Virus record (IMG/VR): IMGVR_UViG_3300025502_000006
Direction: 5' to 3' (one strand)
Origin: an uncultured virus (IMG/VR IMGVR_UViG_3300025502_000006)
Lineage: Duplodnaviria > Heunggongvirae > Uroviricota > Caudoviricetes
DNA: 64,000 bases
Made by a program: the position numbers and the translations under genes. Shown here piece by piece: positions 1 to 64,000 of the stretch. The notes under the pieces were generated by a model. The model was not told where the DNA came from and did not search any database. It worked only from the letters and a program-made list of their open reading frames with translations. Each line of letters begins with the position of its first letter. The first letter of the stretch is position 1.

Positions 1-135
1 TAATTTGTCACGTAACTCACTAGGTCTTATTTCTGCCGTTTTCTCGTTTGACCACTCACAATAATGCATCATTTCAACACACAATCTTAGCGGGTATTTA
101 ATATCTGAATAATTCATACCTTCACCTCTCCTCCA

Positions 136-399
136 TTAATCTAACTCTGTTGACTCAATGCAACCCAGTATTGTTTCTTCATACATTTTATTAGCTTTTT
201 CCTTAGCTTCATTTAAAGAACCACAACCATAAAAGTCATTAAAACCCTCTAGCGGCCCCACTATGTCAAAACTAGGAAACTTTTTCCAACCCTTCCATGT
301 AATCAAAAATTCACCGAGTCCACTTGTCCCTCGAACATGGTTATACCTACAACTTTCGTCACAATCTTTTTCGTCTGACCATATAATATCTTTTATCAT
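136..399 (-). CDS. hypothetical phage protein
   Basis: 87-aa ORF; start overlaps the stop of the upstream ORF (TAATG), preceded by GAGGT. Confidence 0.7.
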   Translation of the reverse strand: MIKDIIWSDEKDCDESCRYNHVRGTSGLGEFLITWKGWKKFPSFDIVGPLEGFNDFYGCGSLNEAKEKANKMYEETILGCIESTELD

Positions 400-575
400 T
401 ACACTACCTCAAATCCGAATTCCATATAAAGTATGTTGAACCTTAGATAGCCTTCTTCCAAGTGAACACCGAACAAACTACGAAGCCCGTCCTCCCAATT
501 ATTAACGGACAAAAGCCAAAAGCCATATATTGAATCCGAAGGTATCCAATCTATTCCAAATAAGTCAAAACTCAT
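399..575 (-). CDS. 58-aa aromatic-rich protein, paralogue family 'SFxLFxIxW' (not in ORF track)
   Basis: Manual translation MSFDLFGIDWIPSDSIYGFWLLSVNNWEDGLRSLFGVHLEEGYLRFNILYMEFGFEVV; first 53 nt identical to the gene at 29598-29765. Confidence 0.8.
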   Translation of the reverse strand: MSFDLFGIDWIPSDSIYGFWLLSVNNWEDGLRSLFGVHLEEGYLRFNILYMEFGFEVV

Positions 576-754
576 CACTTCTTCTCAGGTATTGGGTTAA
601 AGTCTTCTTTTAGAACATCGTAATCATCAAACTCGCCTTCATCTTGCGCTTCGATCCACTGCTGTGCTAAGGCTTCTGTAGAGAACACGGCGCTGACATT
701 ATACTCATGACCGCCACGCCAGTAGTTCTGTACTACATATACTGAGTTACTCAT
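575..754 (-). CDS. 59-aa hypothetical protein (not in ORF track)
   Basis: Manual translation MSNSVYVVQNYW...AVFSTEALAQQWIE...; overlaps both neighbours at start/stop. Confidence 0.7.
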   Translation of the reverse strand: MSNSVYVVQNYWRGGHEYNVSAVFSTEALAQQWIEAQDEGEFDDYDVLKEDFNPIPEKK

Positions 755-957
755 AACTTCTTCTCCTGTTCTTTGTTTAGTTTAGTCTCGTGTCTAGCTA
801 CGACATCAAATAGCTCGTCCTCTAGTTTCTTTTGTACTTGAAGATGCTCTGTCTGTAGATCAGCTAGTAGCTCCTTCTCACTATAATCTCTTTCATCACT
901 GGAAGCCCAGAGTTTTATAAACTGCATAGCTAAAGCATCATCATCAATCACTCTCAT
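751..957 (-). CDS. hypothetical protein
   Basis: 68-aa ORF with GGAG SD, coupled to the downstream ORF. Confidence 0.65.
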   Translation of the reverse strand: MRVIDDDALAMQFIKLWASSDERDYSEKELLADLQTEHLQVQKKLEDELFDVVARHETKLNKEQEKKL

Positions 958-1050
958 ACATCACTCCAAATATAGTATAGCACACCAGAGGCCATGTAGA
1001 CTGAGTCACTTGCTTATTCATCATGCGTACTCTTCTGTTAACCTATTAAT

Positions 1051-1079
1051 ATTATAGCACGTTTACCTTGCTTAAGCAA
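1051..1079 (-). promoter_or_regulatory. sigma70-type promoter
   Basis: TTGCTT-N17-TATAAT with extended -10 TG. Confidence 0.6.
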
Positions 1080-1082
1080 GTG

Positions 1083-1286
1083 TTAACTTGCATCTGAAAA
1101 ACCATACGTTGGTGCGGGATTCCCCATCGCTATCCAAGAATCTCTTACCAGTTTACGCATTCGTAAAACTAGTTGTCTGTAAATCTCTCGTTCAGGGTGC
1201 TCCGTAGCGCCATAAAACAAATCATCAGCTACACGAATAATCTCTTTTTCGTAACCCAAATATCTTACATCATTTTCCTTATCCAT
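1083..1286 (-). CDS. hypothetical protein
   Basis: 67-aa ORF, AAGGAG SD. Confidence 0.7.
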   Translation of the reverse strand: MDKENDVRYLGYEKEIIRVADDLFYGATEHPEREIYRQLVLRMRKLVRDSWIAMGNPAPTYGFSDAS

Positions 1287-1579
1287 CTTTCTCCTTAATT
1301 GATTAATGGTGTTATGCGGTGTCGGGTATTAACCACCACTTACCTACCTCATTCCAAGGAATCTTTAATTCGTCATACTCATCCTCAAAGTCATACGGCC
1401 CGAACCAATCGTTTTCGTCGCATTCATCATCTTCATCTGCGCCATTCAATGTGTATGTAATATGCTGGGGCGTACTTCTGTAACATATAAGCAGTGGTAA
1501 CCCATATGGGGGTCGCTCCTTTGATGTTTCAGTCCATTCTATATTCATACCTTTCTCCTTAATTGATTAATGGTGTTAT
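1287..1579. repeat. 29-bp perfect direct repeat pair (1287-1315, 1551-1579) bounding one gene
   Basis: ctttctccttaattgattaatggtgttat twice; on the minus strand it reads stop codon + spacer + AAGGAG SD. Confidence 0.95.
1312..1548 (-). CDS. DUF551-like small phage protein
   Basis: N-terminal W..T..ERPP and C-terminal V..WW.IP pattern. Confidence 0.55.
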   Translation of the reverse strand: MNIEWTETSKERPPYGLPLLICYRSTPQHITYTLNGADEDDECDENDWFGPYDFEDEYDELKIPWNEVGKWWLIPDTA

Positions 1580-3805
1580 ATTGATACCATTTCTAGTTGC
1601 GCCATTGCTTCAGGCAGTGTGTTGCAGAAACTATCTAAAGTTTCTTCACCGCCAAACATTGGAACGTGATAGACATTGAACCCACAAATGCATTCTTCAT
1701 CGTCATAGACAGGCCGTATAAACCCGCCGCTATCACCAAAATGCCAGTGTATTGCATCGTTCTTTTTGTCGTAGTAAACCTTCAACATAACAATTCAAGC
1801 TCCCTTTTCTTTTAGTTGATTAATTACTAATTTCAAATGCATGAAATACCAAACCGTTTATAAATCCCGTTCCAATGTAAATGTAATCAACACCCATGAC
1901 TCTCGGTATTCTGTGCCCAGTTCCAAATAGCTCGAACTGTCTTGTTTCTGGTTCGGCTTCAGTATCAACCTTTGCCCATATACAACAATCATTTCCTTGG
2001 TACGCCACTGTTAATATTTCCGCGTTTGCCGGCATCTCTATTTTTGCGCCATAAGGGCTAATAACATACTTGTGTACTGTAAACATAATTACACCCGCCC
2101 ATTTCTACAATCATAGGGCCCATAGAGTTTATTTTTTCCATATTTAAAATATCTGACATTTCGGTTACCCTCTAAACTCGTTGATACAACTGTCCGTTTT
2201 GGATAATCATATCTCCACCGCCCCAGTATAAAGACGTGGTATGAAAGTCACCATCGTTGGCCATATCAACCCAGACTGCCATTTCTGGCTCGCTACCATG
2301 TTCGAGATCAGCCATAAACACGGGTTTGTATTCCTCCCATAACTTTTCTGCCTCGGTTCGAGTGATTAATTCAGTATCCTCTTTCATGGTTCCGTTACCT
2401 AATGCGTATTGAAATGTACAGTCTTTCATTATTTTTTTTCTCCTAGTTCCAGAACAGCGGTCAATCTTTCTAAAAATCTGTCCCTCCAATCCTCAAAATT
2501 TAGGGGTGTTTCTCCCTTGTCTTTTAGTAAATCCACATAATAATCATAGTGTTTTTTTTCCTGCTTGCTCGTAAAATTAATCACGTATACAACCACCCGC
2601 GTCCAGTATTGCTATCTCCTCTTCTGACATATCCACTAGGGCGAGACAAATCAGATCAACCTCGCTAAAAATAGTTTGCTGTCTAGCGTCATGTTCATAC
2701 TTGAAAGATAATCCCTCTTGGCTGTCTCGCTTATAAACCTCCCATACTGGCACTATCATTAGGTCTCCTCCTCCTCTTCATATTCACACCACTCTCCGTT
2801 AGCATCAAGTTCTTCCATTACAAACATATTCGAGTAATCTTCCATGAGTGCATGTTTATGTACGAATAGTAGCAAATTTGCGGCGGTGTTACTGGCGGCG
2901 AGCATTTCTTCAGCCGTCTCATATGTATGAGTGACTACATGGTTTACCCCTCCTGTTACGCCCAGTTCTAAACAGGGATAGATTGATAGTTTATATTTCA
3001 TGTCTTTCTCCTAATATCTGTGTCCGTCAAAATTACACGCGGGACAATGAATGGTATATTGCGGTGGTGATGATAACAGTATCACTCCTGGATCAGAATC
3101 CATTAATTCCTGTTTACAAACAGGACACTCGATTCCATTTGGAACTGGCTTCGTGCTATTCATAACAAAGTCTAGCACAAGTCGTTTGTCTCTGTTATGT
3201 TCATCTAATGTTTTCATTGGATTTTGCCCTCTCCTTTTTGTAAGCCTGCTCGCCAATAAAGTAGCCAGCATAAACACAAATCGCCCACTCCATTAATATA
3301 GTGGCACCTGTCACTGCGCCAATAAATATCACAATAAGTACCACACGTAAACAGGTCGAGAACGATTTATTATTATCCATTATTCTGTCAACTCCTCAAC
3401 AACTGCTTCGTCTTCGTTGTTCTGAACAACTACTTCACGACCTTCTGCAAACAACATCAACTCTGATGCAACTGCTCGGGCTTGTTGACGGGTCAACTGT
3501 ATTGAATCAAAGAACCGGTCTGGAACACTAAAGTCGTTCCACTTGGCCTGTGTTATTTGGATGCAGGTTTCGCGTTCAAGTCCGCCCCAGAACCTAGTCT
3601 GCGTTATCTGTTGCTCTATACGCGGAACGTTTCTCAAATCAGTACTCATGACAATTTCCTTTTTGTTAGTTAATTAGTTGTTTCGTTTAGAATCTCGATC
3701 ATCTAAACGATCCTTAAGTTCGTCAACAATGTCGATTACTTGTTCAACTAGTTCCTTGTCGTTTGGATCATCAGTGTCCATTACCACTTTAATTTCTATC
3801 TTCAC
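1576..3805 (-). other. run of small hypothetical genes (1576-1788, 1820-2086, 2172-2429, 2577-2759, 2759-3001, 3011-3217 with CxxC...CxxC zinc ribbon, 3380-3649, ~3670-3805)
   Basis: Co-oriented, closely packed ORFs; plus-strand overlaps read as shadows. Confidence 0.7.
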
Positions 3806-3840
3806 TGCATTCTCCTAAATTCCTAATTAATTAAGTTGCC

Positions 3841-3869
3841 ATCATACAAGATTCGGTATCCAAAGTCAA
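3841..3869 (-). promoter_or_regulatory. sigma70-type promoter
   Basis: TTGACT-N17-TATGAT. Confidence 0.7.
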
Positions 3870-3879
3870 CCTTTTAAAA

Positions 3880-4761
3880 TTACAGATTGTCGAATAAGCT
3901 AATAATATGGGCAGGTGTTTTACCAGGTTTCTCTACGAAAAACTCCTTATTGCCATACTTGCTATTGACATTCTTGTAACTTATCTTCTTGTCCTTATAA
4001 GGTAAATTGTGTTTTTTTGCTAAAACTTCTTTTCCTGTATTATGAGATACCCCTCTTGCCTGAGTCCAAGTACTGTTGCCTCCAGCAAATTCTTTCAGAA
4101 TAATGTTGGTAAGTTGCAAACAACTTAGTCCAAGTAGTGCTATCTGAACACCGAAGTCAACATCTTCATGGGAGATCATTTCGTTGTTTGCCGTTACAAA
4201 ATTGATCTCATCATAGTAGACTTCGAGACCATAATGTTTCTTAAGATTTTTAAGTACGGCAAAACTCCCTTTGCTATCATAGTTGCGTTTAAAGATAAAA
4301 AACCTATCATAGGCTGATTCTTGTTCTTTAAATGTCTTATTGAAAGGAACCTTGCCTGGATTGGTTGGGAAAAAGAAGTCTATGTCCTTAAGATCACTCA
4401 CTGGAATCATATTGAATATGTCAACAAAATCCTTACTGTCACAGTGTTGATCTCCTTCATGTAAAATAGAATCGTTATCTGCGATGATTGCAAAATCATC
4501 TGGTTGAGAATAAAAATGCTTTAAGCATTCATTTCTTGCTTCTGCAGGTAACAGTAAATGCCCATGCATATTATTTAAATATGTAACTTTGTTATTCTTT
4601 TCAGCCTCGTCATAATCTTGTGGAAACACGATAACTTCCAACCCATTACAAAAACACCAATCAAGCTGTGTGTTATGTTGCTTGATACGGGTGTCTCTGT
4701 TTTTATCGCCTCGTTTACCAAACCAAGAAATGATATAGATTTTACTAAGATTTTTCATCAA
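3880..4761 (-). CDS. putative GT-A fold glycosyltransferase
   Basis: N-terminal YIIS strand, ARN motif, IIADND (DxD), later EDVDF motif. Confidence 0.55.
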   Translation of the reverse strand: MMKNLSKIYIISWFGKRGDKNRDTRIKQHNTQLDWCFCNGLEVIVFPQDYDEAEKNNKVTYLNNMHGHLLLPAEARNECLKHFYSQPDDFAIIADNDSILHEGDQHCDSKDFVDIFNMIPVSDLKDIDFFFPTNPGKVPFNKTFKEQESAYDRFFIFKRNYDSKGSFAVLKNLKKHYGLEVYYDEINFVTANNEMISHEDVDFGVQIALLGLSCLQLTNIILKEFAGGNSTWTQARGVSHNTGKEVLAKKHNLPYKDKKISYKNVNSKYGNKEFFVEKPGKTPAHIISLFDNL

Positions 4762-4916
4762 TGATTAATGACGCCACAGTTTAATAAAGGCCCGTGTGCA
4801 TCTATATTTGATCAATCTCATCACAGGCATGATAATTCCCAATTTCCGTGCCCATAGAAAATCCATAATAAGCATGCCCATCAGGACACCAATCATATAA
4901 ATCATAAAGAAATCCA

Positions 4917-5811
4917 TTACTTACACTCCATTATAGTGTATCGCCTTAGGTCAATTCCTAGACGTTTTTTTAACATGTCATCAAGCAATGTCATGTACCC
5001 ATTGAATAATGCCGTTGCTTCTTCAAAGTTCAATTCTATATCAAAGTTAGCAACTGTTGATGGTCTTGTATCAACGCCACTGGTGTTATTGAGCCAGTCA
5101 GATGTAAAAGAATTGCCTGGGACTGGCTCACTGCGTTTTACTGACAGTGTTGTCATTATTCTACCCCTTCCAAAGTTACTTTATCGCTTGCTATGTTCAT
5201 TTCGTTAGCACTGCGATGTCCTCTAATATGTTTTGTAGTGGCTTCGGCTATCTGTCCATTGCTCAGACGAATATGCATTGGTCCTAGAACGTCTACTACT
5301 TCTAACCAGTTTGCGTTTATACGTGAAACACTTAAACTTACAAAATCACCTTTAAAAATCATCATGATACTAACTCCCCAATTGTTTGAATTTCTTCAAA
5401 TCCGAATACGTTAACTATATGAAATGTTCCTTCGTTGGCATTCTCAACAATGTCACCAACTGACAAGGAATGCATATCTCTCACCATATCACCGGTCTCA
5501 ACTATTTTTTTCATTTTGAAACCAGTAACTAGACTATCGAACCAAGGATCACAACCCTGTTCATCATCCCAGTAGTAACCATTAAGAACTTTGAACACAT
5601 CTTCCAAAGTACTACCTCCAAAGTTGTCAACAACACACACCTTAGTGTAATGCTCAAACATCTCAGGCTCATATTCGTCACTACCATGCCTAGTTTTCAA
5701 GCAAGTATCGTATATTGGAAATTTCTTAGCAGTTTCGCTATGTCCACCTTCGGGGCTATTTGCAAACTGAGTGATTTCGTCACTGATTCTAACTTGATAG
5801 ATGTTATACAT
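4917..5811 (-). other. three coupled hypothetical genes (4917-5156, 5156-5365, 5362-5811)
   Basis: Overlapping start/stop codons; 5362-5811 carries an HSLSVGDIV motif resembling YodL-like proteins. Confidence 0.65.
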
Positions 5812-5840
5812 ATAGTTCTCTTTTTGCGTGAATATACCAT

Positions 5841-5869
5841 ATTATACTGGATTGTTAACCCAAAGTCAA
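5841..5869 (-). promoter_or_regulatory. sigma70-type promoter
   Basis: TTGACT-N17-TATAAT. Confidence 0.75.
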
Positions 5870-5970
5870 CACTTTGTTAACTTATTTTTACGTACTAATA
5901 TCAATGATTTGCGATTTAAATTTGGATCGTGTCGAAAATACTAAATATTTATACACACAGGAGAATTATC

Positions 5971-6198
5971 ATGACAAATAAATCAGGTTTCGAGATCAGA
6001 GCAGGCTTGCTGGTTCAAGCACAAAGCCTATTAGAGAATAATATTACTAGAAAAAACTTTGGAATCGAAAGCAAAAATACCAGTACTGGAACCGACGACC
6101 CACTTATTAGAGAGGAGATTTCAGTAGCTGATGTCATAGCAGCCGCAAAGGCGCTTTACGAGTTTGTAAACGACAAGCAATGTGATACAAAGACATAG
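5971..6198 (+). CDS. small conserved-looking phage protein
   Basis: ACTAAATA motif at 5940, AGGAG SD, ATG at 5971; NKSGFEIR...AKALYEFV. Confidence 0.7.
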   Translation: MTNKSGFEIRAGLLVQAQSLLENNITRKNFGIESKNTSTGTDDPLIREEISVADVIAAAKALYEFVNDKQCDTKT

Positions 6199-6206
6199 AG
6201 AACTTT

Positions 6207-6224
6207 AAACGGCGCAAGCCGTTT
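6207..6224. terminator. bidirectional intrinsic terminator
   Basis: aaacggc-gcaa-gccgttt hairpin between convergent genes. Confidence 0.75.
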
Positions 6225-6814
6225 TAGTCACGGTTCTGAATTATTTCATCAACTAAGCCATACTCTAAGGCTGTGTTAGCATTCATGAAATTATCACGCT
6301 CCATATCGGCGGACAATATGGCAAATGTTTTGCCTGCTGAATTGTGATGGACATAGATTTCAGTTAAAAACTGTTTCATCTCTAGGATTTCTTTAACTTG
6401 AATTTCCATATCGGTGGCCTGACCTCTTGCGCCACCCGAAGGCTGATGAATCATGTGCCTAGCATGCGGAAGTATTTTACGTTTGCCTTTAGCACCTGCT
6501 TGTGCTAGTAAACTACCCATTGACGCCGCTTGTCCCATAACAATCGTGTTGATGTCTGGTTTAATAAATTGCATTGTATCATAGATGGCCATACCTGCTG
6601 TTACACTACCACCAGGGGAGTTAATATACAAAGAAATATCGGCATCGCTGTTTTCACTCTCCAAGAATAGCAACTGGGCTACGATTAAATTAGCCATAGT
6701 GTCATGCACTTCGCCCTCTAAGAGGATCACACGATCACGCAGTAATCTACTGTAAATGTCGTAACTACGTTCACCACGACTTGTTTGTTCTAAAACTATT
6801 GGTACCAGTGCCAT
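6224..6814 (-). CDS. clpP: ATP-dependent Clp protease proteolytic subunit
   Basis: [17 protein letters not shown], catalytic AASMG (Ser), MIHQP (His), ERDNF (Asp). Confidence 0.98.
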
Positions 6815-6833
6815 AAAATTTCCTCTGTAAATA

Positions 6834-6884
6834 TATTTAGTTGTTGATTCTGTGCAGTATACAGGTTAGGTAAACTACATGCAA
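6834..6884 (-). promoter_or_regulatory. dual promoter of clpP (sigma70-type plus late-type)
   Basis: TTGCAT-N17-TATACT (6856-6884) and CTAAATA (6834-6840). Confidence 0.55.
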
Positions 6885-6893
6885 CACTTTCGG

Positions 6894-7799
6894 TTAAACT
6901 ACTTTAATATTACTAACAAATTGTCTTTGTTTAATTCGTTCTGTTATTTCATTTGGTGATAAATGCGATTGTATTTTTGCTAACGGTATGTTGCCTGCCC
7001 TATTATAGATATGACTATAATTATATCTCGCATCATAAAATTCTTGGTTGCTATCATAATGTTTTTTAAACAGTTTACGATATATATTCCAACTCTCGTG
7101 TGATGTTCCCCAATATCTGATAATAAAATCACTTGCATAGTGTCTGAAGGGTTTCCATGCTTCATCGCCAATGTGGTCATCGTCATCAATTGCCATATCT
7201 TGGAGTGTCTTTCCAATCTCTACATATAATAGATAAATTGTTCCGAACTCATAAAAGTCGGTGAAGTGTGCATAGTCATCATCTTCTAATGTTCTAATAT
7301 GTGGGCCACGTGGTTGATCATAATAAGTTACTAGGTGCGATGGCATCATCTTTCTAACTGTGCCTTCAGCCATAGATTCGCATCTATGTACTTCTAAGTT
7401 TAATTGTCCTAATGCACACTTAACTTCTTTGGGTGCTTCTAAGTAGAATTTGTGCGGTTCGTTAAGCATTCCATGATATATTTCAAAAATATGATGCAAG
7501 TAATTAAGATCATCTTGTTTTAGTTCCAGTGTCATTCGGCGCTTGATAAATCCTGATTTATAGTCATTAATCGTATCTACGCATTTATTGATAGCATCAA
7601 CTGCTCTATGACGTTCTAAAGTCTCTGTATCGAAGCCGTAGAGTCTCCTAGAGTCATTAATGGTGTATATGTCAACTGATTCTGATAGTAAGGTAGCCCA
7701 ACGTTGGGCAATGCTAGTGCTGTTGATGTTGAAATTAAAGGTGAGCGGTTCCAATTGATCAGATGGGTCTGAATAAGTAATGTGTAGTTTTGTATACAT
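6894..7799 (-). CDS. hypothetical protein
   Basis: 301-aa ORF; TAAATA 5 nt upstream of the ATG, no SD. Confidence 0.8.
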   Translation of the reverse strand: MYTKLHITYSDPSDQLEPLTFNFNINSTSIAQRWATLLSESVDIYTINDSRRLYGFDTETLERHRAVDAINKCVDTINDYKSGFIKRRMTLELKQDDLNYLHHIFEIYHGMLNEPHKFYLEAPKEVKCALGQLNLEVHRCESMAEGTVRKMMPSHLVTYYDQPRGPHIRTLEDDDYAHFTDFYEFGTIYLLYVEIGKTLQDMAIDDDDHIGDEAWKPFRHYASDFIIRYWGTSHESWNIYRKLFKKHYDSNQEFYDARYNYSHIYNRAGNIPLAKIQSHLSPNEITERIKQRQFVSNIKVV

Positions 7800-7817
7800 G
7801 TATGTATTTAAGTAATA

Positions 7818-8204
7818 TTATTGTGGCCTAACTAATTCCCATGGTCCGTAAGTTCCATGCTTTTCAACTTTCTCTATCATTTCGTCTCTATTATATTTTT
7901 TGTATTCAGCTGGATTATCAGGATTAATTTGTCCTGCTTTGTAATAAACTTCTTTCCGCATCACAATGTTATTGCCGTTGCTCTTATCGATAACAACATC
8001 GCCCACTTCGACCCAAGCATGTACATGACGGATGCCTTCGATAGGTCCTTGACCAGTGACTACTGCGTGTACCATTGACATATCATTCATATGTGCTTTT
8101 TCGAATGGATTAGAGTCCATTAGTTCTTCTAAGGCAGCTATGAAACAATCACCGCCACCGTTCTCATCTTTCTTACTTTCTATTACAAGTTCAAATGCTC
8201 TCAT
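7818..8204 (-). CDS. putative transglutaminase/papain-like Cys-His-Asp enzyme
   Basis: GDCF...HAWVE...VIDKS motifs; start placed at ATG 8204 (MRAFELVIE) after TAAATA-N5. Confidence 0.55.
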   Translation of the reverse strand: MRAFELVIESKKDENGGGDCFIAALEELMDSNPFEKAHMNDMSMVHAVVTGQGPIEGIRHVHAWVEVGDVVIDKSNGNNIVMRKEVYYKAGQINPDNPAEYKKYNRDEMIEKVEKHGTYGPWELVRPQ

Positions 8205-8313
8205 GTCTATATTTATCAAATCACAAGATAAAAGTTATCAATCTACATATAAACACTAAATACATACACTGACTCTTATATGGGTCTTAACATAAAATAT
8301 AAAGGAGCTACAA

Positions 8314-8703
8314 ATGAAAAATATACAAAAAGGTTTTACATTAGTTGAATTAGTAATTGCCGTTGCTTTAGTTGGGGTGCTATCTGTTGTAGCAATTCCC
8401 AAGATAACAGGCGTATCTGATGATGCACGTGTGGCCGCTTTGAAAGGGGTTGCAGGAGCATTATCATCTGCCAGTGTTCGTAACTATGCAATACGTGGTG
8501 CAAACAATGCTAATGGTTATGAAGTTACTCAGTGTGAAGATGTAGTAGATATACTTGAAGGTGGGGTGTTGCCTCAGGGATTTGAACTTGCAGGAACAGA
8601 TGGAGTCGATCCAGTGGCTGCTGAAGCAAAGGTTGAATGTACATTAAGTACTACAACTACCCCAGTACAAACCACAACATATACTGCTTACGGTATCGCC
8701 TAG
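8314..8703 (+). CDS. type IV pilin, MSHA-like
   Basis: Class III signal peptide MKNIQKG|FTLVELVI (G-1, F1, E5), hydrophobic helix ending IPK, DARVAALKGVAGAL, two Cys. Confidence 0.92.
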   Translation: MKNIQKGFTLVELVIAVALVGVLSVVAIPKITGVSDDARVAALKGVAGALSSASVRNYAIRGANNANGYEVTQCEDVVDILEGGVLPQGFELAGTDGVDPVAAEAKVECTLSTTTTPVQTTTYTAYGIA

Positions 8704-8793
8704 ATTTAATATTCGAATCGGGCTAGAAACACTAAATAGATATGATGATCCTTATTTAAGGATCCAAACATAACTTACATAATGGAGTAACAA

Positions 8794-9192
8794 ATGAAAA
8801 ATATTAAACGATCTAAGAAAGGTTTTACATTAATTGAATTAGTAGTATCAGTTGCAGTAGTTGGTGTGTTGGCAGTTGTTGCCGCACCAAAGGTTGCAGG
8901 AGTTGCAGGCGATGCTCGGACTGCGGGAATCGATGGTATGGCTGCTTCATTGGCAACTGCATCAAGCATGAACTACAACGAACGAAAGAAGTTATCAACA
9001 AACGGTAATGCGGTAATTACTTGTACCGATACTCCTGCTTCACTAGCTGGTGGAACTCTGCCAGGCGCTTATGTATTCACATTGGATGACGGAGATGTTG
9101 AAATTCTGCCAGGCGAGACAGGACTTTGTAGAATCAGTACCCTTAGCACACCAGTTGCTACTGCTGAATATTTAGCATACGGCATAGAGTAA
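8794..9192 (+). CDS. type IV pilin, MSHA-like (paralogue)
   Basis: KKG|FTLIELVV...AAPK, DARTAGIDGMAASL, two Cys; C-terminus YLAYGIE matches YTAYGIA of the first pilin. Confidence 0.92.
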   Translation: MKNIKRSKKGFTLIELVVSVAVVGVLAVVAAPKVAGVAGDARTAGIDGMAASLATASSMNYNERKKLSTNGNAVITCTDTPASLAGGTLPGAYVFTLDDGDVEILPGETGLCRISTLSTPVATAEYLAYGIE

Positions 9193-9205
9193 CACAAGCA
9201 AGAAC

Positions 9206-9234
9206 CTGAGGGCCAGATCGGCCCTCAGTATTTT
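9206..9234 (+). terminator. intrinsic terminator after the pilin pair
   Basis: ctgagggcc-agatc-ggccctcag followed by tatttt. Confidence 0.8.
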
Positions 9235-9255
9235 AACAATACTTAGGAGTTAAAC

Positions 9256-9459
9256 ATGGAATATCTACTAATTGGTTTAGTAGTCGTGGTCACCGTTTTG
9301 TTCTTTATCAAGAGAAACGATGAAAAAACAGCCAGTGAGCTACAACCGAAAGTTAAAGAGAAAGCCGCAAAACCAGTAAAAAAAGCACCCGAGAAGGCGC
9401 CGGCAAAGAAAGCACGTGCTAAAAAAACAACAGCTACGCCGCTGAAAGTTCTTAAGTAA
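9256..9459 (+). CDS. small membrane-anchored Lys/Ala/Pro-rich protein
   Basis: AGGAG SD; N-terminal hydrophobic helix, basic low-complexity tail. Confidence 0.75.
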   Translation: MEYLLIGLVVVVTVLFFIKRNDEKTASELQPKVKEKAAKPVKKAPEKAPAKKARAKKTTATPLKVLK

Positions 9460-9475
9460 AGAGCAATAATAAACT

Positions 9476-10207
9476 ATGGTTGATATCGGATTTGATGTAA
9501 TCGGTGACCTTAATTTAGAACCAAACGATTCGTTTAATTGGGAATCCAAAACTACGAGTTTGTATTGTATTCTAAGTGGGAACATTAGTTCTGATATGAG
9601 AACTGTGATTCAAACCTTAGTCCATCTCAGTCAATTGTACCAGGGTGTATTTTTTACACCTGGTTTATTAGAATATGAAACTAGTAAACTTGATATAAAC
9701 AGGCGAACTGCTGAACTCGTGAGTTTGGCCGAGAAAGTCCCCAACATTATTATATTACATCACAATATCATTATTGTTGATGGTGTTGCCATTATTGGTT
9801 CAAACTGTTGGGAAAATGCTCACGAGCCTGGCATGTCTGTCTCTATCGAAGATTTAAAGTACAACCAATATCGATTAGACGATATGGGTTTCTTACACAA
9901 AACTATAGAAAAATTACAACGTCACATGGATGTTAAAAAGATTGTCCTTGTTACCAACGGTGTCCCTAATTCCAACTGCTATTTCGGCGAAGTGCCTGAT
10001 TACGCAGAGAGTCAAATTCCATTAGATACAGTATTAAATGCCGATACTGAAGGCAAGATAACTCACTGGATATATGGATCGTACAGCAAACCAGTAGAAG
10101 CAACTCTGCTTCTACCTAGAAAAAATGACTTGATTGCGATTAGTAATCCACTCGTAGAAAAGGACATGAAACACTATCATCCAAAACGTCTTACTGTTTC
10201 GGTTTAG
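9476..10207 (+). CDS. divergent calcineurin-like metallophosphoesterase-fold protein
   Basis: DVIGDLNL, ILSGNI, VLVTNGVP, HWIYGS: family layout with metal ligands substituted. Confidence 0.6.
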   Translation: MVDIGFDVIGDLNLEPNDSFNWESKTTSLYCILSGNISSDMRTVIQTLVHLSQLYQGVFFTPGLLEYETSKLDINRRTAELVSLAEKVPNIIILHHNIIIVDGVAIIGSNCWENAHEPGMSVSIEDLKYNQYRLDDMGFLHKTIEKLQRHMDVKKIVLVTNGVPNSNCYFGEVPDYAESQIPLDTVLNADTEGKITHWIYGSYSKPVEATLLLPRKNDLIAISNPLVEKDMKHYHPKRLTVSV

Positions 10208-10518
10208 GCTTCTGCTTCCACTTTAATTTGTAAGGGGAATCCCTTAGATCGTGCATCAAGTGTTACCTCAATACCCTTTTGTTCTGCGATTTCATATGGT
10301 AAGACTGCTACAATAGCACTGCCCTCTGCATGGATATCACTCGTAATAGTAGATGCGGTATCTGGATTATAACTGAAAAAATCACATAGAGATTCTACCA
10401 CAAACTCCATAGTCGTGACTTCATCATTGATATAAATCACCTTAAATAACGGTGGCTCTTGTAATGCAAAATTGGGTTTGATCTTACCTTCGGTTGTTAC
10501 ATTAAATTCTTCTGACAT
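10204..10518 (-). CDS. clpS: Clp protease adaptor ClpS
   Basis: PPLFKVIYINDEVTTMEFVV...IHAEGSA...EIAEQK...FPL. Confidence 0.93.
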   Translation of the reverse strand: MSEEFNVTTEGKIKPNFALQEPPLFKVIYINDEVTTMEFVVESLCDFFSYNPDTASTITSDIHAEGSAIVAVLPYEIAEQKGIEVTLDARSKGFPLQIKVEAEA

Positions 10519-10621
10519 AATAATTACCCATTGTGATAAAGTTAAAAAGTGTGCGTAGTGGTATCGATCGGCTGTCTATTTCGATTTTTTTCTGTCACTA
10601 CACACACTATACCCTATAATA

Positions 10622-11128
10622 CTATTTAGCGGAGGAAATGTCAATCTTTCTGGGTTTTAACTCATCCGGAAGTTGACGTTCTAAACTAACTCTTAATATG
10701 CCATTAATCATATCAGCACCAGTCACAATAACGTGATCAGCAAGTGTGAACGCTCTGGCGAACGTTCTATTACTAATACCCCTGTGCAAATACTCTGGCT
10801 CGTTTATAGAACTGGCTATTTCTGTTACGTCCACCTCAACTTTTCCAGCGCCAGTTAAGGAGTCTCCTTTTGTTGTAGAAATGGTTAATTGGCTTTGATC
10901 TACTTCAATGTCAATTGCATCTTTATCAATACCAGCAAGTGCTAGTTCAATAAAAAAATGATCATCGTCGATTTTAATAACATTGTACGGAGGATAATTA
11001 TCCTTGCCCGCTATTGTTGCTAGTCGATTGAGGTCTGCAAGCATAGAATCGAAACCGATTCCGAATTTGTGGATTGAGGGGATGTCTAAATGATTTAGGC
11101 GGATGCCTAGTCTGTTGCTATTGCTCAT
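10622..11128 (-). CDS. small heat-shock protein (Hsp20/IbpA-like)
   Basis: IGFD, YPPYNV, YLHRGIS.R.F.R.F.LAD, NGIL.V.L, KPRKIDI. Confidence 0.96.
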   Translation of the reverse strand: MSNSNRLGIRLNHLDIPSIHKFGIGFDSMLADLNRLATIAGKDNYPPYNVIKIDDDHFFIELALAGIDKDAIDIEVDQSQLTISTTKGDSLTGAGKVEVDVTEIASSINEPEYLHRGISNRTFARAFTLADHVIVTGADMINGILRVSLERQLPDELKPRKIDISSAK

Positions 11129-11218
11129 GGTGTTCTCCTTTAATAAAGCAAGTTTACTATTTGGACCCTTTCGGCATCCATGTGATCAGAAACCTATCTT
11201 CTCACATAACTATTTATC
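11129..11218 (-). promoter_or_regulatory. late-type promoter and ROSE-like structured leader of hsp20
   Basis: GATAAATA, hairpins (ATGTGA..TCACAT; GGATGCC-GAAA-GGGTCC), then CTTGCT positioned against the AAGGAG SD. Confidence 0.65.
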
Positions 11219-11231
11219 ATTATACAACGAG

Positions 11232-11519
11232 TTAGTATTTTTTGGTACCACGTGATCCTGGCTGTAGAGACAATCTTTTTTGTTCTCGTTTGATTGCGGC
11301 GGCCTTTTTAAGTTTGCGTTTTGAGGTAGGTTTCTCGAAATACTCTCTTTCTCTAACTTCGATAAGCAACCCTGAATTAGAAACTTTTTTCTTAAATTGA
11401 CGTAATGCTTGTTCCACATTGCCGTTTATTACCGTGACAGCGTTGCCAATTGGTTGTTGGGTGTATGATTTTTTTGATGAATTAAAATTATTTTTGTAGT
11501 CAGTATTTTTATATGTCAT
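11232..11519 (-). CDS. rpsU: 30S ribosomal protein bS21
   Basis: NVEQALRQFKKKV...REREYFEKPTSKRKLKKAAAIKRE. Confidence 0.93.
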   Translation of the reverse strand: MTYKNTDYKNNFNSSKKSYTQQPIGNAVTVINGNVEQALRQFKKKVSNSGLLIEVREREYFEKPTSKRKLKKAAAIKREQKRLSLQPGSRGTKKY

Positions 11520-12712
11520 ATAATTGTTTTTGGGTTTATTATTAAGTCCTTATCTATATTTAGCTCGGTAATACCCTTTCTTTTATATTTACCAACGTTA
11601 AACATATGAGGCATTAAAACTCTCTCGATTTCCGATTGTAATCCTCTTGCACCAGTTTTAGTGTTGATGCAATTAACCACCATCTCTTCAATGGCATCCT
11701 CGGTAAAACTTAGTGTAATGCCATCGATACCAAGCAAATAAATATATTGATCGATGAAGTTGTTTTTTACTGAAGTAAGTACTTTTATTAATTCATTCTT
11801 GGATAACTCTGCAACACTAATTGATGTAGGGAATCTACCGATAAACTCTGGAATCATTCCGTATTTCATCAAGTCTTTGGGTGTCACATCAATGAAGTGT
11901 TCAGCTTGATCTTCTTTGAGTTTTGATACAAAACCAATACTTGTTCCTGTAGTTCTGGATTTGATAACATCTTGTAAACCATCAAAGGCTCCACCTGCAA
12001 TAAAGAGTATGTTTGTTGTGTCAATCTCAACGAGGGGTTCCTGCGGATGCTTACGTTTACCATTAGGAGCAACTCGACATATAGTACCCTCTACTATCTT
12101 CAATAGTGCTTGTTGGACGCCCTCCCCGCTAACGTCACGTGTTATAGAGGCGTTCTCACTCTTACGTGCGATTTTGTCTATTTCATCTATGAATATAATA
12201 CCACGTTCTGCTTTCTCGACATCATCACCAGCTTTTGATAACAGGACGCCTAACATGCTCTCTACGTCATCTCCTACGTATCCTGCTTCTGTTAAATTAG
12301 TGGCATCAGCAACGATAAAGGGAACATCTAAGTACCTTGCTACAGTTTGTGCAAGTAATGTTTTACCACACCCAGTTGGACCAAGTAACAGAACATTACC
12401 TTTATGTATTGTTAGCCCTTTTGGCGGTGGATTAAAAACTCTTTTGTAATGGTTTGATATCGCGACCGCTAGAACTTCTTTAGCAGTAATTTGGCCAACA
12501 ACATACTTGTTTAGGTGTCGCATGATAGATTGTGGATCCATGCTCTTTGGAGGGTCGTTGGCCTTTACAGGTACTTGTTCATCCTCTATTAGTTGCTGAC
12601 AAAGCGATACGCATTCTGAACAAATCGCGACATTTTCTCCAACAATTAATTTAGTAACAATTTCCTTAGGATTGCCGCAAAACGAACAGTTTACTTCTGA
12701 TTTATCACTCAC
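11516..12712 (-). CDS. clpX: ATP-dependent Clp protease ATPase subunit ClpX
   Basis: C4 zinc finger CSFC...C..C, Walker A GPTGCGKT, GYVG pore loop, DEIDK, RKH and IGF loops. Confidence 0.97.
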   Translation of the reverse strand: MSDKSEVNCSFCGNPKEIVTKLIVGENVAICSECVSLCQQLIEDEQVPVKANDPPKSMDPQSIMRHLNKYVVGQITAKEVLAVAISNHYKRVFNPPPKGLTIHKGNVLLLGPTGCGKTLLAQTVARYLDVPFIVADATNLTEAGYVGDDVESMLGVLLSKAGDDVEKAERGIIFIDEIDKIARKSENASITRDVSGEGVQQALLKIVEGTICRVAPNGKRKHPQEPLVEIDTTNILFIAGGAFDGLQDVIKSRTTGTSIGFVSKLKEDQAEHFIDVTPKDLMKYGMIPEFIGRFPTSISVAELSKNELIKVLTSVKNNFIDQYIYLLGIDGITLSFTEDAIEEMVVNCINTKTGARGLQSEIERVLMPHMFNVGKYKRKGITELNIDKDLIINPKTII

Positions 12713-12737
12713 TAAATACGTTTCCTATTTTTCTTTA

Positions 12738-13664
12738 TTAGCAATCTTGCGATCCCTTAATTGACAATTTTATCTGGGACATCTCTTGAAGTTGCTTTGC
12801 AAGGTCCTGATCGATCTCGTACTTAAAAACATTGTCAACTGTATTATTTATATAAAAACGTATACCTGCATTAATATTGGTATATAACCCTGTATAATAT
12901 CTTTGCCTGTGTGATATACCCTGTACACATGTATTTAGTATAGGTACGCCCAGCAATGTAGTTGCTGTCATTTCTACCATACTACCACGCAAGAAAGTTT
13001 GATTGATCTTTTTGTGAATAATATTGTCACTAAAATACAGAGTAGTATCTTCAAAATCTAAATAAGTAACTGCACCGTGAGCATTGGTTGCAAACAACGT
13101 CATAAGTTCTTTTAACGAATCCAAATATGCTTTATTCCAAGTTGCAGTATAATATACTTTAAGATGGTAGTTTCTATCTGGGTCAGTGATTACTTCATAA
13201 CTCCGCATTTTGATATTGATTGCGATAGACGGAAAGTATTTAAATGTATTGTCTATTAGTTTATCACCATCGGCTTGTTGTTTCTGGTAGGACTCTAGTT
13301 GTTTAGAGATATTCTCTCCATCAAACCTCTCTGAGGAGATATAACTACTCAATACAAAGTCTTTTAATAGAGACTTGTCAACCGTAACATCTACCTTCAC
13401 ATATTGTAAATTACCAATTGGATGATGTTCTAATATGTTATATGCAAGAATATATCCTGCACTATAAGTTAGGATTTGATTCCGCGTGAGTTTGTTGTTG
13501 ATAACACTCCGTTCAGCGTCTATGATAACACCGACTTCGAAATCGACTGCTTTCTTAAATGCGTTGTTAAGTGCTGTGGTAAAAGAATTACCTTCTCCTG
13601 TTACCGTAGTCGCTAGTGCAGGAGAAGCTATAAAAATAAGAAGTGAGAAAAGAAGATTTCTCAT
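12738..13664 (-). CDS. exported protein, LPP20-like N-terminus
   Basis: Signal peptide ending ALA; VTGEG..F..AL..A...AV...GV pattern. Confidence 0.55.
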   Translation of the reverse strand: MRNLLFSLLIFIASPALATTVTGEGNSFTTALNNAFKKAVDFEVGVIIDAERSVINNKLTRNQILTYSAGYILAYNILEHHPIGNLQYVKVDVTVDKSLLKDFVLSSYISSERFDGENISKQLESYQKQQADGDKLIDNTFKYFPSIAINIKMRSYEVITDPDRNYHLKVYYTATWNKAYLDSLKELMTLFATNAHGAVTYLDFEDTTLYFSDNIIHKKINQTFLRGSMVEMTATTLLGVPILNTCVQGISHRQRYYTGLYTNINAGIRFYINNTVDNVFKYEIDQDLAKQLQEMSQIKLSIKGSQDC

Positions 13665-13674
13665 ACGAGAACTC

Positions 13675-14316
13675 CTAGTTTTGATTTAGTGTTTGAACGA
13701 GACTTTGGTTAAACAAACTCCATGTTGCAGTAACTTGAATGAGTTGATCATCTATTTTCTTATTACTAAATTCTATGCCTACTAGTCTACGTTTAGAAAA
13801 CGCTGTTGCTGTACTAGTTACCACACGATCCATTTCGTTAGAGTTGACCCGTACTGATGTATCTCTTGAGGCCTCTTCATCGGTGATCTCCACAGATCCT
13901 TTCATCACATTGTTAATCGAGTCTTCACCCTTTTCAATATTTTTGACAATGGTTTTTACAACCCTATCGGATGTAACATCTACACCATGAAAGTCCGACA
14001 GTTTTGCAAGTGCTCCAAGTTCTCCAACTAAGATAGCGGACTCTGCTAATGCATTTGTGCCACCATTTGAATTAACAGTCACTATAGCTGTAATAGATTT
14101 GATTGAAAATTCCTTACAACCAAGTATGAATTTTCTTTTTGCACATTCAGACTTGACAGTGATACCGTCTTTGTTGAATTTACTTGTTAATTCCTGTACC
14201 ATGTATGGATCAGTTTCTGGTCCTTTTGGTCTATCGACTGAGTTCTTAGAACCCATCATTGAACAACCACTCATTGTTATAATTGCTACCAGTACTAATA
14301 TAATTTTATTATTCAT
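13675..14316 (-). CDS. lipoprotein
   Basis: Basic N-terminus, hydrophobic stretch, lipobox MSG|C. Confidence 0.7.
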   Translation of the reverse strand: MNNKIILVLVAIITMSGCSMMGSKNSVDRPKGPETDPYMVQELTSKFNKDGITVKSECAKRKFILGCKEFSIKSITAIVTVNSNGGTNALAESAILVGELGALAKLSDFHGVDVTSDRVVKTIVKNIEKGEDSINNVMKGSVEITDEEASRDTSVRVNSNEMDRVVTSTATAFSKRRLVGIEFSNKKIDDQLIQVTATWSLFNQSLVQTLNQN

Positions 14317-14355
14317 GATTCTCTCCTATTAGGATTATTTAATTAACGTAAAGCG

Positions 14356-14384
14356 AGTATAACGAATTTATGGGTTAATCTCAA
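14356..14384 (-). promoter_or_regulatory. sigma70-type promoter
   Basis: TTGAGA-N17-TATACT. Confidence 0.6.
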
Positions 14385-14399
14385 GAGTTTTGGGTAAAA

Positions 14400-16331
14400 T
14401 TACTCAGGAATGTCAGTGAGGTATAGCTCTATTTGTTGACGTTCGGATTCGGAAAGTAAATCGACATCATACTCCCCAGATTGAATTTGGTCAACTAAAT
14501 GCCTAATGTAAGCATCATCAAACAAGTAACTATCAGACTGATTTTTGTTGATTTCGATCCAGTGCTTGCCCTCAAATTTATATACTCGGTTCGGCATCTG
14601 ATCAACTCTGACAAAGATGTCTCCTTTAACCGCTATCCTTGGAAAGGCAGTTCCGAAACTCGTATGTGCCGCCCTGCTTCCTTCATCTTTTTGTAAAAAT
14701 AATTCAGGGTGCGTTGATTTAAGTGCATTTTCATGTATTGATTTGCCTTCAAGGTCAATAATGTAATCACTGTTTTCTATCTTCTGATATGTTACTCCAG
14801 ACTCCATAATGCTAAGTGGCTCGGTGATAGTTAGTTCTTCTTCAACTGGTTCTTCAACTGCCTCATCCTGTGTAACCAAGAATTCTCTATTACCCATTCG
14901 TTGTTGTCTGTGCCATTCAGACAATGCAAATCTTGCGTCGGCTATCGAAGGTTCTAATTTCTCAAAATTTAATTCGTGTGGCTCATCATCGTCAAACGGT
15001 TGAGGGTCAAACCCAGACGGTGGCATGTCCACCGGCGGCTCTGGGTACTGCTCTTCGTCAGGCTTTTTCAAGTCTGGCTCTTCGCTTGGAATTGTTTTGC
15101 GTTTACGATGTTCGAATGTGTATTGACTGGCAATCAACAACAATACTGCCAGTGGATCGAACACAAAGATGATGATCATAATCAACCATGATACGGCTGT
15201 CTCTAATAGAGTGGCATCTGCATTTTCTGTGCCAGTAAAAAATTCAGCAATATACCTAATTGGACCAACTTCGCTTTCAACCAACCTAACTGCTTGTTCA
15301 GATTCAAATTTTTCATCTTTAAGTGTATCTATGGTAGTATATATACCATCTATTTGCACGTTCCATTTGTCAACTTGAGCAAGGTCATCGTCTTGGGATG
15401 AATTGCTTTGTTCTCTTAAACGATTGATTTCTGTAGTAGCATTATCAACAGTGGTTTGTGTTTGGCCGCGATAGTTGTTGATGTTTCCTTGTGCCTCACG
15501 AATAGAACTGCTCGCGCCTAGACGCAAGACTGCTTCTCTGTCTCTTGCAACTTTATCTATTCGTTTTATCTCTGTTGAAATAGCATCACGTTCGGTCTTC
15601 TGTGCTAATCTTATTTTGTTTGCTTCAGCAACATTGTCTATTGTTTCAACAGTAGCACTTCTAAATAGACCACCTGCCTCTAGTTGATTTGTGGTAGTTC
15701 CTTGATTGGCTTTAGTAGCGACAATGTTATCTAATGGGACGAGTTTGTCTGTTTGTACTTTAACATCTGCGGTACGAGAAGTCTCTAACGCTTCCAAATC
15801 TGTTCTAAGACCTTCATTTATGGTCGTGATATTGTTTTGATTATAATCAATGTCTGCTTGTACAGCACCGCGAGCGCCAGTGATAATCTCTTGTTGTTGA
15901 TCAATAGACGATGATACATCAAAGCCTCCACCAGACGATACATCACCAATCCTTTCTTGGAGAATAGTGATTCTGTTTTCTTCTCTAGCTATTTGACCAT
16001 CAATTCGTTGCACTGTCGCTACAGCTTCAGTAGCATTGCCAGATACAGTATCATGTGCCTTAGATAAAAAGCCGAAGATGCCAATGGAAGTGATAAGCAT
16101 CAATACTACAACAGCGATACTTAAATAGATTTTTAGCCACCACGCGGCGATTCTCCAGTATTTATGGAGCCAAACTGCGGTGACAAGTTTACTAACTTCT
16201 AGCACACCGCCCATTACAATAATTGGGATAACGGCCGCAGAGAAGATAGCGGCTAAACCCGAGACCGAATAATAAATAGCTACAGCACTAATAGTAAGAG
16301 CCGTAAATAAAGTTAAGTATGCTAAAAACAT
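14400..16331 (-). CDS. multi-pass membrane coiled-coil protein
   Basis: Three N-terminal hydrophobic helices, long coiled coil, EVGPIRYIA...FVFDPLAVLLL helix, acidic tail; GATAAATA upstream (16365-16372). Confidence 0.8.
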   Translation of the reverse strand: MFLAYLTLFTALTISAVAIYYSVSGLAAIFSAAVIPIIVMGGVLEVSKLVTAVWLHKYWRIAAWWLKIYLSIAVVVLMLITSIGIFGFLSKAHDTVSGNATEAVATVQRIDGQIAREENRITILQERIGDVSSGGGFDVSSSIDQQQEIITGARGAVQADIDYNQNNITTINEGLRTDLEALETSRTADVKVQTDKLVPLDNIVATKANQGTTTNQLEAGGLFRSATVETIDNVAEANKIRLAQKTERDAISTEIKRIDKVARDREAVLRLGASSSIREAQGNINNYRGQTQTTVDNATTEINRLREQSNSSQDDDLAQVDKWNVQIDGIYTTIDTLKDEKFESEQAVRLVESEVGPIRYIAEFFTGTENADATLLETAVSWLIMIIIFVFDPLAVLLLIASQYTFEHRKRKTIPSEEPDLKKPDEEQYPEPPVDMPPSGFDPQPFDDDEPHELNFEKLEPSIADARFALSEWHRQQRMGNREFLVTQDEAVEEPVEEELTITEPLSIMESGVTYQKIENSDYIIDLEGKSIHENALKSTHPELFLQKDEGSRAAHTSFGTAFPRIAVKGDIFVRVDQMPNRVYKFEGKHWIEINKNQSDSYLFDDAYIRHLVDQIQSGEYDVDLLSESERQQIELYLTDIPE

Positions 16332-16396
16332 TGCGTGATGAATTTCCTCTTCAGTGTTATATAGTATTTATCAGATTTCATGTGCCCAAAGAAGTA

Positions 16397-16687
16397 TTAG
16401 TCATGCTTTCCAGTCATTGCCACAAATAAATGACCATATGTACCAAGAAAGTTATTATAAGACATAGTTTGTCTTCTTGGTATACCTGGACCCTGGTAAA
16501 TATTATAAGTTATGAAGGGAGTGATACCCTCTCTGCCTTCACCTTCAAGCAATCTATCTCTTAATTTGACATCCGTAATTTCGATAGAATCACCATCTGG
16601 AAAGGTGTGTTTTACACCTACTAAATTTTCTGGTACAAGCCTCTTCATCTCTTCTGGCCAATGATTGTATTCTTGATCGAGCGCCAT
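16397..16687 (-). CDS. hypothetical protein
   Basis: 96 aa, coupled to the ligase stop (TAATG). Confidence 0.7.
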   Translation of the reverse strand: MALDQEYNHWPEEMKRLVPENLVGVKHTFPDGDSIEITDVKLRDRLLEGEGREGITPFITYNIYQGPGIPRRQTMSYNNFLGTYGHLFVAMTGKHD

Positions 16688-18018
16688 TATTTATCATCCC
16701 TAAATCTTACGAATCTAGGGAACCTTAAACTATATGTGCCATCTTGGTTTTGACTAATAGCATCACAGAGTACCTCAGCAGTCTGTCCAATTAATTCGTG
16801 TTTTGCTTCCCAGTATGAATCTCTGTCTTTGTCAGAAAAGCCAGAACCGACATTCACTTTAATAAATTTACCATCATCTGTGCCTTCACAAACAAGGGCG
16901 CCTAATCTACTTGCATTTCTTCCCGTACCTTCTTCTAAGTCAACAACGGTTAAGTCTACAGTAATTGTAGGTTTCCACTTCATCCAAAATAGATTTCTCT
17001 TGCACTCATATGGTGCTTCTAACTCTTTGATCATTATGCCTTCAAAGCCTGCTTCAACCATGTCGTTGGCATACGTCTTAAGTGCTGTCTTGCCGTCGTC
17101 AGTATCTAAATCAACCATGATGTGTGGTAGCATATCAAGTGATGGGATGGTGTTGAACAAACTTCTTAAGTTTTCTAACACTTCGATGCGTTTACGCAAC
17201 TGAGCATTACAATGTCCTCTGCGAAAGTCAGCAAGTGACATGACATCAAATACATTGAACACTGTGTCAGTAGCATTAACATCAGTTTTTCTACGGGCTT
17301 GTTTCATTAATTCGTTGAACGATGCTCCGACCACTTCACCGTCAAAGACGTAACAACTAGTGTCTCCAATAGAGTTACCTAATCTAGCAATGATCGCGTT
17401 GTGATTTAGAAATACTTGTTCTTCAATATGCCCGAAGTTCTCAAATACTTTGCCGTTACGACTATAACATGTAGCTACTCCTTCATCGACTACCATTAGG
17501 ACTCTAACGCCATCTAATTTAGGCTCAAGTCGTTTAGTACCCGACATTTCAGGTCGACCTTCTGAGTTAGTAGCAAGTTGACATTTAAAAATAGGGACTT
17601 CAAACTCTGTGCCTTTGCACACTTTGTTGATAGTCGAAGATGAGAAGCCTGCTCTTAAATCTCTGCGAATGACAGGAGCACAAAAGTTGTCCCATTCGTC
17701 ACTAGAAAATCTGTATGACATTTTTTCTACAGCATCGATTGCCGCATTACCTGTCAATGACCGACCAGACAACAAATGAAGCAATTCATTGAAAACTGCC
17801 CAAGGATTCTCAGGATTCTCGTCTGATGACGATGTTGAACTTGGTACCTTTCTGACGCCATAAGTAATATATGGATTGTATGTTGCTTTAGCCAATTGCA
17901 AAAAGTTGATAGCATTGGTGCTACCCAATCTTGCGGCCTCAAGTGCTTGTCTCAATACATCTTGTTTATGTAGTTTTGAGTTGCTTTCTTGTAATTTTTT
18001 AATCCAACTTGCAGACAT
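16687..18018 (-). CDS. ATP-dependent DNA ligase
   Basis: EPKLDGVR, YSRNG, FDGE, VFD, EGIMIK, KWK, VGSGFS, LRFPRF. Confidence 0.97.
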   Translation of the reverse strand: MSASWIKKLQESNSKLHKQDVLRQALEAARLGSTNAINFLQLAKATYNPYITYGVRKVPSSTSSSDENPENPWAVFNELLHLLSGRSLTGNAAIDAVEKMSYRFSSDEWDNFCAPVIRRDLRAGFSSSTINKVCKGTEFEVPIFKCQLATNSEGRPEMSGTKRLEPKLDGVRVLMVVDEGVATCYSRNGKVFENFGHIEEQVFLNHNAIIARLGNSIGDTSCYVFDGEVVGASFNELMKQARRKTDVNATDTVFNVFDVMSLADFRRGHCNAQLRKRIEVLENLRSLFNTIPSLDMLPHIMVDLDTDDGKTALKTYANDMVEAGFEGIMIKELEAPYECKRNLFWMKWKPTITVDLTVVDLEEGTGRNASRLGALVCEGTDDGKFIKVNVGSGFSDKDRDSYWEAKHELIGQTAEVLCDAISQNQDGTYSLRFPRFVRFRDDK

Positions 18019-18039
18019 ACTTTCTCCTAAATATTAATC

Positions 18040-18068
18040 ATTATACTACCGATCAACCTCAATGTCAA
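18040..18068 (-). promoter_or_regulatory. consensus sigma70 promoter of the ligase
   Basis: TTGACA-N17-TATAAT. Confidence 0.85.
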
Positions 18069-18221
18069 CCATTAATGTTTCTCGAAGCCCATTCGCTTAT
18101 CTGCGTGAATGTTTCTTCGACAAAGGTTACAACTGCTTCGGCGCCACCATACATGTAGACACACACTAAATATCCTACTATAAATCCTATTGCTAAATTT
18201 TTCATTCTCGTATCCCTTATT

Positions 18222-18629
18222 TTATTGTGTTAGTTGCTGGACCATATTCATCATAACAGCAGTACCACTAATTGCACTACCAATCATAATTGCTCTATCG
18301 CTCCAACTCATTCCTACGTACACCCAACCGCAACTGCTTAACACATACGCAATTTGACCATATGTTATAAAACCTGCACTCATGACAAATATACCAATAA
18401 CACCCATTCCCATACTAAACCACTTAACATACCAATCTGGTGTACCGGTTGGAGTCATGGGTTTTACTTCATCATACTCATGTTGCAGTTCAGCGAGGTC
18501 TTGTTGAAGACGTTTCTTTTCGTTACGTAGATCAGCGGCCATCTTTCCTATTTTGCTAGGTACGTACGGATCTTTAAGGTCTTGGTCGCTCTTAATGTCT
18601 TGATCGCTCTTAATGTCTTGATCGCTCAT
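18222..18629 (-). CDS. membrane protein with N-terminal SDQDIK repeats
   Basis: Coiled coil, then about three hydrophobic helices; 18-bp tandem repeat at 18579-18627. Confidence 0.75.
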   Translation of the reverse strand: MSDQDIKSDQDIKSDQDLKDPYVPSKIGKMAADLRNEKKRLQQDLAELQHEYDEVKPMTPTGTPDWYVKWFSMGMGVIGIFVMSAGFITYGQIAYVLSSCGWVYVGMSWSDRAIMIGSAISGTAVMMNMVQQLTQ

Positions 18630-19285
18630 ATAAGTTTTACTCTATTCAATTGCGTTACCATACCATTGCCATTTGATAGATGACGTTTAACTGTGCCCCT
18701 AATATTAACTACAGTAGATACCTTAGGACAAAATGAAGCAGATGCAAAACTCACCATTTCTTTTTGGTCAGTCGTTCCTGTTGTAAAACGACATTCCCAT
18801 TTTGTTGACCAAACAGACTTGAGTATGGTAACGACAAGATCAAGTCTGTCTTTAATAGCACCAATTGTTTTCAATGAAGCGGCCTCCTCCATCATAACAT
18901 CTTCGGCCTTTCTCATTCTTGATCTTTTATAGACATGCGGTAAACTAGCAATAATAGCTAAATCATGGTGCTTAGATATGACATCTTTGTTAGCAATTTC
19001 CATGGCTGACCGGTCGAAAGTACTCAAGTATTGATTAGCCAACACTTTAAAAGTCAATGCTTGGAAATGTTGACGAATTTTGACTCCTTCCTCCCTGTCC
19101 TTGGCAGTAAGATTTGTATTGCCTTTTTCTAAAAGTTCAAGCATGATAGTCTTGTTGGTCTTTTTTTCGGGAAAAAAGATTTGCTGGCTAGCACTCATGT
19201 AATATTTGTTAATGCGCTGAGCCTTACAAGAAATCATAAAAACGTCACTTGCGGGATAACTAAACGTCTTTTTAGACTTATGCAT
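18626..19285 (-). CDS. hypothetical protein, possible C-terminal OB fold
   Basis: 219 aa; ends IRGTVKRH...TQLNRVK. Confidence 0.7.
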   Translation of the reverse strand: MHKSKKTFSYPASDVFMISCKAQRINKYYMSASQQIFFPEKKTNKTIMLELLEKGNTNLTAKDREEGVKIRQHFQALTFKVLANQYLSTFDRSAMEIANKDVISKHHDLAIIASLPHVYKRSRMRKAEDVMMEEAASLKTIGAIKDRLDLVVTILKSVWSTKWECRFTTGTTDQKEMVSFASASFCPKVSTVVNIRGTVKRHLSNGNGMVTQLNRVKLI

Positions 19286-19287
19286 AA

Positions 19288-19698
19288 TTAACTGCTCCAG
19301 TAAGATTCACTTAGTGGGCTTAAGTAGTAAGGCATGTTGATGCCTTCAGTAACTGTGATTATTTCGCCAGTGCCAGGGCACCTACCAGTTCGAGTGATCA
19401 TTGGTTCATCATAATCAGCAACTGCTACTATCACATAAGAAGAAGCAAATTGCTTGTGAACTTTTTTGAAGTGTGCTTCAGTAGCATCACGATATGCATT
19501 ATACATCCTAGCCTTGTGTTCAGGTTTCCCTTCAGCAACTGCTTCAGCAACTTGATCAAATGCTGTTTGGTAGAATTTAACAGTTCGAGTGATACCTGCT
19601 TTAGCGGCACCGGCTGTTTTATACCGATCACTCTTATACGAAGCTCTACCAGGTTCATTGTGGATTGAGTTGTCTGTGATATCGATGATATGAAACAT
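19288..19698 (-). CDS. hypothetical protein
   Basis: Start moved to ATG 19698 (AAGGA SD); the track's start is the -35 box of the promoter. Confidence 0.75.
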   Translation of the reverse strand: MFHIIDITDNSIHNEPGRASYKSDRYKTAGAAKAGITRTVKFYQTAFDQVAEAVAEGKPEHKARMYNAYRDATEAHFKKVHKQFASSYVIVAVADYDEPMITRTGRCPGTGEIITVTEGINMPYYLSPLSESYWSS

Positions 19699-19732
19699 AA
19701 TTTTTCCTTTGATTAACTTAATTTGTACAGCT

Positions 19733-19761
19733 ATTATACTGCTTTGGGTATCCGTTGTCAA
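19733..19761 (-). promoter_or_regulatory. consensus sigma70 promoter
   Basis: TTGACA-N17-TATAAT. Confidence 0.85.
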
Positions 19762-19779
19762 TCTTTTTACCCATTATTT

Positions 19780-21474
19780 TCAGTTATTTAACTTAAATGT
19801 CGGATTATATGCTTCATATTCGCCTGTATACCAGTATTTAATGATCTTTTCTGCTGGTTTCCCTCTAATTGACTGTGATATGTTAGGGAATCCTTCACGT
19901 GGTGTCTGGGTGTGATGCTGATTAGGCTCTGCATACAGTGTGTCAGATAACCAGTATCCAGTGGTTGTAGTTGTACCTAAGGTCTCAAACACCACTTGAT
20001 TATGTACTGCTCTCATTACTGCTTCTGTAAGGATTGCTTGAGCCGAGAAATCAGTTTGTATCTCATATTGTGTACATTCATAATAGACACCATCGAGTGT
20101 TCCTTCTGTACAGAATCCATCTTCCCACCAGCCCTTTGACAAGTATCTTGTATTACTTTGACTAAAAAAGTTGAAGATGACTTTGGGGATAGTCGTACTT
20201 GAATTATGCCAGCAAGGGTAATTATCTAAGCAATTCCATTCTTCATATGTTCTTTGTATCGACTGCGCCGCTTTTTCTTGCAGTAACTCAACTGTTGCGG
20301 TTGCAACTTCTTCATCAGACAGCCTCATATCGGGTGATATTCCAACACCATCTACTTTATCAAAAACACGTTTATCATTCCAGATCACCCCTTCAGCAAG
20401 ATAGACTTTCCCTGAGAATTTTTCTCTGATTTTGTCAATAAGAATTCCCATCCTTTCCATGTAATAGTCTTTGAGTGCATCGGTTTCTACTTGACTGTGT
20501 CCTTGATCATCTACCCCACATGAAAAACACATCCACATCGCACTCCAATCTGCTGACACAGACTCAACACCGAGAGTCTCCAATCGATCTGCTTCCCATA
20601 TCATATGTTTTTCATGTGCATCCATAATTTTTATTAACAGTGGCATGTCAAGCCTAACGTTTCCGTTAAACGGAAACAGTAATTCATCAGTATTTGCGAT
20701 ACGCATGTTAAATTGCCATGCATAATGCACATCTAATCCTAGATCATGTGCTATTGCAGTAATCATATCAATATCAGCATCAGACAAATCTTTGGTATTA
20801 TGATTTACTTCCCATGCCCCATCATTAGTCACGTCCCAATAACCATAGTTATAAATCGATGCAGTATTCACGCCATGATCTTTAAGTCTACGTAAGGTCA
20901 TCCTATACATGAGTTTTTTGTATTCGATTTCAGTACAATCAGCTATCCAACTAGTACCAGCTCTTTGGTGGGCGCCGTAAACTTGTCTTACTGAATAATC
21001 CTTAAATCCTATGCCTTTATAAAGGTGATCATCACCAAATGAGTTTTGTGCTATCGGCACTTCATATTCCCCCAGGTATGACTGTGGGATATCTGCATTA
21101 TGTGGATTAACACACGAGCCTTCAGAGTCTTCTGTATTGACTGTAATTTCGACACTTGAAGAGGCATCTCCGCATGTAATTGTAAAGACTTGATCACCAT
21201 AGCTAGTAATAATAACCGTTTCGCTTCCAGATGTGGATTTAGTACCAGACCAATACCCTGATGCCGAGCAAGAAGATGCGTTAGCACTGCTCCATGAGAC
21301 TATAGTGGACTCGCCCAGAAATACAGTAGTTGGATTTGCTGATATAGATGCAGTTGCTGAATTACTCAGAAGAGAAGTACTGGATGTTGTTGGTGCGGGT
21401 GTTGCATCTGAGCCTCCACCTCCACCACATGCTGAAAGGAGTAAAATACTCGAAATTAGTATTAGATTTTTCAT
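19780..21474 (-). CDS. lipoprotein with Ig-like domain and putative glycoside-hydrolase-like TIM barrel
   Basis: Lipobox LSA|CGGGGGS, Ser/Thr linker, WSSANASSC.ASG.WSG domain; LKDHGVN...AHDLGLDV...IREKFSGKVY recalls GH113-like barrels. Confidence 0.6.
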   Translation of the reverse strand: MKNLILISSILLLSACGGGGGSDATPAPTTSSTSLLSNSATASISANPTTVFLGESTIVSWSSANASSCSASGYWSGTKSTSGSETVIITSYGDQVFTITCGDASSSVEITVNTEDSEGSCVNPHNADIPQSYLGEYEVPIAQNSFGDDHLYKGIGFKDYSVRQVYGAHQRAGTSWIADCTEIEYKKLMYRMTLRRLKDHGVNTASIYNYGYWDVTNDGAWEVNHNTKDLSDADIDMITAIAHDLGLDVHYAWQFNMRIANTDELLFPFNGNVRLDMPLLIKIMDAHEKHMIWEADRLETLGVESVSADWSAMWMCFSCGVDDQGHSQVETDALKDYYMERMGILIDKIREKFSGKVYLAEGVIWNDKRVFDKVDGVGISPDMRLSDEEVATATVELLQEKAAQSIQRTYEEWNCLDNYPCWHNSSTTIPKVIFNFFSQSNTRYLSKGWWEDGFCTEGTLDGVYYECTQYEIQTDFSAQAILTEAVMRAVHNQVVFETLGTTTTTGYWLSDTLYAEPNQHHTQTPREGFPNISQSIRGKPAEKIIKYWYTGEYEAYNPTFKLNN

Positions 21475-21594
21475 ATATACCCATTATTAATGATAATAGG
21501 TGTGCATTGTACTGTGGAATGGATTCAAAGTCAATAAAAAAATGCCAAAAATTTACATTTCGGGCATTTTACGTGTTTTCTAACGATTTGTTAG

Positions 21595-21711
21595 TTTAGA
21601 TTTGTGATATGGAAAAAGCCATAACGTAGAATGATGCTGAAAACAGAATCACCATTCCCAAAGACTCACTATCTAAATCTAACTTCTGCTTTATGCTAAG
21701 AAGTTTTTTCA
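21595..21711 (-). CDS. 38-aa hydrophobic peptide (not in ORF track)
   Basis: TTG start after GGAG; MKKLLSIKQKLDLDSESLGMVILFSASFYVMAFSISQI; TATAAATA at 21826-21833. Confidence 0.5.
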
Positions 21712-22046
21712 AGTTATTCTCCGTGTGTAATATAACGTGTGTTATTAGTATACTATGTGCTTTATGCATATTGGTTATGACAAATACGCATACTATGCTA
21801 ATATCGTAGGACCCTCCTACGCCTCTATTTATACCTACGGAAAGATTATGTTATTTTTTATTTTCTACTCTTTCTTTTCTTTCAAAGCCTCTCGTCGAGC
21901 ATATTCGTCTGCTTCCTTACTCAGTATTTCTCCTTGCGTTTCTCCAAAATCAATCTCTACCAGATCAAGCCAGCTCAAATCCATATTCCAATCATCTGTA
22001 TTAAAAGACTGCACTTGAGCCATAAGATATTTTTCTCTGTTAGTAA

Positions 22047-22223
22047 TCATAACTCCACCCATTCCTCTTTGTGACCACAAGGGAAGCATAAAGCACTCGC
22101 GTTAGGGCGATTATCCTTGTTCGAGACCACGAGGTGTGCGAACGTTGAAGCCTGCGCAGAAAACCCCAAGGACATCGCTAAATGCATCACCATTTCTTTG
22201 CCACAATTAGGGCAGTCCATCAT
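22047..22223 (-). CDS. zinc-ribbon protein (paralogue 1)
   Basis: CPNC...CFPCG. Confidence 0.7.
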   Translation of the reverse strand: MMDCPNCGKEMVMHLAMSLGFSAQASTFAHLVVSNKDNRPNASALCFPCGHKEEWVEL

Positions 22224-22396
22224 ACCCCTTCCATGATTCCGCAAGGGTAGCAAGACGCAGTTGCGTTGTCCCAGTCAATCCCGCAAATTTGAACCTCTTT
22301 ACTGCGAAGCACTTTCTTGGTCACACCGTGAGCATATTTTGCAGGAAGCCGCAAGGACATCGCTAAATGCATCACCATTTCTTTGCCACAATTAGG
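22167..22396. repeat. 45-bp perfect direct repeat pair (22167-22211, 22352-22396)
   Basis: caaggacatcgctaaatgcatcaccatttctttgccacaattagg twice. Confidence 0.95.
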
Positions 22397-22405
22397 ACAT
22401 TTCAT
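22220..22405 (-). CDS. zinc-ribbon protein (paralogue 2)
   Basis: CPNC...CYPCG; 45 bp identical to paralogue 1. Confidence 0.7.
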   Translation of the reverse strand: MKCPNCGKEMVMHLAMSLRLPAKYAHGVTKKVLRSKEVQICGIDWDNATASCYPCGIMEGV

Positions 22406-22595
22406 CCCTTCACCTCTTCACGTTCAACTAGCATCATCGCCAGTTTAGGCATTTTTAATTTCATCAGCCAATATGGAGCGTACCCAACCTCAATCAATTT
22501 ATGCTTTGGCATTGCCAGCTTGAGAAGGTCTGCGGCTTTGCGGTTGGGTGTACTAGCAGTTATTCGTACATCTGCATCATCGTATATAAAATAAA

Positions 22596-23093
22596 TCACA
22601 CTTTCACTCCCTCTGGTTTATTTACAGGCATGTTAATCATATGAGTCCAAGCCACCACATTTTCATTTTCGTAACACATAGTACCATCTTCGTAATACCA
22701 CGTTATCTCAGTGCCGTCATGACCATCTACTTCTGCATAACACGAATCCTCCGTCATATACATTACTACGGGGTAATCACTGCCCACATTTCCCACCACA
22801 AAAACATCCTCGCGCTCTTTTGGTCTCTTCTCCGTCGGACAGTACCATTCATGTGTGTATGTCATCACATCTTTTGGGCGTTTAAGTTTAGGCACCCAAT
22901 GCGACACGCTATCAAAATCCATCTGCAAGGCATCGTCCAGAACGACCCACAAATAGTGTATCCAAGCCTCTCCCAGAGACTTTTCCTCAACGCAAAACCT
23001 TGCACTTGCTTGCCCATTAATAGCGGGAATGTAAATGAGAACCTCATCCCCCACTTCAGGCGTCTTATCTTCAAGACTAATCCAGTCATTCAT
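22596..23093 (-). CDS. tandem DUF551-like domain protein
   Basis: WISLEDKTP...VSHWVP and WYCPTEKRP...VVAWTHM. Confidence 0.7.
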   Translation of the reverse strand: MNDWISLEDKTPEVGDEVLIYIPAINGQASARFCVEEKSLGEAWIHYLWVVLDDALQMDFDSVSHWVPKLKRPKDVMTYTHEWYCPTEKRPKEREDVFVVGNVGSDYPVVMYMTEDSCYAEVDGHDGTEITWYYEDGTMCYENENVVAWTHMINMPVNKPEGVKV

Positions 23094-23508
23094 TTGTAGA
23101 CCACGCTAAACTTTACTTTTGTGATGCCCGCAGTGCAGACCGTTTCGCTAAGGGCGCCGTATTGATTCATCCTTTCTATGCCAGTATCTTGATCAAAGTT
23201 ATAATCAATCAGCCTTTCAGATGCTTTTATATTCTCAACCATATTCAGCAAAACAGTAATTAATTGTTTTTTGTCGCTTTCGTTGCTCTGTAATGAAAAT
23301 TTCATGATACATCTCTGTTTAGTTGTGGCTCTACGATATAATGCCAATCCAGTCCCGGCGTTGGGAATGTCGATCCACCACATTCACCATTATACCACTT
23401 CCAGCCGTCTTTCACCTTTTCCCAATGGCCGCCACCAAGATCGTAAACCTTTGTGCCTTCTGGATGGTGTGCCCATCCTTTGCTTCTCTTAAACTGCTTT
23501 TTAATATT

Positions 23509-23701
23509 CATCACTTCACCCCAACTGGTTTTAATTTATTCAATCTGTGTCCTTCGCTTTTCGCGTGTTCTTTAGACTCAAATGCGCCAGATACATATTC
23601 TATCGTTAAAGCGCCAACCTCACTCTGCCAGAAAATACACCAGCCACAATATTCCAATCTGAAATCGCAGATATACATCACTTCACCCCCACTGGTTTTA
23701 A
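23509..23701. repeat. 26-bp direct repeat pair (23509-23534, 23676-23701; 1 mismatch) bounding a 55-aa ORF (23511-23678, minus)
   Basis: catcacttcaccc(c/a)...actggttttaa; both genes end LKPVGVK-stop. Confidence 0.9.
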
Positions 23702-25544
23702 CTTAATGTCATTCAAGATGTCGCAGACTTGTTGGCACTTGGCTTCTGTGGATTGGTATATAATCCCTGTAGGAGTCTCATGTCCGCCCTCGGTAATCTC
23801 CCACTCTCCCCCAATGCGGCAGTAAGAAGGCCACCACACTTGACGGAATCGACTCCAATCAGGCACATAATCACTCTCGACGTTCAAACACGCTTGGTTG
23901 ATTAGCCCTTGTACTTTTGAATACTCTGCGGCTTTATTTGCTTTCAACAACCGTTCTGTCGCTCTCTCATGGATACTCTCGGCTATTAACAGTTTGTCCC
24001 TCAACTCTTGTTCTGTGTGTTCATCCATCGCTCTGCTCCTGTCGCTAAAGAATTATTGTGGTATACTCCATACCAGGATTATACCTGTTACTGGTGTGAT
24101 TATGAACCAACCAAAGTTTATAAGATCAACTATAACCCAAAGCATCGATGGCGGAACTTCTACCATACACCCTTCTTCGTCTTGAATCTGCTCTGGTTCG
24201 AATCGGTAAAGTCCTGCGACTATCGCATAGAATACTGCTATGATAGTATACGATGCCCATATTTGACATACTGTTTGTACAAATAATTCATTTATCAATT
24301 GATGTTCCTCCAATGAGTAAATAGTCTACTAATGAGAAGAAGCCTACAATAATACCACAGTATAATATAAACAACAGTATGTTGAATGTCCATGCTCCTA
24401 TGAACCGTCGTCGTTCTCGTTTAAAGTATTCGTGGCGATTCATATTGAGTCCTCTTTTTTTCTTGGCTCTGTTCTTTGGTCATATTTAAACGCCCCTGTG
24501 GCGCTCTCCATCGATGGATACTTGTTACATTTATAACACTTATGTAACTGAAATGGCAATTCTTTCCGAGGAATGAGAATGTATCCTCTATCATGGCACT
24601 GCATACATTCTTCATGCTCAGGGTCTGGGCCCTCCATCGTCAACTGCACATCTTGTACGATTGTTTTTACAATAGCTAAATTGTGGGCATGCTCTTCAGC
24701 TTGTTCTAATAGATCGTTTTCTGCCGTGATCAACAGTGCTTGCACACATTCCAATTTCTTTATTGCCCTTTCCAGTTGTCCATCATCCATCATGTAATCT
24801 CCATCCAGTATATCCAGCTTCATAATGTATCATAGTTTCTTCGACATACCTAGTCGAATCAATTAAGAACATATCTCCAGACTCGGACTTAAATGGTAAC
24901 AACGTTTTGGTTTTCCACATTATTTTACTCCTTAGACCGTCTATTAAGTTAGTTATGTTGCTTATCCATTTACTCATTCATCACATCACCAGGGGGCTTA
25001 GGTGTTTGTTCGGCACCCGCTGTATGTGGCGTATAGCCTGCATGTTGCATCATGCCAACCTTAGTAGGGTCTTTATACTCAGTTATCGTGTCATGTGTGT
25101 CGTGTTTACGGTTCAGTTTTGGATGGTTTAACGCTTCATACAAAACGAAGCGGTGCTTAAAGTCTCCAGTATAGGGCCTCTTAACATTATTAATGTATAC
25201 TCCCCTTTCGTTGTAATCCTCTACCCGACCCTCGTGGTTTGGGTTAGTTGTGGATACACCATGGATAGTGACATGATCACCTATATTATAGGTCCTATCG
25301 GCTGAACTCGGCTTTAGCTGTTGTTTATCTTCCAATTCACTCATCTTATAGGACATCTTATAGGATTCTTGGTGATCACCAATCAGACGCACACCGTTTG
25401 GTGAGAATTGCATAAGAAATTCTTCAATAGTCATGGCTAACAACTCTGCACGAGTCGATCTACCGCCACAATTGTTTGTTGCAGTATAGACACTGAATAA
25501 ACTCTCGTAATAATTCTCTAATGCTTTAGGGTCTGTAAGTTTTT

Positions 25545-25991
25545 TCATACTGGTATCCTTGTTAATAATTCATTTTGCATAACCAGTAACATCATCTCAT
25601 TATGCTTTGGGTACCCAAAGCTTGGGTCTGTCTTTAACAATAGATCATAGACAGCTTGTACATGCTTTGTTGTCATGTCCATCACCCGAACATAAGTTAC
25701 TGGTTGATCACCGTTTATCCCATAACTGCCCCAACGAACCTTTGATCGTATCAAGTCGTGGTCGTCGTCGTTATTCAGAGACAACATTGTCTCATCACCA
25801 TTATTAGAACGCCTAAGGAACGTAAGACCTCCATCGATCATATACCACTTACCATTAGCATCAATGTACTCATTGTAATCATGACGATATCGAGATTCCA
25901 ATACAGTACCATCAGGTGTACGTAGTGCACTGTACACAACTCTTGTTCGGTGTTCTGTCTCGGGGTGTTTAATACGTTTAGTGTACCACAT
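25545..25991 (-). CDS. hypothetical protein, paralogue of 32727-33104
   Basis: Shared ALRTPDGT.LES..RHDY, MIDGG, WGSYGINGDQP; start placed at ATG 25991 with GGAGG SD. Confidence 0.8.
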   Translation of the reverse strand: MWYTKRIKHPETEHRTRVVYSALRTPDGTVLESRYRHDYNEYIDANGKWYMIDGGLTFLRRSNNGDETMLSLNNDDDHDLIRSKVRWGSYGINGDQPVTYVRVMDMTTKHVQAVYDLLLKTDPSFGYPKHNEMMLLVMQNELLTRIPV

Positions 25992-26137
25992 GTGAATCCT
26001 CCTCCTCTTCTTCATCTTCAACAATGTCACAACAACCATCTTCGTCGCCGTGCAACCAGTCCTCGCAACTACCATTCCATCCATCAATATTCATATACAG
26101 AGTATATCATAGTTTTGGATACAATGCAACACCTTAA

Positions 26138-26347
26138 TTAATCTAACACTGGAGGAAGGGGTTGAGGCATCCAGTGAGTAACATCGTCTGTCAAGAACCC
26201 ATGTCTCCCACCAAATTGATGACAGGTGTAACCTTCCTCAACGAAAGTTCTATATGTACCAAAGTGCATACCCACAAATTCAAAATAGTATATAACCCTT
26301 TGATCCTCAGTTGGGTATCTGTCTTTAACACTGATCCATTCACTCAT
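26138..26347 (-). CDS. DUF551-like protein
   Basis: MSEWISVKDRYP...VTHWMPQPLPP. Confidence 0.8.
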   Translation of the reverse strand: MSEWISVKDRYPTEDQRVIYYFEFVGMHFGTYRTFVEEGYTCHQFGGRHGFLTDDVTHWMPQPLPPVLD

Positions 26348-26828
26348 GATCCTTCTCCGTATTTAAAGTTGCTATGATTTCATCTGGGGTAAAGTAGCGC
26401 CAATATCCATAATGAGGGGAGTCCTTAGGTAATTTACCATGCATATCCTCATCTTCATGTTCCACAATTGCGGCGGTACTTCTGGATCTTTTGCGATATA
26501 CAAATCCATTCACTGCGAATAATGTGCCAAAAGGGGCTACTTTAAAAACCATATCAGTTGAGTATTTTGTTTCCCATTCGTAATATCCACCATCATATAT
26601 AAATTCTTTCGGCGGTGTTGGTAATGGCATCCAATGCGATACATCATCGATTTCTATCTGATCAATATCATCTAGTACTATCCACCAAGTCTCAGTAGGA
26701 TTAAAATAATTCCCATTATCAACATAAAGACTTACACTGGCATAACTCTTGCTACAATGAATATATCCAAGAACGTGTTCGCCTTCTTTTGGTAATCTAT
26801 CGTTGATGCTTATCCATTCACTCATCAC
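26340..26828 (-). CDS. DUF551-like domain protein with C-terminal extension
   Basis: SEWISINDRLP...VSHWMPLPTPP. Confidence 0.8.
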   Translation of the reverse strand: MMSEWISINDRLPKEGEHVLGYIHCSKSYASVSLYVDNGNYFNPTETWWIVLDDIDQIEIDDVSHWMPLPTPPKEFIYDGGYYEWETKYSTDMVFKVAPFGTLFAVNGFVYRKRSRSTAAIVEHEDEDMHGKLPKDSPHYGYWRYFTPDEIIATLNTEKDHE

Positions 26829-29340
26829 TCACCTGCACCCATTAATTTTCTTGTTGCTCGCTGACTGGCGCTCTCGCATTCCCTGTAGGATATTGCTTTA
26901 GTTGAAATGCTAAATAGATTGTCCGTTATTGGTGTAGCAACTATCTCGCGCAAGTGTCCACAACAAATTACAGTCCCGCTATATTCACCGAACAGGAATT
27001 CAACTTCCCCTTTGTTTAGAGTTGTCTGTCCACCTGGGGCAGAGCTAAGATAATTCAATACATGTGTGACGTTTTTCATCATTTCATCCTCGTCTAATAA
27101 ATTTTAAATTCCATATGGCATCCACATAAACCAACACATAACCAATACTATGGCAATCATGTCTCCGGTATCCAAGAATAATCCAGTAAATGATGGCACT
27201 GGGTTCTTTGCGGCTACGTACCTGTCAGCCGCATTACTAAGCGCCTTTTCTACAGTGTCATCTCCATAATCAGATTTTAGCCATTGGTTAAGTTCGATCT
27301 CGGTGGCCGGTTCGGAGGCCCAAGCTTCCATCAAATATTTTTCTCTTTCAGTAATCATAACTTCCCCTTTGGTCTCTTGCGAGCCGTAACCTCCTTAGCC
27401 TGAACACTTTGCTCAATGTTAGAGAAATCGAAATCAACAAGATCCTCGTTTTGCTGGTCGATAATTTCGTTTAGGAGTGCGTATCGTTGATGTACGTTTT
27501 GATCGGTTGAACTAGTCAAATAATGTATTAGTAATAATAATTGAGAATTTGATATTTTCATTGTAATTTCCATAGTTGTTTAGTTATAAGTATTCGCATT
27601 CAATCGGACAAAGAGGGCTAACGCTGAACAACATCTTCCCAGTATCCGAACGCCCTATATATGTTGAATAGGGGTCGCCAGTGTAATGCAGGAAATCATG
27701 CTTGATTCCCGCCACCACGCCTCCTGCAAGTTGCTGACCTACAAAGTAAGATTTAGCGCCTGCTTCTGTTACAATTGAAAGTGTTTTAATACTCGCGCTT
27801 GAGTCAGCGGCGGCTGTCGTAACCATCAATTCACCGCCAATGAATAGCCAATTATCCATCCTATTACCAATAAACACACGCTTAAATACAAGCTAATTCG
27901 TATAACACGCTTTACCATTAGTTTACCTACCTCATTTCCAAAACCCGGTCCCATCATCACTTCTCCTCCACTGATTCAGTGGTGTTGTTAATATCCTCCG
28001 CATTGATGCGGGCCTCTATAGCGTCCCAAGTTGGTTCATACTCAGGCCAGTCATGCTCGACTACTACCGCCTTTAAAGATTCCTTTTTATGTAACAATCG
28101 GCTTTGCTCAACCCGAAAGCATATGTTACTTAACTGTATTTTTTGACTCTCGTTAAGAAACTCTTCTATATCTGACATTTTAAGTACTACATATCTTTGT
28201 TCTTTGTTCATCACTTCTCCTTTGCCGGCCAAAAATCGCAACGGCATGTCACAGTATAGTTTTCCCCTTTTCGGCGGGATTCAAATACAGACCAGTACCC
28301 TCCATAACACCTCTCCACCTCATCTATGGTTCTATCATGGAACCACTCTGCAACTCCTTTGTGGGCAGGCGGACTATCTCTACGGAGCTGTTCACTGGGA
28401 ACATGATAAATTCTTGAGAACTCTCTTATGGGTTTGTTTGCCTCAACGATTGCTTCCATATTCATTTGAATTTCTTTCCTAGCCAGTTATGAACAGTGCC
28501 TGTTTTATTTTTATTTTTGTTTTTGGTCTTTTTATGTGTTTTTTCTATTTCTTCAAGCTCATCAAAAATAATCCAATCCGCTTGTAAGCCGTTCACCTTG
28601 CCGGTATATTTCACTTCACTTTCCATAAAAATGCAGTGAGACCCTTCTCCGATCCCAAGCCTTAAAATAGTTACTAGCCAAAAATTCTTTTCTTGCCTTT
28701 ATAAAATGACCCCGATAATCGCATTTGGCACATTCAAAAGGGCCGTACACGTAGCTTTTACGTGCATTTTCGCGTGGTAAACGGCCCTCTTCGTATGGGC
28801 CTTCACATTTGTGGCATATAATTTTCATAACCTTTCCTCATTCTTCACCCTCGGCCTATTCGGCCTATTCGGTAAGCATTAATCGACATAATAATAACCG
28901 CATACACCCATGACAGTAAAAACGCCGCTAGACAATACCAGAGCATATTTTCGTAAGGCGCTTCGTATGTGATTAATCCAGTGAGTACCACTATGCCCTG
29001 AGTAAGCAGAACAGTGCCTGTTATATTTGTTAACATTGTTGCCCAAAAATAGCTTAATTTTTTCATCACTTCACCTCTGTTTAATCTTCATTCTTCTTTC
29101 GTCTTTCTCGTTTATCTTTGATTTCAGAGAAGATGTAAGACTCCCCCGTTAGGATATCCCAGCTTTCAGAGTAGAAGGTTTTTATCTTTTCTCTCTCCTC
29201 TAATATAATTACTACAGGTATGACAATAGGCGAGAATATTAACATTGTTATAGCTTTGAGCACTAGTTTGATTTCATCAAATCTTAGTAAGTCTTTCATG
29301 CGTACTGCGTTTTGCAAATCTGTTTCTTTTGACATGTCTA

Positions 29341-29598
29341 TTATCCCTCTATTTCCATTGATATAGCCGACATACGGTCCCTATGGGATTTGGTCAATAC
29401 TAACGCAATGGTGGTCCATAAAGAAATAGCCACTGCTCCACACAAATACCAGTGTATGTGTCTGTAAGAAGATGTGGGCACAATCATGTCATTGAGTACA
29501 AAAATCGCATAAGTATAGAATGCAGTTGCTGTAACCTTTGTTATTTCGATTGATCCCTTGATACTCCACTTAAGGTTCTGGTCGCTTAGTCTTTTCAT
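29341..29598 (-). CDS. small membrane protein
   Basis: Start placed at ATG 29598 (MKRLSDQ), coupled to the upstream stop; two hydrophobic segments. Confidence 0.6.
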   Translation of the reverse strand: MKRLSDQNLKWSIKGSIEITKVTATAFYTYAIFVLNDMIVPTSSYRHIHWYLCGAVAISLWTTIALVLTKSHRDRMSAISMEIEG

Positions 29599-29765
29599 TA
29601 AAATACAAACGTCATAAAAAATATGTGGACTCTTATGTAGCCTGCTTCCGAGTGAACGCAAAACAAACAACGTGCCTCGTCCTCCCAATTATTGACGGAC
29701 AAAAGCCAACACCCATATATTGAATCCGAAGGTATCCAATCTATTCCAAATAAGTCAAAACTCAT
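29598..29765 (-). CDS. 55-aa 'SFxLFxIxW' family paralogue (not in ORF track)
   Basis: Manual translation MSFDLFGIDWIPSDSIYGCWLLSVNNWEDEARCLFCVHSEAGYIRVHIFFMTFVF. Confidence 0.8.
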   Translation of the reverse strand: MSFDLFGIDWIPSDSIYGCWLLSVNNWEDEARCLFCVHSEAGYIRVHIFFMTFVF

Positions 29766-29768
29766 ATA

Positions 29769-30033
29769 CTCCACTCCTTGTTAATCCAATCAATGTTTAG
29801 TCTTTTCATTCGAACGAGAAAAAGAATTTCATAAAAAATATATCGAGGAGTATATAGTCCGCGCACCAATCAGCGCCCAACAAACAACGAACCTCGCCAT
29901 CCGGCCCCCAAATATTAATGGCCCCAATTAAAACTGAATATAGTGAATCCTTAGGTACCCAATTTATTACAAATAAAATAAAACTCATGTGCTCCACTCC
30001 TTGTTAATCCAATCAATGTTTAGTCTTTTCATT
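29769..30033. repeat. 42-bp perfect direct repeat pair (29769-29810, 29992-30033) with partial copies at 29586-29599 and 30254-30277
   Basis: ctccactccttgttaatccaatcaatgtttagtcttttcatt twice. Confidence 0.95.
29806..29997 (-). CDS. 'SFxLFxIxW' family paralogue
   Basis: MSFILFVINWVPKDSLY...RCLLG...LDIFFM. Confidence 0.8.
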   Translation of the reverse strand: MEHMSFILFVINWVPKDSLYSVLIGAINIWGPDGEVRCLLGADWCADYILLDIFFMKFFFSFE

Positions 30034-30259
30034 ATACCGAGATAAAGAACTGCATATAAAATAAATCGAGGGTTATATAGGCACCGCCATACAAGGGCTG
30101 GCCTGTATGCATGTCCACGCCTGGGTCCCAGGCAACGCCTAACAAACAACGAATATCCTCATCCCAATTATTAACGCCCATAAAATGAAACGCATATATT
30201 GAATACTTGGTTACCCATTCTATTTCAAATAAAATAAAACTCAAATTCACGTACTCCAC
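30032..30259 (-). CDS. 'SFxLFxIxW' family paralogue
   Basis: LSFILFEIEWVTKYSIY...VNNW...RCLLG...LDLFYM. Confidence 0.8.
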   Translation of the reverse strand: MEYVNLSFILFEIEWVTKYSIYAFHFMGVNNWDEDIRCLLGVAWDPGVDMHTGQPLYGGAYITLDLFYMQFFISV

Positions 30260-30555
30260 TCCTTAATAATCCAATCAGTATCTTTGTCTAATAATTCCAC
30301 ACGGTCTTTTATTTGATTATATAAACCAGACATACTCATGCGCATGGCGTATCCTTTTTTGTGTACTACATAGCAACTGCCGCTCTCTCCATAAAAGCGC
30401 CAATGTTTTCCTGCATCCTCTACTCTAGTAATACCACTGTTCAGCCTCCAACTGCCGCCAGTAGTATATCCACCACTCCATCCGCCTAGTACTTTGTAAA
30501 GACCTGCTTCCATCTTTACGACGACCCAACTGTCTGGATAATAATCATTGTTCAT
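30247..30555 (-). CDS. conserved-looking phage hypothetical protein
   Basis: PDSWVVVK...YKVLGGWSGGY..G.SWRLNSGI...GESGSCY. Confidence 0.8.
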   Translation of the reverse strand: MNNDYYPDSWVVVKMEAGLYKVLGGWSGGYTTGGSWRLNSGITRVEDAGKHWRFYGESGSCYVVHKKGYAMRMSMSGLYNQIKDRVELLDKDTDWIIKEWST

Positions 30556-31297
30556 AAATTGTCACCTTTTTTCGCGTCGATAAACACTTTTAGGGTACGG
30601 TCTGCATCTTGCAAACTATATCTAATGCTTTCATTTTTGTCAAGATAGTGAACATACGAACGACCTTTTTGATCTATCACCTCAAATCGAGTCACATTGT
30701 TCATTGCCTCTAGTTCTTTGACTTTATCTCTTAGGTCGTATATCTCTTGCGGTGTCCAGTCAGCATCACAGGCACATTCAGATTGGCTGTAAGCGGCACA
30801 GGTACAACCGTAACCATCACTCATTTTTTCACCTTTGCGATGTATTCCGTGGTGGGAGGCTCTATCGCGATAAGCTCTAGCATAGAAATCGCTCTGGACA
30901 ATATACGGTAAATCGGAGAAATATTAATATTCCCAGATTCGCCTACTATACCAGAAAAATCAATCTTAATGCCGTTATTGCAGATTATAGCCGGCGCAGA
31001 TTTAACTGTGAATTCACCAGCCTTTGCAAATCTGAATTCGCCAACCTTTGCAATTTCTATTTCTTTGGTGTCAGTCATCTACTGAAACCAAAGCCAAGTG
31101 CCGTGTACCCATGCTATCGGAAACAAGATGGCTCCTGCAATGAGGAATCCCCATGAACCTGCAATAAAGCACGAGATTACATGAGTAAACCAGGCGGCTA
31201 TCGCCCAAAGTATTATTAATATTAATGGCATAATGTATTTTCCTTATTAGTAAAGTTATAGATTAGCACACAGATGCCCCAATGTCAATCTTTAATG

Positions 31298-31951
31298 TTA
31301 ATCCCAAAGTGATTCGAAGTAGACTCCGAACAGTCGGAATCCATTGCTGATGCGTTTTTGGTATTTGTCGCGAGCAACACGATCAACTTTAAAAGTGTGA
31401 TTGGGCCCATGAGTCATTTCACTATGTCCATTACCGCAAGGCACCCAGACAATATCCATTTCGCCTGATTGGAACTGCTCTTCCCAATCTTCATCTACTT
31501 TGCTTTGAAATGCAAAGATCATTTCATCCATAACCCACTCCCAACGAGCAAAGTGATTATTGTCTAGGTGACCAGTTGAACTGGCCTCTGTCGTTTGCTT
31601 CTTAGTAGCACGAAGTTCTTTGGGAACATCTTTCATGTCTACCATAGGTCCACCGTGATTATCTTTTTTGAGTTGCACTAACATAGGCAATATAATAAGA
31701 GCAACAGTGTGATCCATACTCCAAGTATCCCACGGATCAATGCGAACCATTACACGCTGTTCTAAACGGTCTAGTACTAGGTTACCTGTCCAGTTATAAA
31801 CAGTTTGTAATATACCTTCGAGGTATTCTAGTGCATGATCGGTGAAAGTAATATTCTCATTATCACACATGAATCCATATTTCTTCTCCATATGCCGAGT
31901 GTGTATATTGCTAATCCAACGACTAGGGTACTGTCCGATTTTAACTTGCAT
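31298..31951 (-). CDS. conserved-looking phage hypothetical protein
   Basis: 217 aa; IDPWDTWSMD...W.WVMDEMIFAF...GFRLFG.YFESLWD. Confidence 0.8.
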   Translation of the reverse strand: MQVKIGQYPSRWISNIHTRHMEKKYGFMCDNENITFTDHALEYLEGILQTVYNWTGNLVLDRLEQRVMVRIDPWDTWSMDHTVALIILPMLVQLKKDNHGGPMVDMKDVPKELRATKKQTTEASSTGHLDNNHFARWEWVMDEMIFAFQSKVDEDWEEQFQSGEMDIVWVPCGNGHSEMTHGPNHTFKVDRVARDKYQKRISNGFRLFGVYFESLWD

Positions 31952-32381
31952 TATTATTCCTCATAGTTTGTTGGCCCTTATCTTGTTGGGCAATTGCTCT
32001 CGCATCATGTAATGCATTGTGGGGTACCGCGCTATTGTCGCTACTTAAATCTCGACGCATCTCCATAACGATTGTCGGAAAGTTTAAACATTCGCCTGGT
32101 CCAGTTATCAATGCTTCGCAGAAGTGGTGAATATCTTCGGGCCAATCTGCTATTAGATGAATATAGTTATACCGATGCAGAAACATATACAAGCGGTGTT
32201 GAAAAATATTTATAGGTATAGGTTCTTTTAGTAAGCATGTCATAACATGCTGGGCGACCCAACTGCTAGGATTTGCGCACTCTAATACTTCGTAAAATTC
32301 GGTGCCATCTTCAGCTACCAATGCCATCGAGATTAAATCACCTCTAAAGTCGTTAAATTCTGTATCAATGTAAATTCTCAT
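31941..32381 (-). CDS. DEDDh 3'-5' exonuclease (Rv2179c-like)
   Basis: YIDTEF, LISMALV, HNALHDA. Confidence 0.85.
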   Translation of the reverse strand: MRIYIDTEFNDFRGDLISMALVAEDGTEFYEVLECANPSSWVAQHVMTCLLKEPIPINIFQHRLYMFLHRYNYIHLIADWPEDIHHFCEALITGPGECLNFPTIVMEMRRDLSSDNSAVPHNALHDARAIAQQDKGQQTMRNNNAS

Positions 32382-32726
32382 TCTGTATTCCATCTCAATG
32401 CAAACCAAACCGCATCCTGTTGTTTTTTAAAATAAAAATCAGTTGACTGGTGACTACAAACTACATGCCACTTGTTTTTAAACACACTACCTAACCAAAT
32501 TTCTATTTGATCCACATCTACTGTTTTAAGTGAGACCTTATGTGGCCAGACTGATTTTTTTAATTGTCTCATTATTAATCATATCATTCCTAATACTATC
32601 AACACTTTCTCGATAACTAAATAGAAAGACCAGAAGGGAATGACCAGTGCAAAACATGTACTCCAAAATCCCTTCGCAATAACAACGCCTGCTATCCAAA
32701 TACATACGTATATGAAGCCAAATAAG

Positions 32727-33104
32727 TTATTCATTGGATCTATGCTCCAATTCATTTAACATTGCTGTCTTCATCTGAGGATACATACCACTCTGCGTAT
32801 CAATACACGCTTGTATGTGATCGGTGTCCATCTCAGATAGTTTAATTCGTCTTAATGGTTGGTCACCGTTGATGCCGTAACTTCCCCAAGTCATTGCTTC
32901 ACGAACTTTCTCATGTCCATCTTCCAAAGTAACCGTTAAATATTCCTCGTCTCCGTTACCACTGGATCGCACGTAATCAAACCCGCCGTCAATCATATAC
33001 TCGTTGCCATTGGCGTCAATATATGTCTTGTAGTCATGTCGGAAAAAACTTTCTAATATCGTTCCGTCTGGGGTACGTAATGCATTGCTAACCATAGATC
33101 CCAT
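32727..33104 (-). CDS. hypothetical protein, paralogue of 25545-25991
   Basis: Shared motifs listed for 25545-25991; GAGG SD. Confidence 0.8.
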   Translation of the reverse strand: MGSMVSNALRTPDGTILESFFRHDYKTYIDANGNEYMIDGGFDYVRSSGNGDEEYLTVTLEDGHEKVREAMTWGSYGINGDQPLRRIKLSEMDTDHIQACIDTQSGMYPQMKTAMLNELEHRSNE

Positions 33105-33138
33105 GGTGCTAACCTCTTTTAGTTAAGTTAAATTATAA

Positions 33139-33300
33139 TGGTGTCCTAACGAGCTTCTACAAGTCGGGACACCAACTCTCCACCGCTTCGGACTAACGCA
33201 CCCAAGTATACGGACTACTGTCATCGTATCCCTATTTGGAGATAACTAACCTCCTTCTCGTCGTAGAGGGGATAAGCAACTACTAGTCTCGGTTAGAGAC
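33139..33300 (-). ncRNA. candidate structured RNA, family unknown
   Basis: Intergenic, more GC-rich than its flanks, several stems and complementary loops; strand inferred from neighbours. Confidence 0.4.
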
Positions 33301-33308
33301 ACGTTCTG

Positions 33309-33656
33309 TTAATCTATATCTTTATATAAAACCCGAGTAACGTTTTTAACAACGAAACTGCGCCAACCTTTAGCATTGACATCATAAACTACTAAAGTGT
33401 TAGTAGGATTTTTAAGTGTTTTTGTGGGTTTTTCTTCTCCCTCTTTAACTACTTTTACTGGTAAGATTTCAGGATCAAGTGTACAGGTCATTACTCGTAT
33501 ATCACCATCAAGTTTAGTGAAGGTTATTTCCGCAGTTTTAGTGAGCAAAGCAGTTTGGAGAATTTCTCTGAAGATGATCCAATCAGATTCATCCCAATTT
33601 TTCACTAATACATCTCCGTGCGTATGTTTTTCTATTTGCATTATTGAACAATCCAT
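33309..33656 (-). CDS. WYL_2/SH3-like phage protein
   Basis: ITFTKLDGDIRVMTCTL...VVYDVNAKGWRSF. Confidence 0.8.
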   Translation of the reverse strand: MDCSIMQIEKHTHGDVLVKNWDESDWIIFREILQTALLTKTAEITFTKLDGDIRVMTCTLDPEILPVKVVKEGEEKPTKTLKNPTNTLVVYDVNAKGWRSFVVKNVTRVLYKDID

Positions 33657-33791
33657 GATTTAAAAATTAAGAGGGGAGAACCCTCGATGTTTCAGACGCT
33701 GTGTATAGCAATAGTTAGCAATTTGTCAATTCGCGTCTTGTGTTACGTATTATACTATTTCGTGGGAGTTGAATAAAGCATTTTGGGTAGA

Positions 33792-34364
33792 TTATTTTTT
33801 AGGTTGGGTTCCGTTTCCGTCCAACATACCGATCGTACCGCCTTGTGCCAGTATTCTCTCAACCACATCTTCAAATTCGATAGGTCTCAAGCCTGTCTGT
33901 TCAGCAGACACACACAAGAAGCCAGGATCACGTGCGCCATCTTTCCATACGCTAGTTGCATGTAAATGCCCATGCACGTTGCATCCAAATCTACCCAATT
34001 GAGAAGGGTGAATAGGTATATGGGTAAAGACTAATCCATTAGATACATGACAGCCTCTAATATCATTAAACACCTCTGCGTATTTGTGTAATTTCAAGGT
34101 GTCGTGGTTACCCTTAACGAGAATTTTGATACCATTCATCTGTTTAACTTTATCAAGGCCTTGCTGAGTGAGCGCGATATCACCCAACATGTAGACTTTA
34201 TCAATAGGGCTAACGATTTCGTTGTGCATTTGCACCATTGCGTCTTCCATATCTTCTAATGTATCAAAAGGTCTCAGTTTGGTCCCATCATGATGATCCG
34301 TGAACTTGATAATGTTATTGTGACCAAAATGCAAGTCTGCTATAAAAAACTTTTTCTGATGCAT
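33792..34364 (-). CDS. calcineurin-like phosphoesterase
   Basis: DLHFGH, LGD, GNHD, THIP, HGHLH; start at ATG 34364, downstream of promoter TTGACA-N17-TATACT (34393-34421). Confidence 0.93.
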   Translation of the reverse strand: MHQKKFFIADLHFGHNNIIKFTDHHDGTKLRPFDTLEDMEDAMVQMHNEIVSPIDKVYMLGDIALTQQGLDKVKQMNGIKILVKGNHDTLKLHKYAEVFNDIRGCHVSNGLVFTHIPIHPSQLGRFGCNVHGHLHATSVWKDGARDPGFLCVSAEQTGLRPIEFEDVVERILAQGGTIGMLDGNGTQPKK

Positions 34365-34439
34365 TGTAGTTCCTAATTTATTAATATACCATAGTATATA
34401 CTTTTTTATTCGGTGTGTCAATCCTTAATAAATATAGTT

Positions 34440-35144
34440 ATGAATATAATTATACCAGCGGCTGGGAAAGGGACACGCTTCCAGGGTCATTATGACTCTC
34501 CCAAAAATCTAATCGATGTTAAGGGTGATCCTATGTTGATCGCATCTGCTAAAAGTTTACAGATGTATAACCCCGTAAATACCTTTATCTTTTTAATCCC
34601 AGAAGATGAATCTAGTCCAATGGACAACGCTCTGGGAGCAAGGCTAAAGGCAGAATTCCCAGACTGTAAAGTATTTGTCATAATGGGAGACACTGAAGGT
34701 GCCGCAGATACTTTAATGAGGGCGGCCGACTTGATAAACAACGATGAAGAACTACTTATTGTTAATTCTGATCAAATTATGGAATGGAATTTAGCTGAAA
34801 AGAATTTGGTATTTGAAAAACTAGAGGATTATGATGCAGGAGTTGTTACTGTTAAGAGCGATGATCCCAAGCATAGTTACATCAACCTAGACACAGGTGA
34901 AATAGTAGAAAAAGAAGTAGTTAGCGACCAAGCATTAACTGGTCTGCATTGGTGGAAACATGGTAAAGACTTTGTAAGTTCTGCTAGACTAATGATGCAA
35001 TCTGGCAAAAGATCACTGGGTGAATACTATATCGGACCAGTTTACAATTCATTTAATGGCTCCGCTGGATTCTACGAACTAAAAAGTGATCTCATCAATT
35101 TTATCGGAACACCCGAAGATTTAAAAGCATATCTTGAAAAGTGA
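34440..35144 (+). CDS. sugar-phosphate nucleotidyltransferase family protein
   Basis: MNIIIPAAGKGTRF...PK, TEGAADT, NSDQ, EK, IGTPEDL. Confidence 0.88.
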   Translation: MNIIIPAAGKGTRFQGHYDSPKNLIDVKGDPMLIASAKSLQMYNPVNTFIFLIPEDESSPMDNALGARLKAEFPDCKVFVIMGDTEGAADTLMRAADLINNDEELLIVNSDQIMEWNLAEKNLVFEKLEDYDAGVVTVKSDDPKHSYINLDTGEIVEKEVVSDQALTGLHWWKHGKDFVSSARLMMQSGKRSLGEYYIGPVYNSFNGSAGFYELKSDLINFIGTPEDLKAYLEK

Positions 35145-35461
35145 TCGTAGGGAAACTTAGCGATACACATCGAGGATGGGTTATTGGCGATTTTGAACCT
35201 AGTCTACTAAGAACAAAGGAATTTGAAGTAGGAATTCTAACCCACCTTGAAGGGGAACAATGGGATGCTCACTATCACAAACTTGGAACAGAGTATAACA
35301 TCTTATTATCAGGCTCAATGAATGTGTGCGACACTGAACTAGTCGCAGGTGATACATTTATCATAGAGCCTAATGAGGTAGCTGATCCTACATTTCACAA
35401 AGATTGCACCATCGTGTGCATTAAAACACCAAGCGACACACAGGATAAATATATCATATGA
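35141..35461 (+). CDS. cupin-fold protein
   Basis: GWVIGDFEPS, HYHK..TEYN, GD.F.IEP, K.PS...DKY. Confidence 0.8.
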   Translation: MIVGKLSDTHRGWVIGDFEPSLLRTKEFEVGILTHLEGEQWDAHYHKLGTEYNILLSGSMNVCDTELVAGDTFIIEPNEVADPTFHKDCTIVCIKTPSDTQDKYII

Positions 35462-36183
35462 GTGCAAAATTTGTATTTGATGTTGATGGAGTACTATGTA
35501 ATCGTGGACAAAAGATGGACACTGAATTTCAACACTGGTTAGAAGATTTTTTGCAAGACAAAGATTACTATCTAGTGACTGGATCCCATAGACAAAAGAC
35601 ATGCGACCAAATAGATCAACAACTAACACATGGAGCCAAAATAGGGTTTCATTGTTTAGGTAATTCTATATGGACAAAAAGTGGAGTCGAGGTTGCCATC
35701 AACCAACCCCATTTCACAGACAAGGATCTTGAACACTTAAAAGGTTTTCACCAATCCAGTTTGTTCAATAAAAAACAATCATGGGAAAATGTATTGGAGA
35801 GGAGAAACGGCAGTTACAACTATTCGTTGTGTGCTAGAAACGCCACATCCAAAGAAAGACAAGCATACATGTTACATGACAGCATGTATAAGGAAAGAGA
35901 GAACTTCGTTATTCAATTGAACAACGAATATCCTAGATTTGATTGTTACTTGGGCGGAGATTGCAGTATAGATATTGTACTAAGAGGCGCGAACAAAGGA
36001 CAGATTACTGACTGGCTTGATCTGCATGGAAATGATGACACGATATACTTCTTTGGAGATAGATGCAATGAATATGGCATTGATAAGCCACTAGCAGATA
36101 AAATGATGGCCTGGCCACAATGTGTGGTTTTTGAAGTTGCTGATGGGTACACAGAAACATGGAGAATATTAAAATCCTTATGA
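35458..36183 (+). CDS. HAD IIB phosphomannomutase-like enzyme
   Basis: FVFDVDG, VTGS, GG..SIDI, NK, FFGDR. Confidence 0.85.
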   Translation: MSAKFVFDVDGVLCNRGQKMDTEFQHWLEDFLQDKDYYLVTGSHRQKTCDQIDQQLTHGAKIGFHCLGNSIWTKSGVEVAINQPHFTDKDLEHLKGFHQSSLFNKKQSWENVLERRNGSYNYSLCARNATSKERQAYMLHDSMYKERENFVIQLNNEYPRFDCYLGGDCSIDIVLRGANKGQITDWLDLHGNDDTIYFFGDRCNEYGIDKPLADKMMAWPQCVVFEVADGYTETWRILKSL

Positions 36184-36656
36184 ATGACAATCTAATATAT
36201 ATCGCACATAGAGGTAACATAAACGGACCTAGTAGTATGGAGAACCACCCTGATCATATTAAATATGCACTTACTCAAGGGTTTGACGTAGAAGTCGATG
36301 TTAGAGTCATCGATGGAGTACTATTTCTGGGACACTTCGAACCTCAATATGAAGCACCTCAGGAAATACTAACGAACAATCATGTTTGGTTCCACTGCAA
36401 AAATATAGAAGCATTAAGTTACATGACAGGCAATTTTGGCTTTGATAGAATAAATTATTTCTGGCATGATGTCGATGATTACACGTTGACAAACAAAGGA
36501 CATATCTGGACTAGTCCAGGGTGTGAACTAGCTGATCGTAGTATTATGGTGATGCCAGAAACATACGAAGAAGATTGGTTAGATTACACGTGTAAAGCAA
36601 CATGCTTTGGGGTATGCAGTGACTACGTAGAGTACATCAAAGAAGCAAGGGAGTGA
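36180..36656 (+). CDS. glycerophosphodiester phosphodiesterase-like protein
   Basis: IAHRG, EN, VEVDV, LGH, HCKN, GVCSD. Confidence 0.85.
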   Translation: MNDNLIYIAHRGNINGPSSMENHPDHIKYALTQGFDVEVDVRVIDGVLFLGHFEPQYEAPQEILTNNHVWFHCKNIEALSYMTGNFGFDRINYFWHDVDDYTLTNKGHIWTSPGCELADRSIMVMPETYEEDWLDYTCKATCFGVCSDYVEYIKEARE

Positions 36657-37489
36657 GATTAATAGGCTGTGGTGATAGTTGGTGTTGGGGTGCTGAGTTA
36701 GTAGACCCGATTGAAGAGCCATCACCTATTATGAATTTACCAGGTGGTGGATTCGAAAGACAGTTTAAACCTATTAACATGGAATATAGATTAAAACACA
36801 GATACATCAACCAACTCGCAGAAAAATTAAATGCTGATGAATTAGTAGACTTAAGTGACCCATCATTATCGAATGATGCTATAATAAGAAAATTGATGGA
36901 GTGGCTATCTACCGAAGGATACCTAACTGACAGAGATACTTCTGATTTATTCATCTCGATTGGTTGGACGAGTCCTGAACGCAGAGAGTTCTATTCAAAA
37001 AAACCTTGGAGACACAGTGAGACAGGATTCGATGATCATTTTATTGCATTTGGTCCTTGGAGTATGGATCAAGATCACGAGGACAAAGAATTAGATCAAT
37101 TCTTTCGTTTATACTTTGATAAGTTCTGGTCGGAGACTGAGTTTATTCACAGGCACATCAATCAAGTTTGGCAGATAGAAAAGATATTAAAAAACTACGG
37201 GATCAAATATGTTATGCACCAAGCATTTTATCATCACCATGAAAAGATGATTTATGATTGGGACGATGAAGAATACGAAAAGAATTTCAATAAGATTACA
37301 CCAGGCGACAAAGTATTATGGGAATCACTTGACAGTGATGCATTCATAAGATATACTACCGCATGGCAACATATGTTATCTAAAGGAACTGCCGAAGAAG
37401 TTTTTATCATCTTTTATCCTAGTGCTAACGGACATAAACATTGGGCTGATTACTTGTATCAACATTGCATAGAGAAAAAGTTAATATGA
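36653..37489 (+). CDS. SGNH/GDSL-like protein
   Basis: GDSWCWGAEL, SN, IGWT...R; block V reads YPS..GH. Confidence 0.6.
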   Translation: MRLIGCGDSWCWGAELVDPIEEPSPIMNLPGGGFERQFKPINMEYRLKHRYINQLAEKLNADELVDLSDPSLSNDAIIRKLMEWLSTEGYLTDRDTSDLFISIGWTSPERREFYSKKPWRHSETGFDDHFIAFGPWSMDQDHEDKELDQFFRLYFDKFWSETEFIHRHINQVWQIEKILKNYGIKYVMHQAFYHHHEKMIYDWDDEEYEKNFNKITPGDKVLWESLDSDAFIRYTTAWQHMLSKGTAEEVFIIFYPSANGHKHWADYLYQHCIEKKLI

Positions 37490-37686
37490 AAGCTAAAAAG
37501 AAAATAAAGAAAGGCAAAAACAAACCCGAAGTAGGGGACTATATTGTACACAGAGAATCTGCGATTAATAAAGTCAATGAAGGTAAGATTGTACATATGT
37601 TAGCCATGCAGTTTGTATACGAAACCCCGGCCGGTATTGAACGTTTCTGTTTGTTTTCTGCGGATTGGAATCATATAGAAAAATGA
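37486..37686 (+). CDS. hypothetical protein
   Basis: 66 aa, overlaps both neighbours. Confidence 0.65.
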   Translation: MKAKKKIKKGKNKPEVGDYIVHRESAINKVNEGKIVHMLAMQFVYETPAGIERFCLFSADWNHIEK

Positions 37687-38558
37687 AGTGGAATCACATA
37701 GCGGTGGTGCTACGCGGCCACGTTCGCACATGGCATTTTATTTATCCACTAGTGTTTAAGTTCTACGAATCTATTGCAGAAAATGTAGACTACTATTTTA
37801 TTACATGGGACACTAGCAATACTAATGGGATAGAAGAAACATTTGAAGGGAAAAACTTAATTCATTTTCAAGTGGCACCAAACAACTTTAGCAACGGCGG
37901 TATGGGCGATGATGGCGATGATGGTCAATTTTACAATGGCTGGACTGGACCTGCATTCATGCAAACATTGTTGATGCCGCATATAAAAATACAAGAGAAA
38001 AGGTTAGGCAAAAAATACGATGCATTTTTTGATACTAGACCAGATGTCTTGCCTCAACGTCAGAAAATATTGTACGGAAAACATACAGGTAAAGAACTGT
38101 CTTGTATATTACCAGAACAGGATTCTATATATGTATTGGGAATAGAAATACACAAAAACCAATCACCATTCGATCCACGTGGTGGACAACCAGATGTTGC
38201 TATCAAAGATTGGCTCATCATGTCTCGTGGTAAAGAACTAGAAATAATGGCAAGACGTTATAGCCCCAATGAATTTATATACGAACCTAACCAACAACCA
38301 GGTAGTCAAATAGAGTACAGAGAAATAGCGGAAGGCTATGGCATTACTATATGCACAATAGACTGGATGGTTGCAACTGTGGTGCGACCGAATGCATTTG
38401 AACTTGATTGGAATAAAAGAAATAATTGGGAAGCAATTGATCTGGAATCAAAGAAATGGCCTCACCTAGACAAAGACACTAAAATTGCAGTATGTGAAAA
38501 TTATGGTATTGCAGTCTCAGACTATACAGACACGCACTCAATTACATGTAAGATTTAA
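37683..38558 (+). CDS. putative glycosyltransferase-like protein
   Basis: IAVVLRGHVRT, YFITW, YD..F.TRPD. Confidence 0.55.
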   Translation: MKWNHIAVVLRGHVRTWHFIYPLVFKFYESIAENVDYYFITWDTSNTNGIEETFEGKNLIHFQVAPNNFSNGGMGDDGDDGQFYNGWTGPAFMQTLLMPHIKIQEKRLGKKYDAFFDTRPDVLPQRQKILYGKHTGKELSCILPEQDSIYVLGIEIHKNQSPFDPRGGQPDVAIKDWLIMSRGKELEIMARRYSPNEFIYEPNQQPGSQIEYREIAEGYGITICTIDWMVATVVRPNAFELDWNKRNNWEAIDLESKKWPHLDKDTKIAVCENYGIAVSDYTDTHSITCKI

Positions 38559-38988
38559 GAATCTCTTTCATCAATACAGGTTGTTTTTGTGCTACATCTA
38601 GTTCCCATGGTAACATCAAGTATTCTTTATAGTCTATTTCTGTTAGATCAATTTCATAAGGTACTTTATCCCATATAAATATACCAGCATACGTAATCAT
38701 CAGTCTACCCTCATACATTTGATTAACGTGTATTAGCTCATGCACTAGCGGTATCATCAACTCGTTAACAGATAGGGCTAGACTCAGACGAATAAGATTT
38801 GAACTTGTGTTATCTAATGATGAATCTGCATAAGTGTGAGGGGGCATCTCTACAAACTCTATGGTAAGTTTCTCTGGCAGTTGCATAAGCTCCCCTAAAG
38901 CAACGCAAATACTTTTTGCTATCTTACACTTGTTTTCTTCTGCATCGCATAGGACATTCGTTCGGGGAAATTTAAAATTTAATTGCAT
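38542..38988 (-). CDS. HExxH zinc metallopeptidase-like protein
   Basis: LVHELIHVNQ...Y..LPWE. Confidence 0.8.
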   Translation of the reverse strand: MQLNFKFPRTNVLCDAEENKCKIAKSICVALGELMQLPEKLTIEFVEMPPHTYADSSLDNTSSNLIRLSLALSVNELMIPLVHELIHVNQMYEGRLMITYAGIFIWDKVPYEIDLTEIDYKEYLMLPWELDVAQKQPVLMKEILKSYM

Positions 38989-39015
38989 GCTTGTATTTAC
39001 TCGCTAAATATACAT

Positions 39016-39651
39016 ATGGCCACACTAACAGATTTTATTATTAATTGGGGAGAAATTGTAGAACTTGATTTCCCCAAAATGGATTTGAACAGAATAAGAA
39101 ATGTCTGTGATAACCATCCAGGCTGGAAAGAATACCAGCCACACAAGAAACCTAACAATCGTTACGGATTAAGTGTCACTAGTTTAGATGGTGGATTTAG
39201 TGGTGAGCCAGATTTGTACAGTTTACGAGAATGGGCCAAAATGTATGGGGAAGATTATTTGGAAGGTGATATAGCAACTCGCACAAATGTATGTGCGTTG
39301 TTACCAGAGCTGGACCAGTTTCTAAACTTTTGGGAACCTAATTTAGGCCGCACACATTTCCTCAGATTAGATCAAGGCGGACATTTCCCGCCTCACAGAG
39401 ATAACGGAGCACTAGTTGCAGTGCCTACATTTAGAATTCTTGTGCCAATATACAATTTTGGGCCCAATGATATGAAGTGGATACACGAAGACAAAGTATT
39501 AAAATTAGAATTAGGTGCAACGTATTTTATCAACACCAGTAGACTGCATAGTTTGTTTAGTTTTGTTGATAACTGCTTGATGCTTGTGTTAAACATAAAC
39601 ACTGATGAACATATATTAAAAAGGATGGTAAAGAAAATTGTTGCAATCTAA
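39016..39651 (+). CDS. 2OG-Fe(II) oxygenase (Asp/Asn beta-hydroxylase-like)
   Basis: PPHRD...RILVPI...YFINT..LHS; start at ATG 39016. Confidence 0.75.
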   Translation: MATLTDFIINWGEIVELDFPKMDLNRIRNVCDNHPGWKEYQPHKKPNNRYGLSVTSLDGGFSGEPDLYSLREWAKMYGEDYLEGDIATRTNVCALLPELDQFLNFWEPNLGRTHFLRLDQGGHFPPHRDNGALVAVPTFRILVPIYNFGPNDMKWIHEDKVLKLELGATYFINTSRLHSLFSFVDNCLMLVLNINTDEHILKRMVKKIVAI

Positions 39652-40657
39652 AGCAAACTCATTTTATGAGAACTGGTTAGATACCACTGGACTGTCAGCC
39701 AGTAATGGACAAAATCACAAGTTAAATCTAACTCCTGAATGGTTCTCGGAGATGGTGACATTTAATGACACCAAGTTAGCTAAATGGCGCACGGATGCCG
39801 CTAGAAGATGTCATGCTGAATTGGGACCTTTCCCTGCATTATGTTTTAGTGGTGGTATCGATAGTCAAGCAATGTTACATTGTTTCGCAGAAGCGGATTT
39901 AGAAGCACATGTCATTATATTTACCTTCAAGGATGGATTAAACAAACAAGACTGTGAACATGCTAAACAATACTGTCAAAAATTTGATATTCCGTATAGA
40001 GAAATCGAGTTTGATATTGTTCAGTTCTTGACCAGAGACAATGCATCTATGACTGAGAAATACGGAGGCGTAAGTCCTCATTTTAACACTCATTATAGAT
40101 TTATTGAAATATTAACTCAGTTGGGGTACACTGGTGTCTGTTTCGGTGGAGTTGCCCCTGATAGAAACGTAGGCACATACGGTAAAAATATTGGAAAGGT
40201 GGCATTTCACTGGACTAAGATCGCAGACAAATTTGAAATCGCAGTTTGTGGTAGTTTTTTGAGTTATTCACCCGAATTAGCATGGGCAATATCATTATCT
40301 ACTCCAGACATTCAAAATACCATGTATGATCAAAATTCAACAAAATTAACTCAAATAGATGTACAACTTGAGGTAGAAAAAGAAAGGTATGATGCTAAGT
40401 TGATTGGTTACAGGCGAGTAGGGTTTGATCTTGTCCCTCAAGCGCGAAAATATACAGGGTTTGAATTAGTCAAAGAACATTTTGCTGAAGAAGCTAGTGA
40501 TGGTTGGGCATTCGAGAAACGATTTCGGTATCCACTGACGAGAATGGAGGGTGGCAAGTATAACAGTGATCAACACACTTACAAGATAAGCTTGACAAGC
40601 GAACAACTTACCGCACTAGACAATATCTACTTCAAGCACTTTCCCTCTAGCGATTGA
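39638..40657 (+). CDS. PP-loop (asparagine-synthetase-like) adenine nucleotide alpha hydrolase
   Basis: LCFSGGIDS motif; late K..GFE motif. Confidence 0.7.
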   Translation: MLQSKANSFYENWLDTTGLSASNGQNHKLNLTPEWFSEMVTFNDTKLAKWRTDAARRCHAELGPFPALCFSGGIDSQAMLHCFAEADLEAHVIIFTFKDGLNKQDCEHAKQYCQKFDIPYREIEFDIVQFLTRDNASMTEKYGGVSPHFNTHYRFIEILTQLGYTGVCFGGVAPDRNVGTYGKNIGKVAFHWTKIADKFEIAVCGSFLSYSPELAWAISLSTPDIQNTMYDQNSTKLTQIDVQLEVEKERYDAKLIGYRRVGFDLVPQARKYTGFELVKEHFAEEASDGWAFEKRFRYPLTRMEGGKYNSDQHTYKISLTSEQLTALDNIYFKHFPSSD

Positions 40658-41431
40658 TCCTCTTCCTGGATTCGAACGTAACATAGCACCTACATAATTA
40701 ACATTCTGGTCTAGTTGAGTCGTGGCCCATAGACGATTAGCTAAATGAATGTTATATCCACTGTATTTTATGCCATTCAGTCTATCATCTTTATACGGAT
40801 TTAAATGTGTTACGAGTATACCGTAATGTTCTAACCCAGTTTCCCAGTTTCTAATCTTGTTTTCTTGTTCAATAAATCTCTGATGCACCCATTCAGGCGA
40901 TGCCCAGGTAGTCAAATCACCAAATAGTTTTAAATCGGTGCCAGGATAAATATCAGACTCTAATTTATGCACGGGAGTTGCCTCTAGTCCGATATTGCAA
41001 TAAAACCAGGTGTCTTCCCAGTCACCATCGTATGATTTAATATTCGGAAAACCAAAACATGTCCAGACAGAAACAGTTTGACCCGTCCGCAATAATATAT
41101 TCAGTCCTTCATCTGTCCTAGGGTCTCGCCAATGCAAGTTTTTTGGCCAATCCCCATGTGAGCTACGTATGGTCATTGAATTTTCATATTCATCTTTCCA
41201 TTTGTCTACGACTGTCTGGTAACGTTCTTTATATCCATCGTTATAAACAAATTGAATGTCAGGGTACATGGCACACAATTGATATGCATAATATATACTT
41301 CGTTTGCCGTGATGTGCCAAGTTGCCGTTGAAGATTACTAAATCAACGTCGGGTAATGCTAAGTCTGCAGGTTCTGTTGGTTCGTTAAAACCATAATAAA
41401 GATCATGTATTAGGTGTACTTTAAAGGACAT
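40616..41431 (-). CDS. divergent metallophosphoesterase-fold protein
   Basis: HLIHDL, DLVIFNGN, LVTH, SNPGRG; start placed at ATG 41431. Confidence 0.6.
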   Translation of the reverse strand: MSFKVHLIHDLYYGFNEPTEPADLALPDVDLVIFNGNLAHHGKRSIYYAYQLCAMYPDIQFVYNDGYKERYQTVVDKWKDEYENSMTIRSSHGDWPKNLHWRDPRTDEGLNILLRTGQTVSVWTCFGFPNIKSYDGDWEDTWFYCNIGLEATPVHKLESDIYPGTDLKLFGDLTTWASPEWVHQRFIEQENKIRNWETGLEHYGILVTHLNPYKDDRLNGIKYSGYNIHLANRLWATTQLDQNVNYVGAMLRSNPGRGSIARGKVLEVDIV

Positions 41432-41548
41432 GCTAATATTTAGTAACAATAAATACTGTTGTACAATTCTTTTACAGTTATTCTTTATTCCCAGCAAATA
41501 GTGATAAATACATAAAGTTAAGCATAACAAATTTTGGAGCCCTAACAC

Positions 41549-43330
41549 ATGAGTAAATTAAAAGTTACATTTGACAGTGATGCAGATGCATTAGCATTTG
41601 CAAATAAGTGGAAACTGTCTGACGTACCAGTCAGCAATTCATTAGATATTGATTGGCATTTAGCAGAGGATGCAGTCAAGGATCCTACTGTTATCACGCA
41701 CACACAATTAGATACTGATGAACACGAGTTCATCGTTGAAAGCACACTGTACAACCTCGAAGTGTTGGATGATTGTACTGTCGAAGAAGATTTGGGTAGC
41801 GGATTTTTTAGAGTTACATCTAAGTCTGGCCTGGTTTTAGCAAAAGCAGTTACAAGCATCGATGTTTCTGATACCCCATTAGCGTTTTTGGGCGTAAGTA
41901 GCATGACAGGGATGGATTCTGCTGATTCTGCAATCGATCCAACAAGTTCAGAAGGACAATGGGCCCGCATACGAGTAGCATCACATTATCGTCCATTGGC
42001 AACATCGTATGCAATGCATGATACAAATTACCTTTCAAAACCTGAATTATATATTATGGATACAGGTGTTGATTCACAACATGCCGAATTTCAAGGCGCA
42101 GATTTAGAAATGTCAACATTCTGGTGTATGCCAGGTGTTTGGGTAGCGGATGATCAAATGGGTCACGGTACTGGTGTAGCATCAATGGCAGTAGGCGCTA
42201 ACTTGGGTATCGCAGATAACGTAAAACTCAAAATAATTAAAATTCAAGGTAAAGCATCAGACAATGTAACATTAGCACCTGATGCGGCTACTGTTACTGC
42301 AACTATGACACAGCTAGGTGAAGCACTTGATTTGCTCGAACAAACAATCGTAGCAGACCCGTTAAAGACACGTATTCTTAATGTTTCTTGGGGTGTTTCA
42401 AGATCAGCATTCCTAGATCGTAAGTTCCAAGCATTAATAGATGCGGGTGTTACTATCATCGCGGCGGCGGGTAACAATGGCATTGACGTTGATTTAGTCA
42501 CTCCAGCTGGAATCAGTGGTTGTTTAACTGTTGGTGCAACTGACAAGTACGATATCCCAGCTGGATATAACAACATTTCACCAAGTGATTCAGGCCTTGC
42601 TACATCACCTGGCTTAAATTTAGATTTATTTGCTCCTGGTGATGAAGTTATGATAGCTCATCCGACTGGTAGTGCAAGTGCATATGGTATATCATCTGGT
42701 ACATCGTTTGCGGCTCCTCTTGTAGCAGGTGTTGCCGTTGTGATTGGTTCTATGAACGAGTCATTAGTAACAGCAAATGAAATGAAAAATATAGTTATGT
42801 CTACATCAACTAAAAATGCGTTGCTATTCGAAGACACAACCTTTAGTGCTAATCAAAACAATTTAGCATACATTTTTACTGCTGACCCAATGGCGTCTTA
42901 CAAAAATGCAGACATGGTATCATATCTAGGTGTTAGTTCTGAAGAGCCCTTAGTCATAGATTTAAACTCGAACATTGACATAGCCACGTGGAAAGAGATG
43001 TATCCCGATGATACGCCGGTGTATTCTCTCGCATTCATAGATGATGTGATTAAAGAAGAATACGAAGACTATGTATCTATTGACAGCGAGACTGGTATAG
43101 TTACAATTGAGTTGGCAACCGGTGTTGAGTTACCTAATGATACTAGGTTGGAAATGGTTGAATTTAGGGGAATTGCTACGACTAGTAGAGTAACAGTAAC
43201 ATCAAATACTATTTTTTACTTCCACAGCAACGCAGATCATAGTGACACATCGGAATCAGATGTTACATTAGCACTATCAGATGTCAACAGTATTAGTTTC
43301 TTTGCTTATTGGGCCAGGTTCTTAAAATAA
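41549..43330 (+). CDS. subtilisin-like S8 serine protease
   Basis: IMDTG (Asp), GHGT (His), AAGN (oxyanion Asn), GTSFAAP (Ser); no evident signal peptide. Confidence 0.95.
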   Translation: MSKLKVTFDSDADALAFANKWKLSDVPVSNSLDIDWHLAEDAVKDPTVITHTQLDTDEHEFIVESTLYNLEVLDDCTVEEDLGSGFFRVTSKSGLVLAKAVTSIDVSDTPLAFLGVSSMTGMDSADSAIDPTSSEGQWARIRVASHYRPLATSYAMHDTNYLSKPELYIMDTGVDSQHAEFQGADLEMSTFWCMPGVWVADDQMGHGTGVASMAVGANLGIADNVKLKIIKIQGKASDNVTLAPDAATVTATMTQLGEALDLLEQTIVADPLKTRILNVSWGVSRSAFLDRKFQALIDAGVTIIAAAGNNGIDVDLVTPAGISGCLTVGATDKYDIPAGYNNISPSDSGLATSPGLNLDLFAPGDEVMIAHPTGSASAYGISSGTSFAAPLVAGVAVVIGSMNESLVTANEMKNIVMSTSTKNALLFEDTTFSANQNNLAYIFTADPMASYKNADMVSYLGVSSEEPLVIDLNSNIDIATWKEMYPDDTPVYSLAFIDDVIKEEYEDYVSIDSETGIVTIELATGVELPNDTRLEMVEFRGIATTSRVTVTSNTIFYFHSNADHSDTSESDVTLALSDVNSISFFAYWARFLK

Positions 43331-43363
43331 AAGAACGTTGGTAGTCTGTTAATAAATAGAGTA

Positions 43364-44149
43364 GTGAACGTAGATCATTACTTGGATAACAAACCAAATA
43401 AACATTATATAGGGACTCAACAACCATTGAGTCTTTATACTTATTCAGATGTGTTTCCTCCGACAGTCTACCAACAGATCAAGGATGCGATAATCTCGCA
43501 CCTAACCACAAACAACAAATTAACCTACAAGACACACCGATCATCTTTCACACACAATGATAGACGTTTGCACATTGTATCTCATAAACAAAATGGTAGA
43601 CAACAAGAAGTTATATACGATCTTACCTTTGAAAGGGATTGGTGGTACCAGACATCTGATACTATCCATGCATGGACATGGGCTACCTTGCAAAATAGTA
43701 TTCATCCGTTGTTCTTTCATGTACTCACAACATTTAACAACGAATCACCATTCTTAGCTGATCCTGAATGTTGGGTGCCGTATAGGTGGCACATCAATTA
43801 CATGGAGTATACCGAATATCTGCAGGTACACGGTGACATGAATCCTCAGTATTTTAACACGCCCACAAGTCAAGATGCAAGAGCAAGAACAACAACCTTT
43901 TATTTACATGATCATGTAGAAGGCCATGGAGGTGAGTTTTACACGATGGGTGGCTATGTTTATAAGCCCAAGCAGAATGAAGCAATATCAATTAACGGTA
44001 ACGCATGTTATCATGGTGTTAATTCCAATATGGACCCCGATAAAGAACCACGTCTAGCATTCTCTATACGTTGGGCACATAAAGATGATTTGTATTTACC
44101 AGGACATCCTGATAAAGCAATGTATACTATAGACTTTCCGGAGAAGTAA
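43364..44149 (+). CDS. 2OG-Fe(II) oxygenase (prolyl-hydroxylase-like)
   Basis: HGD...YL...GGE...HGV...R. Confidence 0.85.
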   Translation: MNVDHYLDNKPNKHYIGTQQPLSLYTYSDVFPPTVYQQIKDAIISHLTTNNKLTYKTHRSSFTHNDRRLHIVSHKQNGRQQEVIYDLTFERDWWYQTSDTIHAWTWATLQNSIHPLFFHVLTTFNNESPFLADPECWVPYRWHINYMEYTEYLQVHGDMNPQYFNTPTSQDARARTTTFYLHDHVEGHGGEFYTMGGYVYKPKQNEAISINGNACYHGVNSNMDPDKEPRLAFSIRWAHKDDLYLPGHPDKAMYTIDFPEK

Positions 44150-44718
44150 TGCACATTATTAAAAAGATAACATGGGAAGAAATTTTACCAGTCTGGAGGG
44201 ATCATCTATGGATAGAAAGAAAATCAGTCATAGAATCAACCAGTGCCATGTGTCTGTTCCTAGGACGGAGAACACAAGAACACTATCCACATCAATGGGA
44301 AAGTTTTCCAGCATATGACTTGAAAAACATGGAGTATCTTCCTACATTCTGGGGCGTGTTTAAAGATGACACTTTAATCGGAGTTAATTCGGGTCATATG
44401 TGTATGGATAAACTGTACAGATCACGTGGCCTGTATGTGTTTCCAGAATATAGAGGTTGTGGACTTGGCACCAAGTTGTTAACAAAAACAATTGCACAAG
44501 GAGTACACGAAGGTGCCATCGCAACATGGAGTTATCCAAAACGTGACAGCCACCATACGTATGTAAATACAGGTTTTTATCCGATCGGTCACAGTTGGGA
44601 TTCAGGCTGGGAGGACGGAGAGACTGGCATGAACATGAGAGTGGTGTTCGTTTTTAACAGAACAGAACTTAATCTTCTGGAAGAAAAACTTTCTAAACAA
44701 TGGTCTAATCCTGACTAA
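44149..44718 (+). CDS. GNAT acetyltransferase
   Basis: LYVFPEYRGCGLGTKLL acetyl-CoA motif, Y..TGF. Confidence 0.9.
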   Translation: MHIIKKITWEEILPVWRDHLWIERKSVIESTSAMCLFLGRRTQEHYPHQWESFPAYDLKNMEYLPTFWGVFKDDTLIGVNSGHMCMDKLYRSRGLYVFPEYRGCGLGTKLLTKTIAQGVHEGAIATWSYPKRDSHHTYVNTGFYPIGHSWDSGWEDGETGMNMRVVFVFNRTELNLLEEKLSKQWSNPD

Positions 44719-44731
44719 TTTTATGACAAAA

Positions 44732-44755
44732 AAAAAGCACTGTACAGTGCTTTTT
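44732..44755. terminator. bidirectional intrinsic terminator
   Basis: aaaaagcactgtacagtgcttttt palindrome between convergent genes. Confidence 0.75.
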
Positions 44756-44770
44756 AAGATAGGTCTATTT

Positions 44771-44914
44771 TTACTTTCGATGTTTATTGTTGGAAGTGTC
44801 CTCGCGAGGAGTCACATTACTGCCTGATCCAGATTTACCATCTTTTCTTTTTTTCACAACGTAATATACAACTCCGCTGATAAGAGCTATTGCTATAAAT
44901 ATTTGAAAATCCAT
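44771..44914 (-). CDS. 47-aa membrane-anchored peptide (not in ORF track)
   Basis: AAGGAGG SD; MDFQIFIAIALISGVVYYVVKKRKDGK...; GATAAATA at 44964-44971. Confidence 0.75.
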   Translation of the reverse strand: MDFQIFIAIALISGVVYYVVKKRKDGKSGSGSNVTPREDTSNNKHRK

Positions 44915-44989
44915 TATATTTCCTCCTTGGTCTTTTCACACAGAAAATTAATCTCTGTATTAATATTTATCGTTTATTAATTTTTTGTG

Positions 44990-45715
44990 TTACCGAGTGT
45001 CCACAAATGCCTTTTCTATTACAAATTCGCCTCTTGCTCTATTCGAACCCTCAGTCATGCCCATCTCGTTGCACCATTCAACTACCGCATAATTAAATTG
45101 AAGATTGCCACATGCCATTACCCTGTCATCTTCTTTTAAGAATCTAGCGTCAATTCGAGCATCACCTTCTCCAGTAACTATCGCAGTGTATTCAAGTTTG
45201 TCTTTGAGATAATCATATATATCTGGCTCAGTATATTGGTATGCCTCAGTAAGTTCGTCATAGTAGGCCAAGTCTTTGCGGTCTCTAACACTATGAACTA
45301 AATGTATGTGGTCGAATCGTTCCATGATGGCTAAGTCATTGATAGTGGATATGAACGGAGCAAGGCCTGTACCAGTTGCTAATAATAATAATCGCTTACC
45401 ACCATCACTAAGAAAGTCATTGCGCAAAGTGCCTGTGCATTTTGGTAAAAGTAATAACTCATCACCGAATTCTACCTTTGATAATTCGTTCGTTAACGGA
45501 CCAACGTTCTTAATGCTCAAGAATTCTAGGTAGTCAGCCCATGGTGGACTAACAATACTATATGCTCTGATAACGTTCCGTTTGTATTTTTCACTGTAGA
45601 GTCCGATCATTGCGAACTCACCAGAATTGAATCTGAACGTATCGCTTCTTGTTGTTCTAATACTACAAGTGCGATCTGACCAGTGTGTTACTTTAGTGAT
45701 TCTTTCTTTTAACAT
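44990..45715 (-). CDS. fpr: ferredoxin/flavodoxin-NADP+ reductase
   Basis: RAYSI, GPLT, TGTGLAPF, CGN, EKAFV. Confidence 0.92.
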   Translation of the reverse strand: MLKERITKVTHWSDRTCSIRTTRSDTFRFNSGEFAMIGLYSEKYKRNVIRAYSIVSPPWADYLEFLSIKNVGPLTNELSKVEFGDELLLLPKCTGTLRNDFLSDGGKRLLLLATGTGLAPFISTINDLAIMERFDHIHLVHSVRDRKDLAYYDELTEAYQYTEPDIYDYLKDKLEYTAIVTGEGDARIDARFLKEDDRVMACGNLQFNYAVVEWCNEMGMTEGSNRARGEFVIEKAFVDTR

Positions 45716-45731
45716 CTATTTTTTCCATGCA

Positions 45732-45817
45732 TGGTACTCGGAGCGAGATTCGAACTCGCAAGCCCGTTAAGGCGGGAGATTTTAAGTCTCCTGTGTATAC
45801 CCTTCCACCACCCGAGC
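45732..45817 (-). tRNA. tRNA-Leu (anticodon UAA)
   Basis: GCTCGGG acceptor stem, GGAGA-CTTAAAA-TCTCC anticodon arm, long variable arm, GTTCGAATC, encoded CCA. Confidence 0.96.
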
Positions 45818-45827
45818 AAAATTCGTA

Positions 45828-46055
45828 CTATTGGTCCGTCTCCTTAGACGGGACTTCCCAGTGCATCTGTTTTTCAATAGCATACCGTGATCCTTGGATA
45901 TAGTCTCTGTCTTCTTCACTTAATATTTCCCATGCAAAACTCAGTTTATCATCAATCAAAGTGGTACATTCGTCTGGGTCTACTAAGTGATGATTGCTTT
46001 CCATCCATGCTTGTAGTTGATCCATTCTGCCGTTTAACTTTTCTCTTAAATTCAT
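45828..46055 (-). CDS. hypothetical protein
   Basis: 75 aa, AAGGA SD, promoter TTGACT-N17-TATACT at 46095-46123. Confidence 0.75.
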   Translation of the reverse strand: MNLREKLNGRMDQLQAWMESNHHLVDPDECTTLIDDKLSFAWEILSEEDRDYIQGSRYAIEKQMHWEVPSKETDQ

Positions 46056-46207
46056 AGACTATCCTTATATGAAGGAAGGTCTCTCTAGTACGTTAGTATA
46101 CAACTAGCAGTATGTAAAGTCAACCTTCCTCTTCCATTTATATTTAGAGTTATTATAACATGTTATTTTTTTTTATCAACAACCTATTTATCCAATTAAA
46201 TACTATT

Positions 46208-46759
46208 ATGGATACAACGTCATTCTCGCACGGACAAACACAAAGTAAACTTTGGTTGTGTGAAAAGCTAGAACCACTTCTACCAGATAACGCAGTTGTT
46301 GCTGTATTGGGATGCTGGTACAATGTGCTTGGTTTTATGTTATTGACTAGATGCAAAAGCAAGTATCAACACATATTAGGGATAGATATTTCGCCGGAAG
46401 CGATTGCAGGGGCAGACAAGATATGTCAAGGCTTTATGATCGGAGATGATGCGCGACTCCGAAACGATTGTGCTGATGCAGGAACCGTTAACTTGCAAGG
46501 ACAGCAAGTGGTCATCAATTGCAGTGCCGAACATATGACTGATGATTGGTTTGGTAACGTCGATCCATCAACACTGGTGTGCATCCAAACTAGCAACGTG
46601 AACGAGCCGGAAGCACCCTGGCTCGTTACCAATCCTGTTACGACACTTGATGACTTTGCAAAAAGATTCCCAATGAGTCGAACGATGTTATTAGAAAAAA
46701 TACACTTTGATTATGGAAGTTTCTCCTATGACAGGTATATGCTAATCGGTCGAAAGTAA
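46208..46759 (+). CDS. class I SAM-dependent methyltransferase-like protein
   Basis: SKLWL, VLGCWYN, GIDI, INCSAEH, RYMLIGRK; start at ATG 46208. Confidence 0.75.
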   Translation: MDTTSFSHGQTQSKLWLCEKLEPLLPDNAVVAVLGCWYNVLGFMLLTRCKSKYQHILGIDISPEAIAGADKICQGFMIGDDARLRNDCADAGTVNLQGQQVVINCSAEHMTDDWFGNVDPSTLVCIQTSNVNEPEAPWLVTNPVTTLDDFAKRFPMSRTMLLEKIHFDYGSFSYDRYMLIGRK

Positions 46760-47901
46760 TGTATTTGTACCCAGACATTAGAACTGTTCATTTAGAGATT
46801 ACTGAAAAATGCAATGCCGCTTGTCCGATGTGTGCTAGAAATATCAATGGAGGAGAAGACAATCCATGGCTTAAGAATGCTGAACTATCGTTGTCAGATA
46901 TACAAACTATCTTTCCAGATGATTTTATCAAACAATTAAATCATATGTTTATGTGCGGTAACTATGGTGATCCTATCGTAGCAAAAGACACATTAAAAAC
47001 TATGAAGCATTTTAGAAGTATCAATCCAAATATCTTTTTAAGCATGAATACAAATGCATCTGCTAGAACAAAAGACTGGTGGAAGGACTTGGCGTCTACT
47101 ATAGGAAGCCATGGATACGTTGTGTTTAGCATCGATGGATTAGAAGACACCAACCATCTTTATCGCAAGAACACAATTTGGAAGAAAATCATGGATAATG
47201 CTAGGGCCTTTATAGAGGCTGGCGGCATTGCACGTTGGGAATACATTGTTTTTGCACACAACGAGCATCAAGTGGAGGAAGCAAGAGCATTATCTGAGTA
47301 TCTAGGCTTTGCTGAATTCCAAGTTAAAACATCTTCTAGGTTCTTTTCTAGTGTCTCGGGAACTACTAAATCATATATCAAAACTATCGACAGGCATGGC
47401 TCTGAAATAGATATCAGACCGCCCAGAGGCGCATCCTACGAGAACTTATCGACTAAAAAGATGTCGAGTATGACCGAAGAAAAGGACATGATTTTTCCAA
47501 CGAAAAAGGTAGATTTATTAGGGAAATTAAACCCAGAATTATTTGATCCTAGGTCTAAAGTTCAGCACCACTATGACACAACTACAATCAAATGTAAAGT
47601 TAAAGAAGAAAAAAGTATATACGTCAGTGCTGAAGGGATACTGCAACCTTGTTGTTGGGTCGCTGGACAAATGTACAATTGGTATCATACCCCAAAAGGG
47701 AGCCAGATTTGGAAATACATCAACGCCGTAGGGAAAACCAACATCAGTGCATTGAATTATACAATAGAAGAAATTTTAGAAAATAACTATTTTGAATCGA
47801 TAGAAAATAGTTGGAATAAGCCTAGTTGTAACGAAGGAAAGTTGCAAGTGTGTGCAAAGACATGCGGTACAAATGATGCTTTCACACAACAATACCTATA
47901 A
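46759..47901 (+). CDS. radical SAM protein with C-terminal Twitch/SPASM-like cysteines
   Basis: CNAACPMC, GNYGDP, TN, SIDG; KCK...PCCW...CAKTC. Confidence 0.93.
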   Translation: MYLYPDIRTVHLEITEKCNAACPMCARNINGGEDNPWLKNAELSLSDIQTIFPDDFIKQLNHMFMCGNYGDPIVAKDTLKTMKHFRSINPNIFLSMNTNASARTKDWWKDLASTIGSHGYVVFSIDGLEDTNHLYRKNTIWKKIMDNARAFIEAGGIARWEYIVFAHNEHQVEEARALSEYLGFAEFQVKTSSRFFSSVSGTTKSYIKTIDRHGSEIDIRPPRGASYENLSTKKMSSMTEEKDMIFPTKKVDLLGKLNPELFDPRSKVQHHYDTTTIKCKVKEEKSIYVSAEGILQPCCWVAGQMYNWYHTPKGSQIWKYINAVGKTNISALNYTIEEILENNYFESIENSWNKPSCNEGKLQVCAKTCGTNDAFTQQYL

Positions 47902-47946
47902 TATAAGCAGGCTGGCATATATAGTACATAAGGAGAAAAATACAAT

Positions 47947-48066
47947 ATGCTAGAAGTGTTACGTAAAAAATACAAGAAATTTAATAAAATAATGAAAAGT
48001 GGGAGACTCCACAAAGTTTGGAAAAATTCAATCTTACCAAAGAAAACAGTTATACCATCTAACTAA
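47947..48066 (+). CDS. 39-aa basic peptide (not in ORF track)
   Basis: AAGGAG SD; MLEVLRKKYKKFNKIMKSGRLHKVWKNSILPKKTVIPSN. Confidence 0.55.
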   Translation: MLEVLRKKYKKFNKIMKSGRLHKVWKNSILPKKTVIPSN

Positions 48067-48994
48067 GATTTATCACAGTGTCACTGATTTTACTACAAAA
48101 ATAATCAGATACCATTTGATTGGACATTTTACTCATATGTCTATAGTCTCGATTGCGATAAAAATATGATTTACACTTAGGTGTTATCAATTTTAAAAAG
48201 AAATATCCATCCACATCACTTAACAAATTACCGATTTCGTTATGTACAGCCAACTGTTGATAGATAGCGTCCAATGATGGCCATTTAGATGTGGACATCA
48301 TTATATAATCTGGGGTGAGTAAAAACATAAAAATGTCATATGGTATTTCTGAAAAGTTAAGGTTTATATCCTTTATATAGTCGTGTGCATCTGGAAAATG
48401 CCGAAATAAAATGTCTGATTGATTCTTCTCCCAGCACCATGGTGGAATAAATGCTATCTCAGACCCATGTGGCCATTCATAGGATTTAAGAATGTGTATT
48501 TTTTGTTCAGTTGTGTTAGCGTCCGCAAGTTGGTCTGCTGTCGCACCACCATGTAAATTAAACAAACAAAACGTATGTTGTACGTCAAAATATTTTCGCA
48601 TCTTCTCTACGATCAGGTGATACGAATCGGGTCCTAGTCCGTCTACTCCCCCATTCAGAACTGGTAGTTTAACTTTTTTTTGTAACAAACTAGGCCAGCT
48701 ATGTTCTAACGGACCACCAACATTCATTGTAAAACTGTCACCAATAGCTAATATGATTTTTGCTTTCTTACCGTCTTGGTTTAAGTCTTCATAGTTGTAG
48801 TCCGCACGAAATCCCCATGAGTTAAATGTATAGTCAAAATCTTGGACAGGGTATAGTTTCATATACGCACTATAGAAAGGCAGTTGCCTGAACATCAGAT
48901 CAGATGCACAATGAGTTACCGTTTTGTTTCTATATTTTAATAATTGACGCCAGAGTTTTTTTGGTAGGCCAAAGCCCGCGGGAGTCATATCCAT
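48059..48994 (-). CDS. SGNH hydrolase-like protein
   Basis: NSWGFR, IGDSFT, NGGVDG, RDYRH. Confidence 0.75.
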   Translation of the reverse strand: MDMTPAGFGLPKKLWRQLLKYRNKTVTHCASDLMFRQLPFYSAYMKLYPVQDFDYTFNSWGFRADYNYEDLNQDGKKAKIILAIGDSFTMNVGGPLEHSWPSLLQKKVKLPVLNGGVDGLGPDSYHLIVEKMRKYFDVQHTFCLFNLHGGATADQLADANTTEQKIHILKSYEWPHGSEIAFIPPWCWEKNQSDILFRHFPDAHDYIKDINLNFSEIPYDIFMFLLTPDYIMMSTSKWPSLDAIYQQLAVHNEIGNLLSDVDGYFFLKLITPKCKSYFYRNRDYRHMSKMSNQMVSDYFCSKISDTVINLS

Positions 48995-49017
48995 TTATAC
49001 TTTTTTTTCCGGGGTAT

Positions 49018-49188
49018 CTACTTCGGTTTTCGTAATTTCAGGAGGGTCATTATCTGGTGTCTCTGAAGGGTGCTGTAAGAGAGCCAACCTGCGATTTCGT
49101 TGGAGGTTCTTTTGCAACCTAAGCACATTCCTTCTGCTGTCATTTGACATTGTTTAATGCAGGGTGATTCAATCTTCGGACCTTTCGT
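49018..49188 (-). CDS. DUF1289-like Cys-rich (putative Fe-S) protein lacking a canonical start
   Basis: Manual translation IESPCIKQCQMTAEGMCLGCKRTSNEIAGW; only ACG/ATT/ATA/ATC codons available upstream of the Cys motif. Confidence 0.7.
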   Translation of the reverse strand, partial: TKGPKIESPCIKQCQMTAEGMCLGCKRTSNEIAGWLSYSTLQRHQIMTLLKLRKPK

Positions 49189-49561
49189 GTTTTTTCCGAT
49201 AATTATTTACTGCTGTTTTAATCGCATCTTCTGCTAAGACCGAACAATGGATCTTGACTGGCGGGAGTGCGAGTTCTTGTGCGATTTGAGTGTTTCTAAT
49301 TGCTTCTGCTTGGTCGATGTGCTGTCCTTTGACCCATTCTGTGAGGAGACTACTTGATGCAATTGCAGACCCGCACCCGTACGTTTTAAACTTAGCATCT
49401 TCTATGACTCCATCGTCGTTAACTCTTATTTGTAATCGCATTACGTCTCCGCATGCTGGTGCGCCCACCATCCCAGTACCTACGTTATTGTCAGCATCAT
49501 CCATCGTACCGACATTGCGAGGATTTTCATAATGATCTAATAATTTTTCACTGTAAGCCAT
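49169..49561 (-). CDS. iscU: Fe-S cluster scaffold IscU
   Basis: DHYENPRNVG, GAPACGD, GCGSA, LPPVKIHCS. Confidence 0.98.
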   Translation of the reverse strand: MAYSEKLLDHYENPRNVGTMDDADNNVGTGMVGAPACGDVMRLQIRVNDDGVIEDAKFKTYGCGSAIASSSLLTEWVKGQHIDQAEAIRNTQIAQELALPPVKIHCSVLAEDAIKTAVNNYRKKHERSED

Positions 49562-49582
49562 AATTAACTCCTTTGTATTATA

Positions 49583-50716
49583 CTATTTAGTCTTGGTCTT
49601 CTTCTTTTTATTTGGTGTTTTAGGAAAAAGATCAATCTGTTCCCAAGGCAAATAAGGTTTGCCGAAGTGACCGTAGTTTGTAGTTGCACTGTAGATAGGA
49701 GAAAATAGATCAAACCTATCAATAATACCCATAGGTGACAAGTCTACATTTTCTCGTATCCACTTAGTCAAGCCTCTGCTATCTTTGTCACTTTCGACAT
49801 AGACACTTGTAGGTTGTTCTACTCCAATTGCATAACTTAATTGAATAGTTGCCCAGTCAGCCTGACCAGATGCTACGATATTCTTTGCTAGATAACGAGC
49901 CATGTATGCCGCAGATCGATCTACTTTCGAAGGGTCTTTTCCTGAGAATGCTCCACCTCCATGCGGGGCACTTCCCCCATATGTGTCAACAATAATCTTT
50001 CTACCTGTCAGGCCTGTGTCTCCATCTGGTCCACCGATCACAAATCTTCCTGTAGGGTTGATTAAGAATTTTGTCTGGTCATCAACCAACTCTTCTGGTA
50101 CAGTTTTAAGAATAAGTTCTTTAATTTGTTCTCTCACTGTATCAATATCTATCTCTTCTGCGTGTTGAGTAGAGCATACTATGTTGTCTATACGCCTGAC
50201 TGTGGAATCGTCATTGTATTCGATAGTTACTTGTGATTTTGAATCTGGACCCAGCCATGGAAGAAGTCCTTGCTTTCTAACAACAGCTAACATTTCTACA
50301 ATTCTATGAGAATAGTATAGAGGTGCAGGCATGTAATTATCTGTTTGATTGCATGCATAACCAAACATTATGCCTTGATCTCCGGCACCGAATTTATCAG
50401 TGCCTAAAGCAATATCAGGTGACTGACCATGTAATAGATTAGTCACTTGTAAGTTGTTCCAATGAAAGCCGGGTTGCTCGTAGCCGATGTTCTTGACTAC
50501 TCTTCGGACTAGATATTCAACATCTAGGTTGTCGATTTCGCCTTTGTATTCTCCAGCAACGGTGACTTGATTAGTTGTAACCAATGTCTCGCATGCACAT
50601 CTTAATGCAGGATTTTTATGTTGCATGAACGAATCTAAAATTGCATCGCTAATAGCATCTGATACTTTGTCAGGATGTCCTTCACTTACACTTTCACTTG
50701 TAAAATAATAACTCAT
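49583..50716 (-). CDS. metK: S-adenosylmethionine synthetase
   Basis: FTSESVSEGHPDK, GAGDQG, GGGAFSGKD; promoter TTGATC-N17-TATAAT with embedded TAAATA at 50742-50770. Confidence 0.98.
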   Translation of the reverse strand: MSYYFTSESVSEGHPDKVSDAISDAILDSFMQHKNPALRCACETLVTTNQVTVAGEYKGEIDNLDVEYLVRRVVKNIGYEQPGFHWNNLQVTNLLHGQSPDIALGTDKFGAGDQGIMFGYACNQTDNYMPAPLYYSHRIVEMLAVVRKQGLLPWLGPDSKSQVTIEYNDDSTVRRIDNIVCSTQHAEEIDIDTVREQIKELILKTVPEELVDDQTKFLINPTGRFVIGGPDGDTGLTGRKIIVDTYGGSAPHGGGAFSGKDPSKVDRSAAYMARYLAKNIVASGQADWATIQLSYAIGVEQPTSVYVESDKDSRGLTKWIRENVDLSPMGIIDRFDLFSPIYSATTNYGHFGKPYLPWEQIDLFPKTPNKKKKTKTK

Positions 50717-50788
50717 GTTTGGTAGGTCCTGTACTCAGTACATTATATACTAGTATTTAACATAGATCAAGTGGGCTATAAAAAAATA

Positions 50789-53700
50789 TTAATTAATTAA
50801 TTCCCAACAATCGCAATTGCAGTGTATCACTGTCTCTATTGCTTCATCAATTGTTGGTTGGCCAACAGGAATAGTTGATGGTTTCGGGTTAATGAATTTA
50901 GGTGCTTTTATGACAACGGGCTCGGCTGTTGATGCTGGTTGAGCAACAGTAGGGGGTTGGGTCTGGGCACTCGGAGGACCAACCGTCACCCACGAAGAAA
51001 CTTGTGGATTGTCTACCCCTTCGATAATAGGCGTATAGTCGCCTTCAGTTACTGCAGGTACTGGGTAGAAAATAGGGGCCACGTATATTCCTTCAGGTGC
51101 TATATAATTCCCCTCAACAACAGGCCACGAAGGATTAGTGTATTCAATGCCTGCAGGGGTCTTGATCCCTTCAATTGCCCCTGGAGCTGTGTTATTGACA
51201 ATTAGTGTTAGCGCAAGATCATCTGGCATCTGATCAGGAATATTGTTGTTCATCGGGATGCCACAGTCGGTCAGTTTCATTTGATTTCGTTCTTGTCTCA
51301 TCATAGCAACCATGTTCTGGCCTACGTCACAATCTCTGTCTACAATCATTTCGATTGTCTGTGCTGACATGTGAGGCCTCACATCTTGCGAGTATTCGGG
51401 CATGCTATCAACAAAACTAATTATATTTTGATTACTATTTACGAATCCATCTCTGGGAACTTCAACTGGATTTAATGCTATATATCTCGATCTTTGTTCT
51501 ACTTTGAGTTGTCTTCCCAAAACATTCCAAGCTAAGTTTAATTGTTCCACTCCGCCGGTATAACCTACATCTGGATCCACGATATTTATAATTTCGGCAT
51601 TTGCTTCATCGATGTAATCTTGTACAACTGTGTCATAGTTTATAGTTCCGCCATTAACTCCACTCGTTGAAAAAGCAGTGTATTGAGCAGATGGTGGAGA
51701 TTCAATTGTTGCTGTCGGGATATTCGCGATAGTACCTGTTGCTCCGGTGATGGTTGTTACTCTACCAAAAGTGCCTGCACCATTTGAACCAGTATCTTTA
51801 TCACTTCTACCAATAGTCGCGGTACCCGTGAGACCGTCAGAGAATGCTATAGTTGGGGTAGCCGCGCCTGCTCGTCCATAACCTCCACCAGAATCAACGA
51901 TAGTCCAGCCAGTAATAGTGTATGGACCGGTACCAGTATATATAGGTGCAATAGTGGCTTGCTCCCATGCCACTGCTAGATATAATTGTTGATAAATCCT
52001 TGCAAGAGTTGAACGGTTTGTTGTTTGAGTAACACCTGTTTTATTAATTTCTCTGTATATAATATTCCAAGCATAAGGCAGACCAGACATACAACCAAAG
52101 AAGTCTGAATGAGTAAACAATCCTCCTACTCCACTGCCTTGTGCTATTTTTAATGCAACTTCTGATTGCAAAGTTTCGTTAATGGGTTTCGCAAGAGTAG
52201 TGGTAGTAGTTCCGTCATCGTTAACTGTTGTTTCAGGTGCAGTGCCGTTTGCGCCTGAGCCATTATTAGAATTTATTTCTAATCCAGAAATACACCCACC
52301 AATATTACCTGGAGTAATTTGTTCGATATTACTAATCTGTAGCATGGTGTATCTAAATGCGGCGGCGGCCAGACCAATAGCTGTTGGTATAACTATATTA
52401 GGGCCACCTAAATAAGAATCAAATCCAATTACTGTCTCTGTAATAATATTTTCTGGTCGGTCATCTCTAACAGTAGGGGTGCCTGAAACAACTAATGTTC
52501 CGACAATTTTCTTGACACCGTTCGTGTTAATGGCTGAATTGACTGATCCGTCGCTGTTATATATTAAGTAATATGTTTTTGAACCAGTAGGCATATTAAG
52601 AGTGGTATTGTATACAGGAACAGTTAGAGTTGACCATACATTTTGCCATTGAAACAATCGTTTCACATCTAAACAATCAGCCAAAGTCCTAATAGGATAA
52701 TCAGAGGCATCACTCGTTAAAAGTTGCCAGTATGACGTTAATGGCGCAATACAATTGTATAGATTCTCTCCAGTGATTGCCAAGAATGCACTGTATATTT
52801 GTTTTTCTTGTAGGACAGATGCGGCCCGCTGTCCTTTAGAAATCTTTTTGATCGCCGTAGCTGGTAGACCGGCTCCACCCAATAACAAGTTTAAATCTTG
52901 TGTTATTCCACCGTTCACGTATAATTGTTGCAACAAAGTCGAAGGATAACCAAATCTATCCAATCTCTTTAAATCTATTAGTTTGCCGGTATGTTCTAAT
53001 CCCAGTCCAAATTCTTTAAGTGCTTTACTGACGCCAGCAAAATCACTGGTCATCAAATCATCCATGTTACTAAACGAGCCTTCTAAAAAGGTGTCAGCAT
53101 TTAGAGCAGTTTGAATGGTAGAGTTAGTGTAGTTAATATACCCATCTACAGTAGAAAAAGATGCGGTAAAATCTTCATATTTAGGAGTTGCTTGTCCTTC
53201 TAAAGCCTCTGAGGCGTGCCAATTAAATTCGTTGTGTGCTTGTAGAGCATGACATCTTATCCAACCCCACTGAGTAATGCTTTTGTTGGTATTAGTAGTA
53301 TCATATGGAGCCCAGGTTGCTGATTGTCCGTAATTAGTATCGCCTTCTACTGAGTAGCCTGCGTTTGCTGGACCTACCAAAGCTGGAGATGTTACTGTTC
53401 CTGTACCTTGGGTTGCTGTTCCAGTTCCGTCACCCACATCTACCGCATACAACCGCTGTCCTACTTTAAATGACTTAAATGTATCAGTAGATACTGATTG
53501 ATCGATGTCTACTGTGTATTCTCCTACTCCACCAGGAGCTCCAGAAACTTGTGCTGTAATAATAGTTCCAGGCTCAAGATCATTTGGACCATATAATTGA
53601 TCTCCTACAGCAAGATTTTGAGGAGTATATAGTTCTGCCATGGCCGTTACTGTCATGGTAGTGTCTACTATTTCTGCTGTGAATTCTGAGGCTTCTGTTG

Positions 53701-54265
53701 CTCCAGCAGTTTCCCAATCAGTTGTTCCTAAAGAGGCTATTATATATTCTTGTGTAACAACAAAATTACCACTATTTACAAGCCCACTAGCAGTTGCTAC
53801 GAATTCAATTCCTATGATATTGTCTGCGGCGCCTAAAGCAGTAAAGTCAGTATTGCCGACGGTCACAATAGTATATGTAGGACCAATTAGAAAACTGCCT
53901 ACGTTTGCTGTCGTTAGTCCAGCAAATGCTAAAGATTTTTCAGTCCATATCCCAGAAGAATCTTCGATAACATAAGTAGGTGGTTTTGCATTCCCCAGTG
54001 CTGGGCATGCTCCATCACCACTAATTGATATAAGATTGTTGTAAGTTGCATCTGAGACTTGGCCTCTAATAAATGCATCATTGATAGACCACGTCAACAT
54101 TCGAAGTACTGTGCCTTCTATGAGATGGCCAAAGGTGTAAGTACTATTAGACCGACTAATTCCCATATAGTATTCAGCATTTTTATTGATCTGAAGACAT
54201 CTATTTTGTAGTATTCCGCCTAAAACGTTTATTCCAATCGGACTTTGTTTACCTGTATGCGCCAT
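50789..54265 (-). CDS. large putative virion structural protein
   Basis: 1158 aa, Gly/Thr-rich; Y.I.T.G.TDF repeats, SGGGY motif; directly downstream of PAAR. Confidence 0.7.
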   Translation of the reverse strand: MAHTGKQSPIGINVLGGILQNRCLQINKNAEYYMGISRSNSTYTFGHLIEGTVLRMLTWSINDAFIRGQVSDATYNNLISISGDGACPALGNAKPPTYVIEDSSGIWTEKSLAFAGLTTANVGSFLIGPTYTIVTVGNTDFTALGAADNIIGIEFVATASGLVNSGNFVVTQEYIIASLGTTDWETAGATEASEFTAEIVDTTMTVTAMAELYTPQNLAVGDQLYGPNDLEPGTIITAQVSGAPGGVGEYTVDIDQSVSTDTFKSFKVGQRLYAVDVGDGTGTATQGTGTVTSPALVGPANAGYSVEGDTNYGQSATWAPYDTTNTNKSITQWGWIRCHALQAHNEFNWHASEALEGQATPKYEDFTASFSTVDGYINYTNSTIQTALNADTFLEGSFSNMDDLMTSDFAGVSKALKEFGLGLEHTGKLIDLKRLDRFGYPSTLLQQLYVNGGITQDLNLLLGGAGLPATAIKKISKGQRAASVLQEKQIYSAFLAITGENLYNCIAPLTSYWQLLTSDASDYPIRTLADCLDVKRLFQWQNVWSTLTVPVYNTTLNMPTGSKTYYLIYNSDGSVNSAINTNGVKKIVGTLVVSGTPTVRDDRPENIITETVIGFDSYLGGPNIVIPTAIGLAAAAFRYTMLQISNIEQITPGNIGGCISGLEINSNNGSGANGTAPETTVNDDGTTTTTLAKPINETLQSEVALKIAQGSGVGGLFTHSDFFGCMSGLPYAWNIIYREINKTGVTQTTNRSTLARIYQQLYLAVAWEQATIAPIYTGTGPYTITGWTIVDSGGGYGRAGAATPTIAFSDGLTGTATIGRSDKDTGSNGAGTFGRVTTITGATGTIANIPTATIESPPSAQYTAFSTSGVNGGTINYDTVVQDYIDEANAEIINIVDPDVGYTGGVEQLNLAWNVLGRQLKVEQRSRYIALNPVEVPRDGFVNSNQNIISFVDSMPEYSQDVRPHMSAQTIEMIVDRDCDVGQNMVAMMRQERNQMKLTDCGIPMNNNIPDQMPDDLALTLIVNNTAPGAIEGIKTPAGIEYTNPSWPVVEGNYIAPEGIYVAPIFYPVPAVTEGDYTPIIEGVDNPQVSSWVTVGPPSAQTQPPTVAQPASTAEPVVIKAPKFINPKPSTIPVGQPTIDEAIETVIHCNCDCWELIN

Positions 54266-54274
54266 TAATTACCT

Positions 54275-54553
54275 CTAAGGTACAAACACATTGTCAGAGC
54301 CTTCAACGATCTGGTGACCACAATCATTACTTGAGCCTACCCTAAGAACAGGTTTACCTTCACAAAATACAGTAGGACTGCCGTCGGTGGTCTTTGCGGC
54401 TTTGTGCGGTTTTTTGTTTGGTTTGGGTCCGTGAGGACTGATATCACTAACATGTAAGCCTATAGGTTTGCCATTGGCGAATACGGTAGATGCACCTTTA
54501 AGGATTTTTCCACCTGTAGTATTCTTATCTCCTTCTCGACTTAGTTTAGCCAT
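54275..54553 (-). CDS. PAAR-like spike tip protein (T4 gp5.4-like)
   Basis: REGD..GG.I..G..TVFANG...H...H...GSPTVF..G.PV.RVG...CGH...GSDNVF. Confidence 0.9.
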   Translation of the reverse strand: MAKLSREGDKNTTGGKILKGASTVFANGKPIGLHVSDISPHGPKPNKKPHKAAKTTDGSPTVFCEGKPVLRVGSSNDCGHQIVEGSDNVFVP

Positions 54554-54559
54554 GTAGTG

Positions 54560-54874
54560 TTATCCCATTACTATTTGCTTATTTGGTACTGTTATACCTG
54601 TTGTTGCTTCTCTGTATTTGTCTCTAACTGAGGTCTCAGTTTCGGCAAAGAGTGACACGCTAGTACTATTTAGTGTTACGGGTAACAGCGGATCGTAGGT
54701 GAACAGACTAGGGATAAGTCCCATACCTTGTGGACCTGGTGCACAAGAAACAGGATGTTCGATAATAATATCGCCACCTTGACTGTCAAGGTCAGTTACT
54801 TTTGCAATTAATTCTTCACCACTGCTTAGTTTAAATGTGTAAACTGTATTTATTTTTATATCTGCTATATTCAT
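54560..54874 (-). CDS. conserved-looking phage protein (Sm-like fold suspected)
   Basis: KLSSGEELIAK...Y...TTGI. Confidence 0.7.
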   Translation of the reverse strand: MNIADIKINTVYTFKLSSGEELIAKVTDLDSQGGDIIIEHPVSCAPGPQGMGLIPSLFTYDPLLPVTLNSTSVSLFAETETSVRDKYREATTGITVPNKQIVMG

Positions 54875-54875
54875 C

Positions 54876-55100
54876 TTATCCCGCTAATTTTATTTTTAAT
54901 TCAGTGTAGCCACCGATATATTCTTCATTTAAAAAGATTTGAGGTACCGTCTGAGCATTCGGCACAACTTCTAACAAGTCTTTCAATGTGTAGACAGAGC
55001 CGATCTGCTTTTCTTCAATTTCAATATTATGTGTGTCAAGTAATTTCTTTGCTTGATCACAATAGGTGCAACTATCTTTACTCCATACTACTGCTTTCAT
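54876..55100 (-). CDS. glutaredoxin
   Basis: CTYC, TVPQIF, IGGY. Confidence 0.95.
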   Translation of the reverse strand: MKAVVWSKDSCTYCDQAKKLLDTHNIEIEEKQIGSVYTLKDLLEVVPNAQTVPQIFLNEEYIGGYTELKIKLAG

Positions 55101-55169
55101 TGTATCTCCTGGATTAGTTTAATGTTATTATATCTATATTTAATGCAGTTCTGACTGGTCGAATTATAT

Positions 55170-56273
55170 TTAATTTAATTCTGGTAACGCACCGTAGTCT
55201 AACGATTCAGACATCACGCCCACTACGTAATTAGTAGATTCGTTTTCTTGTAATGCTGTCTGTTTTTTACTAGTATCACTGTGTTTATTAAACCACGGTA
55301 TTGGACTATTTCTAGCCGCAGGTTCTTGGTATTTGATACCAATTGACTTGAGTGAGTCAAGTGCGGTGTAGTCTACGAAGTCTTTGAGTATATTTGCATT
55401 AAGGCCGATGACCGGCCCTTTCTGGAATAAGTAATCAGCCCATTCTTTTTCTTCGCGTATAACATCCATGTACATCTTATATACTTCTGTTTCGCATTCT
55501 CTTGCAATTTTGGCAAATCTGTCATCTTCTTTGACAACTTGATTAATGATCCAGCCTGTCCAACCCTTGTGCAATAGTTCATCTTGTAAGATCAATGAAA
55601 TAATGTTGCCATTACCCATAAAGATTCGATTCTCAACCATTGCCAGTGAGGTAGCGAATGATACCATAAATCGCAATGCTTCTAAGGCATAACTAGCATG
55701 TAGAGCCAGCCAGATTGCCTTAATATGAGCATCTTCAGAAACTTTTTTACCCAATTCTTTCTTGCAATTCAATTGATGCAGTCCCTCGTAATAATCACCC
55801 ACACTAGATGCCATATCAGCAATTTCTTGTGTGTCGTGTATCGTATTGAATATATCTTTTGGTACATTATATATATTTCTAATAATATGACTATATGAAC
55901 GCGAGTGTATGTTTGTTTCAAAGAACGACCAGTTGTACATCAACGCTTCTAGTTCAGGAAGACTAACAACAGGCGTGAACACTTGCACAGGGCCTCTGCC
56001 TTGTAAACTATCTAGTGCGGTCTGTCTCAGGACGTTACTGGTGAATATGTGTTTAACTGCATCACTTGCCTCTTTAAAGTCACTTGCATCTTTTGTTAAA
56101 CTAATTTCTTCTGGGATCCAAAAGAATCCTCTTGCTGTTTCTTCAAAGTTGGCAATTTTATCATATTTAACTTCTTCAAACCGCTGAATTGTTACTGGAC
56201 CAGCTGGATCTAAAAACATCTTTCTGTCCAGATAGTCTGTTTGCTTTGTTAAATCGTATTGTTCTTTACTCAT
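55170..56273 (-). CDS. nrdB: class Ia ribonucleotide reductase beta subunit
   Basis: FFW.PEE, LDSLQGR, ETNIHSRSY, EALRF, DELLH, ALQE.E...Y. Confidence 0.97.
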   Translation of the reverse strand: MSKEQYDLTKQTDYLDRKMFLDPAGPVTIQRFEEVKYDKIANFEETARGFFWIPEEISLTKDASDFKEASDAVKHIFTSNVLRQTALDSLQGRGPVQVFTPVVSLPELEALMYNWSFFETNIHSRSYSHIIRNIYNVPKDIFNTIHDTQEIADMASSVGDYYEGLHQLNCKKELGKKVSEDAHIKAIWLALHASYALEALRFMVSFATSLAMVENRIFMGNGNIISLILQDELLHKGWTGWIINQVVKEDDRFAKIARECETEVYKMYMDVIREEKEWADYLFQKGPVIGLNANILKDFVDYTALDSLKSIGIKYQEPAARNSPIPWFNKHSDTSKKQTALQENESTNYVVGVMSESLDYGALPELN

Positions 56274-56282
56274 TATATATTC

Positions 56283-56846
56283 CTAATAATAGTTTCCAAA
56301 TCTAATGCCCATAATCATTCGTGTAGCATCACCGCTTTTTTCATTCATCAATATAGTCCAGTGTGGTTCATCTGTCGTATATACTACTAGTCTGTTAGGT
56401 AAAGGTAAATATTCTTCCTCTGTACTAAAACACAGATGCCCTCCCCATTCTTCTTCCCATTCATTGTGACTAAAAAGAAATGCTTTATAATTCTTTGCTA
56501 ATTCATCAAAATCAATTGGTATTGATTTTGAATCTACATGCCTTCTAATAATATAACCTTGATTCATAAAAGCATAATGTGTACTTTCTACATCTGGAAT
56601 TGACTTGTCAATTGCAGTCTCAATATAGTTTCTAACTTTATTAATAATAGGTCCTATATGGGCGCCTAAATGCATACTTGGAAACAAAATATCACCGTGT
56701 AGTTCTGTGTATGCTAATGAATATGATTTTTCATTTCCTACATCATCTGCCTTTCTGGATTTAGCACTATCAATTTTTGACAACATAGAAGCGTTTAGTA
56801 TGTCAAACGTTTCGTTGTCTAAAAAATTATCAACACTTAAAATCAT
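56283..56846 (-). CDS. 2OG-Fe(II) oxygenase
   Basis: DNFLD, HVD, W...WGG.L, PNRLV, PH, R. Confidence 0.85.
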   Translation of the reverse strand: MILSVDNFLDNETFDILNASMLSKIDSAKSRKADDVGNEKSYSLAYTELHGDILFPSMHLGAHIGPIINKVRNYIETAIDKSIPDVESTHYAFMNQGYIIRRHVDSKSIPIDFDELAKNYKAFLFSHNEWEEEWGGHLCFSTEEEYLPLPNRLVVYTTDEPHWTILMNEKSGDATRMIMGIRFGNYY

Positions 56847-59177
56847 TTATAATTTGCAGGATTCACAGTCATCATCATCAAATGCCGGATCGTCTATGTA
56901 TTGTTTTGCTATTTGTACTACGTCATCTTGTCTTTTTACGCCTGCTTTGTTTATCAAACTGTAGTAAAAAGTCTTCAATCCCCAATGATGGGCCTTCATC
57001 AAGTTTGTAGCGATTAATGTTGTTGGTACTTTTTGGTTGTCGAAGAAAGCAGGGTTGTAGAATGTATTTGTTGAAATACTTTGATCCACATAGGCCGCTA
57101 ACACCGATGCTGTTTTAATATAATCTATACAATCTGTTTGTTCCCACATCATCTGATAAGAGTTTCTTACTCGTTTGATGTGATAGTCAGGTACTACTTG
57201 CGTTAATGATCCTGCTTTGCTTTCTTTAACCGAAATCAAACTCATTGGCATTTCGATGCCGTTCGTAGAGTTAATAACAACTGATGAAGATTCCACAGGA
57301 GCAATCGCCATTAGCGTTGCATTTCTGACTCCGTACTCTTTCATATCTGTTCTAAGTGTTTCCCAATCACATTCAGGCTTAAAGTTTACTAACTCGTTAA
57401 CTCCTTTTGCTCTGCGTTCCCATGGGAAAACTCCCTGACCATAAAATGTTTTATGTGAATCTAAACAAGGCCCTCGGTCTTTTGCAAGTTCTACTGTTGC
57501 TTGAGTCAAGAAGAATGCTTGGTGTTCCATCCAAGATTTAACATCTTGAAGAGCATCTTTATCTCCATATTTGTAGTCACGCTTTGCATGCCAGTATGCC
57601 AGATTAGTTACCCCAATACCCAATGGAGATATTTCGTCGTTACTTAATTTACTTTGAATCGATAAGAAGTCTTGGTATTCTAAAATATTACACAAACTAC
57701 GGTGTAGTATGCGACATGCTCTCCGCATGTCCTCAGGGTGGCGGAATGCGCCCCAGTTGATCGAGCCAAGTGTGCAGAGGGCAATGCGACCCTTATCATC
57801 ATCTAATCGTTTAAAGGGCTTTGTTGGCAATAATACCTCTAAACAAAGATTACTTTGATAGATCGGATTTACTTTGGGATCGAACGGGCCTTGATTCATT
57901 ACGTTATCTATATAGACTAGATAGATTCTACCGGTGTCTGTTCTTTCTTTTAAGATACCAGATTTAAATACTTCTTCTGCTGACATTGTTTTCTTACGGA
58001 GTTTGCGACTCTTTTCATATTTTACATAGAGTTCTTCGAATAACGGAGTATCTGAGTAGAATGCTTCATAAAGATCAGGTACTTCATTTGGATCAAAGAA
58101 TGTAATATTTTCTTTGTTTTTAAACCGTTTCCAAAAGAACGAAGATAGAATAACACCGTAATCCATGTGTCTAACTCTTGTCTCGTCTGTCCCTTGGTTG
58201 TTTTTAAGCACAATCAAATCATCAAACTGATGATGCCATATGGGGTAAAAGACTGTTGCACTTGCATTTCGAATGCCACCCTGTGAACATGAACGCAAGT
58301 CTCCAAACCATTTCTTCAAGAAGGGTATCATGCCTGTATGCATGATCTCTCCGCCTCTTATCGGTGATCCCAAGGGCCTTAATCGTCCTATTTCAAGACC
58401 AATGCCGGCCCGTTTACTCGCATACTTTGCCATCATCTCGCCAGATGCGAATATACTGTCTAAGTCATCGTCACTTTTAATGAGAACACAAGAGCTAAAC
58501 TGTTTAGTAGGCGTACCGAGTCCAGCAAGTACAGGTGTTGCTAATGTAAATAAACCGTCACTAGCACATTGATAGTATTCTTTGACAAATCGCATTCTTG
58601 CTATCTGTGGTTCTTCTTTATGAAAAACAGTGGCCGCCGCAATTATATATCTTACCTGCGGTGTCTCGTATATCTGGCCGGTTGAACGATTGCGAACAAG
58701 ATATTTACCGATCATTTGCTCTACTGCGGCATATGAATACCCTTCATCTTTTTCATGATCGATGATGGTATTCATCTTATTCCATTCATCTTCTGAGTAC
58801 CATTCTAATAGTTCTGGGGTATATAATCCAGAACTGACATTTGTTTTTACTATTTCGTAGAGGTGCGGAGGAGTATAACCACCATATACATCTTTTCGCA
58901 ACATGGACAAACGTTGTTTGCCTGCCACATATTGATAATTGGTATGCCCTGTTTCTGGATTTTGTTCTACATCGATTAGATCAACGATAGCACGTAACGT
59001 AAGACCATCGATTTCTCTGGTAGTAATACCGTCAAAAAAATGTGGTTGCGAAGTGATTTCAATCATCGACTGAGATACGTCTGATACTCCTTCACATATT
59101 TTTGCTATTTGCGCTTGCCATTTTTCTAAGGCTAGTTCTTCTACCTTACCTGATCGTTTAGTAACTTTTATATTCAT
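56847..59177 (-). CDS. nrdA: class Ia ribonucleotide reductase alpha subunit
   Basis: ATP-cone VTKRSG, FSSC, SNLCLE, LCTL, KTFYY, C-terminal CESC. Confidence 0.98.
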   Translation of the reverse strand: MNIKVTKRSGKVEELALEKWQAQIAKICEGVSDVSQSMIEITSQPHFFDGITTREIDGLTLRAIVDLIDVEQNPETGHTNYQYVAGKQRLSMLRKDVYGGYTPPHLYEIVKTNVSSGLYTPELLEWYSEDEWNKMNTIIDHEKDEGYSYAAVEQMIGKYLVRNRSTGQIYETPQVRYIIAAATVFHKEEPQIARMRFVKEYYQCASDGLFTLATPVLAGLGTPTKQFSSCVLIKSDDDLDSIFASGEMMAKYASKRAGIGLEIGRLRPLGSPIRGGEIMHTGMIPFLKKWFGDLRSCSQGGIRNASATVFYPIWHHQFDDLIVLKNNQGTDETRVRHMDYGVILSSFFWKRFKNKENITFFDPNEVPDLYEAFYSDTPLFEELYVKYEKSRKLRKKTMSAEEVFKSGILKERTDTGRIYLVYIDNVMNQGPFDPKVNPIYQSNLCLEVLLPTKPFKRLDDDKGRIALCTLGSINWGAFRHPEDMRRACRILHRSLCNILEYQDFLSIQSKLSNDEISPLGIGVTNLAYWHAKRDYKYGDKDALQDVKSWMEHQAFFLTQATVELAKDRGPCLDSHKTFYGQGVFPWERRAKGVNELVNFKPECDWETLRTDMKEYGVRNATLMAIAPVESSSVVINSTNGIEMPMSLISVKESKAGSLTQVVPDYHIKRVRNSYQMMWEQTDCIDYIKTASVLAAYVDQSISTNTFYNPAFFDNQKVPTTLIATNLMKAHHWGLKTFYYSLINKAGVKRQDDVVQIAKQYIDDPAFDDDDCESCKL

Positions 59178-59184
59178 TCTTATC

Positions 59185-59622
59185 CTAGTCTGTATTGTGG
59201 TGTATTGTCGTTATGTCAATATGCTTGATATTTGTGAATTTTTCCAACTGAGTATTTAACACGCAGTCTGGCCAGTAATTCAATGCATACTTTGCGTTGT
59301 CTACCAAGACTAATACCACATCTATGCCATTGTAATCGGTTGCTGATACCAAGTCAACCTCTTTTATACCCAACAAAGCTAATGTGTATATCATTCCTAA
59401 CGCTCTGGAATAGTAACAATATATGTTATCGTGTAGTAACTGCCAAGGCTTTGGCCAGATTGCTATGTCGTGTGGATGTAAATAATATTTGTTTAATGGG
59501 CATTGTTGCCAAAACTTGTCAACTTCTACGCATGTATATTCCAGATCAAGTTGGTCAAGTGATTGTCTTAGTCTATGCCATTCCGCGAGTCTTTGTTCGA
59601 AATTCATTGTAAAAACATTCAT
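59185..59622 (-). CDS. hypothetical protein
   Basis: 145 aa; TAAGTA 5 nt upstream of the ATG. Confidence 0.75.
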   Translation of the reverse strand: MNVFTMNFEQRLAEWHRLRQSLDQLDLEYTCVEVDKFWQQCPLNKYYLHPHDIAIWPKPWQLLHDNIYCYYSRALGMIYTLALLGIKEVDLVSATDYNGIDVVLVLVDNAKYALNYWPDCVLNTQLEKFTNIKHIDITTIHHNTD

Positions 59623-59669
59623 ATAGCTACTTATCTTATTTTTATGTACGTGTTATAAATTCTCTAGGT

Positions 59670-59738
59670 TGAAAGAGCAACTTTCGTTGCCCTTTCGGTG
59701 TGGCGCTTTGCAACGTCACGATTCTAAGGTAGTTAGAA
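59670..59738 (-). terminator. three consecutive hairpins after the fibre stop codon
   Basis: ATTCTAA/TTAGAAT, GTGACG/CGCCAC, GAAAGGGCAAC-GAAA-GTTGCTCTTTC. Confidence 0.55.
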
Positions 59739-62700
59739 TTAGGTTTTACCGACTAATACTTCGACGACACCTTCTGGGGTTGGTCCGTTGAATGCTTCTA
59801 ATGCTTTGCCGATGATAGTACCAGCTTTAACCGTAGCAGGATTGCCTGCACAACCATAACCAGCTTGATCAGAAGTAATAATCAAGTCACCTTTTTCAAT
59901 CGGGCCAATAATTTTGCACGGTACTCTTCCGATCAGTGCTAGTTCAATAACAAACTGTCCTTCTGGTGCAACACATCCTGCGTTATACACTTGAGCAGGG
60001 TTAGTTGTTACAACACCCGCTACTGCATGGAGTCCTTTGACACCTGCTATAGAACATTCTGCTTCTCCACCGAACGTAACAACTGTTCCTGCTTCGTATT
60101 GAGCGTCCGCAGTATATTTCTCAGCCAAATCCGCATAAGTTGCGTTAAGAGTTGAGCCTGATGTTAGTGTATAGTCACCAGTGATCGTACCTGCTGTTGA
60201 ATTAGAGCCTGTAGTGATAATTGTTGATTGCATAGTACCTGTATTAGTTATACCTGATACAGTTAATGAACTTAAAGTACCTACTGATGTAATATTTGGT
60301 TGTGCCGCAGTTGTTACTGTAGCCGCTGTCCCAGTCGCTGACGCCGCGGTCCCTGTAACACTGATTCCCCATGATCCTGATGCTCCTGAACCACTAGTAC
60401 TTGGTGCACCGATAGTATTGTACGATATAATTCTAGCTGTACCACCATTAAACGTTGTTCCTGAAGATACACCTGAACCACTATTATTAAATGTAACTGA
60501 TTGGGTTGTACTGGCTGTAATTGTGGTTGATGCACCTAATGCAACAGTTGAACCGTTAACTGTCACAGAATCATTTGCAAGTCTTGCTTGTGCTAATGTT
60601 CCGCTTGAAACGTTCGATGCATTTAGTGTTGATAAGCCTGAGCCATCACCAGTAAAGACGCCAGTGTTAGCAGTAAATGCTGGTGCAGTTATAGTACCAC
60701 TTGAATTTAATGAAGTGAGTACACCGACTGATGTGATATTTCCTTGAGCCGCTGTTGTTACAGAACCTGCTGTAGTTGCTGATGTCGCTGTTGCGGCTGA
60801 GCCACTTACTGAACCAGTGATCGTCGATGATACAGTTAAACCTGATAATGTACCTACACTTGTTATGTTAGGTTGTGCGGCAGTTGATACTGTACCTGCT
60901 GTAGTTGCTAAAGCAACGGTGCCTGATACATTTGCCCCTGCTACTGCGTTTGCTGTTGCGGCAATAGTTGCTGATGTCGCTGTTGCGGCTGAGCCACTTA
61001 CTGAACCAGTGATCGTCGCTGTTACTGACAGCGCGGATAGCGTACCTACTGAAGTAATGTTGGGCTGTGCCGCTACACTTACAGTACCTGCATATCCTGT
61101 TGTATTCTGATTAAGTGTTGAAACATAACTTGATCCAATACTTGTACCTTGCCATGTACCTGAACTGATTGTACCAACGCTTGTTAGTGATGAACCAGTC
61201 ACACCTGAAGCAATTGAAGTACCTGTTAATATCTGTGCGTTTGCAGTAATGGCAACGTTGGCGCCAGCAGTCATTTGACCTTTGCTGTTAACAGTAAATG
61301 TTGCGTTATGCGTTCCATTACCGTATGATTGTGCTGTTACTGCTGTATTTGTAATTGAAAATTCGGTGCCTGTTAGTGTTAGTCCTGCACCTGCTGTGTA
61401 TGTTCCTGCTCCAGAGAACTGAACAAAATTTACACCAGATGTTCCAACAGTTGTCACTGGATCAGTCATTACCCAACCTGAGTCATTATAAACTGTACCT
61501 TGTTGTATGAATACAAAGTCACCACCTGCCATTTCTGTTGGGGTATCAAAGTCTGATGCTCTTGTTAATACTGTTGCTGATGTTTTAACATATATGCCGT
61601 TGTTTGCGGCCTCACTTTCATCTTTAACTAAGATTCTGTCGTTCGTTGAAGTTGTAACACCATCAATTGTGTTGAACGTACCAGAGGATGTTGTTAATGT
61701 CGCACCAACACCTGCTGTTCCGTTGTTGTATGTAACAGTACCACCAGTGATAGATGTTAATGTGCTTGCAGTTGCTACTCTACCGGGTGCCTGAACTGCA
61801 AGTCCTTGTGCAACATCATCTACATATTGTTTGGTTGCCGCATCAGTTGATGCTGTAGGTGTTGCCAAGTCTGTAATTCGTTTTGAACTAACTGCTACTG
61901 CACCAGTTCCTGTTGGTATCAGTGTAATCGGCTGATCCGTGCCAATCGCTGTGAGCGTGATGCCGGCTGATTTGCCAATAATTGCATCTGTTACCACATT
62001 TCCGGTAGTATCTACGTTTCCTGTAGTCGTTACTGAACTTAAAGTGCCGACTGATGTAATATTCGGTTGTGCCGCAGTTGTTACAGTACCTGCTGTAGTT
62101 GCTAATGCAACCGTACCTGATACATTTGCTCCTGCTACTGCATTTGCTACTTGAGCAAAATCTACTTCACCTGAAACATTTGCACCTGCTACTGCGTTTG
62201 CTGTGGTTGCGAATGCTACTGCACCCGAGACATTTGCCCCTGCTACTGCGTTTGCTGTGGTTGCGAATGCGACTGCGCCTGATACGTTTGCTCCTGCTAC
62301 TGCGTTTGCTGATGTAGCACTTGTTGCTAGTGCGACTGCGCCTGATACGTTTGCTCCTGCTACTGCGTTTGCTGATGTAGCACTTGTTGCTAGTGCGACT
62401 GCGCCTGATACGTTTGCTCCTGCGATATCAGTTAGTCCTGAACCATCGCCTGTAAAGATACCTGTGTTAGCAGTAATGTTAACCGCAGTTAGTGTTCCGT
62501 TGATGCTCAATCCAGATAATGTACCCACTGATGTAATATTTGGCTGTGCCGCGGTTGATACTGTGCCTGATGTAGTTGCTAGAGCAACTGTACCTGAGAC
62601 ATTTGCACCTGCTACCGCATTTGCTGTTGCGGCAAAATCTACTTCACCTGAGACATTTGCACCTGCTACCGCATTTGCTGTTGCGGCAAAATCTACTTCA

Positions 62701-63998
62701 CCTGAGACATTTGCACCTGCTACCGCATTTGCTACTTGAGCAAAATCTACTTCGCCAATAACTTCTGAACCTGCCAGTGATGTTAAGTTTGCGCCGTCAC
62801 CAGACACGTATGTAAATACACCACCTGTTCCGTTAACATTGCCTGCTCCAACATTGCCAGTTACAGTTAATGCGGTTAAAGTACCTGTACTTGTTATATT
62901 TGGTTGTGCGGCAGTTGTTACAGTAGCCGCTGTCCCTGTCGCTGAGCCAGAAGAACCAGTGATTGAACCTGTAATCGGATTAGTCACTGTTAATCCAGAT
63001 AGTGTACCTACAGAAGTAATAGCAGTCTGTGCCGCTGTACCTAACGTACCGTTTAATGTAGTCGCTGTAACAATTGGAGCTGATAAAATGTTTGTGTCTG
63101 TATCAAATGTGAATGTTGCATCTGCTCCAAAATCACCATCATCATTAAAGATGACTTCTGTGTTTGAGCCAGCTGGCTGTTGAAAATCTACTGGTGATCC
63201 GTTTGCATAATAATAGTTGTCTGTTTTGATACCGGCAATCGCAGTAATATTACCAGTAACATTTAAATAACCTGATGTGCCTACGCCTTCTGCGTTGTCA
63301 GTTGATTCGATTAAGAAAATATTTGCTTTACCCGTAGAACTCCACGTTACAGCGTTTGCACTGTTATCTACTACGGCCCAGTCACATGCGTTTTCGATAG
63401 TTGCAATACCACCTTCCTGAATGTATACGCCATAGTTTCCTATACTTGAACCTGACGCAGTTCCGAATACACCGATGTTGTATCCACTTGCATGTATGTC
63501 TGTAGTGACACCTCTTACGCCTACTGCGGCTCCCGTGTCAGTCGTATCATCAATCGCACCGAGGCCATATACACCAGTACCTTTAGTTGCGCCTGCAGTT
63601 TTACCTATACCGTATACTCCGATACCAGTAATACCAACATCACCTGCATCACCTTGTGCTTCACCAACAAGGCCAATTTGATCACTGAATGTTTTACCAG
63701 TGTTATCTGCTGAGAAAATACCTACTGCGTTTCCAAAGTCAGCACTAGATGCTGATGCACCTGATAGAAGACTTGTTAAAGTACCGACGCTAGTAATGTT
63801 AGTTTGGGCGGCTGTGCCTAGGGTACCGTTTAAGGTTGTTGCTGTTACTATTGGTGCCGCTAAAATGTTTGTATCTGTATCAAATGTGAATAGTGAGTCG
63901 GCACCAAAATTACCGTTATCATTGAAGATAATTTGTGTGTTTGCACCAGCTGGTACTTGTAAGTCCCATGCTTCGCCGTTTGCATAAAGTAAGTTGTC
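59739..63998 (-). CDS. repeat-rich tail fibre/adhesin with C-terminal peptidase G2/IMC-like domain, 5' truncated
   Basis: Frame stays open from 62987 to the window edge (at least 1419 aa); TAAQPNITSVGTL repeats, DAATKQYVD, YADLAEKY...GRVPCK...KGDL...GTIIGKAL. Confidence 0.88.
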   Translation of the reverse strand, partial: DNLLYANGEAWDLQVPAGANTQIIFNDNGNFGADSLFTFDTDTNILAAPIVTATTLNGTLGTAAQTNITSVGTLTSLLSGASASSADFGNAVGIFSADNTGKTFSDQIGLVGEAQGDAGDVGITGIGVYGIGKTAGATKGTGVYGLGAIDDTTDTGAAVGVRGVTTDIHASGYNIGVFGTASGSSIGNYGVYIQEGGIATIENACDWAVVDNSANAVTWSSTGKANIFLIESTDNAEGVGTSGYLNVTGNITAIAGIKTDNYYYANGSPVDFQQPAGSNTEVIFNDDGDFGADATFTFDTDTNILSAPIVTATTLNGTLGTAAQTAITSVGTLSGLTVTNPITGSITGSSGSATGTAATVTTAAQPNITSTGTLTALTVTGNVGAGNVNGTGGVFTYVSGDGANLTSLAGSEVIGEVDFAQVANAVAGANVSGEVDFAATANAVAGANVSGEVDFAATANAVAGANVSGTVALATTSGTVSTAAQPNITSVGTLSGLSINGTLTAVNITANTGIFTGDGSGLTDIAGANVSGAVALATSATSANAVAGANVSGAVALATSATSANAVAGANVSGAVAFATTANAVAGANVSGAVAFATTANAVAGANVSGEVDFAQVANAVAGANVSGTVALATTAGTVTTAAQPNITSVGTLSSVTTTGNVDTTGNVVTDAIIGKSAGITLTAIGTDQPITLIPTGTGAVAVSSKRITDLATPTASTDAATKQYVDDVAQGLAVQAPGRVATASTLTSITGGTVTYNNGTAGVGATLTTSSGTFNTIDGVTTSTNDRILVKDESEAANNGIYVKTSATVLTRASDFDTPTEMAGGDFVFIQQGTVYNDSGWVMTDPVTTVGTSGVNFVQFSGAGTYTAGAGLTLTGTEFSITNTAVTAQSYGNGTHNATFTVNSKGQMTAGANVAITANAQILTGTSIASGVTGSSLTSVGTISSGTWQGTSIGSSYVSTLNQNTTGYAGTVSVAAQPNITSVGTLSALSVTATITGSVSGSAATATSATIAATANAVAGANVSGTVALATTAGTVSTAAQPNITSVGTLSGLTVSSTITGSVSGSAATATSATTAGSVTTAAQGNITSVGVLTSLNSSGTITAPAFTANTGVFTGDGSGLSTLNASNVSSGTLAQARLANDSVTVNGSTVALGASTTITASTTQSVTFNNSGSGVSSGTTFNGGTARIISYNTIGAPSTSGSGASGSWGISVTGTAASATGTAATVTTAAQPNITSVGTLSSLTVSGITNTGTMQSTIITTGSNSTAGTITGDYTLTSGSTLNATYADLAEKYTADAQYEAGTVVTFGGEAECSIAGVKGLHAVAGVVTTNPAQVYNAGCVAPEGQFVIELALIGRVPCKIIGPIEKGDLIITSDQAGYGCAGNPATVKAGTIIGKALEAFNGPTPEGVVEVLVGKT
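62100..62753. repeat. in-frame tandem repeats in the fibre gene (54-bp and 63-bp units)
   Basis: Perfect 63-bp period at 62268-62423 and 54-bp period at 62592-62733, encoding ANAVAGANVSG units. Confidence 0.95.
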
Positions 63999-64000
63999 AG

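What the first reader, a model, noticed from the sequence alone, without database searches (positions are those of the whole stretch)
8255..9234. Self-contained phage cassette of two MSHA-like type IV pilins under late-type promoters
Seen: two paralogous full-length pilins with intact prepilin-peptidase sites (G|F...E5), two Cys each and matching C-termini. Each is preceded by ACTAAATA (8255, 8731), a GA(C/T)C-stem hairpin and an SD, and the pair is closed by a terminator. No pilus assembly genes occur in the window. Established: class III signal peptides are processed by host PilD, and type IV pili are common phage receptors. Inference: the phage supplies its own subunits to the host pilus machine. 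This could mask or jam a receptor (superinfection exclusion), change host adhesion, or act as released decoys. The phage-type regulatory signals suggest domestication rather than a recent passenger.
Basis: partly seen in the sequence, partly recalled or inferred. Interest (0 to 1): 0.85.

Follow-up and report, generated by a model that had tools for sequence, protein, structure and literature searches.

The report
Giant phage carries two MshA-type pilins
A very large phage from salt-lake metagenomes carries two intact copies of the building block of a bacterial adhesion pilus, probably to remodel its host's pili during infection, a trick already reported for a few other viruses.

Summary
Window 8314-8703 and 8794-9192 encode two full-length type IV prepilins that are 48% identical. 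Each has the G|FTL(V/I)E cleavage site, G14, P22 and two conserved Cys. Each follows ACTAAATA, a small hairpin and an SD. A strong hairpin terminator (9206-9228) closes the pair.

The window is a large phage (about 350 kb by CheckV estimates on fragments). Contigs from four further runs bridge both junctions with no differences, so it is not a misassembly.

Pil1 nests inside a clade of bacterial MshA major pilins (59-66% identity). One of these sits in a complete MSHA-type pilus operon. Pil2 is a long-branch relative.

The cassette is lineage-specific. None of 13 syntenic relatives has a pilin, and their slot holds other cargo. Third-codon GC matches the phage, and CTAAATA recurs upstream of genes in this phage group. 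It matches the published Aeh1 late-promoter variant.

Most likely the pilins are processed and polymerised by the host MSHA machine. This would mask a receptor or sustain adhesion. No step of that was tested.

Viral pilins are already in print: archaeal SNJ2, Pseudomonas prophage P-FimU, and PilA-like genes in T4-like phages. At least 72 IMG/VR loci carry prepilin genes. This is a new member of a known kind, of moderate interest.

The parts
8252..8262 (+). AACACTAAATA motif upstream of pil1 (putative phage CTAAATA-type promoter, 52 nt before the ATG)
   Evidence: motif class per PMC1524935
8271..8286 (+). 5' leader hairpin GACTC-N6-GGGTC
   Evidence: -6.1 kcal/mol, z -1.61, weak; aligned with the pil2 hairpin, one compensatory pair
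8314..8703 (+). pil1: MshA-type type IVa major prepilin, 129 aa, 7-aa leader, cleavage between G7 and F8
8728..8738 (+). AACACTAAATA motif upstream of pil2 (56 nt before the ATG)
8747..8764 (+). 5' leader hairpin GATCCTT-N4-AAGGATC
   Evidence: z -1.64, weak
8794..9192 (+). pil2: divergent type IVa prepilin, 132 aa, 10-aa leader, cleavage between G10 and F11
9206..9228 (+). terminator-like hairpin (9-bp stem, 7 GC) followed by TATTTT; closes the cassette
9256..9459 (+). small TM + Lys-rich protein conserved in relatives; marks the right flank of the variable slot (not part of the cassette)
7818..8219 (-). 133-aa ORF conserved in 6 of 13 related loci; left flank of the slot (not part of the cassette)

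Best explanation
The cassette is a horizontally acquired pair of MshA-type major pilin genes. It sits in a variable cargo slot of a roughly 350-kb, virulent-looking phage. It is transcribed from the phage's own CTAAATA-type (T4/Aeh1 late-like) promoters and ended by an intrinsic terminator.

Inferred mechanism:
1. The prepilins insert into the host inner membrane.
2. The host prepilin peptidase cuts them at G|F.
3. The host MSHA-type assembly machine (MshE ATPase, MshG platform, MshL secretin) polymerises them.
4. The pili of the infected cell, and the debris after lysis, then carry phage-specified subunits with a conserved assembly helix and a diverged exposed head.

The most likely pay-off is receptor replacement or masking against pilus-binding phages, including the phage's own progeny. 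Sustaining host adhesion after host shut-off is the close second.

Shown here: gene identity, phage residence, lineage-specific acquisition, compositional amelioration, recurrent promoter-like motif, terminator.

Inferred only: expression, timing, processing, incorporation and pay-off. My odds are about 0.55 that the products enter host pili, and about 0.3 that the pay-off is exclusion.
For: - **Pilin identity.** N_methyl/TIGR02532 hits are above cut-off. G-1, F1, E5 and two Cys are invariant. G14 and P22 are read from the sequence. AF2 models have pLDDT 84.7 and 89.5, with a 53-residue alpha1 helix and a small alpha/beta head. The best PDB sequence hit is Shewanella MshA 9lab_B, E 4.8e-11.
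- **MshA kinship.** Pil1 lies inside a 24-sequence clade (support 96/90) with a short branch of 0.14. One clade member, P0013 (60% identical), lies on a 660-kb contig directly after an MshE-like ATPase with the c-di-GMP motif and a GspF/PilC platform. Four minor pilins and an MshL secretin follow it.
- **Full-length subunits with a conserved assembly helix.** Against 8 aligned relatives, residues 8-60 are 68-81% identical and residues 61-129 are 42-64% identical.
- **Real phage resident.** The exact proteins occur on 12 contigs each. 14 of 24 listed runs hold at least half of the sampled words. Contigs of 4 runs not flagged as the source are 100% identical and bridge both junctions, with no joints or loose ends.
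- **Long residence.** GC3 is 0.215 and 0.271, against 0.29-0.38 for phage genes and 0.49-0.51 for bacterial homologues.
- **Phage regulation.** ACTAAATA is enriched in the window. In the window plus 8 relatives, 20 of 53 CTAAATA copies lie sense-oriented at -75..-12 of starts, against 2.6 expected. The same motif heads the alternative cargo of the slot in relatives. The identical 11-mer lies upstream of the PAAR spike gene. CTAAATA is the Aeh1 late-promoter consensus (PMC1524935, passages).
- **Precedent for the mechanism.** The SNJ2 viral pilins use host PilB/PilC (PMC12426801: abstract, passages, Discussion). Prophage P-FimU is incorporated into pili and blocks adsorption (PMC12952977: abstract, sections 17-18).
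Against: - No expression, processing or pilus data exist, and no RNA run was listed.
- The host is unknown, so it is not shown that it has an MSHA machine or that this phage or its rivals bind pili.
- 0 of 13 related phage loci carry pilins. The 128-kb relative G405 has none by motif search. The genes are therefore dispensable for the phage family.
- The promoter reading is by motif only. 7 of the 20 upstream CTAAATA copies are one orthologous site inside clpX coding sequence. The copy before clpP is not conserved in 9 relatives, which have a sigma70-like TTGCAT-N17-TATAAT there. AT-rich intergenic DNA inflates such counts. No gp55-like factor was identified in the parts scanned.
- Late timing would suit exclusion poorly unless the aim is to protect released progeny.
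- The structure searches gave only weak matches: Foldseek found none at E<=0.001, and VIA Z was at most 5.2.
Confidence: 0.55

Rival explanations
1. Host-function maintenance (an auxiliary gene). The phage supplies MshA so that the infected cell keeps making adhesion pili after host transcription is shut off. This holds the cell on particles or biofilm where new hosts are dense. Competing phages play no part.
For: The cassette lies inside a block of host-like maintenance genes (ClpP, ClpS, Hsp20, S21, ClpX), with MetK, IscU and RNR elsewhere in the window. Pil1 is a conservative, short-branch member of the MshA clade. The SNJ2 viral pilins promote biofilm and motility (PMC12426801, abstract).
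Against: Two divergent pilins are more than replacement needs. Pil2 matches no database pilin above 46%. The relatives do without pilins. Nothing shows host shut-off or a long latent period.
Confidence: 0.22
2. Poison or jamming subunits. The pilins enter the machine but block extension or retraction, or titrate the prepilin peptidase. This shuts down pili, and possibly type II secretion or DNA uptake, in the infected cell.
For: Sztanko et al. propose inhibition as an alternative for the truncated PilA-like phage proteins, and note that FimU overexpression disrupts assembly (PMC12952977, sections 17-18). Pil2 is highly diverged, with a branch of 1.36.
Against: Both proteins are full length and keep every invariant assembly residue (F1, E5, G14, P22 and both Cys). 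Neither looks like a truncated or defective subunit.
Confidence: 0.1
3. Neutral passenger. A recently captured bacterial fragment that is carried along without any function for the phage.
For: It is lineage-specific, with 0 of 13 relatives carrying it. It lies in a slot whose content varies among relatives.
Against: Both ORFs are intact with all conserved residues. GC3 is fully ameliorated, and the best bacterial identity is only 66%. A phage-type motif and a terminator frame the genes. The sequences are identical across 12 contigs, and four further runs labelled 2018 hold them without a difference.
Confidence: 0.1
4. Assembly artefact or bacterial contamination. The pilins belong to a bacterial chromosome and were joined to phage DNA in error.
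For: The nearest homologues are bacterial.
Against: Contigs from 4 runs not flagged as the source bridge both junctions at 100% identity, with no joints or loose ends and similar depth on both sides. No bacterial homologue exceeds 66% identity. GC3 is phage-like.
Confidence: 0.01

Closest known systems
SNJ2 provirus pilins PilA1/PilA2 of Natrinema sp. J7 (Xiang et al. 2025, PMC12426801)
   Same: Two tandem, paralogous, virus-encoded type IV major pilins. The virus has no assembly genes. The pilins were captured from the host. In SNJ2 they are shown to use the host PilB/PilC.
   Different: SNJ2 is an archaeal, temperate pleolipovirus, and its function is demonstrated (dominant pili, receptor for a second virus, biofilm). 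Here the virus is bacterial and MSHA-type, a very large phage with no integrase seen in the window, and the function is untested.
P-FimU of F10-like Pseudomonas aeruginosa prophages (Sztanko et al. 2026, PMC12952977)
   Same: A phage-encoded pilus subunit that replaces the host's own subunit. In that system it blocks pilus-binding phages. It has a conserved promoter.
   Different: P-FimU is a minor (tip) pilin expressed from prophages. Here there are two major-pilin homologues on a phage that looks virulent, under a late-like motif.
PilA-like proteins of virulent T4-like phages (Aeromonas Biquartavirus, Synechococcus Atlauavirus; Table S3 of PMC12952977) and PHROG 3433 'pilin'
   Same: Full-length prepilin-like genes in large virulent myophages, with function untested. 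IMG/VR holds many more: 72 of 74 loci carry a prepilin ORF and 19 of these carry 2-3 in tandem.
   Different: These match pil1 only over the N-terminal 40-60 residues. tblastn of pil1 and pil2 finds nothing in 50,697 GenBank phage records even at E<=1. The present pair belongs to the MshA clade, at 59-66% identity to bacterial operon genes.
Bacterial MshA (MSHA major pilin; Shewanella oneidensis MshA pilus, PDB 9lab)
   Same: Best solved-structure sequence hit (E 4.8e-11, N-terminal 57 residues). The nearest homologues are named MshA by their sources, and one lies in a full msh-type operon.
   Different: No msh operon surrounds the phage genes. The head domain is much smaller than in Shewanella MshA (129 aa against 171). 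Structural similarity is weak (Z 4.0-5.0).

Membership tests
Type IV pilin (class III signal, PF07963/TIGR02532) | Short basic leader ending in Gly, then F/M-T-L-x-E with Glu at +5 | tested here: met
   MKNIQKG|FTLVE and MKNIKRSKKG|FTLIE. PF07963 at 32.4 and 34.4 bits against a 21.2 cut-off. TIGR02532 at 30.6 and 32.6 bits against 16.3.
Type IV pilin (class III signal, PF07963/TIGR02532) | Long N-terminal alpha1 helix with a hydrophobic first half, followed by a globular alpha/beta head | tested here: met
   AF2 gives helices 10-62 and 13-66 followed by strands, at pLDDT 84.7 and 89.5. The top weak structural rows are all pilins, but Z is at most 5.2.
Type IVa major pilin | C-terminal disulfide-bounded D-region (two conserved Cys) | tested here: met
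   C74 and C109 are invariant in 24 of 24 aligned sequences. The disulfide itself is not testable here.
Type IV pilin (functional) | Cleavage and N-methylation by prepilin peptidase, then polymerisation by a pilus machine | not testable with these tools
   No peptidase or assembly gene is in the window. The host is unknown.
MshA (MSHA major pilin) | Closest kin are major pilins encoded in msh-type operons (mshE, mshG ... mshL) | tested here: met
   Pil1 lies in a 24-sequence clade (96/90) with P0013, which follows an MshE-like ATPase and a platform gene and precedes minor pilins and MshL. For pil2 this is inconclusive (long branch; AU test p 0.123).
MshA (MSHA major pilin) | The gene itself lies within an msh operon | tested here: not met
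   The phage flanks are unrelated genes. The proteins are therefore filed as MshA-type homologues, not as part of an MSHA system.
T4-type late promoter | TATAAATA/CTAAATA element at about -13 to -6, with no -35 element | tested here: met
   ACTAAATA lies at 8255 and 8731. No sigma70-like site above background was found (6 found against 8.5 expected). For enrichment; for the consensus see PMC1524935.
T4-type late promoter | Recognition by a phage gp55-type sigma factor, with late, replication-coupled timing and a mapped start site | not tested
   No gp55-like hit appeared in the ORFs scanned in the window or in G405, but no dedicated search was made and the genome is incomplete.
Phage-encoded pilus-subunit replacement (P-FimU / SNJ2 PilA type) | A pilus subunit homologue encoded by a virus that lacks the assembly machine | tested here: met
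Phage-encoded pilus-subunit replacement (P-FimU / SNJ2 PilA type) | Incorporation into host pili and an altered phage adsorption or host phenotype | not testable with these tools
   Needs the host and bench work.
Intrinsic terminator | GC-rich stem-loop followed by a U-run | tested here: met
   A 9-bp stem with 7 GC pairs, -20.1 kcal/mol, z -4.8. The tail TATTTT meets the scan's rule but is short.

The most novel reading that the evidence does not exclude
A virulent giant phage expresses two different MshA-type major pilins late in infection from T4/Aeh1-like late promoters. The host's MSHA machine then builds phage-specified pili. The cell and its lysis debris no longer capture the phage's own progeny or rival pilus-binding phages. 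This would be the first case of major-pilin receptor replacement by a lytic bacterial virus, and the first viral use of the MSHA system. The slow-evolving pil1 would act as the assembly-competent scaffold and the fast-evolving pil2 as the antigenically shifted surface.
Probability: 0.2. Interest if true: 0.65.

Novelty: new member of a known kind. Interest (0 to 1): 0.4.

Why it matters
Type IV pili are among the commonest phage receptors and drive bacterial attachment. Virus-supplied pilus subunits have only just been shown to work, in an archaeal provirus and for a Pseudomonas minor pilin. For major pilins of virulent bacterial phages the idea is still only proposed.

This locus is a clean test case. 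The two pilins have bacterial kin that can be placed in a defined pilus system (MSHA). They sit under phage-type signals, and the phage recurs in many runs from one kind of habitat. The survey made here also suggests that tandem prepilin genes are widespread in large marine phages, so a functional answer would generalise.

Tried and rejected
- **Complex prediction, pil1 with pil2 (mature parts, own alignments).** No verdict, score 0.01. This is not evidence either way.
- **RNA evidence.** No RNA holder was listed among 24 runs, so expression is untested.
- **Own genome.** It is not held. The nearest record, G001, ends at window 23574 and does not reach the cassette.
- **Genome-contig scan.** A sample of 401 genomes of one order gave 11 matches, the best at 41% identity. 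Neither found the 59-66% relatives. Donor and host therefore rest only on source names (Halioglobus sp. MAG, Ca. Azotimanducaceae MAG).
- **Gp23 capsid family search in 4 virus records.** Nothing rang, controls included, so it is uninformative.
- **Foldseek against PDB.** No match at E<=0.001 for either model. VIA-align Z was at most 5.2. These are too weak to stand alone.
- **Leader homology between the phage and bacterial mshA genes.** Both have a GAC..GTC-type hairpin about 35 nt before the ATG, but the alignment shows similarity only at the SD and the first codons. I dropped it as evidence.
- **Origin of pil2 (in-phage duplication or separate capture).** Unresolved. The free tree separates pil1 and pil2, but the AU test does not reject them as sisters (p 0.123).
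- **Hairpins as significant structures.** Not supported on their own.
- **Jumbo-phage comparative review PMC7824862.** It has 0 occurrences of pilin, pilus, pili or prepilin.
- **Phrase search for phage-, virus- or prophage-encoded pilin.** It found 1 paper.

Full report
**What is there.** Window 8314..8703 (+) encodes a 129-aa protein (pil1) and 8794..9192 (+) a 132-aa protein (pil2).
- Both match the prepilin N-terminal methylation motif above the curated cut-offs: PF07963 at 32.4 and 34.4 bits against 21.2, and TIGR02532.
- The leaders end in Gly and are followed by FTLVE or FTLIE. Mature positions 14 and 22 are Gly and Pro (read).
- The two proteins are 48% identical over their full length.
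- In a 24-sequence alignment, G-1, F1, T2, L3, E5, two Cys and the C-terminal Gly are invariant.
- AlphaFold2 models are confident (pLDDT 84.7 and 89.5). They show a 53-residue N-terminal helix and a small alpha/beta head.
- Structure searches gave only weak matches. Foldseek found none at E<=0.001, and VIA-align Z was at most 5.2. The top rows for both models are type IV pilins, including the Shewanella MshA pilus.
- A profile of pil1 and its close relatives finds Shewanella MshA (9lab_B) as the best solved chain, E 4.8e-11, over the N-terminal 57 residues.

**Signals around the genes.**
The window has 11 copies against 4.6 +/- 1.9 in shuffles, and 0 of 100 shuffles reach 11.
- The 11-mer AACACTAAATA is exact at both pilin genes and once more at 54667(-), upstream of a PAAR spike gene.
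- The two leaders align from the motif to the ATG. The hairpin arms differ by one compensatory pair, C:G to U:A.
- Each hairpin alone is unremarkable: z about -1.6, and 12 and 15 of 200 shuffles fold as well.
- The terminator at 9206-9228 is strong (-20.1 kcal/mol, z -4.8, 0 of 200 shuffles), with a short T-run.
- Sigma70-like sites are not above background: 6 found against 8.5 expected.

**The window is a phage, and the cassette is really in it.**
- The nearest held record is an IMG/VR virus fragment that is 100% identical to window 23574-60911, with a CheckV completeness of 10% for 37 kb.
- The window carries ClpP, ClpS, Hsp20, ribosomal protein S21, ClpX, ATP-dependent ligase, RNR, MetK, IscU, PAAR and a head-decoration-like giant protein, among many ORFs of unknown function.
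- A 128-kb relative (CheckV 37%) has a family-B DNA polymerase, clamp loader, endolysins, virion proteins and PhoH. The genome is therefore of the order of 350 kb.
- The exact pil1 and pil2 proteins each occur on 12 contigs in public assemblies, the longest 135,574 bp.
- 24 runs, all labelled salt lake metagenome, hold part of 7600-9900, and 14 hold at least half of the sampled words.
- I laid the contigs of four runs not flagged as the possible source. All pieces are identical to the window. One piece spans 7882-9701, across both junctions. Others span 7600-8558, 8470-9900 and 8745-9721. There are no joints or loose ends.

**Where the genes came from.**
- Pil1 has 171 database relatives at E<=0.001. 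Apart from its own cluster, the best are 59-66% identical. Their sources name them MshA or prepilin, from MAGs called Halioglobus sp. and Ca. Azotimanducaceae.
- One of them (P0013, 60%) lies on a 660-kb contig (GC 51%). It sits directly after an MshE-like ATPase carrying the MshE-related c-di-GMP motif and a GspF/PilC platform. Four minor pilins follow and, further on, an MshL secretin. The bacterial kin are therefore major pilins of MSHA-type pilus operons.
- In a 74-sequence tree, pil1 sits inside a 24-sequence clade (96/90) on a short branch (0.14). Pil2 is a long branch (1.36) outside that clade.
- The AU test does not reject pil1 and pil2 as sisters (p 0.123). In-phage duplication with fast divergence, and capture of a tandem pair, both remain open. 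Tandem MshA-like paralogues do occur in bacteria, with three in a row in one MAG.
- Pil2's best database match is only 41-46% identical.
- The assembly helix is the conserved part. Against 8 aligned relatives, pil1 residues 8-60 are 68-81% identical and residues 61-129 are 42-64%.

**How long the genes have been in the phage.**
- Thirteen IMG/VR loci keep the order clpP, 301-aa gene, (133-aa gene), slot, small Lys-rich membrane protein, 243-aa gene, clpS, hsp20, S21, clpX. Their proteins are 48-94% identical to the window's. None has a pilin by tblastn at E<=0.001.
- I read the slot in eight loci. Two near-duplicates of L027 were left out, as were three loci that start inside or after the slot. 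In these eight the slot is 2.0-3.7 kb and holds minus-strand cargo. All eight have a protein of about 410-530 aa, seven of them also a 167-aa HExxH protein, and six of those seven also a nuclease-like 137-aa protein.
- The pilins are thus a lineage-specific replacement in a variable slot.
- Against recent capture, third-position GC is 0.215 and 0.271. That is at or below the phage's own genes (0.29-0.38) and far from the bacterial homologues (0.49-0.51).

**The promoter-like motif.**
- In the window plus eight relatives' loci, CTAAATA occurs 53 times. 20 copies lie sense-oriented 12-75 nt before a start codon, against 2.6 expected from the 5% of sequence in such windows.
- This is less independent than it looks. 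Seven copies are one orthologous site before S21 inside clpX coding sequence. Four are the head of the alternative slot cargo. Two are another orthologous pair. AT-rich spacers also favour such words.
- The copy before clpP in the window is not conserved in 9 relatives, which have TTGCAT-N17-TATAAT-like promoters there. In 5 of 8 relatives the small membrane protein has TTGAC(A/T)-N17-TA(C/G)AAT, which the window lacks because the terminator occupies that place.
- Nolan et al. (PMC1524935, passages seen) give TATAAATA as the T4 late consensus and CTAAATA as the late motif of T4-like phage Aeh1.
- 'Late-type promoter' is therefore a reasonable label by motif. No gp55-type factor, start site or timing was established.

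**Mechanism.**
- Shown: two intact MshA-type major pilin genes reside stably on a giant phage, framed by a phage-type motif and a terminator, with no assembly genes nearby.
- Established knowledge: class III signal peptides are cut by the prepilin peptidase, and pilins are polymerised by the ATPase, platform and secretin machine.
- Inferred: the host supplies these, and the infected cell's MSHA pili come to contain phage subunits.
- The pay-off is open. I rank the options as follows:
  1. Receptor replacement or masking against pilus-binding phages, including protection of progeny from debris, which would fit late expression.
  2. Upkeep of adhesion.
  3. Jamming of the machine.
  4. No function.

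**Comparison with what is known.** Virus-encoded pilins are in print.
- Xiang et al. 2025 (PMC12426801; abstract, passages and Discussion read) show two tandem pilins of the archaeal provirus SNJ2 that use host PilB/PilC. They dominate the cell surface, serve a second virus as receptor, and promote biofilm.
- Sztanko et al. 2026 (PMC12952977; abstract and sections 17 and 18 read; Table S3 partly seen, rows 395-396 not seen) show prophage P-FimU incorporated at the pilus tip, blocking adsorption.
- Sztanko et al. also list untested PilA-like proteins in Xylella prophages and in virulent Pseudomonas, Aeromonas (T4-like) and Synechococcus (T4-like) phages.
- PHROGs has a 'pilin' family, which pil1 and pil2 match only over the N-terminus.
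- My IMG/VR scan found 74 loci with prepilin relatives. 72 have a prepilin ORF by motif and 19 of these have two or three in tandem. The five loci I annotated carry PhoH, endonucleases, CobS/CobT-like genes or primase.
- Against that background the present pair differs in three ways. It belongs to the MshA clade. It has no detectable homologue in 50,697 GenBank phage records even at E<=1. It combines a conservative copy with a fast-evolving one.
- A phrase search for phage-, virus- or prophage-encoded pilin found only the SNJ2 paper. A jumbo-phage comparative review does not mention pili.

**Verdict.** This is a new member of a known kind, of moderate interest (0.4). Its main value is as a well-defined test case for major-pilin replacement by a virulent phage.

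Noticed in passing
window 6224-12712; loci L020-L032: A conserved phage block encodes ClpP, ClpS, Hsp20, ribosomal protein S21 and ClpX. It is kept in order in up to 13 related IMG/VR contigs, with proteins 48-94% identical. This amounts to a phage-borne Clp proteolysis and chaperone set plus S21.
   Followed up: partly
L020 3185-5886; L024 2467-5372; L025 5087-8001; L026 3217-6903; L027 4344-8001; L030 1347-4888; L031 5799-8001; L032 5675-7640: The slot that holds the pilins in the window holds other cargo in relatives. This includes a nuclease-like 137-aa protein, a 410-530-aa unknown and a 167-aa HExxH protein on the opposite strand, plus extra genes in some loci. It looks like a hot spot for cargo exchange.
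   Followed up: partly
loci L203-L276 (IMG/VR): 74 viral contigs encode prepilin-type proteins. At least 19 have two or three in tandem, often next to PhoH in contigs that look like marine T4-like phages (five loci annotated). They share only the N-terminal 40-60 residues with pil1.
   Followed up: partly
window 54667-54677 (-), upstream of the PAAR gene 54275-54553 (-): The third exact copy of AACACTAAATA lies about 115 nt upstream of a PAAR spike-tip gene, inside the preceding ORF. It may be a shared late promoter.
   Followed up: no
window 6815-6890 and relatives: clpP is preceded by a sigma70-like TTGCAT-N17-TATA(A/C)T in the window and in 8 of 9 relatives. The small membrane protein before the 243-aa gene has TTGAC(A/T)-N17-TA(C/G)AAT in 5 of 8 relatives, but the window lacks it.
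   Followed up: partly
G004:C26:14582-15705 (genome of L033): A MAG titled Coxiellaceae carries three tandem MshA-like pilin paralogues, each 44-48% identical to pil1.
   Followed up: no
L114 687-1139, 1955-2401, 8685-9077(-); L115 2788-3180: A 24-kb metagenome contig (GC 44%) has three scattered pilin paralogues of the pil1 clade, with no assembly genes in the 10 kb held. All share a conserved leader (a GAC..GTC hairpin, then CTAGGA(G/A)(T/C)TAT before the ATG).
   Followed up: no
window 44990-50716: A cluster of host-like metabolic genes: an NAD-binding oxidoreductase, tRNA-Leu(TAA) at 45732-45817, a radical SAM protein, IscU/NifU and S-adenosylmethionine synthetase. IscU is also preceded by ACTAAATA (49584-49591, minus strand).
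   Followed up: no
G405 (L280 1244-5959): The 128-kb relative carries QueE-, QueD- and GTP cyclohydrolase-like genes (7-deazaguanine pathway), which suggests DNA modification in this phage group.
   Followed up: no
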